Origin: Shigella phage Shfl2
Strand: one strand, 5' to 3'
DNA length: 64,000 nucleotides
Sequence record: HM035025
A program made the position numbers and the translations under genes. The number at the start of each line of letters is the position of its first letter. Position 1 is the stretch's first letter. The notes under the pieces were generated by a model, which did no database searches, was not told where the DNA came from, and saw nothing but the letters and a program-made list of their open reading frames with translations. Below are positions 1-64,000 of the stretch, one piece after another.

Positions 1-1281
1 AATGTACTTTTTAATAATAGCACCTTTAATACCAGAATCTTTGAGCATATCAGTCAAAATTCCTCGGTGGTATTTTTCCATTACTAAATTAGTTTTTGTC
101 TTAACAATTTTATCAAGTTCTTCTTGAAGCAGTGCTATTTCATCAGCATGGTCAATAAACTCAGAAGATGCTTTTTCTATAGCCGCTTTAACCTTTTTAG
201 CTTTATCTACCGTCGTGATTAGAGATTGCTTTTTATTGCGAATATCATTTGCCAACGACTGCTGGGTTTTAATATTATCTCGGTATTCATCAACAAGAAC
301 TTTTAAATTATCACGATGTGTTGAAAGCTGTTCAAACGAATGCGTGCATTCAGAAACTTTATCTTTAATTTTAGAAACAACTTTATCACCGGAACTTAAT
401 TGTGACAAGCAGGTTGGACATAATCCACCTTCGTGATACATATTAATGACTTTATTATACGAGTCAATTTTTGATTTAATTAAAACTGCTTCTTGACCGA
501 TTTTATTAAATGCATCAGTCGGGTCTTCGTCTAAAACAATATTAACTAATCTTTCATTAGCTTCTTCTATTTCCGATTTTAGCGTTCTAGCTTCTTTTGC
601 CAAATCATCATACATATTTTGAAGACGAGTAAGGTTGTCACCCGTTAATTTTTTCTGGCGTTCAACGTTATCATTATATATTTTAATTTGTTGGATAATA
701 CTATCTTTTTTAACATCAAGCACTTGGTTTTGTGAATTTAATTCACGTATTAGTGCTTTATTAAGCTTATCCATTTCAGCTAATGTTCCTACCTCAAGCA
801 GGTCTTCCACAAGCTTTCTTCGTGCAGGGGTCGACAAACCCATGAAAGGGGTATACCCTGCTGTACCAAGGACAACAATCTGCTTGAAACTGGCATATGA
901 CATTCCGATAAGCTGTTCAAATTCTGCTTGGAAATCTTTACTGCTGGCAGATTCATTAAGACGTGTACCGTTAACGGTGATTTCGAAAACGTTTGGTTTT
1001 TGTCCTCTTTTGATATAGTACTTTTTCTCATCATATTCCATCCACAGTTCAACTAAAAGTTCTTTCTTATTTGTGCTGTTTATTAATTGACCTTTCTTTA
1101 CATCACGAAATGGCTTGCCAAAAAGCCCAAATGTGATGGCTTCTAACATAGTAGACTTACCACCGCCATTTCGTCCAGTAATAAGAGTTTTTTGAACCTT
1201 ATCTAGTTGAATGTCAATAGGATTTCCACCTACTGACATTATATTTTGATACCTAACTCGGTTTAGTTTAAAATTCTTCAC
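1..1281 (-). CDS. 46: Recombination endonuclease subunit gp46 (Rad50/SbcC-like ATPase), 3' end beyond window start
   Basis: Minus-strand ORF starting GTG at 1281 (MKNFKLNRV..., SD AAGGA upstream, GTGA overlap with upstream stop); Walker A GRNGGGKST near N-terminus; position upstream-adjacent to gene 47 as in T4. Confidence 0.85.
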   Translation of the reverse strand, partial: MKNFKLNRVRYQNIMSVGGNPIDIQLDKVQKTLITGRNGGGKSTMLEAITFGLFGKPFRDVKKGQLINSTNKKELLVELWMEYDEKKYYIKRGQKPNVFEITVNGTRLNESASSKDFQAEFEQLIGMSYASFKQIVVLGTAGYTPFMGLSTPARRKLVEDLLEVGTLAEMDKLNKALIRELNSQNQVLDVKKDSIIQQIKIYNDNVERQKKLTGDNLTRLQNMYDDLAKEARTLKSEIEEANERLVNIVLDEDPTDAFNKIGQEAVLIKSKIDSYNKVINMYHEGGLCPTCLSQLSSGDKVVSKIKDKVSECTHSFEQLSTHRDNLKVLVDEYRDNIKTQQSLANDIRNKKQSLITTVDKAKKVKAAIEKASSEFIDHADEIALLQEELDKIVKTKTNLVMEKYHRGILTDMLKDSGIKGAIIKKYI

Positions 1282-1541
1282 AAAAGATTCCTTTTAATGT
1301 ATCTTTTAGACCATTCTATCATATCATCATAATCTAAAAAGTATTCATCAAATTCAGCCATGCAAACAACACCTTGTGCTGCTTTTGATGTGATATAAAT
1401 TATTCCAACATATCTAGAATCTTCTTCGGTGTAATCAATATTTGCTATGAATTCATCATTAATGTCAAATGTCGAAAACTTCACAGTATGCATCCTTAAT
1501 ACAAGATACAGCCATATCTTGTAATGATTTAGGTGTGTCAT
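1278..1541 (-). CDS. Hypothetical small protein (87 aa as given; true start may be internal Met at 1493)
   Basis: ORF track; stop overlaps gp46 start; overlaps the next ORF by 77 nt in another frame. Confidence 0.4.
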   Translation of the reverse strand: MTHLNHYKIWLYLVLRMHTVKFSTFDINDEFIANIDYTEEDSRYVGIIYITSKAAQGVVCMAEFDEYFLDYDDMIEWSKRYIKRNLL

Positions 1542-1728
1542 TATCTAAAATGTTGAAGTTAAAAGATACAGCCCAATCTGTACAGACCGTAACCTTTTTA
1601 ATACAATTATCTTCAACCTCTAACGGTTCAAACCAATATTCAATAATTTCTTTATGACCAATATCATCTTTTACTTCGCATTCAAAATGCTTACTCATCA
1701 TAACATTTTTAAATTCATCAAAAGTCAT
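1465..1728 (-). CDS. Hypothetical small protein (87 aa)
   Basis: ORF track; start overlaps stop of gene 47 (translational coupling). Confidence 0.5.
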   Translation of the reverse strand: MTFDEFKNVMMSKHFECEVKDDIGHKEIIEYWFEPLEVEDNCIKKVTVCTDWAVSFNFNILDNDTPKSLQDMAVSCIKDAYCEVFDI

Positions 1729-2744
1729 TGTGCTGCCTCTACATATAGCTGGTTTGCATATTGAATAAGTGCTTCACGGTCAGAATCAGTGATGTCTGGA
1801 ATTGCATTAATGTATTCTTCCATCAACGTCTGAAGAGATTGAACTTCAACTTCTTCACTGTCATCTGACTCGACAGAGTTATCAATCTTTGACACAACTC
1901 GTAATGAATGCACAACTTTTTCTAGTTCAGATTCGAACTTCGTTAGATTTTTGTCTACTTCAGTTACTATAACACGTACTGATAGATTTGTAAAATCTTT
2001 ATAGTCAATTTTTCCTTTAAATGGATAATGAATTCTACGATGCCAGGTAGTATTGTTTGGAATAAATTCCATTCGTTCTGTTTCTGTATCAAACATCCAG
2101 AACCCGCGAGGGTCATTCTCGTCACCTGCAGTTAGTGTCCATGGTGTCCCAATATATCTGACGTTAGCAGCCTCAGAGATAGTATGGAAGTGACCAGACC
2201 ACACTTCTTTATAAGTCTTAAGGAAATCAGGTTCAAGACCATGAGATTTCATTCCTTTATAAAAATAAAATCCATTCAGTTCCCAGTGACCAACACAAAA
2301 AGAAGCAGATGAAGTTTTGATGTGCTCAAGAATTTCACCAGTATTTTCTTCACACATCCAAGGAATTAAATCAATTAAACATCCGTCAAAATCTACTGTT
2401 GTAGGCTTATCATACACTTTAACATTGGGATATTTAGCCAAAAGCTCAGTAGAGGCATTTGGAGTTAAAGTATTTTTAAAGTGCATATCATGGTTTCCTA
2501 CAACAGTATGTAGGGTAATACCAGCATCATCAAGCATTTGAACTATTTCACGGGCGAACTCCATAGTTTTATGCGTGATTGCTTTTCGCACATCAAAAAT
2601 ATCGCCGTATTGAATCCATGTAGTAATTCCATTTTTCTTAGAATATTCTATTGCTTGTTTAATTCCATCCAACTGAATAGATTGAACCCACTCATCATCA
2701 GCTTTAACGCCTAAATGCCAATCACCTAAATTTAAAATTTTCAT
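1725..2744 (-). CDS. 47: Recombination endonuclease subunit gp47 (Mre11/SbcD-like phosphoesterase)
   Basis: 339 aa; calcineurin-like phosphoesterase motifs (GDWH, GNHD, GHWE); matches T4 gp47 length and N-terminus as recalled. Confidence 0.93.
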   Translation of the reverse strand: MKILNLGDWHLGVKADDEWVQSIQLDGIKQAIEYSKKNGITTWIQYGDIFDVRKAITHKTMEFAREIVQMLDDAGITLHTVVGNHDMHFKNTLTPNASTELLAKYPNVKVYDKPTTVDFDGCLIDLIPWMCEENTGEILEHIKTSSASFCVGHWELNGFYFYKGMKSHGLEPDFLKTYKEVWSGHFHTISEAANVRYIGTPWTLTAGDENDPRGFWMFDTETERMEFIPNNTTWHRRIHYPFKGKIDYKDFTNLSVRVIVTEVDKNLTKFESELEKVVHSLRVVSKIDNSVESDDSEEVEVQSLQTLMEEYINAIPDITDSDREALIQYANQLYVEAAQ

Positions 2745-2905
2745 ATATCAAGAACCGTCATTGAAATGCAAAATAAAATTATTGAAATAAACCCATCTGG
2801 CGTGCTAAAGAACCCAATCCAACATGCTCTAGTGAATAGATAAAATGCAAGAAAAAGTATCACATATCCAAGAAATATCATTATATCAAACTCCGTATAA
2901 AGCTA

Positions 2906-2922
2906 AAGGGCCGAAGCCCTTT
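2906..2922 (-). terminator. Stem-loop (GGGC-UUCG-GCCC) immediately 3' of a-gt, followed by a U-rich tract
   Basis: Inverted repeat aagggccgaagcccttt right after the a-gt stop on the minus strand. Confidence 0.45.
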
Positions 2923-4123
2923 ATTTTGTAATAATGTCAAACTGTTCTTTAAAGCAGAAGCTTGAATCTTGATGCTGATACAAAAATTCATAAGCTTTTT
3001 CGCGTTCACGGTCATAAAGAGCTCGGTCAGATGACAGTTCTTTAATACGTTCAAATGTTGATTCCATGTCATTTTCATCAAACCAAACGATACCGCTATC
3101 ATGTGAAATTAACGGAGTATTATCAACACGGAATTTTAAATTTTCGCCAGTAGATTTCCAAAATACTGGAATTGTTCCACATGCACCGAGCTCGAGATGA
3201 GTATATTCTAAAGAACGTTGTAGATATTTTTTGTCCAACTTACTCAGCTGATAACCAAATCCGGATTTACTCATGCGTTCAAGCATTTCGCTATTTACAT
3301 AACGGTCAAGAATTTGCGTTGGCAAATTAGGAGCAATTTTAATTTGGTCTACTTGATGAAGACGATAATACTCGTATGGAATTCCTTTTTCTTTAATAGG
3401 AATGAACGCTGGAGAACGTTCCAGACCTTCCATAATAGTACTTAGTCCTGCGGGTTTAAGATGTTTTTCATGAAAATCAAACATCTGATAAAAACCTTTC
3501 CATGTAGTCGTACGACCAATCCAACGATTGATATTCATGTTAATTTCAGAAACATCTTTCCAGTAGGTTGACCGAACCTTCGCAATATCCATAGGAGGCT
3601 GAAAGTTATATACGGTCGGTGCTTCTTCAATGTCATCAAACAGAGAAACAGTTTCTGGATACCATTCTTTCATCAGAACTTTATTAAAATCACCATTATC
3701 AGAATGGCTAAAAATAACATCAGCTCGACGAACAGTTTCTTCTAATCCCAAATTTCGGCGCAAAGAAAGAGAAGAATGGTCATGTTGATAAACTACAACA
3801 CGAACAGAAGGTTTAATGTTATCAATAATTTTTTTATAGTTATTAATAGTGTCTTCTTCAACCGAAGTAGCAGGAACTGAATTGATAATTAGAATATCAC
3901 AATCATTTACCAGCTTAAGTGTTTTATCATATTCTTTTGCCAATAAAACCGGAATTGAAAATGATTTATAATCATGCGCACAATTACGAGTAAATGATTT
4001 ATCTTTAGCATAAACCAAAGTTACTTCATGACCATTTTTAATAAACCAATCACGTTGCTCGAGTGAGAATTTTGTTACACCACAACCTTCAAGACCTCGA
4101 GCCATAAAAATACATACTTTCAT
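2921..4123 (-). CDS. a-gt: DNA alpha-glucosyltransferase
   Basis: 400 aa ORF; near-identical to T4 alpha-glucosyltransferase sequence as recalled; position between 47 and 55. Confidence 0.9.
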   Translation of the reverse strand: MKVCIFMARGLEGCGVTKFSLEQRDWFIKNGHEVTLVYAKDKSFTRNCAHDYKSFSIPVLLAKEYDKTLKLVNDCDILIINSVPATSVEEDTINNYKKIIDNIKPSVRVVVYQHDHSSLSLRRNLGLEETVRRADVIFSHSDNGDFNKVLMKEWYPETVSLFDDIEEAPTVYNFQPPMDIAKVRSTYWKDVSEINMNINRWIGRTTTWKGFYQMFDFHEKHLKPAGLSTIMEGLERSPAFIPIKEKGIPYEYYRLHQVDQIKIAPNLPTQILDRYVNSEMLERMSKSGFGYQLSKLDKKYLQRSLEYTHLELGACGTIPVFWKSTGENLKFRVDNTPLISHDSGIVWFDENDMESTFERIKELSSDRALYDREREKAYEFLYQHQDSSFCFKEQFDIITK

Positions 4124-4189
4124 TTAATATCCTCTTTGTTTTGGTTTATTTTACCAAAAATTTATAAAGCAATATAGGAGCCGAAGCTC

Positions 4190-4363
4190 CTATCCGCATA
4201 ATACGCCATACAGAGGCTCATTAGAACTTTTAAATTTTATGCGCTTATATGTTATAGTTCCTTCTGCTTTAGCTTTATCATGAGACTCTTTAAAGCGTCT
4301 CATCATTTCCTCTTTAGAGGAACGAATTTTATTATAATCTATTTCAGAAGTCTGGGTGTTCAT
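4190..4363 (-). CDS. Small hypothetical protein (~57 aa, below ORF-track threshold)
   Basis: ATG at 4363 three nt after upstream stop; uninterrupted frame to TAG near 4190; coordinates approximate. Confidence 0.3.
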   Translation of the reverse strand: MNTQTSEIDYNKIRSSKEEMMRRFKESHDKAKAEGTITYKRIKFKSSNEPLYGVLCG

Positions 4364-4366
4364 CTT

Positions 4367-4573
4367 TCATAACTGCCACCATTTTTTGACTTGATAAGAA
4401 TCAACCCACACTTTCATATTAGGGTCTGCTCTTACAATAGGAGGATTAACTTCTTTAATTGAACTATCATGGTATTCTTTTTCAGAAATTTTCACACAAA
4501 GATGACCATTCAAAGATTCAGTAAATCCTGCATTAATTTTAAGACGCTTGAATTTTACGTGTGTAAGCATCAA
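4367..4573 (-). CDS. Hypothetical protein (68 aa)
   Basis: ORF track; part of a tightly packed operon. Confidence 0.45.
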   Translation of the reverse strand: MMLTHVKFKRLKINAGFTESLNGHLCVKISEKEYHDSSIKEVNPPIVRADPNMKVWVDSYQVKKWWQL

Positions 4574-4856
4574 TCATATCCTCAATTTGCGATCTAGTAG
4601 TCTTCCAAAGAATACTGATGAGTTCATCGTTATATGGCTGTTTTAGAATATCCCGACTTTTCTTGATAGCATATTCGTATTGAGCAAAATTATTATTTTC
4701 AGCTGCGATCTGAGCGTGCTTATAAAGACGATTCAGTTCGCGTTTGTTTTTAGACAATAACTTATTTGCTTTTCTTTCTGCTTCAAGACGGTTCTTTTCT
4801 TCAATAGAAGAAATAAGCTTTTCCACTTCATCATTAATTTCGGGTTTATCAGTCAT
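4539..4856 (-). CDS. Hypothetical protein (105 aa, charged/helical)
   Basis: ORF track. Confidence 0.55.
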   Translation of the reverse strand: MTDKPEINDEVEKLISSIEEKNRLEAERKANKLLSKNKRELNRLYKHAQIAAENNNFAQYEYAIKKSRDILKQPYNDELISILWKTTRSQIEDMIDAYTRKIQAS

Positions 4857-4857
4857 A

Positions 4858-5076
4858 TTATTTCTCTAATATAAAATAAAAATCATCATCTGTTAAATGA
4901 TACCGATAGTTTAATTCTACACCATTAGATTTAAAAGCGGTATCATACGGATTTTCTGGATCAATATCAATGTCAAGAGCTAAAACTTCCCTGAGATACA
5001 TTTTAAGTAAATAGGGAATAGCTTCAACTTCAGGTATTTCTTCCAAGAATCCGGAGAGGTTAATCGTTAGCCTCAT
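4858..5076 (-). CDS. Hypothetical protein (72 aa)
   Basis: ORF track. Confidence 0.5.
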
Positions 5077-5617
5077 ATAAAAAATCCAAACTAGGAGAAT
5101 CGTCTACAACACTTTTCTTTTCAGCCCCCGGTGTTCTATAGGTTGATTCTTCGTAATGCGTCATTTTATCATAGATGTCTTGAATAAAAGTTTCATCTAC
5201 TAACGCAACCATATCGTCGTCACGGCTGTCATAGACATTGTGAACGAAGTAACTATATTTCTTTGCAACTTCCTTACGTTCTTTTTTAATACGTTGGACG
5301 AATGCATTAAAACAAGCTTGAGTTATATATGCATGTGGGTTTTTATATTTCGTTTCATCAAAATTGTGAAGCCCCTTAATAGAAGCTTCTATACCATCTG
5401 CAATCATTTCTTGTTTCCAAGACTGGGTGTATCCTGAAAAGTTGAAACGTTTAGATAAGCCTTCTGCAATAAGCATAATGGCTAATCCGATAGTATCATT
5501 TTGACGAACTACTTTATTTGGGTCTTTATTATTTGCTAATTCTGTTTTCCAATCAATAATAGCTTGTAAAAGCTCTTTATTGTTTACGTAATTATATTTA
5601 GGCTTAGTTTCTGACAT
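5060..5617 (-). CDS. 55: Late-transcription sigma factor gp55
   Basis: ORF track gives 187 aa from a GTG; ATG two codons in ([10 protein letters not shown]...) with SD AGAGGTG gives 185 aa, matching T4 gp55 as recalled. Confidence 0.9.
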
Positions 5618-5695
5618 TTTCACCTCTTAGCTCAATTCATAGATCTATTATATCATAATATTTGAAGATCTATCTTAAAGCATAGAGGATATCAG

Positions 5696-5965
5696 TTATC
5701 TAAGTAAACAGTATGCTTGGAACACTTTCTCCATCATCTTTTTAAATTCATGAATATCTATATAATGACTAGTTAGATCAGCATGATATAAAAAGTCTAA
5801 AAACTTTTCATGTGTACTAACATATTCGCTTTCATTTAATTCAGAAACATGGCTTTCCCAATATCCAACACCAGTCTTATTTGGGAAAAATGAAATTTTC
5901 ATGTATTGGTCAACATAGAAAATGCCATAATTTTCAATAGTAATAGAAATATTAATAAATTTCAT
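5696..5965 (-). CDS. Hypothetical protein (89 aa)
   Basis: ORF track. Confidence 0.5.
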   Translation of the reverse strand: MKFINISITIENYGIFYVDQYMKISFFPNKTGVGYWESHVSELNESEYVSTHEKFLDFLYHADLTSHYIDIHEFKKMMEKVFQAYCLLR

Positions 5966-6177
5966 ACATTCATCAACTTAGCCGCTTCAAGAGCTGCATC
6001 TAGTGAATCAAATTGGTCAACATATTCAATCAATTCGCCGTAATTAGCGTATAACCACCATTGACTGAATTCATATTCAAGGATAAATCCATTTCCCTCA
6101 ATTTGAGTTAAACCAATGCCATTTGTATTTACTTCATATCCGGCAAGACGCAAATCATTAATAAGAGCTTCGTTCAT
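5962..6177 (-). CDS. Hypothetical protein (71 aa, acidic)
   Basis: ORF track; start/stop overlaps with neighbours. Confidence 0.5.
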   Translation of the reverse strand: MNEALINDLRLAGYEVNTNGIGLTQIEGNGFILEYEFSQWWLYANYGELIEYVDQFDSLDAALEAAKLMNV

Positions 6178-6179
6178 AA

Positions 6180-6506
6180 TTATGCCTTAGTAATTTTCAG
6201 GTCAGCAAATTTTTTCTTGCGTTGATTTTTCATGCGACGAATAGTTTTATCGGAAATTTCATGCTTTTGATAAGCTTTAGATTCTACACCAAAAGCTTTA
6301 ACATCAAATTCTGACAAGATATATTGAACCAACAATTCACGGACAGTATTGCGTCCAATCTTCTGATCATTCTGTTTCATCGTTTGATGAAGCTCTTTTT
6401 CCCATTTATCCAAAATTTGAGGAGTTACAATATCGCCTTTTTCTAACAAAGAAACTACTTTATCATATGCGTAAGAATTGATGGCGTTTTTAATTTGAAT
6501 AGTCAT
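6180..6506 (-). CDS. Hypothetical protein (108 aa)
   Basis: ORF track. Confidence 0.55.
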   Translation of the reverse strand: MTIQIKNAINSYAYDKVVSLLEKGDIVTPQILDKWEKELHQTMKQNDQKIGRNTVRELLVQYILSEFDVKAFGVESKAYQKHEISDKTIRRMKNQRKKKFADLKITKA

Positions 6507-6540
6507 ACATTATCCTCAATTGCGTTAAAATTTTATTATC

Positions 6541-6558
6541 CAAAAAGGGCCGAAGCCC
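6541..6558 (-). terminator. Rho-independent terminator (GGGC-UUCG-GCCC + U5)
   Basis: Plus strand aaaaagggccgaagccc directly 3' of the 6559..6759 ORF. Confidence 0.6.
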
Positions 6559-6759
6559 TTAGCTAAACTGTTTGGCACCCTTCCAGCCTTCGTACATCAT
6601 TGCGGCTGATATTAATATTGCTCCTGCGCATTTTGAATATTTGTGATTCCAAAACCAGTTCAGAAAAACTTCGTCATCAATACCCTGGGCTATCATATTT
6701 TCAAAGAACTGGCGACGAGCTTCAGCAATTCGTTGCGATAATTTAGATTCAGGATTCAT
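6559..6759 (-). CDS. Hypothetical protein (66 aa)
   Basis: ORF track. Confidence 0.5.
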   Translation of the reverse strand: MNPESKLSQRIAEARRQFFENMIAQGIDDEVFLNWFWNHKYSKCAGAILISAAMMYEGWKGAKQFS

Positions 6760-6891
6760 TTAAATTTTCCAGTTACCATTTTCATCAATAAATTTAATCC
6801 AGTCATTTACTGACCACTTGGTCGTATCGCCTTTTGGAGCAACATTTAAAGTATATAATCCCTGCTTAAAAAGCATTCGTTTGATATTCAT
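6760..6891 (-). CDS. Hypothetical small protein (43 aa from internal ATG; ORF track extends to 6975)
   Basis: Internal ATG at 6891 with SD GAGGAAA; the longer version would overlap the upstream gene by 77 nt. Confidence 0.35.
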   Translation of the reverse strand: MNIKRMLFKQGLYTLNVAPKGDTTKWSVNDWIKFIDENGNWKI

Positions 6892-6898
6892 ATTTTCC

Positions 6899-7192
6899 TC
6901 AGCTGTAACGATAACACTCGTTTGATTTACGTTTAGCAACTCGTTGAGAAGTATTATAATCAAAATCATCGTCAATGTAAACTGATTTTTTCAACTTTCT
7001 TACTTCACCGCGTAATTGACGATTTAGCTCATCTTTAACTTCTGAATCAATACCTTTCATTCTACGCCATTTATCTGAGCGAAAAATGTTTTCAACCATA
7101 TCTTTATGACTTACACCATCAGGAGCTTTACGCTTTCCGAAATAGTCATAATCACGCACTTTTAAGTCTTTACGACGATACGTTTTACCCAT
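6899..7192 (-). CDS. Hypothetical basic protein (~97 aa; ORF track extends to 7237)
   Basis: ATG at 7192 (MGKTYRRKDLK...) overlaps stop of the upstream small ORF; lysine/arginine rich. Confidence 0.5.
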   Translation of the reverse strand: MGKTYRRKDLKVRDYDYFGKRKAPDGVSHKDMVENIFRSDKWRRMKGIDSEVKDELNRQLRGEVRKLKKSVYIDDDFDYNTSQRVAKRKSNECYRYS

Positions 7193-7361
7193 GGAGTTTA
7201 ATTTCCTTAGCAACTGAACTAAATACAGCACGATCACAAATCATACGTTTGTTCCATTTAATCACAGTATAATGAACATCTAAATCATCGACTGCTGTAA
7301 CAATAACGATATGTCCGTTAACACGATAGTACTGGTCAATTTTAATCTCTTTATCAACCAT
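7185..7361 (-). CDS. Small hypothetical protein (58 aa, below ORF-track threshold)
   Basis: ATG at 7361 with SD AGGA; MVDKEIKIDQYYRVNGHIVIVTAVDD...; first gene after the early promoter at 7392-7421. Confidence 0.4.
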   Translation of the reverse strand: MVDKEIKIDQYYRVNGHIVIVTAVDDLDVHYTVIKWNKRMICDRAVFSSVAKEIKLHG

Positions 7362-7391
7362 ATCAATTCCTCAAAGGTAATTCATATGTTA

Positions 7392-7421
7392 ATAATACCA
7401 CGGTTTGAACTTGTTGTAAAC
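7392..7421 (-). promoter_or_regulatory. Sigma70-type early promoter (-35 GTTTAC, 18-nt spacer, -10 TATTAT) with conserved upstream TTCACAAAGTTG motif
   Basis: Reverse complement of plus-strand ataata ... gtaaac; member of a repeated promoter family in this window. Confidence 0.55.
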
Positions 7422-7493
7422 AACTTTGTGAAAAATATTTTAGGGAATGATAAGAAAGGAACGATAGCTTAGAATGGTAATATACAGAATGTG

Positions 7494-7516
7494 AGAAAGA
7501 AAGGCCCAGAGGGCCC
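7494..7516 (-). terminator. Rho-independent terminator after nrdH
   Basis: Hairpin GGCCC-UCU-GGGCC followed by UUUCUUUC on the minus strand. Confidence 0.55.
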
Positions 7517-7519
7517 GTC

Positions 7520-7828
7520 TTAATCTTCTATGATATCTCTATCATATCCAAGTGAAATGAGAGTTTCTTTGAAGTGTTTAATGTTCTTTTGTCTAGAATC
7601 ATTGATGAAAATGACTGGATAACGAATGTTAAGAGATGTGAATCCAGCGCGTTTAGCAAGAGATACAATCAGTGGACGATCATACTCAATCTTACCATTA
7701 TTTGTAAGAACTTTATAGAAAGTAAAAGGAGCATTGAGCTCCTTTAGAAGTTTTGTAACTGATTGACATCCAGGACAACGACCTACTTCATCTGGAATTC
7801 CATAGACTTCAATCTTGTTTTGTTTCAC
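7520..7828 (-). CDS. nrdH: Glutaredoxin-like protein NrdH
   Basis: 102 aa; CPGC redox motif; position adjacent to nrdG/nrdD. Confidence 0.75.
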   Translation of the reverse strand: MKQNKIEVYGIPDEVGRCPGCQSVTKLLKELNAPFTFYKVLTNNGKIEYDRPLIVSLAKRAGFTSLNIRYPVIFINDSRQKNIKHFKETLISLGYDRDIIED

Positions 7829-7830
7829 AA

Positions 7831-8043
7831 CTATTCCTTACTAAGAGCAGCATTCAGCTTATTAGTAATTTTATCCAGACGCTCATTGAACTCACTAGAA
7901 GATAGTCCTTTTTCTGGAGAAATCAAACTAATCACGAAAAATATAGCAATAAAAGGAATAAGGAAAATAGCTCCAACTGCCATAAACAGAAAGAATGTTA
8001 CAGTTGTAAGAAAATCAGCTAAACCTTTACGAAATTTATACAT
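7831..8043 (-). CDS. Small membrane protein (70 aa, one predicted TM helix)
   Basis: ORF track; hydrophobic stretch VTFFLFMAVGAIFLIPFIAIFFVISLI. Confidence 0.5.
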   Translation of the reverse strand: MYKFRKGLADFLTTVTFFLFMAVGAIFLIPFIAIFFVISLISPEKGLSSSEFNERLDKITNKLNAALSKE

Positions 8044-8161
8044 TTACCTTTACCTTTAATTGATTAACCAAGCATTGATAAGTACTAAACTATATTGTGA
8101 ATAAAATTCTGGACCAAAATGAAAAATCATATCATTTATAGTATCCATAATGTAATTCAAT

Positions 8162-8632
8162 TTAATCATGTTTCCACACCCCATCGGTATTTGACCAAAG
8201 TCGCTGATTATCTGATCCTCGCCACAGCTTTTTAGTCGGAAGATTTTTCTCATACTTCCCATCAATAATAACATCAACATATTTAAGCATTTCTAGTTGT
8301 TTAATATCTTCAAACTTATATCCTGTCCACAACCAAATGCTTTTATTGGGATAAAGATTTTTTACTGTTTGAACAATACAATGAATAACATCGCGGTTAT
8401 CAGGATAAAGAGGGTCACCTCCAGTTATAGTTAATCCTTCTATATAATCATTATTCAAACATTCAATTAATTGTTTTAGTGTTTCACCAGTGAATGGAAC
8501 GCCATTTCTAGCATTCCATGTTGATTTATTATAACACCCTTCGCATTTATGCAAACAACCTGTAACGAAAAGAACGACCCTGCAACCAGGGCCATTCACA
8601 AAATCGCAAGGATAAAATCTATCATAATTCAT
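8162..8632 (-). CDS. nrdG: Anaerobic ribonucleotide reductase activating protein (radical SAM)
   Basis: 156 aa; CxxxCxxC cluster (CLHKCEGC); overlaps nrdD stop. Confidence 0.85.
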   Translation of the reverse strand: MNYDRFYPCDFVNGPGCRVVLFVTGCLHKCEGCYNKSTWNARNGVPFTGETLKQLIECLNNDYIEGLTITGGDPLYPDNRDVIHCIVQTVKNLYPNKSIWLWTGYKFEDIKQLEMLKYVDVIIDGKYEKNLPTKKLWRGSDNQRLWSNTDGVWKHD

Positions 8633-10446
8633 TGGTGTTTAACCCTATGCATGATTTCTTTATTTTTGCCAAGATTAAATCCGCGCTCGTTCGGATTTCC
8701 CAAATAACCACATGTTCTTCTTATTGTGTTCATCTTTTTAGGATCAGTTTCTCCACAGATAGAACAAACAAATCCGTTTTCAGTAGGAGTCATTTCATGG
8801 GTACTTCCGCATGTAAAACACTTATCTACTGGCATATTAACACCAAAATAATCTAAATGCTGTGCAGCATAATCCCACACGGCCTCAAGACCTTTTAAGT
8901 TATTTTTCATATCAGGAAGTTCAACATAAGAAATGTGACCACCTGTCGCAATGAAATGATATGGCGCTTCACGAGAAATCTTTTCAAACGGAGTAATATT
9001 TTCTTCTACTGAAACGTGGAAACTGTTAGTGTACCAGCCTTTATCGGTAACATCTTTTACACTTCCATATTTTTCTGTATCAAGTTTACAGAAGCGGTAA
9101 CAAAGGTTTTCAGCAGGAGTCGAATATAAACTAAAAGCAAATCCGGTTCTTTCAGTCCACTGCTTAAGACGAGCATTCATTTTAGTTAAAATTTCTTGTC
9201 CAATATCACGACCGACAAGAATATTCAATTCGTGAATACCAATGTATCCCAAAGACACTGAACTTCTGCCGTTTTTAAATAACTCAATTATATCGTCATC
9301 AGGTTTAAGACGAACCCCGAATGCACCTTCTTGGTAAAGAATAGGAGCAACAGTCGCTTTAACTCCTTTTAAGGAACTAATTCTACACATCAATGCTTCA
9401 AAACATAAATCCATTCGCTCATTGAATAATTCAGTAAATTTCTGTTCATTGAACTGTGTTCCAATATAAGAATCTAACGCGATGCGAGGAAGATTCAGTG
9501 TTACAACACCAAGATTATTACGTCCATCAAGAATTTCATTACCAGTCGAATCTTTCCATACGCTCAAGAAACTACGGCAACCCATTGGAGAAACAGGAAC
9601 AGATGAACCAGTGATAGCTTTATTGTTCTTAGCCGAAATGATGTCAGGATACATTCTTTTGCTTGCGCATTCTAAAGCAAGCTGCTTAATATCATAGTTC
9701 GGATCGTCTTTATAAAGATTAACACCTTCTTCAACGAACATAACAAGTTTAGGGAAAATAGGAGTTATCCCGTCACGACCAAGACCTTTAATACGATTTT
9801 TCAGAATTGCTTTCTGAATCATTCGTTCAGTCCAGTCAGTTCCCGTACCAAATGTAATTGTTACAAAAGGCGTTTGCCCGTTTGAACTAAAAAGAGTATT
9901 TACTTCATATTCATAAGCTTGAAATGCATCGTATACGTCTTTTTCTGTTTTAGATTGAGCATAATTCAACGCATCAGCGATTTGCCATTTTTCTGCATCT
10001 TCAATATGTTTTGCATAGGTGCGTTTAACATAAGGAGAAAGTACTTTATCTACATTCGCAAAAGTCGTTCCGCCGTATTGATGGGAAGCAACCTGTGCAG
10101 TAATTTGTGCCATAATTGCAGTAGCAACACCGATTGATTTAGGAGTTTCAATCTGTGCATTACCGAGCTTAAATCCGTTCTCAAGCATTCCTTTTAAATC
10201 TACTAAACAGCAATTAGTAAATGGAAGAGCAGGGGAATAATCAATATCATGGAAATGGATAATTCCGCTTTCATGTGCTTTCATAATAAAAGACGGGACC
10301 ATATTTTTGGCAATGTGCTTAGACACAATACCAGCCATAAGGTCCCGTTGAGTTGGAAAAACACGAGAATCTTTATTAGCATTCTCGTTTAAAAGGTCTT
10401 TATTAGTTTTATGAATCAATCCTTCAATTTCTTTTTCAATTGTCAT
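8629..10446 (-). CDS. nrdD: Anaerobic ribonucleoside-triphosphate reductase (glycyl radical enzyme), uninterrupted
   Basis: 605 aa continuous ORF; C-terminal glycyl-radical motif RRTCGYLG and Zn-ribbon CFTCG...CSICG; no intron. Confidence 0.93.
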   Translation of the reverse strand: MTIEKEIEGLIHKTNKDLLNENANKDSRVFPTQRDLMAGIVSKHIAKNMVPSFIMKAHESGIIHFHDIDYSPALPFTNCCLVDLKGMLENGFKLGNAQIETPKSIGVATAIMAQITAQVASHQYGGTTFANVDKVLSPYVKRTYAKHIEDAEKWQIADALNYAQSKTEKDVYDAFQAYEYEVNTLFSSNGQTPFVTITFGTGTDWTERMIQKAILKNRIKGLGRDGITPIFPKLVMFVEEGVNLYKDDPNYDIKQLALECASKRMYPDIISAKNNKAITGSSVPVSPMGCRSFLSVWKDSTGNEILDGRNNLGVVTLNLPRIALDSYIGTQFNEQKFTELFNERMDLCFEALMCRISSLKGVKATVAPILYQEGAFGVRLKPDDDIIELFKNGRSSVSLGYIGIHELNILVGRDIGQEILTKMNARLKQWTERTGFAFSLYSTPAENLCYRFCKLDTEKYGSVKDVTDKGWYTNSFHVSVEENITPFEKISREAPYHFIATGGHISYVELPDMKNNLKGLEAVWDYAAQHLDYFGVNMPVDKCFTCGSTHEMTPTENGFVCSICGETDPKKMNTIRRTCGYLGNPNERGFNLGKNKEIMHRVKHQ

Positions 10447-10916
10447 TTTAAACTCTTTCTAAGCTGCTTCTTGAATGAAGCTATTAACTGTGTTTTTGTG
10501 TCAGATTCATTATATTCAAATCCTCTTTGAAGCATCTCGGCCATCATTTCCTCTTTTCCTAAACGAGAAAATTCCTTTGATTTATCTCCAACGAAGTTAG
10601 GGTGAATATTATTTTGGGTGTAATCGGATTTTAAATAAGTAAGTAAATTTTCTAACCATTCAAGATAATCAACACCTTGTCCCTTTAAGCCAGAACGATT
10701 AAATTTGTGCTTCATTTGACCTTCTGCGGCATTACAGAGATTACAAAGCAATCCACGTACCTTTCCTGCTTTTGGTCCATTTAATTCATGGTCATGGTCG
10801 AGGTGATTAGCTTGAACATCAGGATTTAGTTCTCGTTGGCAAATTAAGCATTTACCGTTTTGTGCATCATAAAATTTCTGTTTTTCTTCTTTATATAATT
10901 TGCCAGTCAATAACAT
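10443..10916 (-). CDS. 49: Endonuclease VII (Holliday junction resolvase)
   Basis: 157 aa; matches T4 gp49 sequence as recalled (CLICQ...HLDHDH, CNLCN zinc site). Confidence 0.9.
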   Translation of the reverse strand: MLLTGKLYKEEKQKFYDAQNGKCLICQRELNPDVQANHLDHDHELNGPKAGKVRGLLCNLCNAAEGQMKHKFNRSGLKGQGVDYLEWLENLLTYLKSDYTQNNIHPNFVGDKSKEFSRLGKEEMMAEMLQRGFEYNESDTKTQLIASFKKQLRKSLK

Positions 10917-10957
10917 AATAAACCCTTACCTTAAATAGATAAGGGTATTTATTATTT

Positions 10958-11443
10958 TCAAGTATTGTAAAACATTTGATTCAATCGCTTATATTGCCGA
11001 ATCTTTTGGTCAGAAAAAGAAATTTGGGTTTCAAGCCATTCAATATATTCTGCCGCAGCTTGCATCAAATTTCCTTCATAGCCATCGTTATTTTCTTGTG
11101 CAGCTAATTTAGCTAATGCGTATGGAATACGTTCACCTTGAAAATCGGCTTTAGGCTTCTGAACAACTTGATTAGTTCTCTCTACAACTTCTTCAATTTC
11201 ACCATTTTCTACTGATTCAGTATTCCACAAGCACCAATACGTAGTTGGCTTATCGTAGATGTTAATAATCTTTCCATCAGAAAGTTCAATTTCAATAATT
11301 CCAGTATCAGGTTCTATATCATCTTCACATTCTTTTGCAAGTTCACGAACTTTAAAGACAGTACCTGCACTAAGTTCCGGCCAGTAATTACATAGCTCTT
11401 TATCAGCACGATTAATTCTAAACCACTTATCTACTGTAATCAT
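10958..11443 (-). CDS. pin: Probable Pin protein (inhibitor of host Lon protease), 161 aa from the ATG
   Basis: ORF track starts at a TTG (11461); ATG six codons in has SD GGAG; 161 aa and position next to gene 49 fit T4 pin; identity by position and size only. Confidence 0.45.
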   Translation of the reverse strand: MITVDKWFRINRADKELCNYWPELSAGTVFKVRELAKECEDDIEPDTGIIEIELSDGKIINIYDKPTTYWCLWNTESVENGEIEEVVERTNQVVQKPKADFQGERIPYALAKLAAQENNDGYEGNLMQAAAEYIEWLETQISFSDQKIRQYKRLNQMFYNT

Positions 11444-11565
11444 GTCCCATCTCCATATCAATTAAGTCATTTATTGTAGGTTCATTATATACTGTTTCTT
11501 CATCAGTGTAAACCGGTTCTTCCGGCTCTGGCTCTACAGTTTCCCATCTAGCCGCCCACCAAGGT

Positions 11566-11775
11566 TTAACCCCGAAGCTTATTAAGTTCTTCATAATCAA
11601 TCCAGGATTCTAGTCCTGATGGCAAATCAGATTCAATTTCCCAAAGAAGTTCTTCAATTTTCTGAAGACGATCTAGTTCTTCGGCTGGAATAGTAACCAT
11701 TGACGGAGCTCGTGATACATTAATATCGTAAATCATATTTACCCCAGTTTGACCATGCAATCGCCGTATTTCCAC
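11566..11775 (-). CDS. Hypothetical protein (69 aa)
   Basis: ORF track. Confidence 0.45.
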   Translation of the reverse strand: MEIRRLHGQTGVNMIYDINVSRAPSMVTIPAEELDRLQKIEELLWEIESDLPSGLESWIDYEELNKLRG

Positions 11776-11954
11776 TTAGAAATAGACTTTTCACCGTTAG
11801 AATAATAAACTTCGAGTTTAGCACGATTATTTTTAATTTGAATAACCTTTGCTGTCATCAAAGTTCCATACCCATAGTAAACTGCAACTTCATCACCTAC
11901 ATATACCGCGCTTCCGCGGTAATCGTGAATATAGTCAGTTCCTTCGAGCATCAT
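11739..11954 (-). CDS. Hypothetical protein (71 aa)
   Basis: ORF track; start overlaps nrdC stop. Confidence 0.45.
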   Translation of the reverse strand: MMLEGTDYIHDYRGSAVYVGDEVAVYYGYGTLMTAKVIQIKNNRAKLEVYYSNGEKSISKWKYGDCMVKLG

Positions 11955-12214
11955 TTAAAATATTCTCGCAGTTGGTCAAATCCACCAATATGACTTCCAT
12001 CAGGAGCAAATACCTGAGGCATTGTCAAGCCGATTTGAGTATCACGACCTAGTTTCGTTAGAAGCTCAGCGATTTTCTCATCATCAAAAACACCTTTTTC
12101 CGGCATAATGTTGATAAATTCAAATGGCTGTTTCTTCACGGTCAAAAGACGTTTTGCATTATCGCAATACACACATTTGTGGATGTTGCTATCATAGCCA
12201 TATACTTTAAACAT
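11951..12214 (-). CDS. nrdC: Phage thioredoxin/glutaredoxin
   Basis: 87 aa; CVYC active site; matches T4 NrdC as recalled. Confidence 0.88.
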   Translation of the reverse strand: MFKVYGYDSNIHKCVYCDNAKRLLTVKKQPFEFINIMPEKGVFDDEKIAELLTKLGRDTQIGLTMPQVFAPDGSHIGGFDQLREYFK

Positions 12215-12215
12215 A

Positions 12216-12458
12216 TTATTCCTTAATTCCTAGTACTTGTTTAAAAGTCTCGTCGTAATCAAGACTTTGGCCCGTTTGTTCTTTATGTTTGTATATAATA
12301 TCACTTACTTCTGATAGCATATTTTTATATGAACGAGTTAAAGCAGATTTAAGCACGCTGTATCTATCAGGAAATTTACCATGTTCATTATAATAAGCTA
12401 TTGCTAATTCACGGACTGCCTTTTCAGCAGCCTCCATATATTCTTTACGCTTGGTCAT
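12216..12458 (-). CDS. Hypothetical protein (~80 aa from internal ATG; ORF track extends to 12617)
   Basis: ATG at 12458 overlaps the upstream stop (ATGACCAAGCGTAA); the longer version would overlap the upstream gene by 173 nt. Confidence 0.4.
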
Positions 12459-12762
12459 TTTCTTCTCGGTCAAATCGGTGTTTACAATGGCGGCATTTAT
12501 AACGAAGATTACTAGTCTGCCAATGGACCAATTGCACCTGTTCAGTTCCACATTCAGGGCAATTAGGAACGTTTTTAGAAGCCCTTTCGCGACGTTTAAC
12601 CATAGCCATAATGGCATCCCATGCTGGAGGTTTAAAATCTAAATCGTCACAACCATGAATCTTTCCACGCATTTCCATATCATCTTCCTCACCAGCCATA
12701 ATAATTTTAATTAAACTGGAATTACTTGAAGCTGCAATGTCTTCTAATAGACGCTTTTTCAT
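12445..12762 (-). CDS. Zinc-ribbon protein (105 aa)
   Basis: CPECG ... CRHCKH paired CxxC motifs. Confidence 0.55.
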
Positions 12763-13688
12763 TTCAATACCTCAATAGCATTACGTAAACCATTTGCTTT
12801 TGCATTAAGAGCTTTTAACAATTTGGTGTGTTCTGCAATTTGGGCTTCAACTTCAATCAAACGAGCATTGAGATATTCGCGTTCTTCACTCAGATTATCA
12901 ACCTTTTCTACTTTAGGCTCTTTTACAACTGTCTTATATGTATTAGGGTTCTTCAGTTTAATTAGAATGCGTGAACTGTATAACATTGAACCATTATCTT
13001 CGGTTTCGTCATACATTTCTACTACATCCATAATTTTTAACATCATGCGGAGTTTATAAGACAACGAACGAATAGTTTTGTTGTGCTTATTAATTTCTTT
13101 AGCTGTCATGGTGCCGAGATTACGTGAGTAATAATAAGGAACCTGGATATTAATTAATACTGATGAACCACCTGGCTTGTGTGTTACTTCATCAGCAATA
13201 ACCCAATCCTTAACATGAACTGTATTTGTACGGTCATCGCCCGCGGTAAATAGTTTGCGAGCATGCTTAAAAAGCATATTCACTTGGTCATTGAATTGAC
13301 AAGCAAATTTATCAGCAAATTTAGTTTCAGGAATGGTAGATAACCAATCAGCCAAATGGGTCTTTTTAACATCGTTAACAATAGTAAATTCAACCAAATC
13401 AGTTATAGATGTCTCAGATTTAATAAAGCTCGGCTTCATAAAGTTTTTAATGTTATCGCGAGCTACAGTAGAAGATAACATACGAGAACGTTTAAACCAT
13501 TGAAGCAAATTGCCCAACGAATGAGAATAAGCGTTTTGAGTATCTTTACAGATATGATTTTCCTGGCCAACATATTGAAGGAAATCACGAAGAATATTAT
13601 TGATTACTGCTCTGTGTCCGATCTGATAATTACGGTGTTTAGTAATAAGACTGTCAAAATAATCAATATAATGTTTACGAGTTTTCAT
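12759..13688 (-). CDS. Hypothetical protein, paralog family member A (309 aa) with C-terminal coiled coil
   Basis: ORF track; C-terminal heptad-like segment [42 protein letters not shown]. Confidence 0.6.
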   Translation of the reverse strand: MKTRKHYIDYFDSLITKHRNYQIGHRAVINNILRDFLQYVGQENHICKDTQNAYSHSLGNLLQWFKRSRMLSSTVARDNIKNFMKPSFIKSETSITDLVEFTIVNDVKKTHLADWLSTIPETKFADKFACQFNDQVNMLFKHARKLFTAGDDRTNTVHVKDWVIADEVTHKPGGSSVLINIQVPYYYSRNLGTMTAKEINKHNKTIRSLSYKLRMMLKIMDVVEMYDETEDNGSMLYSSRILIKLKNPNTYKTVVKEPKVEKVDNLSEEREYLNARLIEVEAQIAEHTKLLKALNAKANGLRNAIEVLK

Positions 13689-13740
13689 ATTCTTCTCACT
13701 TGGTTAATGATTTATACTCCGAGCCATCCCTGGCTTTAAA

Positions 13741-14742
13741 TTACTTAATTAACTGTAAAGCTTGTTCAAGACGATCAAGACGATTAACGGATTCTTCCCA
13801 AATCTTTTTAGCCTGCTCATATTCTTTCTGCGCTTTATTAGAAATTTCTAGAACTTCTTTATAAGCTTTTTCTAGTGCAATAACTTCTGGACGAATTTCT
13901 ACCGGTTCAGGAGAATCATCAAGATTATCCATTAGTTCCTCAAGGGTAGTTTCTTCTTTAGGAGTATTCACAATTTCATCACATTTTTGTTGGTAAATTT
14001 CTTTATCAGTCGGTGAGTACGCACACTTTACTTCACGAAGACTAACTACAATTTTATATCCTTCCCAACCGCATATATTCTTAAAAGGATATGTATGAAT
14101 ATTTTCTACTGTTTCCATACAAAGTAATGCAGTCTCTAACTGACGAGTTATAGTGCTAGCAATTGAGAAAAATTTATTAATATTCTTTTGGTTAGCGTTT
14201 GGTGTAAAAAATCCATAATTCACAAAAATAGCTACTTTATTTTCATCAAGCTCATATTCTTTTACGATAATCATATCAGAAGCCAAAGGATGAATTTGAC
14301 GATAATCACCATAACATAATTTAGAAGCTGATTTTAGAATTTGCTTCTTAAAAAGTCTGAAATTACTAATCCAACGACGAGTAAAAATATTCTCAGGGTC
14401 TTCTTTATTATTAAGATGATAAGAATTAACATCACCGAACCAATTATATCCTACTACATCTTTGGTTCGTTTAATTTCTTTCCCAAAATTACCAAGAATA
14501 TCCCGATTAACCAAATATGAAAGAAGACGAGACTCTTTAAAGGTTTTCTTGATAACATCTTTATCTACACGACTAGAAATTTTACGAATTTCATGAATAA
14601 ATTTAGTAGAAGAAACAATACTTGCATCAACACTATTGAGCCATTGATTGATAATAGAAAGAACGATATTTTGACCAAACATCGGTATAGCTTTATCATC
14701 AATAACGCTATTGAATGATTTGATATATTCGTTACGAGTCAT
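13741..14742 (-). CDS. Hypothetical protein, paralog family member B (~333 aa) with C-terminal coiled coil
   Basis: ORF track start (14772) lies at the promoter -10; ATG at 14742 has SD GAGGAG; internal block RRWISNFRLFKKQILKSASKL resembles member C. Confidence 0.6.
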   Translation of the reverse strand: MTRNEYIKSFNSVIDDKAIPMFGQNIVLSIINQWLNSVDASIVSSTKFIHEIRKISSRVDKDVIKKTFKESRLLSYLVNRDILGNFGKEIKRTKDVVGYNWFGDVNSYHLNNKEDPENIFTRRWISNFRLFKKQILKSASKLCYGDYRQIHPLASDMIIVKEYELDENKVAIFVNYGFFTPNANQKNINKFFSIASTITRQLETALLCMETVENIHTYPFKNICGWEGYKIVVSLREVKCAYSPTDKEIYQQKCDEIVNTPKEETTLEELMDNLDDSPEPVEIRPEVIALEKAYKEVLEISNKAQKEYEQAKKIWEESVNRLDRLEQALQLIK

Positions 14743-14770
14743 ATTAATCTCCTCATTAGAAAGTAAGAAC

Positions 14771-14800
14771 ATTATACCACATCCTTGTGGCGAAGTAAAC
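14771..14800 (-). promoter_or_regulatory. Sigma70-type early promoter (-35 GTTTAC, -10 TATAAT, adjacent CCACA..TGTGG hairpin)
   Basis: Plus-strand attatacca ... gtaaac between two paralog genes. Confidence 0.6.
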
Positions 14801-15825
14801 TAGTTTAGTGCATTTAGTGCATTGTTCAGTTTAGAACGTTGCTTTGTCAGATTTTGAACCCTTGACTGAGCTTGTTCTAACACCTTTTCAGCTTCTAGCA
14901 CTTCATTGGTCGCTTTAAAGAGTTCATCATCTACTGCCTTAAGAGACTTCTCAATCGCGTCAGCGTGCCATTTTTCTACAGGTTTAAGACTCGGATTTTC
15001 AACAGGAAGAAAATTCACTTTATTGAATTTCCATGCATCATTATTACCTGAACTATACATCCAAAATTTAGAATCGTTTGATGAGCAATTGGATAAATTT
15101 AAATTTAAGTTATCTTGCACTTCTTGCTTTTTCTCTTGCGGGACTTCGTCCTTTCTCAAAAAATCGTATTTAAATGAAACAATCATATCAAGTTCATATG
15201 TTGTCGTATCTAACTTAAATCGTTCAAAACGAGGTAAAATCTTAGATTGAACAGCAGCAACAACATCCATATACTTAAATGCTTCTGTCAACTGTGATTT
15301 AAGGCATTCACAAATTGAAAGAGAATTTTTTGTATTAGGTTTAAAGCTAATTCGTGCAGTTCTATTATTTTCTTTTAATGGTCTTACTTCCATCTGAAGA
15401 GTATAACCATCAAATTTCAGATTCTTTAAGTTAATATCAGAACCTTTTAATCGACTCGCAGTTGATAAAATTTGCTTTAATTGTCTACGGAACAGAGCAA
15501 TAAATCTCCATTCAATACGATAATGATTTGGATTGAAAAATCCAGATGATAAATCGACCTTACTTTGACCAACGCCTTGAACAAATAGAGGATTTTTATA
15601 ATCAATAGTTTTACAGAAATCGGTGAGCTGCTCACGAGCAGTCATTTGTGTAATATACCCCGCTTTACTAAAATGACGTAACCATTCACTGCTATTCATA
15701 TATTTAAAGTGAATATCACGATTAACTTTATCAGGGTCTAAATTATTTTGGCACAAAAATGTCATAACATCACGAGTATAGCTGGCATTACGAATCATAT
15801 CTTCAATTTGAGAACGAGTTTTCAT
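14800..15825 (-). CDS. Hypothetical protein, paralog family member C (341 aa) with C-terminal coiled coil
   Basis: ORF track; block WRFIALFRRQLKQILSTASRL shared with member B; C-terminal coiled coil. Confidence 0.6.
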   Translation of the reverse strand: MKTRSQIEDMIRNASYTRDVMTFLCQNNLDPDKVNRDIHFKYMNSSEWLRHFSKAGYITQMTAREQLTDFCKTIDYKNPLFVQGVGQSKVDLSSGFFNPNHYRIEWRFIALFRRQLKQILSTASRLKGSDINLKNLKFDGYTLQMEVRPLKENNRTARISFKPNTKNSLSICECLKSQLTEAFKYMDVVAAVQSKILPRFERFKLDTTTYELDMIVSFKYDFLRKDEVPQEKKQEVQDNLNLNLSNCSSNDSKFWMYSSGNNDAWKFNKVNFLPVENPSLKPVEKWHADAIEKSLKAVDDELFKATNEVLEAEKVLEQAQSRVQNLTKQRSKLNNALNALN

Positions 15826-15833
15826 GGTGTTCC

Positions 15834-16724
15834 TTAAGATTTAAGTAAATCAACAATTTTAATTAACTTTTCACGCTCAGATTTAGCTTTACTACTCAAT
15901 CCAGATAGTCTAAAAATTTCATCATCATATTGTTGAATAGAAATATTCAGCTCTTCAATCTGTTTATTAAAATAATCAATTTGTTCAGAATGTTTTTCGT
16001 TACTACGAACTGGTACAGGTTTTGTAGGCAATGTAGTTGAACTGGATTCATTCGGGCGATAAATTAAAATACAACTTGAACCAATAGGGCATTTTGCACC
16101 AGATGAATATTCTAATGTTCCAGCTTCTTTTAAAACTTCAAAAGCTAAACAGAGATGATGCCCCATATTAACATAATCTGTAGAGTGAGCTCTGATGTAA
16201 TAATCATCGCCACGAATACTAAATTTAAAGCATTTAAGGTCTTCTGTATTATTGGTCTTAAAAATCATTTGTTTATCTAGACCTTTAGCTAATCGAGCGC
16301 CTAATGCTAATAATCGGCGTTGATTTTCCCACAAATCCGCAATCATTTGATCGAATGATAATTTTGGCATCAGTCGACCATAAAGGTCATATCCTTTATT
16401 ATAATTACGAAGAATTTCACTCGCATTAATACGAGACAACGCTCCAATTTTATTAAGGGCTTTCATAATGCGATTAGATAAACTCATTCCAGACCCGTTT
16501 GTTCGCTGCAAATGTTTTTCTAATCCAAATCCAATATCAACTTTAAATTTATCTAAAATTTCGGCATGAACATCTCTGTCAATAACATTCAAATCCAAAG
16601 TTGAGTTAAATCTATGAAAAAATTTATCTGGCTCTGCACTGCGAAATACAGTCCATTCATTCATCATTTTTTTATTAACTAAAGATTTAATTACTGCATT
16701 GACATTATTAATTACTACTGACAT
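15834..16724 (-). CDS. Hypothetical protein, paralog family member D (~296 aa) with C-terminal coiled coil
   Basis: ATG at 16724 with SD GAGG (ORF track start 16760 overlaps upstream gene); C-terminal coiled coil. Confidence 0.55.
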   Translation of the reverse strand: MSVVINNVNAVIKSLVNKKMMNEWTVFRSAEPDKFFHRFNSTLDLNVIDRDVHAEILDKFKVDIGFGLEKHLQRTNGSGMSLSNRIMKALNKIGALSRINASEILRNYNKGYDLYGRLMPKLSFDQMIADLWENQRRLLALGARLAKGLDKQMIFKTNNTEDLKCFKFSIRGDDYYIRAHSTDYVNMGHHLCLAFEVLKEAGTLEYSSGAKCPIGSSCILIYRPNESSSTTLPTKPVPVRSNEKHSEQIDYFNKQIEELNISIQQYDDEIFRLSGLSSKAKSEREKLIKIVDLLKS

Positions 16725-16731
16725 ATTTTCC

Positions 16732-17139
16732 TCACTCAATTTCAATTTTACTAAATACACAGAATATGATTGAACAGACTACATAAGCACCACACACAGA
16801 TTGAACTAATACCATCCCAAAGAACCAAACAATATTATCAAACAGTGTCTGTTTTACGTCGAAAGGACGTAAACTTACAGTAATATTATCACCTTTTTCT
16901 ATTGAAGAATACATCTCTGGGGAAATATATTCACTAAATCTATAACCGTCTTTAAGTTCATATACGGCAATAAACGATAAACTAGACCCTTTTCCTTGTG
17001 TTCCTGTAATGGTATTAACTACAGTAACATCATAATCTTTATAATGCATATAATCATTAATTGCGTAATAACCGTATGCAACTACTACACATAAACAACA
17101 TATCAATAAATTCAATCTTTTAATTATCAACTGTTTCAT
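16732..17139 (-). CDS. Membrane protein (135 aa, TM helices at both ends)
   Basis: ORF track; hydrophobic N- and C-terminal segments. Confidence 0.5.
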   Translation of the reverse strand: MKQLIIKRLNLLICCLCVVVAYGYYAINDYMHYKDYDVTVVNTITGTQGKGSSLSFIAVYELKDGYRFSEYISPEMYSSIEKGDNITVSLRPFDVKQTLFDNIVWFFGMVLVQSVCGAYVVCSIIFCVFSKIEIE

Positions 17140-17194
17140 AATAATCTCAATTAAAAGGGCTTAGAACCATTATACCATCCTTGGTATAAAGCGG

Positions 17195-17722
17195 TTATGC
17201 GAGTACCGTCTTTAACCGTTCTTCAAACTTCCGAAGAGTATTTTGGCGTTCAGCTCTTTGCTTTTTGTAAGTTTCAATACGCTCTGAAATGAGAGTGTAT
17301 CGTTCATTTACTGATTCTTTCATAAAATCAGGAATTTCACGAGAAGCTTTAATCTCATCAAATTTATCAATAACAGCTTGCTCTTCAGCAATTAAGTTAT
17401 CATACATTAAAATATCTTTCTTGATGAACTCAATATCTTCTTGAGTTACACGAGATAATTTAGATGCTTTATCCTTTTTGTACTGTTCGTTAGTATCACG
17501 AGACCAGTGTAATGTACGATTTTTATTCGTATTTTTGTAAATTTCTACAATACCAATTTCATCAATAATAACGATCCAATTCCAACGGGATTTGTAAATT
17601 TGTCCTCCATCAACAGTGATTTCACCTCCGATTGAGATGTCATTAAAGAACTTACTCTGTGCTTCAGATTTAAATTTACCATCGTTGTAATTTACTAAGT
17701 TGAAAATATCTTTAGCGTTCAT
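17195..17722 (-). CDS. Hypothetical protein (~175 aa) with C-terminal coiled coil
   Basis: ORF track N-terminus (..CGTIQLSTTEEQK) is read-through of the promoter repeat; ATG at 17722 with SD GGAGGAA. Confidence 0.55.
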   Translation of the reverse strand: MNAKDIFNLVNYNDGKFKSEAQSKFFNDISIGGEITVDGGQIYKSRWNWIVIIDEIGIVEIYKNTNKNRTLHWSRDTNEQYKKDKASKLSRVTQEDIEFIKKDILMYDNLIAEEQAVIDKFDEIKASREIPDFMKESVNERYTLISERIETYKKQRAERQNTLRKFEERLKTVLA

Positions 17723-17747
17723 TTTCTGTTCCTCCGTAGTTGATAGT

Positions 17748-17777
17748 TGTATAGTACCACAGAGGAACAGTCTTGTA
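17748..17777 (-). promoter_or_regulatory. Early promoter cassette (-35 GTTTAC, -10 TACTAT, conserved TGGTACTATACAACTATCAAC initial region, flanking hairpin)
   Basis: Member of repeated promoter/stem-loop family. Confidence 0.55.
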
Positions 17778-17782
17778 AACAA

Positions 17783-18097
17783 CTAAAAGAAACTTCTTTC
17801 ACAATTTTTTCCACTGAACCAAGCACTTACCGCTTTCTTAGTCTCAGGAGCAGTGTTATCCATAAACCATTCAAAGGCAGCCTTTTTATGATTCTGGAGG
17901 GCTTCTCGGGCTTTAATCTGCTCACGGTCTATTAACACTAACATATGAGCCTTTCTTGTCACAATGGGCTTCTTATGATTTTTTGAATACTCCCAATCAT
18001 TTGTCCATCGCATTGTCGTTGCGAACTGAAATACTGCTTCTTTAATTTTAGTTTCGTAAATTTCACGAGCCTTTGAGTATAACATCACTACCTCCAT
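17783..18097 (-). CDS. Hypothetical protein (104 aa)
   Basis: ORF track. Confidence 0.5.
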   Translation of the reverse strand: MEVVMLYSKAREIYETKIKEAVFQFATTMRWTNDWEYSKNHKKPIVTRKAHMLVLIDREQIKAREALQNHKKAAFEWFMDNTAPETKKAVSAWFSGKNCERSFF

Positions 18098-18186
18098 TCA
18101 CCAGTTTAATTCTAGTCATCTTTTTGATGGCAGTCCATATAATCTATTTCTGAACTGCCTTTTTGTCATAGAAGTCCTCTTATGAA

Positions 18187-19155
18187 TTATTTCAGAAGAG
18201 TAACTTCAGCGATTTCTTCCCAACCGTTTTTGTCGGTCATAATAAAGTCAGCAAGATAAAGAGCAGTACGCAGTGAAACATTGCGTAAACGATTAACATT
18301 AACTTTCATCCATGATAATGCTTTATAAGTTTCTTCATCAGAAAGACCGCGCTTTTGCATCATGTCAGTTGAAAGAATAACATCTTCAACCCTGACCATA
18401 ATTTCTTCATTAGTGTGAACACCCAAATCTAAATAAACTGAGCGGGACACTAATGCTTGTAAGTGTGGAGCAAGTTTAGTACCACGGTCTAATTCGCGGT
18501 CAATGTCAACGTTTGTGATAAAAACAATCGTTCCTTTAAATTCAAACTCACGGTCAATGCCTTTTTCTTCTAAGTAAGAAGATGCAGTGCTCCAGCAGAC
18601 TTTACGGGTCTCTCCGGTGTCCAGAGCGGCTTTTAGAAGATTAAGAATGTCCATATCAGAGAAAACATCCACATCATCAATCAAAAGGACAGAATTCTCT
18701 TCACGATTATTCCAAAGCTGCTCATAAAGACCAATACCAGAGATTTTACCATTAATGCTTTTATATTCAATGTATCCAATATCATTTGCTTTATTTAAAG
18801 CTTTATCTAAAGAATACGTTTTACCAATACCTGCTGCGCCAGAGATAATCAATGAACGAATATTTCCGTTAATAATACCATTCGTCATCATTCCCATAAC
18901 ATTAAATCTTTTATTAATGCGGGTTTTCATATCTTCATACGATTCTTTAACTTCTTCAACTTTTACACCATCATATGAAATATCTGATTTGTAAACCCAA
19001 ACACCGCGACGTTTACCGTCAATTTCAACAAAAACTTTACCATCTCCTTGTGCATCTACCGGAGCATTATCTGGGAACCATTCGCCTAAGAGCTCAAAAG
19101 TTCCAGAGATTTCTTTACCGAAGTAGATACCCTTATTGATAGTTACAGTTTTCAT
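18187..19155 (-). CDS. P-loop ATPase (AAA-like), ~322 aa
   Basis: Walker A GAAGIGKT and Walker B VLLIDDVD; ORF track N-terminus is promoter read-through, ATG at 19155 with SD GGAG. Confidence 0.6.
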   Translation of the reverse strand: MKTVTINKGIYFGKEISGTFELLGEWFPDNAPVDAQGDGKVFVEIDGKRRGVWVYKSDISYDGVKVEEVKESYEDMKTRINKRFNVMGMMTNGIINGNIRSLIISGAAGIGKTYSLDKALNKANDIGYIEYKSINGKISGIGLYEQLWNNREENSVLLIDDVDVFSDMDILNLLKAALDTGETRKVCWSTASSYLEEKGIDREFEFKGTIVFITNVDIDRELDRGTKLAPHLQALVSRSVYLDLGVHTNEEIMVRVEDVILSTDMMQKRGLSDEETYKALSWMKVNVNRLRNVSLRTALYLADFIMTDKNGWEEIAEVTLLK

Positions 19156-19163
19156 TTTATTCT

Positions 19164-19235
19164 CCAAATCCGTATCAGTTGATAGTTGTATAGTACCATC
19201 CAAATCCGTATCAGTTGATAGTTGTATAGTACCAT
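19164..19235. repeat. Perfect tandem duplication of a 36-bp unit (2 x ccaaatccgtatcagttgatagttgtatagtaccat)
   Basis: Copies at 19164-19199 and 19200-19235 are identical; unit contains the promoter -10/initial transcribed motif. Confidence 0.9.
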
Positions 19236-19255
19236 AAAGCTTTATGCCTGTAAAC
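19226..19255 (-). promoter_or_regulatory. Early promoter cassette (-35 GTTTAC, -10 TACTAT) driving the ATPase gene
   Basis: Only the distal repeat copy has a -35 at correct spacing. Confidence 0.55.
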
Positions 19256-19278
19256 CGTTTTGTGAAAAATTTTTAAAA

Positions 19279-19302
19279 TAAAAAGGGAGCCCGAAGGCTC
19301 CC
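19279..19302 (-). terminator. Rho-independent terminator (GGGAGCC-UUCG-GGCUCCC + U-run)
   Basis: Perfect 7-bp stem with UUCG tetraloop right after the stop of the 19305..20318 gene. Confidence 0.7.
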
Positions 19303-19304
19303 TA

Positions 19305-20318
19305 TCATTTATAATAACTTCGGTGGTTTTCAAGATAAACCCTCTCAAGGAAGTCATCCCAGAAACCCATGTCTACTTTTTGCTGCATACCGTTCTTAGA
19401 AGCTTCAATAGATGCTGCTTCTACTTGATCGACCACATCTTCCAAAAACTCTTGAACAGTTTTAAATGGGTGTTTACCCAGCTTCACGTCGAGAATAAAT
19501 GGAGCGTCTTGAAGTGGATAGACTAAGTCACCAGTTTTGTAAATTTCCAATAGTTGGAGTCCACCACGACAAGCATGGCTCAGAGCTTTCCAGTCAATAC
19601 CTTCATTCGCTTCAGCCTTACGAGCACGTTCACCATATTCAGCATCTAATTTGTTCAGTGACTGCTTAAGCTCAATAAGAGAAAGCGTTGTCTGATATTT
19701 ACGACCCAATACAGTGTAGAACGTTTGTGGACCTGTTTTCTCATGATTATGGAACACCCATTCACAGAATTCGTTTTCTGGAAGACGATTCTTAATATCT
19801 TCAACTTTAGTGCGACGCTGCTTAATAGAACCATCTTCTTGGTAATCAACCCATTGCTCAGGGATTTGATTAACTACTTTCAATACATCGCGTAATGCAG
19901 CCAAACGAGAACCCTTGACACCGTATTTAGAAGCTTGCTTGCGGACATATCCTAAATAGGATTTCATGTTAGTCGTATAAAAACGAGAACGGTTGTCTTG
20001 AATAAACTTCCACACATCAGGCAAATCAGATTTAACCACTAGTTCAGGCGGAGTGTGAAGCATATCCAATGCTACAGTTTCACCATCTGCTGCTAATTTA
20101 AAGAAATACTTAAGACTGTATAGTTCATGGTCAATATCATCTTTAGTGTTTTTAGATGATGTGTTGTTAGTGTTTTTACTCATGTGCTCTTTAACATTTC
20201 CGATAAGAATATCGCGAGCAGGAGGAACAAAAATTTCTTTAAAATCTACATCAGATTCTGGGGTAGAAGTTCCATAAAGATGACTACCAAAATAGCTTTT
20301 CATTACTGTTTTCATCAT
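19305..20318 (-). CDS. Predicted nucleotidyltransferase (Pol-beta-like NTase fold), 337 aa
   Basis: N-terminal motif YFGSHLYGTSTPESDVDF fits hG[GS]x9-13Dh[DE]h; rest has no recognisable motif by eye. Confidence 0.5.
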   Translation of the reverse strand: MMKTVMKSYFGSHLYGTSTPESDVDFKEIFVPPARDILIGNVKEHMSKNTNNTSSKNTKDDIDHELYSLKYFFKLAADGETVALDMLHTPPELVVKSDLPDVWKFIQDNRSRFYTTNMKSYLGYVRKQASKYGVKGSRLAALRDVLKVVNQIPEQWVDYQEDGSIKQRRTKVEDIKNRLPENEFCEWVFHNHEKTGPQTFYTVLGRKYQTTLSLIELKQSLNKLDAEYGERARKAEANEGIDWKALSHACRGGLQLLEIYKTGDLVYPLQDAPFILDVKLGKHPFKTVQEFLEDVVDQVEAASIEASKNGMQQKVDMGFWDDFLERVYLENHRSYYK

Positions 20319-20776
20319 TCAGCCTTATATTCAATAACAGGACATACTTTAGCTTTACGAGCTTTTAAAAATTCGACGATAATAGATTTCTTGGGTTGAA
20401 TAGGAGGTAAACCTTTATACGCCCTATCAATATTTTCTACGTGTAAAGCATAATCCTTTTTCCATTTATAATCTTTATATTTTTCACGCAAATGTGCAGG
20501 AATAACAAATGAACCGATAATAAGTAAAACAACCAAAAGCGCAAGTATAAATGCCGATGGAAGAAGAGTCCATAAACTACCGAAAATAATCCAACGCTGT
20601 AGGCTTTCTGCACAAATAATTGTTAACCCTACGAGTATAGCACACCCAAAAATAGAAACGAAAAATGTAGGTATGGCAATAGACCAAAAATATGCGCATA
20701 GTGTCTTAGGTCGTTGCCATTCATCGTTAAACAATTTGAATAATTTATAGTGCCAAGAGTTTTCATTAATAATCAT
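20315..20776 (-). CDS. Integral membrane protein (153 aa, about 3 TM helices)
   Basis: ORF track; hydrophobic segments. Confidence 0.55.
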   Translation of the reverse strand: MIINENSWHYKLFKLFNDEWQRPKTLCAYFWSIAIPTFFVSIFGCAILVGLTIICAESLQRWIIFGSLWTLLPSAFILALLVVLLIIGSFVIPAHLREKYKDYKWKKDYALHVENIDRAYKGLPPIQPKKSIIVEFLKARKAKVCPVIEYKAE

Positions 20777-20778
20777 AA

Positions 20779-21300
20779 TTATCCTTTCATTGAAGGCGTA
20801 ACAGTTGTTAAATACTTAATCATAGCTTCAGCTTCTGATTTTGATAATGAAATTTCTCCATTGTTTTGACGAATAGAAATAAAATCCGGATGACGGTCAC
20901 CACCAGCTTTTAAAATACACATATAAGTATCAGTTTCATCTTCAATATCTGAAATGATTGAAGCAGTTCCGCATGAATGTGGTTTTTGATAAATCAATGC
21001 AGCTTTTCTTCCACCGTTTGACTGTTCATAAACTTTTAACACATCAAACAAATCACTTCTTTTATCAATAGCTAAAATGTTATTTTCATCTTCAATGTTA
21101 AATCCTTCGGATACTTCATAAAGTGTTACCCATAAATCACCAATGTCAATAACAGCATTTACGTTTCCACGGCTTTCAAGAGTATGACAAATTTTCTTGA
21201 TTTCATCATAACTCATTTTAATAATATCATCTCCTTGAATAAGGAAGATGTCATTTTTAAATTCAACGCGAATTAAACCGCTTCCACTTGAAATAAACAT
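20779..21300 (-). CDS. Hypothetical protein (173 aa), paralog of the next gene at its C-terminus
   Basis: C-terminal KSEAEAMIKYLTTVTPSM resembles KDEAIALKTYLDSVIPTM of the 21307..21864 product. Confidence 0.55.
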   Translation of the reverse strand: MFISSGSGLIRVEFKNDIFLIQGDDIIKMSYDEIKKICHTLESRGNVNAVIDIGDLWVTLYEVSEGFNIEDENNILAIDKRSDLFDVLKVYEQSNGGRKAALIYQKPHSCGTASIISDIEDETDTYMCILKAGGDRHPDFISIRQNNGEISLSKSEAEAMIKYLTTVTPSMKG

Positions 21301-21306
21301 ATTTCC

Positions 21307-21864
21307 TCACTTTGAAATCATAGTTGGAATAACAGAATCAAGATAAGTCTTTAGTGCAATAGCTTCGTCTTTGTTTAATGTAATGATATGTGATCGAAAA
21401 TCGTCAATTTGACGAATAGATACTACATCTCCCTCTTCATAGCATTTTGACACATTTAAAATAGTTTCATCATTCTGATTACAGGAGTTAGTAATAATAG
21501 CATTACATTTTTTAAACCATTTTAAATTATGTTTTCTTTTAGTAGAATCATAAAAATATTTAATGTTAGTTATAAAATTATCCCAATTATTAATTGATAA
21601 GCACATTGACTCGCTTTTAATATTAAATCCTGGGCATGAAGAATAAAAATGAATTTTATGCTCATCATTAATGTTTACAATTTTATCAGTGTAAGCATAT
21701 TCAATTTGGGTTAAACGAACAATTTCACTAGGCGTAAAATATAACATATCATCTTCTTGCGTCAAACGATACATGTTATTTACTTTTTCGATCGCTAATT
21801 CACCAAAAAGCACACTATCTTCTAATACTAATCGTTTCATATTGATTCTCTTCGACTCACTCAC
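21307..21864 (-). CDS. Hypothetical protein (185 aa, GTG start)
   Basis: ORF track; SD AAGGAG upstream of GTG. Confidence 0.55.
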   Translation of the reverse strand: MSESKRINMKRLVLEDSVLFGELAIEKVNNMYRLTQEDDMLYFTPSEIVRLTQIEYAYTDKIVNINDEHKIHFYSSCPGFNIKSESMCLSINNWDNFITNIKYFYDSTKRKHNLKWFKKCNAIITNSCNQNDETILNVSKCYEEGDVVSIRQIDDFRSHIITLNKDEAIALKTYLDSVIPTMISK

Positions 21865-21999
21865 AATTACATACTCCTTTGAATAATATCAATAATGTTG
21901 TTCACCAGATTATAAGTAAACATCGGGTGATAATATTGAATCATCACATACACAACAAACAAAATTTTCATTCTCTTCTCCTTGGCAGTTGACAAGATT

Positions 22000-22029
22000 A
22001 CTATACCATAACCTTGCCAACTTGTAAAC
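22000..22029 (-). promoter_or_regulatory. Sigma70-type early promoter (-35 GTTTAC, -10 TATAGT; TTGACA-like hexamer also present)
   Basis: Plus-strand actatacca ... gtaaac. Confidence 0.5.
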
Positions 22030-22202
22030 CATTAAATGACGTTTTCAATAAAATTCTGAAGCTTTGTGTGAGCATCAACCATGATTTTCATTTCTTCCTT
22101 TGCGAAAGCTGTACCTCTTTCTCGAGCAGAATACTCATAGTCAGAAACTGCATTAGCATATTCTTCAATTAGCTTCATTAAAAACATCTGCTTTTCAGTT
22201 TT
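22029..22202 (-). CDS. Small hypothetical protein (~57 aa, below ORF-track threshold)
   Basis: ATG overlapping the upstream stop; MKTEKQMFLMKLIEEYANAV...; coordinates approximate. Confidence 0.3.
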
Positions 22203-22389
22203 CATTATTCCACCTAATCATTTCAAGATATTGAACTAACTTAGCTTTGGATTTATCCAAATCCTTTTTAGCTGCTTCTATACCATCGTACGAATATCCT
22301 TCACAATGCTCAACTGCCAATTGGTATGAATCTATTTCAATATCACGTGCTAATTTAATGATCTTTTCAAACTGTTCACGTGTTAGCAT
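22195..22389 (-). CDS. Hypothetical protein (64 aa)
   Basis: ORF track. Confidence 0.45.
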   Translation of the reverse strand: MLTREQFEKIIKLARDIEIDSYQLAVEHCEGYSYDGIEAAKKDLDKSKAKLVQYLEMIRWNNEN

Positions 22390-22391
22390 AC

Positions 22392-22631
22392 TTAAACTCT
22401 CGTATTATGATCGATAATTTCATCAAGAAACATATCTAAAGCTTCTACAGCATTATCAACTTTAGCTTCAAGTTCTTCAGCGCCTTTATTTGCAATGCCT
22501 GCCGAAAACCAAGCAAAGTCACTAAGTTCCTCGTCTGCTTTGCGAATTAAAGCTACCAATTCTTTAATTTTATCTGCTTGTTCGATACTAATCATTATTC
22601 CACCACATATGAAAGAGAGAATATTGCACAC
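22392..22631 (-). CDS. Hypothetical protein (79 aa)
   Basis: ORF track. Confidence 0.45.
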
Positions 22632-22783
22632 GCCATGTGAGTTGCAACTTCATCACACATATTATAACGTTTCTTAAGAAGTTCTACAAGTTCTTCACTA
22701 GTAACTTCATCCATGTCGACGAAAAAATCACCATTAATGATGACGTAGATATTTCCTTCTTGATTGAGTGCTTCAATTTTCAT
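22595..22783 (-). CDS. Hypothetical protein (~62 aa from internal ATG)
   Basis: ORF track N-terminus (MSCGTIQLS...) is promoter read-through; Met at 22783. Confidence 0.4.
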
Positions 22784-22811
22784 GATGTTCTCCTCTTTAT
22801 CCGATAGTTGT

Positions 22812-22841
22812 ATAGTACCACAGCTCAAACGGAAAGTAAAC
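22812..22841 (-). promoter_or_regulatory. Early promoter cassette (-35 GTTTAC, -10 TACTAT)
   Basis: Member of repeated promoter family. Confidence 0.55.
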
Positions 22842-22851
22842 CGGTAAAATG

Positions 22852-22873
22852 AAAAAAGTCTCCCGAAGGAGAC
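22852..22873 (-). terminator. Rho-independent terminator (GUCUCC-UUCG-GGAGAC + U6)
   Basis: Perfect hairpin followed by T-run on the minus strand, 3' of the 22879..23265 gene. Confidence 0.7.
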
Positions 22874-22878
22874 TAATG

Positions 22879-23265
22879 TTATTCGAGGGAAAGAAGATAT
22901 TTACTCTGGTAAAACATTCCAGTAATATCATCTATCGTGCTTTGAATGGCTGGAGGCATTTCTTTATAAATGCTGTTAGATTGGTCTAGTATACGATCAA
23001 TCATTTTAATTGTGTCGGTAGGAAGTTTACTAGCATCTGGAATTGAAGGTGTGTATTTTCTACCAGAATACCCCAAATATTGCTCACCAAATTTATCAAT
23101 CAAATCTGGCAACTCAGAGAAAATAAAATCGTATGCTTTGTGTCTAGCATAACTTTTAGTTTCAAAATGTGCAGAATGAAAATAAGCTTGTGCAGCCATT
23201 AATAAACCTAAGTATTCATCTGCCTTTGAAGGTTTTCCACTTTGTGAAAAGTCGCTGAATTTCAT
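22879..23265 (-). CDS. Hypothetical protein (128 aa)
   Basis: ORF track; immediately downstream of rI. Confidence 0.5.
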
Positions 23266-23555
23266 TCAGTCTCCAATTTAATGTTCATAATTCTAGCGTA
23301 TGATTGTGCCATCTCCGCGCCTCGCTCTATACATTCAAAATCAGAAGAGCACGGGTCATTTTTATAGGTCGTTCTCATAAAACTATAGAATTGTTCAGAC
23401 GATTCTACGCTTTTATTTTCAAAAAGTGTATAAACGTGCCTAATACCAGATTCCATAAATTTATCAAAATGAGGATCGACATTCGCTTCAATCGGTGGAG
23501 ATAAAGCAAATGCTAATCCTAGCATGGCAAATAGTGCCGTTGCTTTTAAGGCCAT
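23262..23555 (-). CDS. rI: Lysis-inhibition regulator rI (membrane-anchored periplasmic protein)
   Basis: 97 aa; N-terminal signal-anchor; near-identical to T4 RI as recalled. Confidence 0.8.
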   Translation of the reverse strand: MALKATALFAMLGLAFALSPPIEANVDPHFDKFMESGIRHVYTLFENKSVESSEQFYSFMRTTYKNDPCSSDFECIERGAEMAQSYARIMNIKLETE

Positions 23556-23567
23556 AAAGGCCTCCTA

Positions 23568-23780
23568 TCATTTTTGTCCTGTATTTACTTTATGCCGATG
23601 CACGGCCTTAACTTTATCAAGGTATTTTTCAAAATTTCGCAATCTAGTATAGTCTGCCGGAGATTGGTTGAGTGATACTTCTCGACGCAAAGCTGAAATG
23701 ATATTTCCAACTTCCCTACGAATTTCATCTAATTGAAGCACAGTAAGATTGCGAAGTTGCTTTTCAGTTAATTGTAGCAT
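23568..23780 (-). CDS. Hypothetical protein (70 aa)
   Basis: ORF track; between rI and tk. Confidence 0.5.
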
Positions 23781-23822
23781 ATATACCCCTTTAGTTAGAT
23801 AAATCTATTTATAACTTTTGCA

Positions 23823-24404
23823 CTAACCGAGCTTTTTAGTTAATTCATTCCAATGTTTTCTACACAAAGAAACATAAATTTCATCACCAATACAGATTTG
23901 ATTACCTTCTTTAACTGGTGTTCCATCTTCCATTAATCGAGCTGTCATAATCGCTTTTTTACCGCAATGACAAACTGCCTTCAGTTCAATAAGTTTATCT
24001 GCAATCGCCAAAAGTTCTTTAGAACCTTCAAACAATTTTCCAGCGAAATCAGTCCTTAATCCATAAGCCATAACAGGAACATTATATGTATCAACAATTC
24101 GACTCAATTGATGCACCTGTTCAGTTTTTAAAAATTGGGCTTCATCTACAAATACGCAATGAATATCTTTTTGTGCTTCAGCCCATTTATAGAACTCGAA
24201 AATATCCATATCATCTGTAATAATATTCGCTTCCTGTTTAATTCCAATGCGAGAAACGACTTCACAGACAGAATCGCGAGTATCAATAGCAGGCTTAAGA
24301 ACTAATACACTCATTCCACGTTCTTTATAATTATGCGCAGCAGTTAAAAGAGAAGCAGATTTTCCAGCATTCATTGCTGCATAAGTAAAAATTAAACTCG
24401 CCAT
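23823..24404 (-). CDS. tk: Thymidine kinase
   Basis: 193 aa; P-loop AAMNAGKS; C-terminal zinc-binding cysteines; matches T4 Tk. Confidence 0.92.
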   Translation of the reverse strand: MASLIFTYAAMNAGKSASLLTAAHNYKERGMSVLVLKPAIDTRDSVCEVVSRIGIKQEANIITDDMDIFEFYKWAEAQKDIHCVFVDEAQFLKTEQVHQLSRIVDTYNVPVMAYGLRTDFAGKLFEGSKELLAIADKLIELKAVCHCGKKAIMTARLMEDGTPVKEGNQICIGDEIYVSLCRKHWNELTKKLG

Positions 24405-24413
24405 ATCACCTTC

Positions 24414-24599
24414 TTAAAGCGTATTCACATAAGCTATTAATTCGTTTTCTTTCTTATCAAACCGATCAGCAAATTCTTCTTGCTGTTCGGGAGATAGCGG
24501 GCCGTATTCATCATAAAAGGTGTTTGCTTCTGTATGCTCATCTAGAAGTTCATGGATAAGCTCAAACAATTTATCTTTTTGTTCTTTACTCAGACTCAT
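24414..24599 (-). CDS. Hypothetical acidic protein (61 aa)
   Basis: ORF track. Confidence 0.45.
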   Translation of the reverse strand: MSLSKEQKDKLFELIHELLDEHTEANTFYDEYGPLSPEQQEEFADRFDKKENELIAYVNTL

Positions 24600-24769
24600 A
24601 TATTAATTTCCAGGAGTTTTAAAATAATTCGCTTTTGCTTAAATATTTCCATAGTTAAATGACCAGTATCTTTTTGACCGATTCCAATGGCAAAACCTTT
24701 ATTAACAGCGAGTTCAATTAAATTATCAAGCTCACGTAACACTTCGTATTGTAACTCAAAACTATTCAT
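24596..24769 (-). CDS. Small hypothetical protein (~57 aa, below ORF-track threshold)
   Basis: ATGA overlaps at both ends with neighbouring genes; MNSFELQYEVLRELDNLIEL... Confidence 0.35.
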   Translation of the reverse strand: MNSFELQYEVLRELDNLIELAVNKGFAIGIGQKDTGHLTMEIFKQKRIILKLLEINI

Positions 24770-24993
24770 TTTGGTTTACCTTCTTTAACGAAATCAGGAT
24801 AAGGATAAAATCCTGAATAAAATCCTTCACCTTTATGATTGATGCATCCTTTATTAGAACAATAGCACCAATAATCGAAATCACAAGCCATTTCATCGTT
24901 GCATAAAGCAAAAACAACCGGCCACTTACACTTTTCACAATGAGCATTTTTAAGAATACTAGTTTGGCTCATAACCATGTAACCTTTAAACAA
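24766..24993 (-). CDS. Cysteine-rich small protein (75 aa)
   Basis: Several CxxC/CxC motifs suggesting metal binding. Confidence 0.5.
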   Translation of the reverse strand: MFKGYMVMSQTSILKNAHCEKCKWPVVFALCNDEMACDFDYWCYCSNKGCINHKGEGFYSGFYPYPDFVKEGKPK

Positions 24994-25181
24994 TATTCTT
25001 CTACGTGCTGTTTACGACCTTTCTTATCAATAAAGGTATATTCAACGAATGTTCCAATATAGTCTTTATCTACATCATGAGGACTATTAATTGGGCATTT
25101 AGTACGGCAAATGCGTTCCCATTGACGAATAATTTCTGCTTTGTTTTTAGGATCAAACGGATGTGGGTAATGTACTTTCAT
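24969..25181 (-). CDS. Hypothetical protein (70 aa)
   Basis: ORF track. Confidence 0.45.
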   Translation of the reverse strand: MKVHYPHPFDPKNKAEIIRQWERICRTKCPINSPHDVDKDYIGTFVEYTFIDKKGRKQHVEEYCLKVTWL

Positions 25182-25632
25182 AATCCACCACTATTAAATC
25201 AATATCAGGAGTAAACATGTCGATTAATTTAGAAACCTTATCCCAATCACCGCCAGCAATACCACAACCTATGCGTGGAATGTAAATTACTGGTTTAAAC
25301 AAAAGGGTCTCTGCCTGTAGATTTAATTCTATCATGCAGTTTACTAAAGCACCATAATCAAGATTAGGACCCGGTTCGTATTGCGTATACAGGTTATAGC
25401 ACATACTAAATCCTGTAGGATTATGTTTAAAAACAATAGACATATCGCCTAATTTATCACGAGAACCATATTCAGTAGTGGTTTTATCTATTTCTAAAAT
25501 TTTAGGATAGGCCCTTGCTAATTGACCCGCTACACCTGAACCCATAGTATGAAAACAATTGCACCCGTGCGCAATAATATTACCTTGAAGAAATAGGGCG
25601 ACAATATCGCCCTTGATATATTTTACAATCAT
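25153..25632 (-). CDS. Macrodomain protein (predicted ADP-ribose binding / hydrolase), 159 aa
   Basis: N-terminal GDIVALFLQGNIIAHGCNCFHTMGSGVAGQLA and C-terminal IYIPRIGCGIAGGDW resemble macro-domain signature blocks. Confidence 0.55.
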   Translation of the reverse strand: MIVKYIKGDIVALFLQGNIIAHGCNCFHTMGSGVAGQLARAYPKILEIDKTTTEYGSRDKLGDMSIVFKHNPTGFSMCYNLYTQYEPGPNLDYGALVNCMIELNLQAETLLFKPVIYIPRIGCGIAGGDWDKVSKLIDMFTPDIDLIVVDYESTLPTSV

Positions 25633-25976
25633 CTAGTACTCAATCCTCGATTATAAGAATCTACTAAACGGTCAACCATTGAATGACAAGCGGCTTTATC
25701 TTTCTCCTCCGCAACTGAACATTCTAAGGTATTCCACTTTTTAGCATATCGTTTTAACAATGTATCATTTTTATATCTACTTGATTTATCTCTTTCTCCG
25801 TCTTTATATGCATATATTAATTTCTGCGCAAATTCAGCTTGGCATGCTTTATTTTTCCCACAATAATCTGCCGCAGTGCGGTTTACATATTCTCTAATTT
25901 CAGTATATGATGTATCTGCTGACGCATAAGCAGAAAATGAAATTAATCCTATACATAAAACCAAAATTTTAGTCAT
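25629..25976 (-). CDS. Small secreted protein with N-terminal signal peptide (115 aa); occupies the position of T4 vs
   Basis: Signal peptide MTKILVLCIGLISFSAYASA; four Cys; identity with T4 vs not verifiable here. Confidence 0.5.
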   Translation of the reverse strand: MTKILVLCIGLISFSAYASADTSYTEIREYVNRTAADYCGKNKACQAEFAQKLIYAYKDGERDKSSRYKNDTLLKRYAKKWNTLECSVAEEKDKAACHSMVDRLVDSYNRGLSTR

Positions 25977-26514
25977 TTACTATTTCCAAAAGTTTATTAT
26001 TTTTAAGGTAGTTAGCCTTTTCTAGGACTTCAGAAGCATATTTAGAACCTGCTTTAACATTCCATCCCGAATTATAAGAGGATATTGCTTTTCTTATATC
26101 GCCCTTATGTATATTTAACCAATAAGAAAGTTCAATGTACGCCCAGGAAGCTGAATTGGATCGTTTATTCAACATTCTTTTTATTTCAGCATCGGTCATA
26201 TTATAACCAAGTTCCTTAACTCTTGCTCGCATAGTAGGCAAATAATTTTGGAACATTCCATAAGCGTGATGCTTTGGTTTAGATTTTAAATTAACTCCGC
26301 CAGAGCTTTCTTGCCATAAAATAGCAGCCATTATATGACCTAATCCGCTCTTGTGGATATTTTTATGTGTTTTATATTTTCCATCCTTAGAAAATTGTTC
26401 CCCGAATTGATACGCGTAACGCATGTTATCGAGTTGGACATTACTGAAAGTATGCTCGGAGCTATGTGCCATCATTGAAATGGCCAATAGACCAGCGAGT
26501 AGTGCTTTTCTCAT
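25969..26514 (-). CDS. Secreted lytic transglycosylase-like protein (SLT domain), 181 aa
   Basis: Signal peptide; SLT-like motifs QESSG, GMFQ, SYNSGWN. Confidence 0.55.
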   Translation of the reverse strand: MRKALLAGLLAISMMAHSSEHTFSNVQLDNMRYAYQFGEQFSKDGKYKTHKNIHKSGLGHIMAAILWQESSGGVNLKSKPKHHAYGMFQNYLPTMRARVKELGYNMTDAEIKRMLNKRSNSASWAYIELSYWLNIHKGDIRKAISSYNSGWNVKAGSKYASEVLEKANYLKNNKLLEIVND

Positions 26515-26521
26515 GCTTACC

Positions 26522-26983
26522 TCATTGAGTTTTAATTACTGCTTTAGAAGCCTTTCCTGGTAAACGACGACTATTGATAATTGCCATCCTGCACTGAAGT
26601 GACGGGTCTTTGAACTTCGCATTAGGTTTACAAACTGTAAATCCAAGCCAAAGATTTCCATCTGTGATTTCTAAACGTCCAGGACGATATTCAACCCCAT
26701 CAATAAAATCCTCGTCAATGTCAGGACGCGGAGGCATACTTAGGAATTCATTAACTTCTAAAACATGGTCTTTTATTTTATGGAATAATTCAAAAACGTA
26801 TGTCTCATCAATCTCCCGTTGAATTGCGCGATCAAGAAGATGTTGAGAATATTTTAGATGAAACGATGAGACTCCTGCTGCTTTTGATGCCTCACGAATC
26901 TCATTGTTGATTTGACGAAACTCCGACTCAAAGTGACGACGAAGCTTATTTCGACGGATAAAAACTTCTGTGTTGATAGTCAT
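26522..26983 (-). CDS. regB: RegB site-specific endoribonuclease
   Basis: 153 aa; matches T4 RegB as recalled; preceded by an early promoter. Confidence 0.8.
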   Translation of the reverse strand: MTINTEVFIRRNKLRRHFESEFRQINNEIREASKAAGVSSFHLKYSQHLLDRAIQREIDETYVFELFHKIKDHVLEVNEFLSMPPRPDIDEDFIDGVEYRPGRLEITDGNLWLGFTVCKPNAKFKDPSLQCRMAIINSRRLPGKASKAVIKTQ

Positions 26984-27010
26984 GTTATTCTCCTCTTAAC
27001 TGATAGAAAA

Positions 27011-27040
27011 ATTATACCACAGTCAAGAGGAAAAGTAAAC
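27011..27040 (-). promoter_or_regulatory. Sigma70-type early promoter (-35 GTTTAC, extended -10 TGTGGTATAAT) upstream of regB
   Basis: Plus-strand attataccaca ... gtaaac. Confidence 0.6.
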
Positions 27041-27042
27041 AA

Positions 27043-27321
27043 TTATTCTTTAAATCTAATCAATTTATTCATAGACTTTGAAACTTCTGCACGAACCTCA
27101 TGTAGGTTTTTGAGTTGCTCAAGACGCTGCTCATAGTAAGCAATTTCATCTTCTTCGAGACAGTCCTGTGAATCTTCTTTAAGATAGCGTGCATAATCCT
27201 GGAAAGCGTTACGGACTACTTCCTGGAAGTCATCAAGACTTTGAATTTTCTTAGGAGCAACAGATACACGACGAGGGGCAGTATAATACTCATAACCAAA
27301 CCCTGCGCTTAATTGAGCCAT
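27043..27321 (-). CDS. Hypothetical protein (~92 aa from the ATG overlapping upstream stop; ORF track extends to 27363)
   Basis: ORF track; position of T4 vs.3. Confidence 0.45.
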
Positions 27322-27587
27322 TAATATTTTTCCTCTGGTTGGAACACAGCACGACAAGCCCACATACTGGCTTCTTTGAGTTTCGTTTTAGCAATAGTTA
27401 ACTGATCGAGGCTTTCAGCATAATTCTTCGCGAATTCACAGTCTTCACAATTATCTAGTGCTTCCCAAAATTCATCGTATAAAGCATCAAAGATAAGTCC
27501 TAAACGAACTTCAGCATCTTTAATAGCATTCACTTTACCGATTTTCTCTTCAGTATGTGGCTTATAACCCTTAATATCTTCAATCAT
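27321..27587 (-). CDS. Hypothetical protein (88 aa) in the position of T4 vs.4; candidate Acb2-type cyclic-oligonucleotide sponge
   Basis: Third ORF upstream of regB; size similar to vs.4; assignment by synteny only. Confidence 0.45.
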
Positions 27588-27801
27588 ATTTTACTTCCTC
27601 ACCAGTACCTAAATCATATTCAACTAAACGAATAGGCTCATGAATTCCATATCCTTGAACAGAAATTTCTGTCGTAGGATAAATTCCGTTAATATCGCCC
27701 ATGTTCCACGCTTCATTAAATTGCTGTTCGCCTGAATTACTAAACCATTCAGCGAAAGCATTTAGCACATCTTCAGAACCTTCAATAATTATCTTTGCCA
27801 T
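27580..27801 (-). CDS. Hypothetical protein (73 aa)
   Basis: ORF track. Confidence 0.45.
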   Translation of the reverse strand: MAKIIIEGSEDVLNAFAEWFSNSGEQQFNEAWNMGDINGIYPTTEISVQGYGIHEPIRLVEYDLGTGEEVKYD

Positions 27802-28163
27802 TACAGGCTCTCAGTAAAGGTACGAGCGATAACGTCGCGCTGCTGTTCCGGAGTCAGAGAGTTAAAGCGAACTGCATAACCGGATACACGGATGGTCAGC
27901 TGCGGATATTTTTCCGGATGCTTAACTGCATCTTCCAGAGTTTCACGACGCAGAACGTTTACGTTCAGGTGTTGACCACCTTCAATTTTAACCGTAGGTT
28001 GTGTTTCAATTTCAATTTCACGGGCATACAAACCATAGAAAATTTCTGGGTCTACAAAAGAGTCCTCTTTAAAAGTTTTAGAGACAATAATTCTTACTTG
28101 AATACCGTCTTCAAAATAAATAGTACCTTTATGCGTGCCTTCAAGAATTTGATATGCTTTCAT
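27801..28163 (-). CDS. Autonomous glycyl-radical cofactor (GrcA/YfiD-like)
   Basis: C-terminal 75 residues near-identical to E. coli GrcA as recalled ([61 protein letters not shown]) including the glycyl-radical RVSGY site. Confidence 0.85.
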
Positions 28164-28170
28164 ATAAACC

Positions 28171-28500
28171 TCAATTAGAAAATAAATTTATCCAAGATTG
28201 TTCTTTAATTAAAAATGGCTCAGAATCATATGCCATTAAACTTTGTGTAATTAGTCCTTTAAAAGGCCCATCAATAAATTCCATGGTAAAATATGGAATT
28301 TTATTCATTAGCCGTGCATTAGGAGCCGTGCACAAAACTCTGCATCCTTTGAATACGCCTTTTTGTAATTTGTATTGCTTAAGATAAAATTCGCTCAAAA
28401 TGTTATTTTTTGCCAAAATTTCAAAATGATTCACCAATTTATTTTTAATAGTTTTTGGCGAAAAATAAAGATATTCGAAAAGTTGCGAATCTGTCATCAT
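28171..28500 (-). CDS. Hypothetical protein (~109 aa; ORF track extends to 28551)
   Basis: Tandem ATGs at 28500/28497 overlap the stop of the upstream gene. Confidence 0.45.
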
Positions 28501-29084
28501 TGCATTCCAATCACAAAAAATTGAGGACGAGTAATACCACCAATGCAACATTTACTATTGCAGCAGTACTGTACAGTGTCAATATGAGCATCATAAATCT
28601 TATCCATATCAGGAGATTTGACAGGCTCATCAATTATATACAAAATTCGCGAAAGCGATAAACCTCTGAACTTGCTTCCTTTATTACCAATAAAACTGCG
28701 CACAGAATCAGTAAATAAGCGGAATCGAATATCATCATTAGAATAACGCGAAAATTCCTTTTTAATGTTATTTGCAGAAATTTTAGCGTAAGCTGAAGTA
28801 TTAGAAAGAACAATAACTGTTCCGCCATCATACAACCAATTAGCAGCAAAGTTAGTCACAGCAATTGATTTACCGGATTGACGTCCACCATCTAGTCGAA
28901 GTGTACAATACTGTTTAAGTAAGTCTTCAAATGATAGGATATAATCGTTTTTACAAATTTCTTCTACTCTAGCATCAGAATGGTGTGTAAAAGCATTCAT
29001 CAGGATAGATAAGGACCAGTTAAAAATGTTCTCATTTCTTCTCTCTCTAAGTTTGGGCCATTCCATGGCGCATGAATTGTCCAT
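28497..29084 (-). CDS. Small P-loop NTPase (up to 195 aa; true start uncertain, possibly Met at 29000)
   Basis: Walker A GGRQSGKS and Walker B ILYIIDEP; ORF 5' end overlaps an 80-bp repeat and no clear SD at any candidate start. Confidence 0.45.
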   Translation of the reverse strand: MDNSCAMEWPKLRERRNENIFNWSLSILMNAFTHHSDARVEEICKNDYILSFEDLLKQYCTLRLDGGRQSGKSIAVTNFAANWLYDGGTVIVLSNTSAYAKISANNIKKEFSRYSNDDIRFRLFTDSVRSFIGNKGSKFRGLSLSRILYIIDEPVKSPDMDKIYDAHIDTVQYCCNSKCCIGGITRPQFFVIGMQ

Positions 29085-29127
29085 TTCTGTATTTACCCAT
29101 TACCGCACTTGGGCTCGACCTTATTAC
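29048..29127. repeat. ~80-bp direct repeat, copy A (degenerate hairpin), 3' of the ipII-locus gene
   Basis: About 75% identical by eye to copy B at 29697-29776. Confidence 0.6.
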
Positions 29128-29189
29128 AGGTTGGCGGGAATCCCTCACAAAATCATGAGGTCCAGGTTGTTCCCATATTTCTTATTTGC

Positions 29190-29663
29190 TTATTTGAACG
29201 ATTTAACGTACTGAATAGAACCTTTACTATTCACGAAAGCGATTTTACCATTTTTATTATACATGGTAGCAGTACGCTGATAGCCGTAAGTTTGCTTACC
29301 AGATTGATAACCAACTAATGCAAAATTATCTTCACCCATTTTATTCTGTTTAGCGCGAATGCGTTCATGACCATGTGCCATAAGAACCTTAGCATCACCA
29401 GTTGCAATGGATCGACGAGTTTTTTCATCTTCAACTGTATTAACAAAGTCGTCAAATGAATCAAATTTAGCGTGAGATTTATTATACAGTTTTCCATCTA
29501 CTGCATAATTATATCCCTGTACATCCATCTCAACTTCTGTACCATCATCCAATACAGCAGTGATTTTCTGTCCTTTTTTAAATTTCAAAAGATCAGTAAA
29601 AGATTCAGCAATAATTTGAGAATTAATAGCTGCTTCAGTAATAAATTCTTGATATGTTTTCAT
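29190..29663 (-). CDS. Internal protein with capsid-targeting sequence (ipII locus; 157 aa)
   Basis: N-terminus MKTYQEFITE|AA with the (L/I)xE prohead-protease site; directly downstream of ipIII. Confidence 0.65.
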   Translation of the reverse strand: MKTYQEFITEAAINSQIIAESFTDLLKFKKGQKITAVLDDGTEVEMDVQGYNYAVDGKLYNKSHAKFDSFDDFVNTVEDEKTRRSIATGDAKVLMAHGHERIRAKQNKMGEDNFALVGYQSGKQTYGYQRTATMYNKNGKIAFVNSKGSIQYVKSFK

Positions 29664-29696
29664 GTGTTTCCTTTAAATGTAAATAGTTTTATTCTT

Positions 29697-29776
29697 TAAG
29701 TTTGGGACAATTCGCACGCATGAATTGTCCGTTTCTATATTTATCTATTACCGGGTTCGAACTCGGCTTTATTAAG
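29697..29776. repeat. ~80-bp direct repeat, copy B, with perfect 9-bp hairpin GGACAATTC..GAATTGTCC, between ipIII and the ipII-locus gene
   Basis: Overlaps ipIII stop codon. Confidence 0.6.
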
Positions 29777-30350
29777 AATTACCACGGGCTGCATTAGCAA
29801 CGGCATACGCGTACTGAACATTAGCGTCTTTAAACGTACCTTTAGAGGTATCTATTTCTGCCTTAAAGCCGCCTTTAGTCATAACATCGGCAAATTCTTT
29901 ACGGAAAGCCATTGCATCAAGACCTTTCCATGATGATTTATGCTTGGCGAATTCAAGACCAGCGTAGTTGACAGCCTTAGCTAATTTATTATCAATAACC
30001 CATTTACCAGCTTTAGGCACAAACTTCGGGCCTTTCTGTTTAGAGAACAGTTTTAAATTCCAGCGGCGAAGGTCACTGTCGGCTTTAACAAAAGCTGCGT
30101 CTAAGTTACTAGCAACAACATCTTCAATATGAGCAAATTTAAGTCCGTCAACTTCAATATTTAGATCGGTACGCCAGCGAAGTCCTTCCCAAGCGAAGGC
30201 TTTAAAATCGGAAGCTTTTGTAGCTAAGTATCGTTCAATAGGGGCTGTTTTAGGGTCAAAGCCGTTTCCTCGGTAAGTCCACTCGTCTTTATTAATGCCT
30301 TTGGCCTTTTCAACAGAAGCTTCAGCGATAAATTCTTTATACGTTTTCAT
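29772..30350 (-). CDS. ipIII: Internal protein III
   Basis: 192 aa; N-terminal CTS MKTYKEFIAE; near-identical to T4 IPIII as recalled. Confidence 0.85.
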   Translation of the reverse strand: MKTYKEFIAEASVEKAKGINKDEWTYRGNGFDPKTAPIERYLATKASDFKAFAWEGLRWRTDLNIEVDGLKFAHIEDVVASNLDAAFVKADSDLRRWNLKLFSKQKGPKFVPKAGKWVIDNKLAKAVNYAGLEFAKHKSSWKGLDAMAFRKEFADVMTKGGFKAEIDTSKGTFKDANVQYAYAVANAARGNS

Positions 30351-30387
30351 GTGTTTCCTTTAAATATTTTAATTAGTAACTGTGAAT

Positions 30388-30417
30388 ATACTATCACAGT
30401 TCCAAGAGAAAGTAAAC
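30388..30417 (-). promoter_or_regulatory. Early promoter cassette (-35 GTTTAC, -10 TAGTAT) with AACTGTGA..TCACAGTT stem-loop, upstream of ipIII
   Basis: Between e and ipIII. Confidence 0.55.
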
Positions 30418-30421
30418 AACT

Positions 30422-31390
<969 letters not shown>

Positions 31391-31409
<19 letters not shown>

Positions 31410-31879
31410 TCAGTGATAAAGTTATTTAAATTTTGAGCATATTTCTTTTCATCAAAAATCTTTTGTTGTCTGCGTAACCGCCATGGCATTTCAATGAACA
31501 TGCGCCATATTCCTGATAATACTGCTACTGTAAAAATATTAACAAGTATAGTTAAAAGAACCCAATCTCCTATTCTGTCCATTGGATTTTTTATAAAAAA
31601 GTAAAATACGAACGATGATATAGGAAGACTAATGATATACCACAGAAGAACCTTCTTATCTGTGAACCAATCAGCATTCGTTAACTTAGCGCGACCATTT
31701 TGAATACACACGAATTTATCATCTGTTACAGTAAATGGCTTAGCTGCTTGATATCCCATTCTAAACTCCCTAATTAATCGTTTCTTTGTATCTTCGGAAC
31801 AACCATTCCAGTCAACTCTATCAACTGGAATGCCATCATCCCCATCATCTAAATCGTACCAGCGAGTTTTTAAAATCAT
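31391..31879 (-). CDS. Membrane protein (162 aa) with C-terminal F-I-T-E-C-R-K motif
   Basis: Two TM helices; C-terminal NFITECRKLK shared with the next three genes. Confidence 0.5.
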
Positions 31880-32238
31880 TTAATTTTCCTGCAATCGCTC
31901 ACAAACTCTTTCATTGATTCATTTTCAATATAAGACATGTAGCTATTATATTCTTTTAATTGTATTTTGTAATCTTTTTTTCTTTGCCAATTTATTTTAA
32001 AGTTATCATAATGAAAATATAACATTGTACCAAAGAATGAAAATAATGAAATCGCTATAGTAAAACGAAGTTCACTCCAAACTTCTATTATATTTACTGT
32101 GCCGTCAATGTTTAAAATAAGACAGTCAATTAACAATCCAAAAAGACTACCCGCAAGAGCTGCAGCCAACGCCACAGCAAAAATCAAAAATGACTCAGGA
32201 AGCGAATATTTGACTTTATTTAGTTTTGGCTTTTGCAT
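31876..32238 (-). CDS. Membrane protein (120 aa) with C-terminal F-V-S-D-C-R-K motif
   Basis: TM helices; C-terminal EFVSDCRKIK. Confidence 0.5.
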   Translation of the reverse strand: MQKPKLNKVKYSLPESFLIFAVALAAALAGSLFGLLIDCLILNIDGTVNIIEVWSELRFTIAISLFSFFGTMLYFHYDNFKINWQRKKDYKIQLKEYNSYMSYIENESMKEFVSDCRKIK

Positions 32239-32633
32239 CGTGATTCCTTAACAAATTTCATAATTTCATTAAATTCATACATATCAAGTTTAAGCTGATG
32301 TTCCTTTTTAATCTTTTTACACTGTGCTTTCCAATCACGTACGCGTTTACGATAATGTCTTCCTTGATACCAGTATCCTACCCAATTTACGGGTACTAAT
32401 AAAAGTGGAACTACCAATGGAAGAATTAGCATTAACACAAGTATTTCGCCAGAATCAATATCAGTCATAACATCTAAAACACCTCCAATAATCAATAGAA
32501 TTACAAATGATATAAGTATAACAGGACCTATTAATACATCAGTAGAAATTATCTGACGCTTTAATTCATACTTCAAAGGTTTACTTGGAAGGTATAGTGA
32601 TGGTTTTGACATATTCTCTGCATTCCTTAACAA
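32220..32633 (-). CDS. Membrane protein (137 aa) with C-terminal F-V-K-E-S-R-C-K motif
   Basis: TM helices; C-terminal KFVKESRCKSQN. Confidence 0.5.
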   Translation of the reverse strand: MLRNAENMSKPSLYLPSKPLKYELKRQIISTDVLIGPVILISFVILLIIGGVLDVMTDIDSGEILVLMLILPLVVPLLLVPVNWVGYWYQGRHYRKRVRDWKAQCKKIKKEHQLKLDMYEFNEIMKFVKESRCKSQN

Positions 32634-33189
32634 ATTTTTCTAATAATAAATCGCTTTCAAAATTGGGATTTTCTACGAATTTATCAAAAAGATCATCAAC
32701 AATATTCAAGATATTCCTTTTACTAAGAATACGTTTATTTTCATGCTTCGTTTCAGAGTCAACTATAAGAGTAAAGAAATATTTCTTTCCCTGAAATTTT
32801 ACCGTAGTATCAATATAAAATAAATTTGACTTTTGTAAATTACGTTTAAACCATGCGTCGCTTAAACTATAAACACCGAGATAATCAAAATCGTCGTTTA
32901 AATAACAAACTGACCATTCAGGAGAAACAAAATCAGTAAATTCAACGTCAAAATCACATGTTAATAAATGAATTGATTCAATACTGTTAATAAGTATTCC
33001 AGGACGTATTAAAGACTTTTTACCTCTAGAAAATCTTCCAGAAAGACTTTCATCAGTTTCATATGAAGAACCCCAATAATAATTACGTCCTTCTGCCATA
33101 CGTTTAAGAGCATTTAATAATTGATCTGGAACATCAACCTGTCTTTGGAACTCTTCAAACATTGAATTAAAATCACTTTGCATTTTCAT
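32581..33189 (-). CDS. Hypothetical protein (202 aa) with F-V-K-E-C-R motif near C-terminus
   Basis: EKFVKECREYVK near C-terminus. Confidence 0.5.
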   Translation of the reverse strand: MKMQSDFNSMFEEFQRQVDVPDQLLNALKRMAEGRNYYWGSSYETDESLSGRFSRGKKSLIRPGILINSIESIHLLTCDFDVEFTDFVSPEWSVCYLNDDFDYLGVYSLSDAWFKRNLQKSNLFYIDTTVKFQGKKYFFTLIVDSETKHENKRILSKRNILNIVDDLFDKFVENPNFESDLLLEKFVKECREYVKTITIPSK

Positions 33190-33200
33190 TCCTATTTACT

Positions 33201-33224
33201 CTAAGTAATAGGGGCCGAAGCCCC
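33201..33224 (-). terminator. Stem-loop (GGGGC-UUCG-GCCCC), weak terminator or RNA-stability element
   Basis: Perfect hairpin 3' of the 33231..33824 gene; no strong U-run. Confidence 0.4.
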
Positions 33225-33230
33225 TTATCA

Positions 33231-33824
33231 TTATTTCAGAGAATTAATATATTCCTGAACATCGGCAGAGGTAGTTTCAACCCCAGAAATATTACCATTA
33301 AAGGTTTCAACTCGAGCAAGTGTGTCTTCAATATCAACCTTAGTCAGTGCTGCAATTTCAACTACATCATCGGCAGTACTAATTCCGAGAGCATTTGCTG
33401 CACGAGTTTCACGGATATATTCCAATTTAATTGCAAGTTCTTGGCGAGCATCATCTAACTCAACTACTTTCTTGGCGATTTCAATTCGCATTTCAGCATA
33501 ACCATCAGCTTTAGTAGTCAACTGTTCAGCTGTTCGACGATATAGCAAACCGAGTTTAGCATGCATTGTTACATCTTGACCTTCGGAAAGAAGCTTGCGA
33601 ATTTCACGCTCTTTTGATTCGGCCTGCTTATTCTTTTCGACAATAAGTTCACGAATGCGTTTTTCTTCGTTAATAGATTTAACGGAAGCAGTTTTTAGGT
33701 CTTTAATCTTATCAAGTAGTTTTGCTGCCGCAGCAGTATACTGCTCTTCAACAGATAGATTTTTAGCCATAGCAGAACCAAGTTTAGTGCGAATAAACTC
33801 AACAATTTTCTTCAGTGTGTTCAT
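33231..33824 (-). CDS. Coiled-coil protein (197 aa), possibly PspA/IM30-like
   Basis: Charged heptad-rich sequence throughout; family assignment tentative. Confidence 0.5.
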
Positions 33825-34113
33825 AGTATTTCCTTAGGTTAATTAAGATTTAAAATCCACGAGAGTATTATACTCCGGATAGTTTGTAAACTATTTCAAC
33901 ATCGCCTTTTGCTGCTTTATAACCTTCAGCCCAAGATACAACCGAGTTTTTATCCGAAGATTCAAATTCTGGCATTGGGCTTTCGCCAATGTTCACACAA
34001 TATGTTTCTTCATTTTCGTCAAACCAAATAATTAAAGTAGTCATTTATTTCTCCGTTTTCTGTATTTGTTTTGATAAGTCTATAATAACACCGTCCTTGG
34101 TGTTTGTACACAA

Positions 34114-34389
34114 TTATTTCATATTATTGAAATATTCTTCTGCGATTTCATCGTTATCATGGTAAACTTTAGAAGACAGTTTAACATAACCTTCAGCAGT
34201 GAACATGTTAATCACAACCTTTACAGTATACCACTGACCGTCTTCATTACCCATTACTGCGTAAGTTTCAAACATCGGATGATCAGGACCGATAACTTTA
34301 ATATCATTCACCGTACGACCGAAATCTTCTGAAACACATTTCATAAAGAAGTTGAACAGTTCGCCGTAATTATCCATTTCATTCTCCAA
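34114..34389 (-). CDS. Hypothetical protein (91 aa)
   Basis: ORF track; preceded by an early promoter. Confidence 0.5.
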   Translation of the reverse strand: MENEMDNYGELFNFFMKCVSEDFGRTVNDIKVIGPDHPMFETYAVMGNEDGQWYTVKVVINMFTAEGYVKLSSKVYHDNDEIAEEYFNNMK

Positions 34390-34420
34390 GTTGTTTTCTG
34401 TATCAGTAGTTGATAGTTGT

Positions 34421-34450
34421 ATAATACCATGGAAGAACAGGGATGTAAAC
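34421..34450 (-). promoter_or_regulatory. Early promoter cassette (-35 GTTTAC, -10 TATTAT)
   Basis: Member of repeated promoter family. Confidence 0.55.
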
Positions 34451-34582
34451 AGTTTTGTGAAAAAAAATTTTAAAGGTTTTGGGGAATTCTAGGGCAGAGA
34501 GGGGAAATCAAAGGATAGGATAATATATTATAAAGGGTAGAAACTAAATGATGTCTAGAGAGGCCTGGAAAGGCCTAGATAC

Positions 34583-34610
34583 CAAAAATCCCTATCATTT
34601 AGATAGGGAT
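34583..34610 (-). terminator. Rho-independent terminator (AUCCCUAUC-UAAAU-GAUAGGGAU + U-run)
   Basis: Perfect 9-bp stem followed by T-run, 3' of the 34617..35183 gene. Confidence 0.65.
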
Positions 34611-34616
34611 TTAAAA

Positions 34617-35183
34617 TTATTTACCCAGTTTAGTTATTATAGCTTCGGCAGCAGCTTTTAGCTTAGATGCAGTGTTAATACGATTTTTAATTTCAGTATA
34701 CGCATCGCCAAGAACATCAAGGCTATCTGAATAAACACTTACACTATTGCGTTCACTATTTGAAATAGAACCTTTAGTTTTACGATCAAAATCGGTGTAC
34801 ACGTCTTGAAGATCGCGGGCTGCCTTCTTTGCATCATCCAATGCATCAAGAGCTTTATTCAAAGCATTAACATATTTTTTAGTGTCAAACATATTCTTAG
34901 AAATTTTGACGGGTGCGCGTTCAGGAGTAGCTAAGGCAGATTTAGGAAGAACCTGTTTGCCAGATGCCAGTTTCTTAGAAATTTTAAAAAACGCTTTATT
35001 GAAATTATTTTCTTGACTCATCGTAAAAGAACTATTATCAATGTTATACATTTCAATAGCTTTAGCTTTCCACTTAAGAAAATCGCCCCGGTCTTTTGGG
35101 TCCAAGTGGAAGAATACTTTAGTAAGTTCTGCTTCAGATGGTAATTTTGCTGCTTCGGTTAAAAATTCGGCATAGGTTTTCAT
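34617..35183 (-). CDS. Capsid-targeted internal-protein-like protein (188 aa)
   Basis: N-terminus MKTYAEFLTE|AAK with the same CTS/protease-site pattern as ipII/ipIII. Confidence 0.6.
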   Translation of the reverse strand: MKTYAEFLTEAAKLPSEAELTKVFFHLDPKDRGDFLKWKAKAIEMYNIDNSSFTMSQENNFNKAFFKISKKLASGKQVLPKSALATPERAPVKISKNMFDTKKYVNALNKALDALDDAKKAARDLQDVYTDFDRKTKGSISNSERNSVSVYSDSLDVLGDAYTEIKNRINTASKLKAAAEAIITKLGK

Positions 35184-35275
35184 TTAAAATCCTTGAAATA
35201 ATTTATCGGTCGGTTATTAATTATTTATTTATTACTTTGTTATTATCCGTAACAGCATTCTCTATGTGATTCAAA

Positions 35276-35305
35276 CTAAAAAGCCCCAACCTTTCGGTCG
35301 GGGCT
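35276..35305 (-). terminator. Rho-independent terminator (GCCCCGACC-GAAA-GGUUGGGGC + U-run) ending the small-RNA region
   Basis: Strong hairpin with GAAA loop followed by TTTTT on the minus strand. Confidence 0.7.
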
Positions 35306-35610
35306 AAGCCTTGCGGCAACCTTGTCGGGGTTCCACCTGCTAAGGCAAGTGTTTGTACGAAACGCCGGGATTCGAACCCGGTTATTAAGCAGTTGACGCT
35401 ACTCAATATTTTTAAAAGGCCATATCTCGACCATATCCGAACGTTCCGTCAAAAACGCTACTCGGCTTATGGCAAAGATATTTCCTCGAATCGATAATTC
35501 GGTGCGCCGTTTCTGCTGTGATAGTAAAGAATCAGAACACAGTAAAACTGTGGGAGAAACTATACTCCAGGGAACATCAGTCCGACGACTTACCGGTAGC
35601 GACCCGGCTT
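35306..35610 (-). ncRNA. Probable stable small RNA(s) with tRNA-like T-arm and acceptor pairing (resembles the T4 RNA C/D region)
   Basis: No coherent ORF; perfect T-arm CCGGG-TTCGAAT-CCCGG; 8-bp acceptor-like pairing ACGGAACG/CGTTTCGT; GC-rich. Confidence 0.4.
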
Positions 35611-35611
35611 C

Positions 35612-35962
35612 TTAATATTCTTTTAAAGCATCAATATGTTCACGGCGTTTACGCCATAAATCAATTGCTTCATACGCGGATTCAACATTTCGAATTGGAC
35701 GGCATTTATATAAAGATTTGTGATTTTGATATTGTGTAGATAACGGAATTTTATCTAAAAGGTCTTTACGTTCAAAATATTCGTAACCATCTAAACCAAA
35801 TGAACGATTTTTGAGAAATTGCCAATGACCATATTCATTTTCAACATAAATATAATCTGCGTGCTGATAAAGCAAATTAATTATACGTTCAGAAATAACA
35901 GTATCATTATGATTAAAATAGAATGTTAAATCATGAACTACTAAATAAACATTACCTTTCAT
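35612..35962 (-). CDS. Hypothetical protein (~116 aa; ORF track start at 36010 lies inside tRNA-Arg)
   Basis: ATG at 35962 with SD GTGAGGAAAA, just 3' of tRNA-Arg. Confidence 0.5.
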   Translation of the reverse strand: MKGNVYLVVHDLTFYFNHNDTVISERIINLLYQHADYIYVENEYGHWQFLKNRSFGLDGYEYFERKDLLDKIPLSTQYQNHKSLYKCRPIRNVESAYEAIDLWRKRREHIDALKEY

Positions 35963-35980
35963 ATTTTCCTCACTTATAAT

Positions 35981-36057
35981 TGGTCGAGACAGAAGGATTC
36001 TAACCTTCAACCCACGGATTAGAAGTCCGTTGCTCTATACAATTGAGCTATGCCTCG
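35981..36057 (-). tRNA. tRNA-Arg (anticodon UCU), CCA encoded
   Basis: Manual fold: acceptor CGAGGCA/TGTCTCG, anticodon loop CTTCTAA, T-loop GGTTAGAATCC. Confidence 0.8.
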
Positions 36058-36061
36058 TATT

Positions 36062-36136
36062 TGGCGGACGTGATAGGATTCGAACCTATAACCAATCGCT
36101 TAACAGGCGATCGCTCTGCCATTGAGCTACACATCC
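36062..36136 (-). tRNA. tRNA-Asn (anticodon GUU), CCA encoded
   Basis: Manual fold: acceptor GGATGTG/CACGTCC, anticodon stem ATCGC/GCGAT, loop CTGTTAA, T-loop TTCGAAT. Confidence 0.7.
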
Positions 36137-36140
36137 AAAT

Positions 36141-36227
36141 TGGTGGGGAGTGATGGAGTCGAACCACCCGAGTCGCAATGACAATGGATTTACAGTCCAC
36201 ACCGCTACCTCTACGGGATAACTCCCC
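36141..36227 (-). tRNA. tRNA-Tyr (anticodon GUA), class II with long variable arm, CCA encoded
   Basis: Manual fold: acceptor GGGGAGT/ACTCCCC, anticodon loop CTGTAAA, long variable arm resembling bacterial tRNA-Tyr. Confidence 0.65.
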
Positions 36228-36236
36228 AAATTAATT

Positions 36237-36311
36237 TGGTGGCCCTGGGTGGAATTGAACCACCATCTGGCGATTATGAGTCGCTTGCTTGAACCTTCCA
36301 GCTACAGGGCC
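36237..36311 (-). tRNA. tRNA-Ile/Met (anticodon CAU), CCA encoded
   Basis: Manual fold: acceptor GGCCCTG/CAGGGCC, anticodon loop CTCATAA. Confidence 0.75.
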
Positions 36312-36312
36312 T

Positions 36313-36388
36313 TGGTGCTGATTGACGGAATCGAACCGCCGACGTCCTCATTACAAGTGAGGTGCTCTACCTACTGAGCTAAATCAGC
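36313..36388 (-). tRNA. tRNA-Thr (anticodon UGU), CCA encoded
   Basis: Manual fold: acceptor GCTGATT/AATCAGC, anticodon loop CTTGTAA, T-loop GGTTCGATTCC. Confidence 0.8.
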
Positions 36389-36390
36389 AA

Positions 36391-36477
36391 CGGAGGCGAT
36401 AGGATTTGAACCTATGAGTCGCCGGAGCGACTGCCGGTTTTCAAGACCGGTGCATTAAACCACTCTGCCACGCCTCC
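36391..36477 (-). tRNA. tRNA-Ser (anticodon UGA), class II, CCA not encoded
   Basis: Manual fold: acceptor GGAGGCG/CGCCTCC, anticodon loop CTTGAAA, long variable arm. Confidence 0.8.
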
Positions 36478-36479
36478 AG

Positions 36480-36553
36480 TCTCCGTGGCAGGATTTGAAC
36501 CTACGACATTCTGCTCCCAAAGCAGACGCTCTACCAAACTGAGCTACACGGAG
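36480..36553 (-). tRNA. tRNA-Pro (anticodon UGG), CCA not encoded
   Basis: Manual fold: acceptor CTCCGTG/CACGGAG, anticodon loop TTTGGGA. Confidence 0.8.
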
Positions 36554-36563
36554 TAAATTAAAT

Positions 36564-36637
<74 letters not shown>

Positions 36638-36642
36638 AAATT

Positions 36643-36729
36643 TGGTGCGAGAAGTGGGACTCGAACCCACAAGGAAATCATTCCGCAGCATTTTAAGTGC
36701 TGTGCCTTTACCAATTTGGCCATTCTCGC
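36643..36729 (-). tRNA. tRNA-Leu (anticodon UAA), class II, CCA encoded
   Basis: Manual fold: acceptor GCGAGAA/TTCTCGC, anticodon loop CTTAAAA, long variable arm. Confidence 0.8.
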
Positions 36730-36730
36730 G

Positions 36731-36803
36731 CTGGGAATAAAGGACTCGAACCTTTGCATCCTGGAATCAAAATCCAGTGCCTTACCAACTTGGCTAATTC
36801 CCA
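36731..36803 (-). tRNA. tRNA-Gln (anticodon UUG)
   Basis: Manual fold: acceptor TGGGAAT/ATTCCCA, anticodon loop TTTTGAT; first tRNA of the transcript. Confidence 0.8.
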
Positions 36804-36900
36804 ATTATTAACAAAGGCTCTCTAACAAGAACCCTTGATGATAGAGGGTATTAATCAGTGCGGTATGAGTTAATAATAACAAATAATTCTTAAAGCATAT

Positions 36901-37188
36901 TTACCATTTATGATGATACATACTTACGATGCATTCAAGACCCAAAGGATTCTTGAAAATATCATATTCAAGAGGACCTTTTTCTGTTTCAATAAAGAAA
37001 TCAAAATTTACTGTATTAAATTTACGGTCTTCCTTTACTAATTTAACTTGAGAAGATGAACGGTCAATGTAAACCTTTTCAACTTCAAAACATGTTAAAA
37101 TGCCATAATCATCGATCAAGGCTTTAGCTGCTTCTTGATCATATTTATATCCATTTTCAATGGATGATACTTTCGCATAAAGAATCAT
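36901..37188 (-). CDS. Hypothetical protein (95 aa)
   Basis: ORF track; between ipI locus and tRNA cluster. Confidence 0.5.
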   Translation of the reverse strand: MILYAKVSSIENGYKYDQEAAKALIDDYGILTCFEVEKVYIDRSSSQVKLVKEDRKFNTVNFDFFIETEKGPLEYDIFKNPLGLECIVSMYHHKW

Positions 37189-37190
37189 TA

Positions 37191-37601
37191 TCAGCCTCTA
37201 TCAACGATAGTATGAGTATGGGCATTTACGATTTGCCACCAGTCGAAACGATTGGAACCATAATCTGGTTTATTTTCATTTTCTTTAATGATATCACGCA
37301 GCTTATCTTCTGTTTCAGCATACGCAATTAAATCATCATACCCACCGCAAGGATAATAATTATCACCTGCGAATAAAAGAAAATTTACCTTAGATGGATT
37401 TACGTAATAATGGTCTTTAGGATATTTAGTTCCTCTCCAATCAGTTACTTCAACATAACGGTAAGAAAATCCATTTTTACTTTCAATCCAACTCCACGCT
37501 TCAAAAGGAGTATTAAAAACTCTATCAGGTATTAAATTACCTTCAAAATGAGAAGGATTTGCATAATCCCCGGCATAAACATAATATTCGTTAATACTCA
37601 T
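37191..37601 (-). CDS. Hypothetical protein (136 aa, Tyr/Trp-rich)
   Basis: ORF track. Confidence 0.5.
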   Translation of the reverse strand: MSINEYYVYAGDYANPSHFEGNLIPDRVFNTPFEAWSWIESKNGFSYRYVEVTDWRGTKYPKDHYYVNPSKVNFLLFAGDNYYPCGGYDDLIAYAETEDKLRDIIKENENKPDYGSNRFDWWQIVNAHTHTIVDRG

Positions 37602-37787
37602 TTATTCACCTTTAGAAATTTTATCCATAACGATAGCGATTAAACCAATTAAAAATGCTACTACAAGTGAAAACACATTTTCTGTTGTAGTTAATAATCC
37701 GCATATAAATCCAGCAAACATTGAAAAACTAAAAGCGGAAGCAGAAATTGCAATAGCAACATTTCGAATTAATTCACAACGTTTCAT
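37602..37787 (-). CDS. Small membrane protein (61 aa, 2 TM helices)
   Basis: ORF track; hydrophobic throughout. Confidence 0.5.
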   Translation of the reverse strand: MKRCELIRNVAIAISASAFSFSMFAGFICGLLTTTENVFSLVVAFLIGLIAIVMDKISKGE

Positions 37788-37815
37788 TTTATTCTCCTCA
37801 GTAGTTGATAGGGTA

Positions 37816-37845
37816 ATAGTATCACAACTAAAACCCTATGTAAAC
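37816..37845 (-). promoter_or_regulatory. Early promoter cassette (-35 GTTTAC, -10 TACTAT) with ATAGGGT..ACCCTAT stem-loop
   Basis: Member of repeated promoter family; upstream flank nearly identical to the 38146-38175 copy. Confidence 0.55.
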
Positions 37846-37857
37846 AACTTTGTGAAA

Positions 37858-38115
37858 TTATTTTAAATCTTCTAATCGTTTCTTCATCTTAGAACCGTTC
37901 TTAGCGATTTCGCCTGCATCAGAGCATAATGCTAAAAGCGCTTTAACTTTAGTTTGGTCTCCTTTAAAAGATGAAGGATCGACTGCAGCAGCAAGTTCTT
38001 TAATACGAGAAAAAAGACGCTCAGCTTCAGCTAAAGCCATTCCAAGTTTTACTTCCATACCGTGGGAAGATTCAGTGATAGTAGTTTTTGTAGCAAACTC
38101 TTTGAAAGTTTTCAT
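37858..38115 (-). CDS. Internal-protein-like protein with capsid-targeting sequence (ipI locus; 85 aa)
   Basis: N-terminus MKTFKEFATKTTITE|S; adjacent to 57B as ipI is in T4. Confidence 0.6.
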   Translation of the reverse strand: MKTFKEFATKTTITESSHGMEVKLGMALAEAERLFSRIKELAAAVDPSSFKGDQTKVKALLALCSDAGEIAKNGSKMKKRLEDLK

Positions 38116-38145
38116 TTTATTTTCCTAATTAATTTTGATGAGGTA

Positions 38146-38175
38146 ATAGTATCACTACCTCATCAGCATGTAAAC
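38146..38175 (-). promoter_or_regulatory. Early promoter cassette (-35 GTTTAC, -10 TACTAT) with TGATGAGGTA..TACCTCATCA stem-loop
   Basis: Member of repeated promoter family. Confidence 0.55.
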
Positions 38176-38187
38176 AACTTTGTGAAA

Positions 38188-38884
<697 letters not shown>

Positions 38885-38885
<1 letters not shown>

Positions 38886-39610
38886 TATAGTACCTTTAGT
38901 GTATTTTTAATTTTAGAAAAAAGTTCTTCAAGAGAACCATCGTTTGTAATTACTAAATCGCCATCACGAATTGGCAATCCAGCTTCTGTAATATGTGTAT
39001 CATTGGATTTTTGACCAGGACGAACTACATGAATTACTGTAGCACCCATCGCCCTAGCCGCATCCATTTCATGATCTTGACGGGTATCAGGAACGATATA
39101 ATAATCATAACCTGAGTTAAATTTATCAAGATAATCTAAAGCAAATAATTTTACCCAATACATGCGGTCGAAGTTATTAACAATCAAATCCGTACCTAGG
39201 GCTTGCATCAGACGACGGACTGACCATTGATCTTCAATATTATTTATAACGTCAATAATCTTGTTAAATGCTACGGAATTAACTGATTCTTGTCCTTCGT
39301 CATCAAAAACAAACACACCCTTAATTGGGCTTTTACCATTAAGATAGCAAAATGCTTGTTCCATAATCGTGATTACTTCTGATTTAGTCAGATTTAAATT
39401 AGTCTCACGATCATAGTCAATTCCTTCAAACTCTTTACGAGTTAAGCAAGGATAGTCAGTGTTTTCTGCAAATACTCCCCATGCATAAGCCAATGCATCC
39501 TTAATAGGACCAGCAAGTTGGTATTTAACTGCAGAATAATTGCTCATGATAAAATCAGCAGTAGTATCTTTTCCACTACGCTTTACACCACTTAAAAAGA
39601 TTAGTTTCAT
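38885..39610 (-). CDS. 1: Deoxynucleoside monophosphate kinase
   Basis: 241 aa; P-loop GVKRSGKDT; matches T4 gp1. Confidence 0.92.
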
Positions 39611-39659
39611 ATGTTTCTCCTCAAATTTAGTTAAGATTATAACACATGAAACTGAAGCA

Positions 39660-40190
39660 TTAAACTTCTGCTATAATTTTGCCATCTTTTTCTACTTGAA
39701 AATACGTATAAGGAATCGTTGCTGTGCATACTAAGGCTGGGTCTGAATCTTCCGTGTAGCTAAATTCTACTTCAGACAGGTCAGAAACCCAAGGCTTATA
39801 AAAATTTATTGACATCACGATTTCAGTTTTACTATTATCTAAAATGTAAAGCGTAATGTATTCAGGACCTGTTTTTTGGGCAGTATTTTCGCCTGTAAGA
39901 TAGTTACTAGTTCCTAGCATCCATTCATACATTCCTATCCACGACTTAAGCTCTTCATCAACTATAAATCTCACGATGAGTGGGTCGTACTCAAATGTAA
40001 CACCTGGACGTTGTGCTCGGCCTAGTCCAAACGGCCCAGTCACGGTATCAATAACAGGTATCCTAATTCCCGGAATAGGAACTGACTGAGCATTTAAAGT
40101 AAAAGCGGATGTAGTATTACTATGCGGTATTGATACTACAAAGTTAGTTGTATTTGCTTGGTTAAAAATTTGTTGTAGTGCTTGCGACAT
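39660..40190 (-). CDS. 3: Tail tube terminator / sheath stabiliser gp3 (176 aa from ATG with SD)
   Basis: ORF track extends to 40271; ATG at 40190 (MSQALQQIF...) with SD GAGGAA gives the T4 gp3 length. Confidence 0.8.
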   Translation of the reverse strand: MSQALQQIFNQANTTNFVVSIPHSNTTSAFTLNAQSVPIPGIRIPVIDTVTGPFGLGRAQRPGVTFEYDPLIVRFIVDEELKSWIGMYEWMLGTSNYLTGENTAQKTGPEYITLYILDNSKTEIVMSINFYKPWVSDLSEVEFSYTEDSDPALVCTATIPYTYFQVEKDGKIIAEV

Positions 40191-40296
40191 ATATTCCTCA
40201 TAATGCTTCATAAATGTTGGTGGTATAATGGGTCTAAGTCCCTTCCATTCAATTCCAATTAGAACAAACAATAGAAAAGAATGGAAGATAATAGAA

Positions 40297-41121
40297 TTAG
40301 ATATTTGACCAGACTTTGTTTGCAGAGAAACGTTTTCCTTTTGAAACGAACTGCTGAAGTGGCATCAACACAACGTTCGCCCAGTCTTTCGGGGCGATTT
40401 CAACAAGGCTACCCATAATATTACCGGGTATATATGCCTTAATCATTTGGTCTGCACCCCTAAATCCTTTCACTTGACTCCAATCAATTTTTAATTTCGT
40501 TTTATTAGTAATAGTAGGTGTATTTGCATATTGCTTTAAAAGCTCTTCTAGGAATTGCTGACGAGCTTTAGGTGGAATATAGTGCAAGTTTAATCCGTAC
40601 ATTAAATTATGCTTACCTAAACCAAGGTAAATTATCAAAGGAAATTTATCCCAATAAGGAAGAGTTTCCTTGTGTTTAGCATCATAAGCAAAAGCATATA
40701 TTCGTCCCGGCTGCGGGCGAACAACTTTATGTCCTTTTACTTGCTTAATAGTTTCAGCAAACCACTTTCTGGTTTTATTATTAATTGCTGCACCTTCATT
40801 ACGAATTTTATCATGCAACGTTTGCCTGAATGAATTTATCATAAGCAGTTGTCTTTCTTGCTTATTGAGCTTATTCATTGGTTTTGATTCAAGCTTTTGA
40901 ATCTTTTCAGCCGTTTTAATTCCCGAAGCATATTTTGACATTGCCGAAGTAAACGTAGAGTATTTGATTCCTCTTTCTTCAGCAAATTGCTTTCCTGTCA
41001 TTCCTTTTGCTTTGGCCTTTTTATATTCAAGACCTATCTGAATCCATTTCTTTTCGTTTAATGATTGCTTAACCTTTGGAACTTGGGGAGTGCTTTCATT
41101 AATTATTTGAAAAATAGCCAT
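40297..41121 (-). CDS. 2: DNA end-protector protein gp2
   Basis: 274 aa; synteny between genes 3 and 4. Confidence 0.85.
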
Positions 41122-41573
41122 TATGCCCCCTTAAAGCCAAGAGCTCGTAATCCATCTTCTGTTAGAATTCTAAATTTTATTCCACGCTTTTCAGCTAAAG
41201 ATTGCGCTGCTTTCCATTTGTCAGTGTTCACAGACCAGGTATAAATTTCATTCATAAATCTTTTCTTCGCTGCGGTTGTTAGATGTGCTGGTTTAACTGG
41301 TGGTTGTGTTTCTTTTTTAGGTTTTATTTCAATAAAAAATTCTTGTCCAGAAGAATCTTTCATCCAAATATCCATGAAGTATCTACGTTTTTTCCCTTCT
41401 GCATTACAAAAATAAGGAATTACTGCTGTTTCACTACCCCATGCAATAATTTCTGGATTTTTATCTAACCATTCAAAAAAGAATTTTTCCCAATTTGATC
41501 TATACGTAATTTTTTTAGGGTCACCTCTATACTTTGATATATTTTTAGGAACCCATTTTCCAGAATATGCCAT
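41121..41573 (-). CDS. 4: Head completion protein gp4
   Basis: 150 aa; synteny; preceded by a late promoter. Confidence 0.85.
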
Positions 41574-41583
41574 TGGATTCTCC

Positions 41584-41606
41584 TTATAAATAGATAATAT
41601 ATTTAT
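41584..41606. promoter_or_regulatory. Divergent late promoters: TATAAATA (plus, for gene 53) and TATAAATA on the minus strand (for gene 4)
   Basis: Plus tataaata at 41584-41591; reverse complement of tatttata at 41599-41606. Confidence 0.65.
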
Positions 41607-41620
41607 AAACAGGAGGGCCC

Positions 41621-42211
41621 ATGCTCTTTACATTTTTTGATCCGATTGAATATGCGGCCAAAACGGTGAATAAAAACGCGCCGACTATTCCTATGACAGA
41701 TATTTTTAGAAACTATAAAGACTATTTTAAACGCGCTCTTGCGGGATACCGCTTACGTACTTATTATATTAAAGGTTCACCACGCCCGGAAGAATTAGCA
41801 AATACTATATATGGAAATCCACAGTTGTATTGGGTTTTATTGATGTGTAATGATAATTATGACCCGTATTATGGATGGATTACTTCGCAAGAAGCTGCTT
41901 ATCAAGCATCTATACAAAAATACAAAAATGTAGGTGGAGACCAAATAGTATATCATGTAAATGAGAACGGTGAAAAATTTTATAATTTAATATCATACGA
42001 TGATAATCCATATGTTTGGTATGACAAAGGCGATAAAGCTAGAAAATATCCTCAATATGAAGGAGCACTTGCTGCGGTCGATACGTATGAAGCGGCTGTT
42101 CTTGAAAATGAAAAACTTCGTCAAATAAAAATAATAGCAAAATCAGACATCAATTCATTTATGAACGACCTTATACGTATAATGGAGAAATCTTATGGAA
42201 ATGATAAGTAA
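41621..42211 (+). CDS. 53: Baseplate wedge protein gp53
   Basis: 196 aa; SD AGGAGGG; synteny. Confidence 0.88.
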   Translation: MLFTFFDPIEYAAKTVNKNAPTIPMTDIFRNYKDYFKRALAGYRLRTYYIKGSPRPEELANTIYGNPQLYWVLLMCNDNYDPYYGWITSQEAAYQASIQKYKNVGGDQIVYHVNENGEKFYNLISYDDNPYVWYDKGDKARKYPQYEGALAAVDTYEAAVLENEKLRQIKIIAKSDINSFMNDLIRIMEKSYGNDK

Positions 42212-43922
42212 TAACCTTAATTGGTTTGTTGGTGTTGTTGAAGATAGAATGGACCCGTTAAAATTAGGTCGTGTTCGTGTTCGTGTGGTTGGTTTGCATC
42301 CACCTCAAAGAGCACAAGGTGATGTAATGGGTATTCCAACTGAAAAATTACCATGGATGTCAGTTATTCAACCTATAACTTCTGCAGCAATGTCAGGAAT
42401 TGGAGGTTCTGTTACTGGACCGGTAGAAGGAACTAGAGTTTATGGTCATTTTTTGGACAAATGGAAAACTAACGGAATTGTCCTTGGCACGTATGGTGGA
42501 ATAGTTCGCGAAAAACCGAATAGACTTGAAGGATTTTCTGACCCAACTGGGCAGTATCCTAGACGTTTAGGAAATGATACTAACGTACTAAACCAAGGCG
42601 GAGAAGTAGGATATGATTCGTCTTCTAACGTTATCCAAGATAGTAACTTAGACACCGCAATAAATCCCGATGATAGACCACTATCAGAGATTCCAACTGA
42701 TGATAATCCAAATATGTCAATGGCTGAAATGCTTCGCCGTGATGAAGGATTAAGACTAAAAGTTTATTGGGATACTGAAGGATATCCGACAATTGGCATT
42801 GGTCATCTTATCATGAAGCAGCCAGTTCGTGATATGGCTCAAATTAATAAAGTTTTATCGAAACAAGTTGGTCGTGAAATTACTGGAAACCCAGGTTCTA
42901 TTACAATGGAAGAAGCGACGACTTTATTTGAGCGTGATTTGGCTGATATGCAACGTGATATTAAATCACATTCTAAAGTAGGACCAGTCTGGCAAGCTGT
43001 CAACCGTTCTCGCCAAATGGCATTAGAAAATATGGCATTTCAGATGGGTGTTGGCGGTGTAGCTAAATTTAACACAATGTTAACTGCTATGTTAGCAGGA
43101 GATTGGGAAAAAGCATATAAAGCCGGTCGTGATTCATTGTGGTATCAACAAACAAAAGGCCGTGCATCTCGTGTTACCATGATTATTCTTACAGGGAATT
43201 TGGAATCATACGGTATTGAAGTGAAAACGCCGGCTAGGTCTTTGTCTGCAATGGCTGCTACTGTAGCAAAGTCTTCTGATCCAGCTGACCCTCCTATTCC
43301 GAATGATTCGAGAATTTTATTTAAAGAACCTGTTTCTTCATATAAAGGTGAATATCCGTATGTTCACACAATGGAAACTGAAAGCGGTCATATTCAGGAA
43401 TTTGACGATACCCCGGGACAAGAACGATACAGATTAGTTCATCCGACTGGAACATATGAGGAAGTATCACCGTCAGGAAGAAGAACAAGAAAAACTGTTG
43501 ATAATTTGTATGATATAACAAATGCTGATGGTAATTTTTTGGTAGCTGGCGATAAAAAGACTAACGTCGGTGGGTCAGAAATTTATTACAACATGGATAA
43601 TCGTCTCCACCAAATAGATGGAAGCAATACAATATTTGTACGTGGCGATGAAACTAAGACAGTTGAAGGTAATGGAACTATCCTAGTCAAAGGTAATGTT
43701 ACTATTGTAGTTGAAGGTAATGCTGACATTACAGTTAAAGGAGATGCTACCACTTTAGTTGAAGGTAATCAAACTAACACAGTAAATGGAAATCTTTCTT
43801 GGAAAGTTGCTGGGACAGTTGATTGGGACGTTGGTGGTGATTGGACAGAAAAAATGGCATCTATGAGTTCTATTTCATCTGGTCAATACACAATTGATGG
43901 ATCGAGGATTGACATTGGCTAA
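42195..43922 (+). CDS. 5: Baseplate hub / cell-puncturing protein with lysozyme domain gp5
   Basis: 575 aa; internal lysozyme domain paralogous to e; C-terminal VxGxxxxx beta-helix repeats. Confidence 0.93.
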   Translation: MEMISNNLNWFVGVVEDRMDPLKLGRVRVRVVGLHPPQRAQGDVMGIPTEKLPWMSVIQPITSAAMSGIGGSVTGPVEGTRVYGHFLDKWKTNGIVLGTYGGIVREKPNRLEGFSDPTGQYPRRLGNDTNVLNQGGEVGYDSSSNVIQDSNLDTAINPDDRPLSEIPTDDNPNMSMAEMLRRDEGLRLKVYWDTEGYPTIGIGHLIMKQPVRDMAQINKVLSKQVGREITGNPGSITMEEATTLFERDLADMQRDIKSHSKVGPVWQAVNRSRQMALENMAFQMGVGGVAKFNTMLTAMLAGDWEKAYKAGRDSLWYQQTKGRASRVTMIILTGNLESYGIEVKTPARSLSAMAATVAKSSDPADPPIPNDSRILFKEPVSSYKGEYPYVHTMETESGHIQEFDDTPGQERYRLVHPTGTYEEVSPSGRRTRKTVDNLYDITNADGNFLVAGDKKTNVGGSEIYYNMDNRLHQIDGSNTIFVRGDETKTVEGNGTILVKGNVTIVVEGNADITVKGDATTLVEGNQTNTVNGNLSWKVAGTVDWDVGGDWTEKMASMSSISSGQYTIDGSRIDIG

Positions 43923-44451
43923 TATACTTCCAATGAGCGCTGATTTAGGAGAATCCATGGAAGGTTCTTCTATCGACGTCACCTTTACCGCTCAATTAGA
44001 AACAGGTGAAACGTTAGTATCTATAAATATAACTAGTTACGAAGAAACTCCTGGGGTTTTAGTAGAAGAAAATCGCTTATATGGAACATATGAATCTGTA
44101 TTTGGTTTCGGAAATGACGCGTTGAAATATCGTTTAGGCGATGAATTTAAAACTGCTGCTTCATGGGAAGAACTTCCTACTGATTCTGATACTCAGTTGT
44201 ATTTGTGGAAAGCTCCTCAGAACCTCCAGAAGACATTCACTTACGAAGTAACATTGATATATGACTACCAAGAACAAGGTGAATCTGGAGGTTCTGGCAG
44301 TAATTCTAGGTCATCTTCTGATACTACTGAACCAACTGATCCTCCTGCTCCAATAAGAAAAACTCTTGTTAAAAATTATACAAAAACTATAGTTGGAAAT
44401 TGGAGTCGTTGGGCTAATAAATTGAGAAGCTATGTATATGAGAGGCCATAA
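43894..44451 (+). CDS. 5.1: Hypothetical protein gp5.1
   Basis: 185 aa; between genes 5 and 5.4. Confidence 0.65.
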
Positions 44452-44745
44452 ATGTCAGGATTAAGCTATGATAAGTGTGTTACTGCTGGTCATGAAGCAT
44501 GGCCTCCAACAGTTGTGAATGCCACACAAAGTAAAGTATTCACTGGAGGAATTGCTGTTCTCGTAGCAGGTGATCCAATTACAGAACATACAGAAATTAA
44601 AAAGCCATATGAAACACATGGCGGAGTGACACAACCTAGAACTTCTAAGGTATATGTCACTGGAAAGAAAGCTGTTCAAATGGCTGATCCAATATCATGC
44701 GGTGATACTGTGGCTCAGGCATCATCTAAAGTATTCATTAAATAG
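44452..44745 (+). CDS. 5.4: PAAR-repeat spike tip protein gp5.4
   Basis: 97 aa; PAAR-like repeats; position. Confidence 0.8.
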
Positions 44746-44753
44746 GATTTAAA

Positions 44754-46736
44754 ATGGCAAATACCCCTGTAAATTATCAATTAACAAGAACAGCAAATGC
44801 TATTCCCGAGATATTCGTCGGGGGTACATTTGCTGAAATAAAACAAAACCTCATTGAATGGCTTAATGGTCAAAATGAATTTTTGGATTATGATTTTGAA
44901 GGCTCGAGATTAAACGTTCTGTGCGACCTTTTGGCTTATAATACATTATACATTCAGCAGTTTGGTAATGCTGCCTTGTATGAAAGCTTTATGCGTACTG
45001 CTAACTTACGTAGTTCAGTAGTTCAAGCGGCACAAGATAATGGATATTTACCTACTTCAAAATCAGCTGCTCAAACTGAAATTATGCTAACTTGTACAGA
45101 CGCATTGAATAGAAATTACATTACTATTCCTCGTGGTACTCGCTTTTTAGCATATGCAAAGGATACTTCCGTTAATCCTTACAACTTTGTATCTACCGAA
45201 GATGTTATTGCTATTCGTGATAAAAATAACCAATATTTTCCACGTTTAAAGTTGGCTCAGGGACGTATAGTAAGAACTGAAATCATTTATGATAAATTAA
45301 CACCTATTATCATTTATGACAAAAATATAGATAGAAACCAAGTTAAACTATACGTTGATGGAGCAGAATGGATTAACTGGACAAGAAAGTCAATGGTTCA
45401 TGCTGGTTCTACATCAACAATTTACTACATGCGTGAAACTATTGATGGAAATACTGAGTTTTATTTTGGTGAAGGTGAGATTTCTGTTAACGCGGCAGAA
45501 GGAGCATTGACCGCTAATTATATTGGAGGTCTTAAACCTACTCAGAACTCTACGATTGTTATTGAGTACATCAGTACTAACGGTGCAGATGCGAATGGCG
45601 CAGTCGGATTTTCATATGCAGATACATTAACAAATATAACTGTCATCAACATTAATGAAAATCCAAACGACGACCCAGATTTTGTCGGAGCAGATGGCGG
45701 CGGTGATCCAGAAGATATTGAGCGTATTCGCGAATTGGGTACTATTAAACGTGAAACTCAGCAACGATGCGTAACTGCGACTGACTACGATACATTCGTT
45801 TCAGAGAGATTTGGTTCTATTATTCAAGCTGTTCAGACTTTCACTGATTCTACTAAACCTGGGTATGCATTTATTGCTGCTAAACCTAAATCAGGTCTGT
45901 ATTTAACTACCGTACAGCGTGAAGATATTAAAAATTATCTCAAAGACTATAATTTAGCTCCTATCACACCATCAATTATTTCTCCTAATTATCTTTTTAT
46001 TAAGACTAATTTAAAAGTCACATACGCTTTAAATAAGCTGCAAGAATCCGAACAGTGGCTCGAAGGTCAAATAATTGATAAAATTGATCGTTATTATACC
46101 GAAGATGTAGAAATTTTTAACTCGTCTTTCGCTAAATCTAAGATGTTAACTTATGTAGATGATGCAGATCATTCTATCATTGGTTCATCAGCGACAATTC
46201 AAATTGTTCGTGAAGTACAAAATTTCTATAAAACTCCTGAAGCGGGTATTAAATACAATAATCAAATAAAAGACCGTTCTATGGAATCTAATACGTTTTC
46301 ATTTAATTCTGGACGAAAAGTTGTAAATCCTGATACTGGTTTAGAAGAAGATGTATTATACGATGTTCGCATAGTATCAACAGACCGAGATTCTAAAGGA
46401 ATTGGTAAAGTTATTATTGGTCCATTTGCTTCTGGCGATGTTACAGAAAATGAAAACATTCAGCCGTATACAGGCAACGATTTTAACAAATTAGCAAATT
46501 CTGATGGACGCGACAAATACTATGTTATCGGTGAAATAAATTATCCAGCTGACATGATTTATTGGAATATCGCTAAAATTAATTTAACATCTGAAAAATT
46601 TGAAGTTCAGACTATTGAATTATATTCTGACCCAACCGATGATGTTATCTTTACTCGCGATGGTTCACTGATTGTATTTGAAAATGACTTACGTCCACAA
46701 TACTTAACTATCGATTTGGAGCCTATATCACAATGA
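44754..46736 (+). CDS. 6: Baseplate wedge protein gp6
   Basis: 660 aa; synteny. Confidence 0.92.
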   Translation: MANTPVNYQLTRTANAIPEIFVGGTFAEIKQNLIEWLNGQNEFLDYDFEGSRLNVLCDLLAYNTLYIQQFGNAALYESFMRTANLRSSVVQAAQDNGYLPTSKSAAQTEIMLTCTDALNRNYITIPRGTRFLAYAKDTSVNPYNFVSTEDVIAIRDKNNQYFPRLKLAQGRIVRTEIIYDKLTPIIIYDKNIDRNQVKLYVDGAEWINWTRKSMVHAGSTSTIYYMRETIDGNTEFYFGEGEISVNAAEGALTANYIGGLKPTQNSTIVIEYISTNGADANGAVGFSYADTLTNITVININENPNDDPDFVGADGGGDPEDIERIRELGTIKRETQQRCVTATDYDTFVSERFGSIIQAVQTFTDSTKPGYAFIAAKPKSGLYLTTVQREDIKNYLKDYNLAPITPSIISPNYLFIKTNLKVTYALNKLQESEQWLEGQIIDKIDRYYTEDVEIFNSSFAKSKMLTYVDDADHSIIGSSATIQIVREVQNFYKTPEAGIKYNNQIKDRSMESNTFSFNSGRKVVNPDTGLEEDVLYDVRIVSTDRDSKGIGKVIIGPFASGDVTENENIQPYTGNDFNKLANSDGRDKYYVIGEINYPADMIYWNIAKINLTSEKFEVQTIELYSDPTDDVIFTRDGSLIVFENDLRPQYLTIDLEPISQ

Positions 46737-49700
46737 CAGTAAAAGCACCTTCAGTCACTAGTCTCAGAATTTCCAAGTTATCCGCAAATCAGGTGCAAGT
46801 ACGCTGGGATGACGTTGGTGCTAATTTCTACTATTTTGTAGAAATCGCTGAGACAAAAACAGACTCGGGGGAAAAACTCCCGAGTAATCAATACAGATGG
46901 ATTAATTTAGGATATACAGCAAATAATAGTTTCTTTTTTGATGATGCTGATCCATTAACAACATACATTATTAGAGTAGCTACAGCTGCGCAAGATTTTG
47001 AGCAGTCTGATTGGATTTATACAGAAGAGTTTGAAACTTTTGCTACAAATGCTTATACATTTCAAAACATGATTGAAATGCAATTAGCCAATAAATTCAT
47101 TCAGGAAAAATTTACTCTTAATAATTCTGATTATGTTAATTTTAATAATGACACCATAATGGCTGCATTGATGAATGAATCGTTCCAGTTCAGCCCATCG
47201 TATGTTGATGTCTCATCAATAAGTAATTTTATTATTGGTGAAAATGAATATCATGAAATACAAGGTTCTATTCAGCAAGTATGTAAGGATATTAACCGAG
47301 TTTATTTGATGGAATCAGAAGGGATTCTATATCTTTTTGAGCGCTATCAACCCGTAGTTAAAGTATCTAATGATAAAGGACAAACCTGGAAAGCTGTAAA
47401 GCTCTTCAATGACCGCGTAGGATATCCTTTATCTAAGACAGTATATTACCAATCTGCAAACACAACATACGTTCTAGGATACGACAAGATTTTCTATGGC
47501 CGTAAATCGACTGACGTTAGATGGTCAGCAGATGATGTCAGATTCAGTTCTCAGGATATAACATTTGCTAAACTTGGCGACCAGTTACATTTAGGATTCG
47601 ATGTTGAAATCTTCGCTACTTATGCTACTTTACCAGCGAATGTATACCGTATAGCTGAGGCTATTACTTGCACGGATGATTATATCTATGTTGTTGCCAG
47701 AGACAAAGTTAGATACATAAAAACGAGTAATGCACCTATAGATTCTGACCCATTATCTCCAACATATTCGGAAAGACTTTTTGAACCTGACACAATGACT
47801 ATAACCGGAAATCCTAAAGCAGTATGCTATAAAATGGATTCTGTTGGTGATAAAGTTTTTGCTCTTATTATTGGTGAAGTTGAAACATTAAATGCTAATC
47901 CGAGGACTTCAAAAATAATTGATTCCGCTGATAAAGGAATATATGTTTTAAACCATGATACGAAAACATGGAAAAGAGTTTTTGGCAATACTGAAGAAGA
48001 AAGAAGACGTATTCAACCTGGATATGCGAATATGTCAACTGATGGTAAATTAGTTTCTCTGTCTTCGAGTAATTTTAAATTTTTAAGTGATAATGTTGTT
48101 AATGACCATGAAACTGCAGCAAAATATCAGTTAATTGGTGCCGTCAAATATGAATTTCCTCGTGAATGGTTAGCTGATAAGCATTATCATATGATGGCAT
48201 TTATAGCGGATGAAAAATCTGATTGGGAGACTTTTACTCCTCAACCAATGAAATACTACGCAGAACCGTTCTTTAACTGGTCTAAAAAATCTAACACGCG
48301 TTGTTGGATAAACAACTCTGATAGAGCTGTAGTAGTTTATGCTGATTTAAAATACACCAAAGTTATAGAAAATATTCCGGAAACATCACCAGATAGATTA
48401 GTTCATGAATACTGGGATGATGGCGATTGCACTATAGTAATGCCAAATGTTAAATTCACTGGATTTAAAAAATACGCATCAGGAATGCTTTTCTACAAAG
48501 CCTCCGGTGAAATAATTTCTTACTATGATTTTAGCTATCGTGTGAGAGATACAGTAGAAATTATTTGGAAGCCAACTGAAGTATTTTTAAAAGCATTTTT
48601 ACAAAACCAAGAGCATGAGACTCCTTGGTCACCAGAAGAAGAGCGTGGACTAGCTGACCCCGATTTAAGACCATTAATTGGCACAATGATGCCTGATTCT
48701 TATTTGCTACAGGATTCGAATTTTGAAGCATTTTGCGAAGCATATATTCAGTATCTTTCTGATGGATATGGAACTCAGTATAACAATTTACGAAATTTAA
48801 TTCGTAACAAATATCCACGAGAAGAGCATGCATGGGAATATTTGTGGTCAGAGATATATAAAAGAAACATTTATTTAAATGCTGACAAACGTGATGCTGT
48901 TGCAAGATTTTTCGAATCACGTAGCTATGATTTTTATTCTACTAAAGGAATTGAAGCATCATACAAATTTCTTTTTAAAGTTCTTTATAATGAAGAGGTT
49001 GAAATTGAAATTGAATCTGGGGCTGGTACTGAATATGATATAATCGTTCAATCTGATTCTTTGACTGAAGACTTAGTAGGACAAACGATTTATACAGCTA
49101 CAGGAAGATGTAATGTTACTTATATAGAAAGAAGCTATTCTAATGGTAAATTGCAATGGACCGTAACTATTCATAATCTTTTGGGACGATTAATTGCTGG
49201 TCAAGAAGTTAAAGCAGAAAGACTTCCTAGTTTTGAAGGCGAAATTATTCGTGGGGTTAAAGGAAAGGATTTGCTTCAAAATAATATAGACTATATTAAT
49301 AGAAGTCGATCATATTATGTAATGAAAATTAAATCCAATTTACCTTCTTCTCGTTGGAAATCTGACGTTATTCGTTTTGTTCATCCAGTAGGATTTGGAT
49401 TTATAGCAATTACCCTTTTAACGATGTTTATTAATGTTGGTTTAACTCTTAAACATACAGAGACTATAATTAATAAATACAAAAACTATAAATGGGATTC
49501 TGGATTGCCTACTGAATATGCCGATAGAGTAGCTAAATTGACTCCAACTGGTGAAATTGAGCATGATTCAGTAACAGGCGAAGCAATTTATGAGCCTGGC
49601 CCAATGGCTGGCGTAAAATATCCTCTTCCTGATGACTATAATGCTGAAAATAATAATTCAATATTTCAAGGTCAATTGCCGTCTGAACGACGTAAATTAA

Positions 49701-49831
49701 TGAGTCCTTTATTTGATGCATCTGGAACAACATTTGCTCAATTTAGAGATTTAGTTAATAAACGTCTAAAAGACAATATAGGAAATCCAAGAGACCCTGA
49801 AAATCCAACACAGGTTAAAATAGATGAATGA
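46733..49831 (+). CDS. 7: Baseplate wedge protein gp7
   Basis: 1032 aa; synteny. Confidence 0.92.
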   Translation: MTVKAPSVTSLRISKLSANQVQVRWDDVGANFYYFVEIAETKTDSGEKLPSNQYRWINLGYTANNSFFFDDADPLTTYIIRVATAAQDFEQSDWIYTEEFETFATNAYTFQNMIEMQLANKFIQEKFTLNNSDYVNFNNDTIMAALMNESFQFSPSYVDVSSISNFIIGENEYHEIQGSIQQVCKDINRVYLMESEGILYLFERYQPVVKVSNDKGQTWKAVKLFNDRVGYPLSKTVYYQSANTTYVLGYDKIFYGRKSTDVRWSADDVRFSSQDITFAKLGDQLHLGFDVEIFATYATLPANVYRIAEAITCTDDYIYVVARDKVRYIKTSNAPIDSDPLSPTYSERLFEPDTMTITGNPKAVCYKMDSVGDKVFALIIGEVETLNANPRTSKIIDSADKGIYVLNHDTKTWKRVFGNTEEERRRIQPGYANMSTDGKLVSLSSSNFKFLSDNVVNDHETAAKYQLIGAVKYEFPREWLADKHYHMMAFIADEKSDWETFTPQPMKYYAEPFFNWSKKSNTRCWINNSDRAVVVYADLKYTKVIENIPETSPDRLVHEYWDDGDCTIVMPNVKFTGFKKYASGMLFYKASGEIISYYDFSYRVRDTVEIIWKPTEVFLKAFLQNQEHETPWSPEEERGLADPDLRPLIGTMMPDSYLLQDSNFEAFCEAYIQYLSDGYGTQYNNLRNLIRNKYPREEHAWEYLWSEIYKRNIYLNADKRDAVARFFESRSYDFYSTKGIEASYKFLFKVLYNEEVEIEIESGAGTEYDIIVQSDSLTEDLVGQTIYTATGRCNVTYIERSYSNGKLQWTVTIHNLLGRLIAGQEVKAERLPSFEGEIIRGVKGKDLLQNNIDYINRSRSYYVMKIKSNLPSSRWKSDVIRFVHPVGFGFIAITLLTMFINVGLTLKHTETIINKYKNYKWDSGLPTEYADRVAKLTPTGEIEHDSVTGEAIYEPGPMAGVKYPLPDDYNAENNNSIFQGQLPSERRKLMSPLFDASGTTFAQFRDLVNKRLKDNIGNPRDPENPTQVKIDE

Positions 49832-50828
49832 TTCAAGTGTTATCTATCGTGCGATAGTTACTTCAAAATTTAGAACAGAAAAAATGTTGAATTTTTATAA
49901 TTCAATTGGAAGTGGTCCGGATAAAAACACTATCTTTATCACATTTGGAAGATCAGAACCGTGGTCATCAAATGAAAATGAGGCGGGCTTTGCCCCGCCT
50001 TATCCAACCGATTCTGTATTAGGTGTAACTGACATGTGGACTCATATGATGGGAACAGTAAAAGTTCTTCCATCAATGCTTGATGCTGTTATTCCTCGCA
50101 GAGATTGGGGAGATACTAGATATCCGGATCCATACACATTTAGAATTAATGATATTGTAGTGTGTAACTCAGCTCCTTACAACGCTACTGAATCAGGCGC
50201 AGGCTGGTTAGTATATCGTTGTTTAGATGTTCCTGATACCGGAATGTGTTCAATCTCATCTTTAACTGATAAGGATGAATGCCTTAAGTTAGGTGGAAAA
50301 TGGACTCCTTCTGCTAGGTCAATGACTCCTCCTGAAGGTCGAGGAGATGCTGAAGGAACAATTGAGCCCGGAGACGGGTATGTGTGGGAATATCTATTTG
50401 AGATTCCGCCTGATGTATCTATAAATAGATGCACGAATGAATATATCGTAGTTCCTTGGCCTGAGGAATTAAAAGAAGACCCGACTAGATGGGGATATGA
50501 AGATAATCTCACTTGGCAACAAGATGATTTTGGATTAATTTACCGTGTTAAGGCAAATACTATCCGTTTTAAAGCATATTTAGATTCAGTTTATTTTCCT
50601 GAAGCTGCACTGCCGGGAAATAAAGGATTTAGGCAAATATCAATAATCACGAATCCTCTTGAAGCTAAAGCTAATCCAAATGACCCAAACGTTAAAGCTG
50701 AAAAGGATTATTATGATCCGGAAGATTTAATGAGGCATTCGGGCGAAATGATTTATATGGAAAATAGGCCACCTATTATCATGGCAATGGATCAAACAGA
50801 AGAAATCAATATTCTGTTTACATTTTAA
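49824..50828 (+). CDS. 8: Baseplate wedge protein gp8
   Basis: 334 aa; synteny. Confidence 0.9.
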   Translation: MNDSSVIYRAIVTSKFRTEKMLNFYNSIGSGPDKNTIFITFGRSEPWSSNENEAGFAPPYPTDSVLGVTDMWTHMMGTVKVLPSMLDAVIPRRDWGDTRYPDPYTFRINDIVVCNSAPYNATESGAGWLVYRCLDVPDTGMCSISSLTDKDECLKLGGKWTPSARSMTPPEGRGDAEGTIEPGDGYVWEYLFEIPPDVSINRCTNEYIVVPWPEELKEDPTRWGYEDNLTWQQDDFGLIYRVKANTIRFKAYLDSVYFPEAALPGNKGFRQISIITNPLEAKANPNDPNVKAEKDYYDPEDLMRHSGEMIYMENRPPIIMAMDQTEEINILFTF

Positions 50829-50833
50829 CTTAA

Positions 50834-50860
50834 GGGAGCCCATGGGCTCCCTTTTTCTTT
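50834..50860 (+). terminator. Rho-independent terminator after gene 8 (GGGAGCCC-AUG-GGCUCCC + U-run)
   Basis: Perfect hairpin followed by tttttcttt. Confidence 0.75.
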
Positions 50861-50867
50861 ATAAATA
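50860..50867 (+). promoter_or_regulatory. Late promoter TATAAATA for gene 9
   Basis: Exact TATAAATA 25 nt upstream of the gene 9 ATG. Confidence 0.65.
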
Positions 50868-50891
50868 CTATAAACTCATAAGGAAACCGCT

Positions 50892-51758
50892 ATGTTCATT
50901 CAAGAACCAAAGAAATTGATTGATACCGGCGAAATTGGTAACGCTTCTACTGGTGATATCTTATTCGACGGTGGTAATAAAATTAATAGTGATTTTAACG
51001 CAATTTATAATGCGTTTGGCGATCAACGTAAAATGGCAGTAGCAAATGGCACTGGAGCAGATGGCCAAATTATCCATGCTACTGGATATTATCAAAAACA
51101 CTCTATTGCAGAGTACGCAACTCCAGTAAAAGTTGGCACTAGGCATGATATTGATACCTCTACTGTAGGTGTTAAAGTTATCATTGAAAGAGGCGAACTT
51201 GGCGACTGCGTTGAATTTATTAACTCAAATGGATCTATATCAGTTACTAATCCTTTAACAATTCAAGCCATTGATTCAATTAAAGGTGTTTCGGGTAATT
51301 TAGTAGTAACTAGCCCATATAGTAAAGTAACATTACGTTGTATTTCATCTGATAATTCTACATCGGTTTGGAATTATTCTATTGAAAGTATGTTTGGCCA
51401 AAAGGAATCACCAGCTGAAGGTACATGGAATATTTCTACATCCGGATCAGTTGATATTCCACTATTTCATCGCACTGAATACAATATGGCTAAATTGCTA
51501 GTTACATGCCAATCAGTAGATGGAAGAAAAATTAAAACAGCAGAAATAAATATTCTTGTGGATACTGTTAATTCAGAGGTCATTTCTTCTGAATATGCTG
51601 TCATGCGGGTTGGGAATGAAACCGAAGAAGACGAAATCGCTAACATTGCATTTAGTATTAAAGAAAATTATGTAACGGCGACTATAAGTTCTCCAACTGT
51701 CGGTATGAGAGCAGCAGTTAAAGTTATCGCTACGCAGAAAATCGGGGTGGCTCAATAA
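50892..51758 (+). CDS. 9: Baseplate wedge / long-tail-fibre socket protein gp9
   Basis: 288 aa; synteny. Confidence 0.9.
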   Translation: MFIQEPKKLIDTGEIGNASTGDILFDGGNKINSDFNAIYNAFGDQRKMAVANGTGADGQIIHATGYYQKHSIAEYATPVKVGTRHDIDTSTVGVKVIIERGELGDCVEFINSNGSISVTNPLTIQAIDSIKGVSGNLVVTSPYSKVTLRCISSDNSTSVWNYSIESMFGQKESPAEGTWNISTSGSVDIPLFHRTEYNMAKLLVTCQSVDGRKIKTAEINILVDTVNSEVISSEYAVMRVGNETEEDEIANIAFSIKENYVTATISSPTVGMRAAVKVIATQKIGVAQ

Positions 51759-53566
51759 TGAAACAAAATATTAATATCGGTAATGTTGTTGATGATGGTA
51801 CCGGTGACTACCTGCGTAAAGGTGGTATAAAAATAAATGAAAACTTTGATGAGCTTTATTACGAGCTTGGTGATGGAGATGTTCCATATTCAGCCGGTGC
51901 CTGGAAAACTTATGATGCTTCATCTGGTCAAACACTAAAAGCCGAATGGGGAAAATCATACGCTATTAATACCTCTTCTGGAAGAGTGACTATAAATCTT
52001 CCAAAAGGAACTGTCAATGATTACAACAAGGTAATTAGAGCTAGAGACGTATTTGCTACATGGAACGTCAACCCAGTTACATTAGTAGCTGCTTCCGGCG
52101 ATACAATTAAAGGGTCTGCGGTACCAGTTGAAATTAATGTTCAATTCAGCGATTTGGAATTAGTGTATTGCGCCCCAGGACGTTGGGAATATGTCAAAAA
52201 TAAGCAAATTGACAAAATTACCAGTTCAGACATTAGTAATGTAGCTCGTAAAGAATTTTTAGTCGAAGTCCAAGGACAAACAGACTTTTTAGATGTTTTC
52301 CGTGGAACTAGTTATAATGTAAATAACATCAGAGTAAAACATCGTGGTAACGAATTGTATTACGGCGATGTATTTAGTGAAAACAGCGATTTTGGCTCTC
52401 CGGGCGAAAGCGAAGGTGAATTAGTTCCTCTTGATGGATTTAATATTCGATTAAGACAGCCTTGTAATATTGGTGATACTGTTCAAATTGAAACATTTAT
52501 GGATGGCGTATCACAGTGGAGAAGTTCATATACAAGACGTCAAATTAGAGTGTTAGATTCAAAATTAACGTCAAAGACTTCTTTAGAAGGAAGCATTTAC
52601 GTTACTGATTTATCAACAATGAAATCAATTCCATTTTCAGCTTTTGGATTAATTCCAGGTGAACCTATTAATCCTAATTCTCTTGAGGTTCGTTTTAATG
52701 GAATTTTACAAGAATTGGCTGGAACAGTTGGAATGCCATTATTTCATTGTGTTGGTGCTGATTCAGACGACGAAGTAGAATGCTCTGTTTTAGGTGGAAC
52801 TTGGGAACAGTCTCACACAGACTATTCAGTTGAAACTGATGAAAACGGCATACCAGAAATTTTACATTTCGATAGAGTATTTGAGCATGGCGACATTATC
52901 AATATCACCTGGTTTAATAATGATTTAGGCACATTATTAACAAAAGATGAGATTATTGATGAAACTGATAATCTCTATGTATCGCAAGGACCAGGAGTAG
53001 ATATTTCCGGTGATGTAAATTTAACAGACTTCGATAAAATTGGTTGGCCAAATGTAGAAGCAGTTCAATCTTATCAACGCGAATTTAACGCTGTTTCAAA
53101 TATCTTTGATACGATTTATCCTATTGGAACTATATATGAAAACGCTGTTAATCCAAATAACCCTGTTACATATATGGGATTCGGCTCATGGAAATTATTT
53201 GGGCAAGGAAAAGTTTTAGTTGGATGGAACGAAGATATTTCGGACCCTAACTTTGCTCTAAATAACAACGATTTAGATTCGGGTGGAAATCCTTCACATA
53301 CTGCGGGTGGAACAGGCGGTTCTACTTCTGTTACATTGGAAAATGCTAATCTTCCTGCAACTGAGACAGATGAAGAAGTTCTAATAGTTGATGAAAATGG
53401 ATCAGTCATTGTTGGTGGATGTCAATACGATCCAGATGAATCCGGTCCAGTTTACACGAAATACCGTGAAGCTAAAGCATCTACTAACTCTACTCACACT
53501 CCGCCAACATCAATAACTAACATTCAACCATATATTACAGTTTATCGTTGGATAAGGATTGCATAA
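51758..53566 (+). CDS. 10: Baseplate wedge protein gp10
   Basis: 602 aa; synteny. Confidence 0.9.
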
Positions 53567-54225
53567 TGAGTTTACTTAATAATAAAGCGGGAGTCATTTC
53601 CCGCTTAGCCGATTTTCTTGGTTTTAGACCTAAAGCTGGTAATATAGATGTAATGAATCGTCAATCAGTTGGGTCAGTGACAATTTCTCAATTAGCGAAA
53701 GGATTTTATGAACCAAACGTAGAATCAGCTATTAATGACGTTCATAATTTTTCTATAAAAGACGTTGGTACAATTATTACTAATAAAACTGGTGTTTCTC
53801 CTGAGGGTGTTTCTCAAACTGATTATTGGGCATTTTCTGGAACTGTAACAGACGATTCTCTTCCTCCGGGTTCTCCTGTTACGGTATTAGTATTCGGTCT
53901 TCCAGTTTCAGCAACAACCGGAATGACAGCTATTGAGTTTGTCGCCAAAGTTCGTGTTGCTCTACAAGAAGCTATTGCGTCATTTACTGCTATCAATTCA
54001 TATAAAGACCATCCAACCGATGGTAGTAAATTAGAAGTTACTTATTTAGATAATCAGAAACATGTATTAAGCACATATTCCACATATGGAATAACTATTT
54101 CCCAAGAAATTATTTCAGAATCTAAGCCTGGATATGGCACATGGAATTTGCTTGGTGCACAAACTGTAACTTTAGATAATCAGCAAACTCCAATAGTACT
54201 TTATCATTTTGAGAGAACAGCATGA
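53566..54225 (+). CDS. 11: Baseplate wedge protein gp11 (219 aa from ATG overlapping gene 10 stop)
   Basis: ORF track gives 225 aa from an upstream alternative start; TAATG coupling at 53564-53568. Confidence 0.85.
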
Positions 54226-55805
54226 GTAATAATACATATCAACACGTTTCTAATGAATCTCGCTATGTAAAATTTGATCCAACTGGTACAAATTTTCCGG
54301 CAGAGATTACTGATGTTCAGGCTGCTATAGCAGCCATTTCTCCTGCTGGTGTAAATGGAGTTCCTGATGCATCATCAACAACAAAAGGAATTTTATTTCT
54401 TGCCACTGAACAGGAAGTTATCGACGGAACTGATAATACCAAAGCAGTTACACCCGCAACGTTGGCAACAAGATTATCTTATCCAAACGCAACTGAAACT
54501 GTTTACGGATTAACAAGATATTCAACAGATGATGAAGCGATTGCTGGAGTTAATAATGAATCTTCTATAACTCCTGCTAAATTTACTGTTGCCCTTAATA
54601 ATGCATTTGAAACACGAGTTTCAACTGAATCATCAAATGGAGTTATTAAAATTTCATCTCTACCGCAAGCATTAGCTGGCGCAGATGATACTACTGCGAT
54701 GACTCCGTTAAAAACGCAGCAGTTAGCTATTAAACTAATTGCGCAAATCGCTCCTTCTGAAACCACAGCTACCGAATCGGACCAAGGTGTTGTTCAATTA
54801 GCGACAGTAGCTCAAGTTCGTCAAGGAACCTTAAGAGAAGGCTATGCAATTTCTCCTTATACGCTAATGAATTCTACTGCTACTGAAGAATATAAAGGCG
54901 TAATTAAATTAGGAACACAATCAGAAGTTAACTCGAATAATGCTTCTGTTGCGGTTACTGGCGCAACTCTTAATGGTCGTGGTTCTACAACGTCAATGAG
55001 AGGCGTAGTTAAATTAACTACAACCGCCGGCTCACAGAGTGGAGGTGATGCTTCATCAGCACTAGCTTGGAATGCTGACGTTATCCATCAAAGAGGTGGT
55101 CAAACGATTAATGGAACACTTCGCATTAATAATACGCTCACAATAGCTTCAGGCGGAGCAAATATTACCGGAACAGTTAACATGACCGGTGGTTATATTC
55201 AGGGTAAGCGTGTTGTAACGCAGAATGAAATAGATAGAACTATTCCTGTCGGAGCTATTATGATGTGGGCGGCTGATAGCCTTCCTAGTGATGCTTGGCG
55301 CTTCTGTCATGGCGGAACTGTTTCAGCATCAGATTGTCCATTATATGCTTCTAGAATTGGAACAAGATACGGCGGAAGCTCATCAAATCCTGGATTACCT
55401 GATATGCGTGGTCTTTTTGTTCGTGGCTCTGGTCGTGGCTCTCACTTAACAAATCCAAATGTTAATGGTAATGACCAATTTGGTAAGCCTAGATTAGGTG
55501 TAGGTTGTACTGGTGGATATGTTGGCGAAGTGCAAAAACAGCAGATGTCTTATCATAAACATGCTGGCGGATTTGGTGAGCATGATGATTCTGGAGCATT
55601 CGGTAATACCCGTAGATCAAATTTTGTTGGTACACGTAAAGGACTTGACTGGGATAACCGTTCATACTTCACCAATGACGGATATGAAATTGACCCAGCA
55701 TCACAACGAAATTCCAAATATACATTAAATCGTCCCGAATTAATTGGAAATGAAACACGTCCATGGAACATTTCTTTAAACTACATTATTAAGGTAAAAG
55801 AATGA
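54222..55805 (+). CDS. 12: Short tail fibre protein gp12
   Basis: 527 aa; C-terminal receptor-binding domain with HxH/cysteine cluster. Confidence 0.92.
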
Positions 55806-57265
55806 CAGATATTGTACTGAATGACTTACCATTCGTTGACGGCCCTCCTGCAGAGGGCCAGAGCCGCATTTCCTGGATTAAAAACGGCGAAGAAATTTTA
55901 GGAGCTGATACACAGTATGGAAGTGAAGGTTCAATGAATAGACCTACAGTTTCCGTACTAAGAAATGTTGAAGTTCTCGATAAAAACATTGGAATACTTA
56001 AAACATCTTTAGAAACCGCAAATAGTGATATTAAAACAATTCAGGGCATCTTAGATGTATCTGGTGATATTGAAGCTTTGGCCCAAATAGGTATCAATAA
56101 AAAGGATATTTCTGATCTCAAAACGCTAACCAGTGAACACACAGAAATATTAAATGGAACTAATAGTACGGTTGACAGCATTCTTGCTGATATTGGTCCA
56201 TTTAACTCTGAGGCCAACTCTGTATATAGAACGATCAGAAATGATTTACTGTGGATTAAACGTGAATTAGGTCAATATACAGGTCAAGATATTAATGGTC
56301 TTCCTGTTGTAGGAAATCCTAGTACTGGAATGAAGCATCGTATTATTAATAATACTGATGCCATTACTTCACAGGGAATACGTTTAAGCGAATTAGAAAC
56401 AAAATTTATTGAATCTGATGTAGGTTCTTTGACTATTGAAGTTGGCAATCTTCGTGAAGAGCTTGGACCGAAACCGCCGTCATTTTCCCAAACTGTTTAT
56501 AGTCGTTTAAATGAAATTGACACTAAACAGACAACAGTTGAGTCTGACATTAGTGCTATTAAGACCTCAATAGGATATCCTGGAAATAATTCGATTATTA
56601 CGAGTGTTAATACAAACACTGATAATATTGCATCTATTAATTTAGAGCTAAATCAAAGTGGAGGTATTAAACAGCGTTTAACCGCTATAGAAACTTCTAT
56701 CGGTTCAGATGATATTCCTTCGAGTATTAAAGGACAAATTAAAGATAATACAACTTCAATCGAAGCTCTAAACGGAATTGTAGGCGAAAACACTTCATCT
56801 GGTTTAAGAGCGAATGTTTCATGGTTAAACCAAATTGTTGGAACTGATTCTAGTGGTGGACAACCGTCTCCTCCTGGGTCTCTTTTAAACCGAGTTTCTA
56901 CAATTGAAACTTCTGTTTCAGGCTTGAATAACGATGTTCAAAACCTACAAGTAGAGATTGGTAATAACAGCACAGGAATTAAAGGGCAAGTTGTAGCGTT
57001 AAATACTTTAGTAAATGGAACTAACCCAAATGGTTCAACTGTTGAAGAACGCGGATTAACCAATTCAATAAAAGCTAACGAAACCAACATTGCATCAGTT
57101 ACACAAGAAGTGAATACAGCTAAAGGCAATATATCTTCTTTACAAGGCGATGTTCAAGCTCTCCAAGAAGCAGGTTATATTCCTGAAGCTCCAAAAGATG
57201 GCCAAGCTTACGTTCGTAAAGACGGCGAATGGGTATTGCTTTCTACCTTTTTATCACCAGCATAA
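55802..57265 (+). CDS. wac: Fibritin (whisker antigen control)
   Basis: 487 aa coiled-coil; C-terminal foldon [27 protein letters not shown]. Confidence 0.95.
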
Positions 57266-57268
57266 CAT

Positions 57269-57284
57269 GGGGCCGCAAGGCCCC
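57269..57284 (+). terminator. Stem-loop (GGGGCC-GCAA-GGCCCC) after wac; weak terminator or RNA-stability element
   Basis: Perfect 6-bp GC stem with GNRA loop; U-tract displaced. Confidence 0.4.
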
Positions 57285-57296
57285 AAAGGATTTTAA

Positions 57297-58998
<1,702 letters not shown>

Positions 58999-59039
58999 TA
59001 AATATTATAAACTAATTAAAGCCCAGATTAGGAGAAATC

Positions 59040-62180
<3,141 letters not shown>

Positions 62181-62208
62181 TATTAAAGCATATTAAAGAG
62201 GATTAAAA

Positions 62209-64000
62209 ATGACTTTATTATCTCCGGGCATTGAGCTCAAAGAAACTACGGTTCAAAGCACCGTGGTTAATAACTCTACTGGTACAGCAGCTCTGGCCGG
62301 TAAATTCCAGTGGGGTCCTGCTTTTCAAATTAAACAGGTTACAAATGAAGTAGATTTAGTTAATACTTTTGGTCAACCTACAGCTGAAACTGCTGACTAT
62401 TTTATGTCTGCAATGAATTTCTTACAATACGGAAATGATTTGCGAGTTGTGCGTGCTGTCGATAGAGATACCGCTAAAAACTCATCTCCGATTGCCGGTA
62501 ATATTGAATACACTATTTCTACCCCAGGTAGTAACTACGCGGTTGGAGATAAAATCACGGTTAAGTATGTTTCAGAAGACATTGAAACAGAATGTAAAGT
62601 TACCGAAGTAGATGCTGATGGAAAAATTAAGAAAATTAATATTCCTACCGCAAAAATTATCGCTAAAGCGAAAGAAGTAGGCGAATATCCAGCATTAGGT
62701 TCTAACTGGACCGCGGAAATTTCTTCGTCTTCCTCTGGTTTAGCTGCAGTAATAACTCTTGGAAAAATTATTACTGATTCTGGTATTTTATTAGCTGAAA
62801 TTGAAAATGCTGAAGCTGCCATGACAGCTGTTGACTTTCAAGCAAATCTCGAAAAATATGGAATTCCAGGAGTAGTAGCTCTTTATCCAGGCGAGTTGGG
62901 CGATAAAATCGAAATTGAAATCGTATCTAAAGCTGACTACGCAAAAGGTGCTTCTGCATTACTTCCAATTTATCCAGGCGGCGGCACACGCGCATCTACT
63001 GCCAAAGCAGTGTTTGGATACGGACCACAAACTGATTCACAATACGCTATTATAGTTCGTCGCAATGATGCTATTGTTCAAAGCGTTGTTCTTTCAACGA
63101 AGCGTGGCGAAAAAGATATTTACGATAGTAACATCTATATTGATGACTTTTTCGCAAAAGGTGGTTCAGAATATATTTTCGCAACTGCCCAAAACTGGCC
63201 AGAAGGCTTCTCTGGAATTTTAACTCTGTCTGGTGGATTATCGTCAAATGCTGAAGTAACAGCAGGAGATTTGATGGAAGCTTGGGACTTCTTTGCTGAC
63301 CGCGAATCTGTTGATGTTCAGTTGTTTATTGCGGGTTCTTGCGCCGGCGAATCTTTAGAAACAGCATCTACTGTCCAAAAACACGTCGTTTCAATTGGTG
63401 ATGCTCGCCAAGATTGCTTAGTACTGTGCTCACCACCGCGTGAAACTGTAGTTGGAATTCCTGTAACTCGTGCTGTTGATAACTTAGTCAATTGGAGAAC
63501 TGCAGCAGGTTCATACACTGATAACAACTTTAATATCAGTTCAACCTATGCAGCAATCGATGGTAACTACAAGTATCAGTATGACAAATATAATGATGTG
63601 AATCGTTGGGTTCCATTAGCAGCTGATATTGCTGGTTTATGCGCAAGAACTGATAACGTTTCTCAGACTTGGATGTCTCCAGCTGGTTATAATCGTGGCC
63701 AGATTCTTAACGTTATTAAACTTGCTATTGAAACTCGCCAGGCGCAGCGCGACCGTTTATACCAAGAAGCTATCAACCCGGTAACCGGTACAGGTGGTGA
63801 TGGTTACGTATTGTATGGTGATAAAACAGCTACTTCTGTTCCTTCTCCATTTGATCGTATTAACGTTCGTCGTCTGTTTAATATGTTGAAAACGAATATC
63901 GGACGTAGTTCAAAATATCGTTTGTTCGAATTAAACAACGCGTTTACTCGTTCATCGTTCCGCACAGAAACTTCCCAGTACTTGCAGGGAATTAAAGCTC
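62209..64000 (+). CDS. 18: Tail sheath protein gp18, 3' end beyond window
   Basis: ATG at 62209 with SD AAGAGG; open frame to window end (MTLLSPGIELKETTVQ...); not in ORF track because no stop in window. Confidence 0.92.
   Translation, partial: MTLLSPGIELKETTVQSTVVNNSTGTAALAGKFQWGPAFQIKQVTNEVDLVNTFGQPTAETADYFMSAMNFLQYGNDLRVVRAVDRDTAKNSSPIAGNIEYTISTPGSNYAVGDKITVKYVSEDIETECKVTEVDADGKIKKINIPTAKIIAKAKEVGEYPALGSNWTAEISSSSSGLAAVITLGKIITDSGILLAEIENAEAAMTAVDFQANLEKYGIPGVVALYPGELGDKIEIEIVSKADYAKGASALLPIYPGGGTRASTAKAVFGYGPQTDSQYAIIVRRNDAIVQSVVLSTKRGEKDIYDSNIYIDDFFAKGGSEYIFATAQNWPEGFSGILTLSGGLSSNAEVTAGDLMEAWDFFADRESVDVQLFIAGSCAGESLETASTVQKHVVSIGDARQDCLVLCSPPRETVVGIPVTRAVDNLVNWRTAAGSYTDNNFNISSTYAAIDGNYKYQYDKYNDVNRWVPLAADIAGLCARTDNVSQTWMSPAGYNRGQILNVIKLAIETRQAQRDRLYQEAINPVTGTGGDGYVLYGDKTATSVPSPFDRINVRRLFNMLKTNIGRSSKYRLFELNNAFTRSSFRTETSQYLQGIKA

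Follow-up and report, generated by a model that had tools for sequence, protein, structure and literature searches.

The gene between e.8 and rnaC and its cassette

The DNA here analysed, referred to as the window, is a stretch of 64,000 nucleotides from the Shigella phage Shfl2 record HM035025, and all features described below for the locus under study lie on its minus strand. At 34617..35183 the open reading frame list contains an ATG-initiated coding sequence for a protein of 188 amino acids, which begins MKTYAEFLTEAAK (a longer N-terminal stretch reads MKTYAEFLTEAAKLPSEAELTK), matches Shfl2p135 of Shfl2 with 100% identity, falls in PHROG 2280, and is considered here a predicted internal head protein precursor. 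The original prediction had announced a 188-residue reading frame starting MKTYAEFLTE↓AAK at exactly this position, leaving its strand unstated; both frame and start were confirmed on the minus strand, and translation of the plus strand over the same interval shows stops throughout.

Full-length orthologs with protein identities of 85-100% were detected by tblastn in 163 phage records, those from Tequatrovirus being 95-99% identical, and pN/pS values relative to Bas37 and RB14 were of 0.06-0.11. Thus, Shfl2p135 is a real gene under strong purifying selection. Among the 60 records listed, its orthologs are annotated generically as 'hypothetical protein' or 'Phage protein', or carry no annotation at all, and the RB14 ortholog, situated between e.8 and the tRNAs, appears as 'RB14ncORF136c hypothetical protein'. 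The ortholog of RB69 is split into ORF148c and ORF149c, and other truncated alleles occur in viable phages, namely a 106-aa version in OE5505 and one in HZ_ZJUN4 covering residues 1-174.

Following the minus-strand genes along the window, the order is ip4, ipIII, e, nudE, e.2 to e.6, a small ORF, e.8 (34114-34389), Shfl2p135, rnaC and rnaD (~35356-35615), a 116-aa ORF, ten tRNAs (35981-36803), trna.2 to trna.4, ip5 and 57B. The genes rnaC and rnaD were placed by homology to T4, since Rfam has no model for either. The literature covered describes two ip loci, denV-e and trna.4-57B, and Shfl2p135, lying between e.8 and rnaC, is outside both of them, as had been proposed.

Comparison of T4 with the window by blastn produced two blocks meeting at the ends of a 694-bp cassette (34584..35277), which comprises a promoter-like region, the ORF and a terminator and is precisely absent in T4, where e.8 and rnaC are separated by a gap of 284 bp. 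The expectation that T4 has no internal protein (IP) gene at this position was therefore correct, the cassette being cleanly missing. At the junction T4 reads GGGGCTTTTT followed by GGTATCTA, whereas in the window GGGGCTTTTT is followed by AGTTTGAATC. In the rnaC-downstream terminator of T4, GGTTGGGGCTTTTT runs directly into GGTATCTAAGCC, and the 694 bp of the window are inserted exactly between these two segments; the insert begins AGTTTGAATCAC and ends with its own hairpin, after which GGTATCTAGGCC resumes. Both cassette boundaries are consequently terminators: upstream, the G+C-rich hairpin and T-run downstream of rnaC (35278..35305, from the terminator scan) and, downstream, the hairpin AAATCCCTATC-taaat-GATAGGGATTTTT belonging to the cassette itself, located 4 nt after the stop codon (34584..34612). 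Such insertion of a terminator-bounded cassette echoes the promoter and stem-loop shuffling described in the literature for the classical ip loci.

Regarding expression signals, the ATG is preceded at 6 nt by a Shine-Dalgarno sequence, AAGGA (35190..35194), and at ~40 nt by two AATAAATA motifs that overlap each other (35222..35233) and constitute a candidate late promoter, AATAAATA matching the T4 late promoter TATAAATA at 7 of its 8 positions. No exact TATAAATA was found upstream of the Shfl2p135 ATG, where a weak sigma-70-like site (9/12 match) is also present. Transcription would start within the cassette, probably from a late-type promoter.

The predicted capsid-targeting leader and head protein

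Codons 1-10 (35154..35183) encode MKTYAEFLTE, a predicted capsid-targeting propeptide with a predicted gp21 cut after Glu10 (LTE↓A). It presents Y4, F7, L8 and E10 at the four decisive positions of the IPIII leader, of which, according to the review by Black covering the work of Mullaney and Black, positions 4 and 7 are concerned with targeting and positions 8 and 10 with processing, the 10-residue leader being sufficient by itself to package and process foreign proteins. L8-T9-E10↓A11 is, moreover, the sole [LI]xE site in Shfl2p135. The three leaders originally quoted for comparison are all present in the window: MKTYKEFIAE in ipIII (29772-30350), MKTYQEFITE in the ipII-locus gene, which encodes an Ip4-type protein (Pfam DUF7412; 29190-29663), and MKTFKEFATKTTITE in the Ip5-type gene of the ipI locus (37858-38115).

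A relaxed leader pattern, M-x-x-[YFW]-x-[EQD]-[FIL]-x-x-E, was searched in the six frames of the window, which contain 165 ORFs starting with ATG and encoding 50 aa or more. Only three of them match it, each at its first Met, and besides Shfl2p135 these are the two ip genes ipIII and the ipII-locus gene. Because among 165 ORFs the pattern is thus restricted to IP-type genes, the resemblance of the Shfl2p135 leader to theirs is not due to chance, a coincidence that the original prediction had itself contemplated.

Leader conservation across the family agrees with this observation. In an alignment of 33 family sequences at least 90% of the rows retain Glu10, even though identity to Shfl2p135 elsewhere falls to 13-28%; the rows without it correspond to two N-terminally truncated proteins (P0044 and P0049) and to one with a gap at that position (P0042). 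Position 4 is Y or F, position 7 is F or I, and position 8 is L, I or T, the family N-terminus being summarized as M-[K/I/L]-[T/N/K/R]-[Y/F]-x-[E/Q/D]-[F/I]-[L/I/T]-x-E, and full-length distant relatives retain the leader M-x-x-[Y/F]-x-[E/Q/D]-[F/I]-x-x-E. Together with the residues present at positions 4, 7, 8 and 10, these features support the original suggestion that a capsid-targeting sequence is present and that it includes an (L/I)xE site for cleavage.

It appears highly improbable, in turn, that the leader similarity is coincidental or vestigial and that Shfl2p135 belongs to the ordinary early proteins of the cytoplasm and never enters the capsid. The weak sigma-70-like site and the inexact late promoter would suit such a protein, and in the literature no virion proteomics, cleavage or injection evidence was found for any PHROG 2280 member (fPS-65/90, fD1 and Tequatrovirus generally). 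Nonetheless, no short segment is better conserved than the leader in a family otherwise 13-28% identical, paralogs and neighbouring genes also bear it, and its pattern is missing from every window ORF of at least 50 aa except those of ipIII, the ipII-locus gene and Shfl2p135.

Cleavage after Glu10 would leave residues 11-188, with a predicted mature N-terminus starting at Ala11 and reading AAKLPSEAELTK. This predicted mature protein has 178 aa, 19.8 kDa, a pI of 9.54, 32 K+R and 23 D+E, values similar to those of the mature IPIII encoded in the window (182 aa, 20.3 kDa, pI 9.58, 32 K+R and 23 D+E). An AF2 model built with the 33-sequence alignment (mean pLDDT 80.6) shows two folded regions joined by a flexible one. 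Residues 17-74 (34962..35135) form a small helical N-terminal domain (block pLDDT ~80-86), the most conserved segment of the family after the leader, with K37, Y46, I48, A64 and F65 invariant. Residues 75-100 (34884..34961) constitute a disordered Lys/Pro/Ala-rich linker, with pLDDT below 50 for residues 77-90, which in other genera is longer and richer in PAK (alignment columns 80-140). Finally, residues 101-188 (34620..34883) fold as a C-terminal three-helix bundle (pLDDT 88-95); two alternative types of C-terminal domain occur in the alignment, some relatives differing from Shfl2p135 in this respect.

Searches with Shfl2p135 returned only sub-threshold helical noise in Pfam, no match in NCBIfam, and no hit at E <0.1 in a PDB sequence profile search. 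No enzymatic domain was detected with Pfam or NCBIfam, and neither sequence nor fold similarity to known anti-defence proteins or to characterised IP cargo was detected using Pfam, the PDB and fold comparison.

Comparison with other ip-type genes by hhalign, as had been recommended, indicates a common leader and unrelated cargo. IPIII and Shfl2p135 have nearly identical leaders (MKTYKEFIAE and MKTYAEFLTE), both are expected to be cut after Glu10 and to yield mature proteins of similar size, pI and charge, and both are encoded by stand-alone genes with a hairpin directly after them. On the contrary, hhalign aligns only residues 1-31 of the pair, with a probability of 16% and no homology past residues ~12-20, and with Ip4 the alignment covers only residues 1-21. 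The absence of homology beyond the leader is, according to the literature, the rule among IPs. The two genes also differ in that ipIII occupies another locus and in T4 is dispensable and inhibits a GmrSD variant, whereas the Shfl2p135 ortholog is insertion-intolerant. IPI*, Ip2 and Bas37_0260 likewise combine a leader with an unrelated cargo domain in a small basic protein whose gene sits on a shufflable cassette, but they are variable proteins of 77-100 aa, dispensable on permissive hosts and encoded at the ipI or ipII/III loci, in contrast to the 188 residues, two domains, high conservation and third locus of Shfl2p135. Other head cargo such as Alt and Inh also enters the prohead and is shortened by gp21 at (L/I)xE sites, Alt being in addition injected with the DNA; Alt, however, is an enzyme of 70 kDa that carries a propeptide at each end in place of the 10-residue IP leader.

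Considering the IPIII-like size and charge, together with homology that ends after the leader, Shfl2p135 would follow the standard IP pathway. By comparison with the IPIII leader experiments, MKTYAEFLTE would attach the precursor protein to the scaffolding core while the prohead is being assembled, and gp21 would then cut at the L-T-E↓A site present in the sequence, leaving in the head the predicted protein of 178 aa, 19.8 kDa and pI 9.5. Thus, Shfl2p135 is probably a leader-packaged and gp21-processed head protein.

PHROG 2280 and a proposed third ip locus

Shfl2p135 matches PHROG 2280, a family of 'unknown function', with E=1.7e-53, its residues 1-182 covering positions 1-178 of the 178-position profile. 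The same PHROG is matched by JS98 orf135, by gp153 and gp154 of fHe-Yen9-01, by a protein of KMB17 and by bas37_0244. A phmmer search of 1.8 billion representatives provided a single distant relative (P0013), 31% identical and starting MITFNEFLNE↓SEMINE↓A, and iteration from it led to 46 proteins and ~190 further phage records, corresponding to Karamvirus, Dhakavirus, Tegunavirus and other T4-like phages of Klebsiella, Enterobacter, Serratia and Cronobacter. Family members beyond the Shfl2p135 clade show 13-28% identity to Shfl2p135 in the 33-sequence alignment.

Relatives in other Tevenvirinae genera, with 13-30% identity, occupy the same site, often as tandem paralogs. In JS98 the order is tRNAs, orf136, orf135 (the homolog) and e.8, and in KMB17 the homolog, at the corresponding place on the map, adjoins an unnamed ORF of 86 aa. 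Bas37 (phage KarlGJung, MZ501089) carries bas37_0244 inserted between the rnaC terminator and bas37_0243, the ortholog of Shfl2p135, and Yersinia phage fHe-Yen9-01 shows the same tandem pair as gp154 and gp153, each of them leader-bearing. The protein bas37_0244, assigned to PHROG 2280, begins MKSYTQFLNE↓AVLNE↓A, and hhalign aligns its C-terminal domain with that of Shfl2p135 (probability 80%, E=1.3e-5). Its gene has a perfect TATAAATA 38 nt before the ATG and a second copy of the rnaC terminator behind it, from which it follows that the locus has expanded by the addition of promoter-ORF-terminator units. Thus, bas37_0244 and fHe-Yen9-01 gp153 share with Shfl2p135 the PHROG, the locus, the architecture of leader, N-domain, linker and C-domain, and a homologous C-domain, but differ in the N-domain, bas37_0244 being in addition non-essential and endowed with a perfect TATAAATA; the window contains no bas37_0244.

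On its metagenomic contig, the distant relative P0013 has as neighbour a gene whose protein begins MITFKQFLNE↓S and continues into an ART-PolyVal/DUF3990 domain. Since this neighbour is also leader-tagged, such genes cluster as cargo genes.

Altogether, the e.8-rnaC/tRNA site is, as judged from its leader-bearing genes, a recurrent third ip locus, with one or two such genes in several Tevenvirinae genera. Shfl2p135 is likely to be a genuine T-even internal head protein from PHROG 2280, a family that is conserved, lacks annotation and resides at this third locus, although the family may already be included among the '>30 IP variants' mentioned in the literature. Petrov 2010 contains no discussion of IPs.

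Two additional regularities were considered. Co-variation of the leader with those of the other IPs of the same phage is not supported, since the KMB17 member starts MINFKQFIAE and the other leader-bearing ORFs detected in a scanned 30-kb stretch start MKTY.... Nor does it hold as a general rule that every T-even phage needs either ipIII or an ortholog of Shfl2p135, because the 259 records with the former and the 163 with the latter add up to fewer than the 707 sharing the region, so that many phages have neither.

Insertion intolerance of the Bas37 ortholog and possible roles

The HIDEN-SEQ preprint (bioRxiv 10.1101/2025.11.20.689424) reports a saturated Himar1 library of Bas37, in which genes with a saturation below 0.2 are classified as 'Essential' (Extended Data Table 7, Data S2). 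The ortholog bas37_0243, 96% identical to Shfl2p135, was hit at only 1 of its 48 TA sites (saturation 0.02) and is accordingly listed as Essential on E. coli K-12. All surrounding genes are Non-essential, with 42/44 sites hit in bas37_0240, 13/13 in bas37_0241, 23/23 in bas37_0242, 29/34 in bas37_0244 and 33/38 in bas37_0245, and the same study classifies as Non-essential T4 ipI, ipII and ipIII, as well as bas37_0260 and bas37_0261. The main text of the preprint makes no mention of bas37_0243.

In the Bas37 genome e comes immediately after denV, and a tblastn search of the whole assembled genome did not find ipI, ipII, ip4 or ipIII. Its leader-bearing ORFs are 0243, 0244, 0260, 0261 and 0146, the latter of 54 aa, and bas37_0243 is consequently the only IP of ~20 kDa in this phage. 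The Essential call may reflect lost redundancy, a requirement specific to K-12 comparable to that of dmd with RnlAB, or an artefact.

In the first case, the protein would be packaged with a mainly structural or housekeeping role, as an IPIII-like bulk constituent, either of the prohead core or of the condensed DNA, on which efficient head assembly, DNA packing or ejection would depend, and which becomes indispensable where the ipII/ipIII locus has been lost, as in Bas37. Such a role, which we regard as possible but rather doubtful, is consistent with size, charge and K+R and D+E counts nearly those of IPIII, with strong purifying selection and near-invariance in 163 records, with the maintenance of the family at a syntenic site across genera, and with the Essential score of the only ~20 kDa IP of Bas37. 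It fits less well with T4 and most Tequatroviruses being devoid of the gene (259 records with ipIII and 163 with the ortholog, of 707), with T4 ipIII being dispensable and now known as a GmrSD inhibitor, and with the viability of phages carrying natural truncated alleles (the RB69 split, OE5505 and HZ_ZJUN4).

A different origin for the same call would be that the protein is injected and inhibits one particular host defence, its essentiality in Bas37 being conditional on a system that E. coli K-12 itself possesses, a reading to be held only tentatively. All four functionally characterised T-even IPs (Ip1, Ip2, Ip3 and Bas37_0260) are inhibitors of type IV restriction, the same Tn-seq study provides the precedent of dmd, essential purely through the K-12 RnlAB system, and a factor required before phage transcription would suitably be delivered as a ready-made protein. 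T4 nonetheless grows on K-12 without the gene, and the bas37_0243 read counts of ~0.2 in both K-12 and CFT073 samples show only that the mutants were missing from the reference library. High conservation is likewise unlike the diversifying pattern of anti-restriction IPs, and no similarity to Pfam-type or solved anti-defence proteins was detected.

It is also conceivable, though again not the expected outcome, that the score is technical or locus-specific, due to deletion of the cassette in the stock, a cold spot or toxic leader fragments, and that the gene encodes an ordinary dispensable IP. The repeated terminators bounding the cassette could mediate its precise loss, the gene is missing from T4 and truncated in viable phages, and the HIDEN-SEQ authors, who do not discuss it, report that six known dispensable T4 genes were scored essential and concede locus effects. 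On the contrary, saturation of 0240-0242, 0244 and 0245 at 85-100% of their TA sites indicates no regional effect, a single tblastn match in the Bas37 genome implies that mappability is not at issue, and the tolerance of other leader-bearing genes to insertions indicates that truncated leader fragments are not generally toxic.

Returning to Shfl2p135 as a packaged head protein, by analogy with other IPs the mature form would exit with the DNA and act in the new host before phage gene expression. Its earlier description as a candidate injected effector is reasonable on this analogy, given that, as described in the literature, GmrSD enzymes are inhibited by Ip1-3 and McrBC by Bas37_0260, a leader protein of the ipI locus. 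Function is, nevertheless, the weakest step of the proposed mechanism: that it blocks a host defence and so shields the entering genome, in the manner of the four characterised T-even IPs, is plausible while falling somewhat short of an even chance, and a contribution as an IPIII-like bulk protein associated with core or DNA and required for head assembly or ejection seems less probable. It is rather unlikely that PHROG 2280 is an injected or packaged IP family that is indispensable at least in phages without the ipII/ipIII locus, such as Bas37, either as a core or ejection component or as an antidote to a K-12 defence. Were such an indispensable role true, PHROG 2280 would be the first case of an essential internal protein in the T-even phages and would mark a third ip locus, conserved across Tevenvirinae.

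When the DNA enters, internal proteins are the sole phage products that the cell contains. Recognition of the third locus would enlarge the catalogue of candidate injected effectors, including the leader-tagged ADP-ribosyltransferase-like neighbour in one relative, and offer phage engineers an additional natural cargo slot. It would also draw attention to an unremarked published Tn-seq result, in which one PHROG 2280 member is insertion-intolerant on a laboratory host. PHROG 2280 is regarded here as an IP family that is conserved, lacks annotation and occupies a third locus, and whose leader logic and cassette insertion are ordinary.

Less ordinary in PHROG 2280 are its conservation across genera, its two-domain architecture and the insertion-intolerant member in Bas37. 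Shfl2p135 itself also departs from the other IP genes here examined, being highly conserved rather than hypervariable, having an insertion-intolerant ortholog and lying outside the classical loci.

The Bas37 ortholog and a T4-named carrier

In phage KarlGJung (Bas37, MZ501089), e directly follows denV (L009 16353-17323, equal to MZ501089 136352-137322) with nothing between them, and the whole ipII/ipIII locus is therefore empty. A tblastn search returned no match to ipI, ipII, ip4 or ipIII across the whole Bas37 genome. For bas37_0243, the ortholog of the predicted internal head protein gene at window 34617-35183, Extended Data Table 7 of the HIDEN-SEQ preprint, a Himar1 Tn-seq study, lists the score 'Essential', with insertions at 1 of 48 TA sites (bioRxiv 10.1101/2025.11.20.689424); this gene is not mentioned in the main text of that preprint.

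The window gene is also found, with 97% identity, in 'Escherichia phage T4_ev151' (LR597660.1 65658-66218). Since reference T4 lacks the cassette, T4_ev151 is either a recombinant or not T4-derived at this locus.

Internal protein loci of Shfl2

Along its entire length, the protein encoded at the ipII locus (window 29190-29663, minus strand) is covered by a match to Pfam DUF7412 (E=5.7e-96). Its RB14 counterpart is annotated as 'Ip4'; thus, Ip4 replaces T4 IPII in Shfl2, while Ip5 replaces IPI. The ip5-like gene at the ipI locus (37858-38115) is flanked on either side, within window 37780-38230 (minus strand), by a near-identical unit consisting, in this order, of AAATAATTTCACAAAGTTGTTTACA, a stem-loop and TACTAT, each unit being an early promoter plus a hairpin. 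Such units are of the repeat type proposed for the shuffling of ip cassettes.

The rnaD and tRNA region

A 116-aa ORF of unknown function (PHROG 3355, MKGNVYLVVHD...; window 35612-35962, minus strand) is placed between rnaD and tRNA-Arg, whereas in T4 these two genes directly abut, with no counterpart of the ORF between them. Its Bas37 ortholog, bas37_0245, is non-essential by Tn-seq (bioRxiv 10.1101/2025.11.20.689424). The tRNA cluster (window 35981-36803, minus strand) comprises 10 genes versus 8 in T4, includes tRNA-Asn and tRNA-Tyr, both absent from T4, and contains no segB homing endonuclease. Its 'tRNA-Met (CAT)' call corresponds to the tRNA-Ile type of T4/RB14.

Further leader-bearing genes

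Not part of the Shfl2 window, the 54-aa ORF bas37_0146 (L010 43173-43337, minus strand), which starts with MKTYKEFIKE and adjoins the primase gene, is an additional leader-bearing mini-gene at yet another site. On a metagenomic contig (L003), a gene (2092-2526, plus strand) adjoining a PHROG 2280 homolog combines the leader MITFKQFLNE, followed after the predicted gp21 cleavage site by SKYSN..., with Pfam ART-PolyVal/DUF3990, and its product is a candidate ADP-ribosyltransferase-like protein that would be head-packaged and injected.

Follow-up and report, generated by a model that had tools for sequence, protein, structure and literature searches.

The stretch analyzed here, called the window, comprises 64,000 nucleotides of Shigella phage Shfl2 (HM035025), a mosaic Tequatrovirus that shares ~96% identity with vB_EcoM_G50 and its relatives over 24 kb. 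At 37858..38115 on the minus strand, it carries an ORF of 85 codons plus TAA, which the ORF listing, protein identity, PHROG 3499, and synonymous sites identify as the ip5 coding sequence. The 85-aa product starts with MKTFKEF in the ORF listing and reads MKTFKEFATKTTITESSHGMEVKLGMALAEAERLFSRIKELAAAVDPSSFKGDQTKVKALLALCSDAGEIAKNGSKMKKRLEDLK. Gene 3, gene 1 (dNMP kinase), 57A, and 57B lie upstream in the direction of transcription, and three small ORFs followed by ten tRNA genes lie downstream. The T4 gene order is the same, with ipI between 57B and trna.4; therefore, ip5 occupies the ipI position. Thus, the first-pass annotation correctly placed an 85-aa protein with a capsid-targeting sequence (CTS) at the ipI position, as the ORF lies between 57B and the tRNA cluster like T4 ipI. 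In the window, the ipI locus, bounded by 57B/acb1 and trna.4, holds ip5 as its sole cassette.

The adjacent gene 57B (38188..38646, minus strand) belongs to the Acb1 family of anti-CBASS nucleases (PF23474, E 4e-60) and shares 98.3% DNA identity with T4 57B. The ip cassette is therefore directly downstream of another counter-defence gene. On the other side, and also on the minus strand, are trna.4 (37602..37787; 61 aa, a predicted membrane protein; T4 NP_049748, 97.3%; phrog_1692), trna.3 (37191..37601; 136 aa; T4 NP_049747, 98.3%; phrog_1411), and trna.2 (36901..37188; 95 aa; T4 NP_049746, 97.6%; phrog_2023). These three ORFs (36901-37787) had been thought to sit where T4 has other genes. This does not hold, since trna.2, trna.3, and trna.4 are found in T4 in the same place and order with 97.7% DNA identity. 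Their description as uncharacterised stands, as all three belong to PHROG families of unknown function. The sole functional mention that we found is that Trna.2 was pulled down with the DRT1 defence protein (PMC13275509).

The protein encoded by the ORF had already been named. It is identical at 85/85 residues to RB15 Ip5 (CAA84462) in the 1994 record, GenBank Z35082, and 100% identical to RB14 Ip5, PST IpV, and Bas37 bas37_0261 each. A tblastn search of 50,697 phage records returned further 100% matches over the full 85 residues in RB32 (Ip5), PP01 (ip5), and GiZh (ipV). Altogether, 176 records carry a full-length Ip5 that is at least 99% identical, and ~267 carry one that is at least 90% identical in the mature part. 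The match to PHROG 3499 ('internal head protein') spans residues 1-85/85 (E 1e-49). Going by the GenBank record Z35082 (Repoila et al. 1994), which holds the RB15 genes ip5, ip9, ip7, and ip8, and by the later literature that credits the same work, the ip5 gene, its name, the polymorphism of the locus, and the flanking recombination elements have apparently all been known since 1994. The gene is also annotated in many genomes.

Comparison of the ip5 alleles from the window, RB15, RB14, Bas37, and PST revealed 12 variable nucleotide sites and identical proteins. All 12 sites are third codon positions and synonymous, which indicates strong purifying selection on ip5. Likewise, Ip5 genes of other T-even phages differ from that of the window at 1 to 3.5% of nucleotides, by synonymous changes only. 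The 37858-38115 ORF is a real gene under purifying selection.

The first 15 codons (38071..38115, minus strand) encode an IPI-type capsid-targeting propeptide, MKTFKEFATKTTITE, which ends in a gp21 motif of the form I-x-E and was delimited by alignment with the T4 IPI propeptide. Key CTS residues 4 and 7 are reported to be aromatic, the gp21 motif to be L/I-X-E, and propeptides to be 10 to 19 residues long (PMC9026906). Ip5 conforms to the pattern MKT(Y/F)xEF through MKTFKEF, with the aromatic residues F4 and F7, and its capsid-targeting sequence aligns with those of IPI, Ip7, Ip8, and Ip9. The first L/I/V-x-E in Ip5 is I13-T14-E15, which is aligned with ITE17-19 of IPI. The PDB chain of IPI*, 2JUB, comprises residues 20-95 of the T4 precursor; hence, gp21 cuts T4 IPI after I17-T18-E19. 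We infer by analogy that gp21 would cleave Ip5 after E15. The predicted mature protein Ip5* (37861..38070, minus strand) would then have 70 aa, a calculated pI of 9.2, and an all-helical structure.

The AlphaFold2 model, built from an 11-sequence alignment, consists of three helices (residues 4-44, 54-63, and 67-84) and zero strands. Its mean pLDDT is 85, with values above 88 for residues 21-85. IPI* has a compact fold in which helices at the N- and C-terminus flank two beta-sheets (PMC3012670); Ip5, as far as its predicted rather than solved structure tells, does not have this alpha/beta fold. Foldseek returned zero matches to the Ip5 model in PDB at E<=0.001, and in BFVD only an Ip5 family member. 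Thus, the predicted fold gave no functional hint in either collection.

How Ip5 relates to T4 IPI (NP_049749, PDB 2JUB), the inhibitor of the GmrSD of E. coli CT596, is central to the reading of this locus. The two share genomic position, boundary elements, small size, a basic charge (pI 9.0 for T4 IPI and 9.2 for Ip5), and the MKTFKEF...TITE propeptide with its gp21 site. Their propeptides differ in length, with 15 residues predicted for Ip5 and 19 for T4 IPI, and the precursor is 10 aa shorter (85 versus 95 aa), as the first-pass annotation had noted. Beyond the propeptide, the likeness ends. BLASTP aligned residues 1-22 only (14/26 identical), which is the propeptide MKTFKEF...TITE, and the mature part is unrelated in sequence to the 76 residues of mature IPI. 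The Ip5-family profile missed 2JUB among PDB sequences at E<=1, and tblastn of IPI on the 64-kb window matched the CTS/propeptide only. Neither IPI nor Ip6 is present in the 64-kb window. The annotation had taken the protein for a divergent IPI. It was right that this is not T4 IPI, as the alignment run for high identity to T4 IPI came out negative. However, the protein is no IPI variant either, since it is 100% identical to Ip5. The negative result against IPI does not imply a new gene; in the alignment to RB-phage internal proteins, RB15 and RB14 Ip5 proved 100% identical.

Could the ORF nevertheless be a fast-evolved IPI allele, an orthologue that has kept its activity against the CT596-type GmrSD? 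The same locus, the same orientation, and the shared MKTFKEF...TITE propeptide would fit such an origin. Against it, the mature part has no detectable similarity to IPI, and the predicted all-helical fold differs from the two beta-sheets and flanking helices of IPI* (PMC3012670). Furthermore, ip5 and ipI are adjacent and in tandem in RB14 and the RB3 group; they are therefore different genes and not alleles. Ip1 is also a specific inhibitor of the CT596 GmrSD, for which other Ips give no cross-protection (PMC12373910). An orthologue of this kind is thus extremely improbable, and we rejected the divergent-IPI hypothesis on the basis of BLASTP, the PDB-sequence profile search, and the predicted fold. 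To judge from these comparisons, the ORF is Ip5, a distinct named internal protein.

Ip5 belongs to a narrow family. Its homologues form 13 clusters among 5.8 billion proteins, all of them T-even-type phage proteins. No remote homologue was found among 1.84 billion representative proteins, where five representatives were recovered, all from the same phage family, and a Pfam search gave nothing significant. Ip5-like proteins of ~50% identity and 93 to 95 aa occur in Mosigvirus, Gaprivervirus, and some Tequatrovirus. They are homologous to Ip5 across the whole mature part, and the motifs KLG.AL.EAE and EIAKNG..(M/L)K.RLE are conserved. However, their C-terminus is longer, and the genes of this branch are found between e and denV, in the other IP locus, which fits an exchange between the two IP loci.

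The ip5 gene is bracketed by two similar elements at one of the two IP loci, each with an early promoter and a palindrome. The upstream element runs from the 57B stop to the ip5 ATG (38116..38187, minus strand) and is 98.6% identical to the T4 57B-ipI element. The promoter scan placed in it an early-type promoter on the minus strand, with -35 TTTACA at 38174-38169 and a TG-extended -10 TACTAT at 38151-38146. Folding predicts a 13-bp hairpin overlapping the -10 (38136-38165; -17.4 kcal/mol, z -3.7), and the ip5 Shine-Dalgarno sequence AGGA follows at 38123-38126 on the minus strand. The downstream element extends from the ip5 stop to the trna.4 ATG (37788..37857, minus strand) and is 98.6% identical to the T4 ipI-trna.4 element. 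It holds a second copy of the promoter (37844-37816) and a predicted hairpin overlapping the -10 (37808-37839; -19.3 kcal/mol, z -3.3). No late promoter (TATAAATA) lies directly upstream of ip5; the nearest one on the minus strand is within gene 1 (39241-39248).

These elements are part of a direct repeat of ~94 bp, whose copies are 84% identical and spaced 328 to 330 bp apart. The left copy (38110..38203) includes the four final codons of 57B (..DLK-TAA), and the right copy (37782..37873) those of ip5 (..DLK-TAA). On the minus strand, the order is ..D-L-K-TAA, an AT-rich stretch, GTTTACAT, a 17-nt spacer, the TG-extended TACTAT, AGGA, and ATG. The core GTTTACNT-N12-GTGATACTATTA occurs without mismatch at the two repeat sites only in the 64 kb, and with three mismatches ahead of the IPIII-like gene in the second IP locus. 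Both ip5 (37858-37872) and 57B (38188-38202) end in D-L-K-TAA, encoded by near-identical DNA. As the repeat runs four codons into both genes, the C-terminus of Ip5 may be the outcome of earlier crossovers.

Twelve boundary elements, drawn from the window, T4, RB14, and RB15, could be aligned well. In a covariation analysis of the common 13-bp stem, 74% of cells pair, which shuffled alignments equal, and a single pair is changed on both sides. Support for the hairpin therefore comes from single-sequence folding, and we do not propose that the boundary elements share a conserved RNA structure, since pairing is no better than in shuffles. A previous report (PMC2839356) attributes to Repoila 1994 the description of T4 early promoters and AT-rich stem-loops at the two IP loci, with a proposed role in shuffling. 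The structure bracketing ip5 matches the elements credited there. The promoter-early stem-loop (PeSL) cassettes of RB49/phi1, described in the same report, likewise combine a promoter and a stem-loop flanking small accessory ORFs, and like the ip5 elements they offer homology for cassette exchange. The IP-locus elements are, however, analogues and not homologues of PeSL, with T4 early promoters and weaker, AT-richer stems (PMC2839356).

Comparison of the window with T4 delimits the exchanged segment. From 57B across the element to the seventh ip5 codon, the two are nearly identical; the rest of the coding sequence is unalignable, and near-identity resumes at the base after the stop codon, with flanks that are 97 to 100% identical to T4. 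Relative to T4, the alignment shows a clean cassette swap, in which exactly the coding sequence was exchanged between two boundary-element copies. The RB14 ip5-ipI element (positions 2853-2927 of its record) has a left half of the trna.4 type and a right half of the 57B type, and its palindrome is broken. Such a chimera is the expected product of recombination inside the element and looks like its footprint.

Relatives support the statement that the ipI locus is hypervariable among T-even phages. PP01, pSs-1, BP32, and others have the arrangement 57B-ip5-trna.4 with a single cassette, as in the window; the three named phages match it in one piece over 1901 nt at 96.7 to 96.9%. Other loci differ from that of the window by additional cassettes: ip6 in PST, T6, and Bas37, ipI in RB14, and three, namely ip9, ip7, and ip8, in RB15. 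The ip5 gene is carried by T2 and T6 and is missing from T4. At this locus, Ip5 is about as frequent as IPI, with about 267 versus about 280 phage records.

A role for Ip5 can be outlined from the biology of T4 IPI, IPII, and IPIII. The precursor would be recruited by its propeptide to the prohead scaffolding core, and the gp21 protease would cut it after I13-T14-E15. The basic three-helix Ip5* of 70 aa would then be kept in the head and injected with the DNA. In the host cell, by analogy with Ip1, Ip2, Ip3, and Ip6, it would bind and inactivate, stoichiometrically, one specific defence protein. We consider this explanation as a whole, from the ip5 cassette through propeptide-directed packaging, gp21 cleavage, and injection to the inactivation of one host defence protein, very probable. 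The most likely target, again by analogy, would be a modification-dependent (type IV) nuclease acting on DNA with hmC or glucosyl-hmC. The suggestion in the first-pass annotation that this variant may have a different host target is plausible.

The target of Ip5 is none of those tested so far. A previous report has shown that Ip1, Ip2, and Ip3 inhibit one GmrSD variant each (CT596, ECOR21, and ECOR17) without cross-protection, and that ip4-10 gave no reproducible inhibition of active GmrSD variants (PMC12373910). According to the same report, T2 and T6 are restricted by the GmrSD of ECOR21 and ECOR17. Both phages nevertheless carry Ip5. A second line of evidence concerns McrBC, whose inhibitor in Bas37 is the CTS protein bas37_0260, encoded at the ipI locus (HIDEN-SEQ preprint 10.1101/2025.11.20.689424). 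In the Bas37 genome (KarlGJung, MZ501089), the protein identical to that of the window at 85/85 residues is bas37_0261, and the next cassette, bas37_0260, is 95% identical to PST IpVI, which is Ip6. Like Ip5, Ip6 is a cassette of this locus with a CTS, and the two are immediate neighbours in Bas37, PST, and T6; however, Ip6 is an unrelated protein of 77 aa and is absent from the window. A Bas37 mutant that lacks Ip6 but retains Ip5 is McrBC-sensitive (10.1101/2025.11.20.689424); therefore, Ip5 is not the McrBC inhibitor. We accordingly rejected Ip5 (bas37_0261) as the McrBC inhibitor of Bas37 in favor of the neighbouring Ip6 (bas37_0260). The HIDEN-SEQ preprint (10.1101/2025.11.20.689424) mentions no phenotype for bas37_0261.

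The negative GmrSD and McrBC data may also be read to mean that Ip5 counters a defence other than type IV restriction, e.g., an early-infection sensor of the abortive-infection or nucleotide-signalling type. The neighbouring Acb1 shows that the region is not limited to anti-restriction genes, which would agree with this. There is, however, no positive evidence for it, and four of the four characterised internal proteins act on type IV restriction; thus, we regard a target of this kind as unlikely, though worth keeping in view.

The main rival to the anti-defence mechanism is that Ip5 has a structural function in the head or neutralises charge there. In that case, Ip5 would be mainly a structural or DNA-associated capsid filler that serves head assembly, DNA condensation, or ejection and has no specific host target. 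Its basic pI of 9.2 would suit such a protein, T4 IPIII mutants show head-assembly defects (PMC9026906), and every published search for an Ip5 target has been negative. On the other hand, ip5 is dispensable at the genus level, as T4 does without the gene, and it occupies a swap-in/swap-out cassette locus next to other counter-defence genes. All internal proteins with an assigned function (Ip1, Ip2, Ip3, and Ip6) are specific anti-restriction proteins. Furthermore, the 12 synonymous changes leave every amino acid intact, and a specific binding surface would explain this better than a generic polycation would. Therefore, a filler without a host target appears improbable, and we favor the inactivation of one host defence protein as the function of Ip5.

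Four internal proteins have assigned anti-restriction targets, and Ip5, which is among the most widespread cassettes, has resisted the published screens. Quite possibly, although we put this forward tentatively, Ip5 neutralises a widespread enterobacterial defence outside GmrSD-CT596, GmrSD-ECOR21, GmrSD-ECOR17, the five other tested GmrSD clusters, and McrBC. Candidates would be a type IV nuclease still uncharacterised, a glycosylase directed against hmC, or a nuclease family that has yet to be defined. If this is true, Ip5 would be a ready-made probe to find that defence system. The question of its target is general to T-even phages and not specific to the window. For the phage itself, the presence of Ip5 without IPI or Ip6 in the 64 kb leads us to expect, from the literature, sensitivity to CT596-type GmrSD. 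As Ip6 is missing from the window, incompletely glucosylated DNA of the phage may also be McrBC-sensitive. The expected sensitivity to GmrSD and McrBC bears on host-range prediction.

Further observations concern the surrounding region. The tRNA cluster (35981-36803, minus strand) comprises ten genes, for Arg, Asn, Tyr, Met/Ile-CAU, Thr, Ser, Pro, Gly, Leu, and Gln, and an Rfam scan of 34500-38700 returned these ten tRNAs and nothing else. RB14 has the same ten tRNAs as the window. T4 has eight tRNAs and an inserted homing endonuclease gene, segB, which is absent from the tRNA cluster of the window. A 132-aa ORF with a TTG start (35612-36010) overlaps the end of tRNA-Arg. The T4 counterpart of 35184-35980, the segment between tRNA-Arg and a 188-aa CTS ORF, encodes the stable RNAs rnaC and rnaD; Rfam gave zero matches in this segment at the gathering threshold.

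The 188-aa ORF (34617-35183, minus strand) starts with MKTYAEFLTE|AAK, which has all the marks of a capsid-targeting sequence, including an IPIII-like L-x-E at residues 8-10. Neither classical IP locus contains this ORF; it is found beyond the tRNA cluster and is preceded by a GC hairpin and a T-run without an IP boundary element. The protein matches PHROG 2280 (unknown function) and is found in 163 phage records at 85% identity or more, named 'hypothetical protein' in all annotated records listed. It is a candidate for an unannotated internal protein at a third locus. The second IP locus contains, at the T4 IPII site, a 157-aa CTS protein (29190-29663, minus strand; PHROG 3155, internal virion protein). 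T4 IPII has 100 aa. The same locus encodes a 192-aa IPIII-like protein (29772-30350, minus strand; PHROG 5341), and the boundary promoter element recurs in diverged form at 30386-30417.
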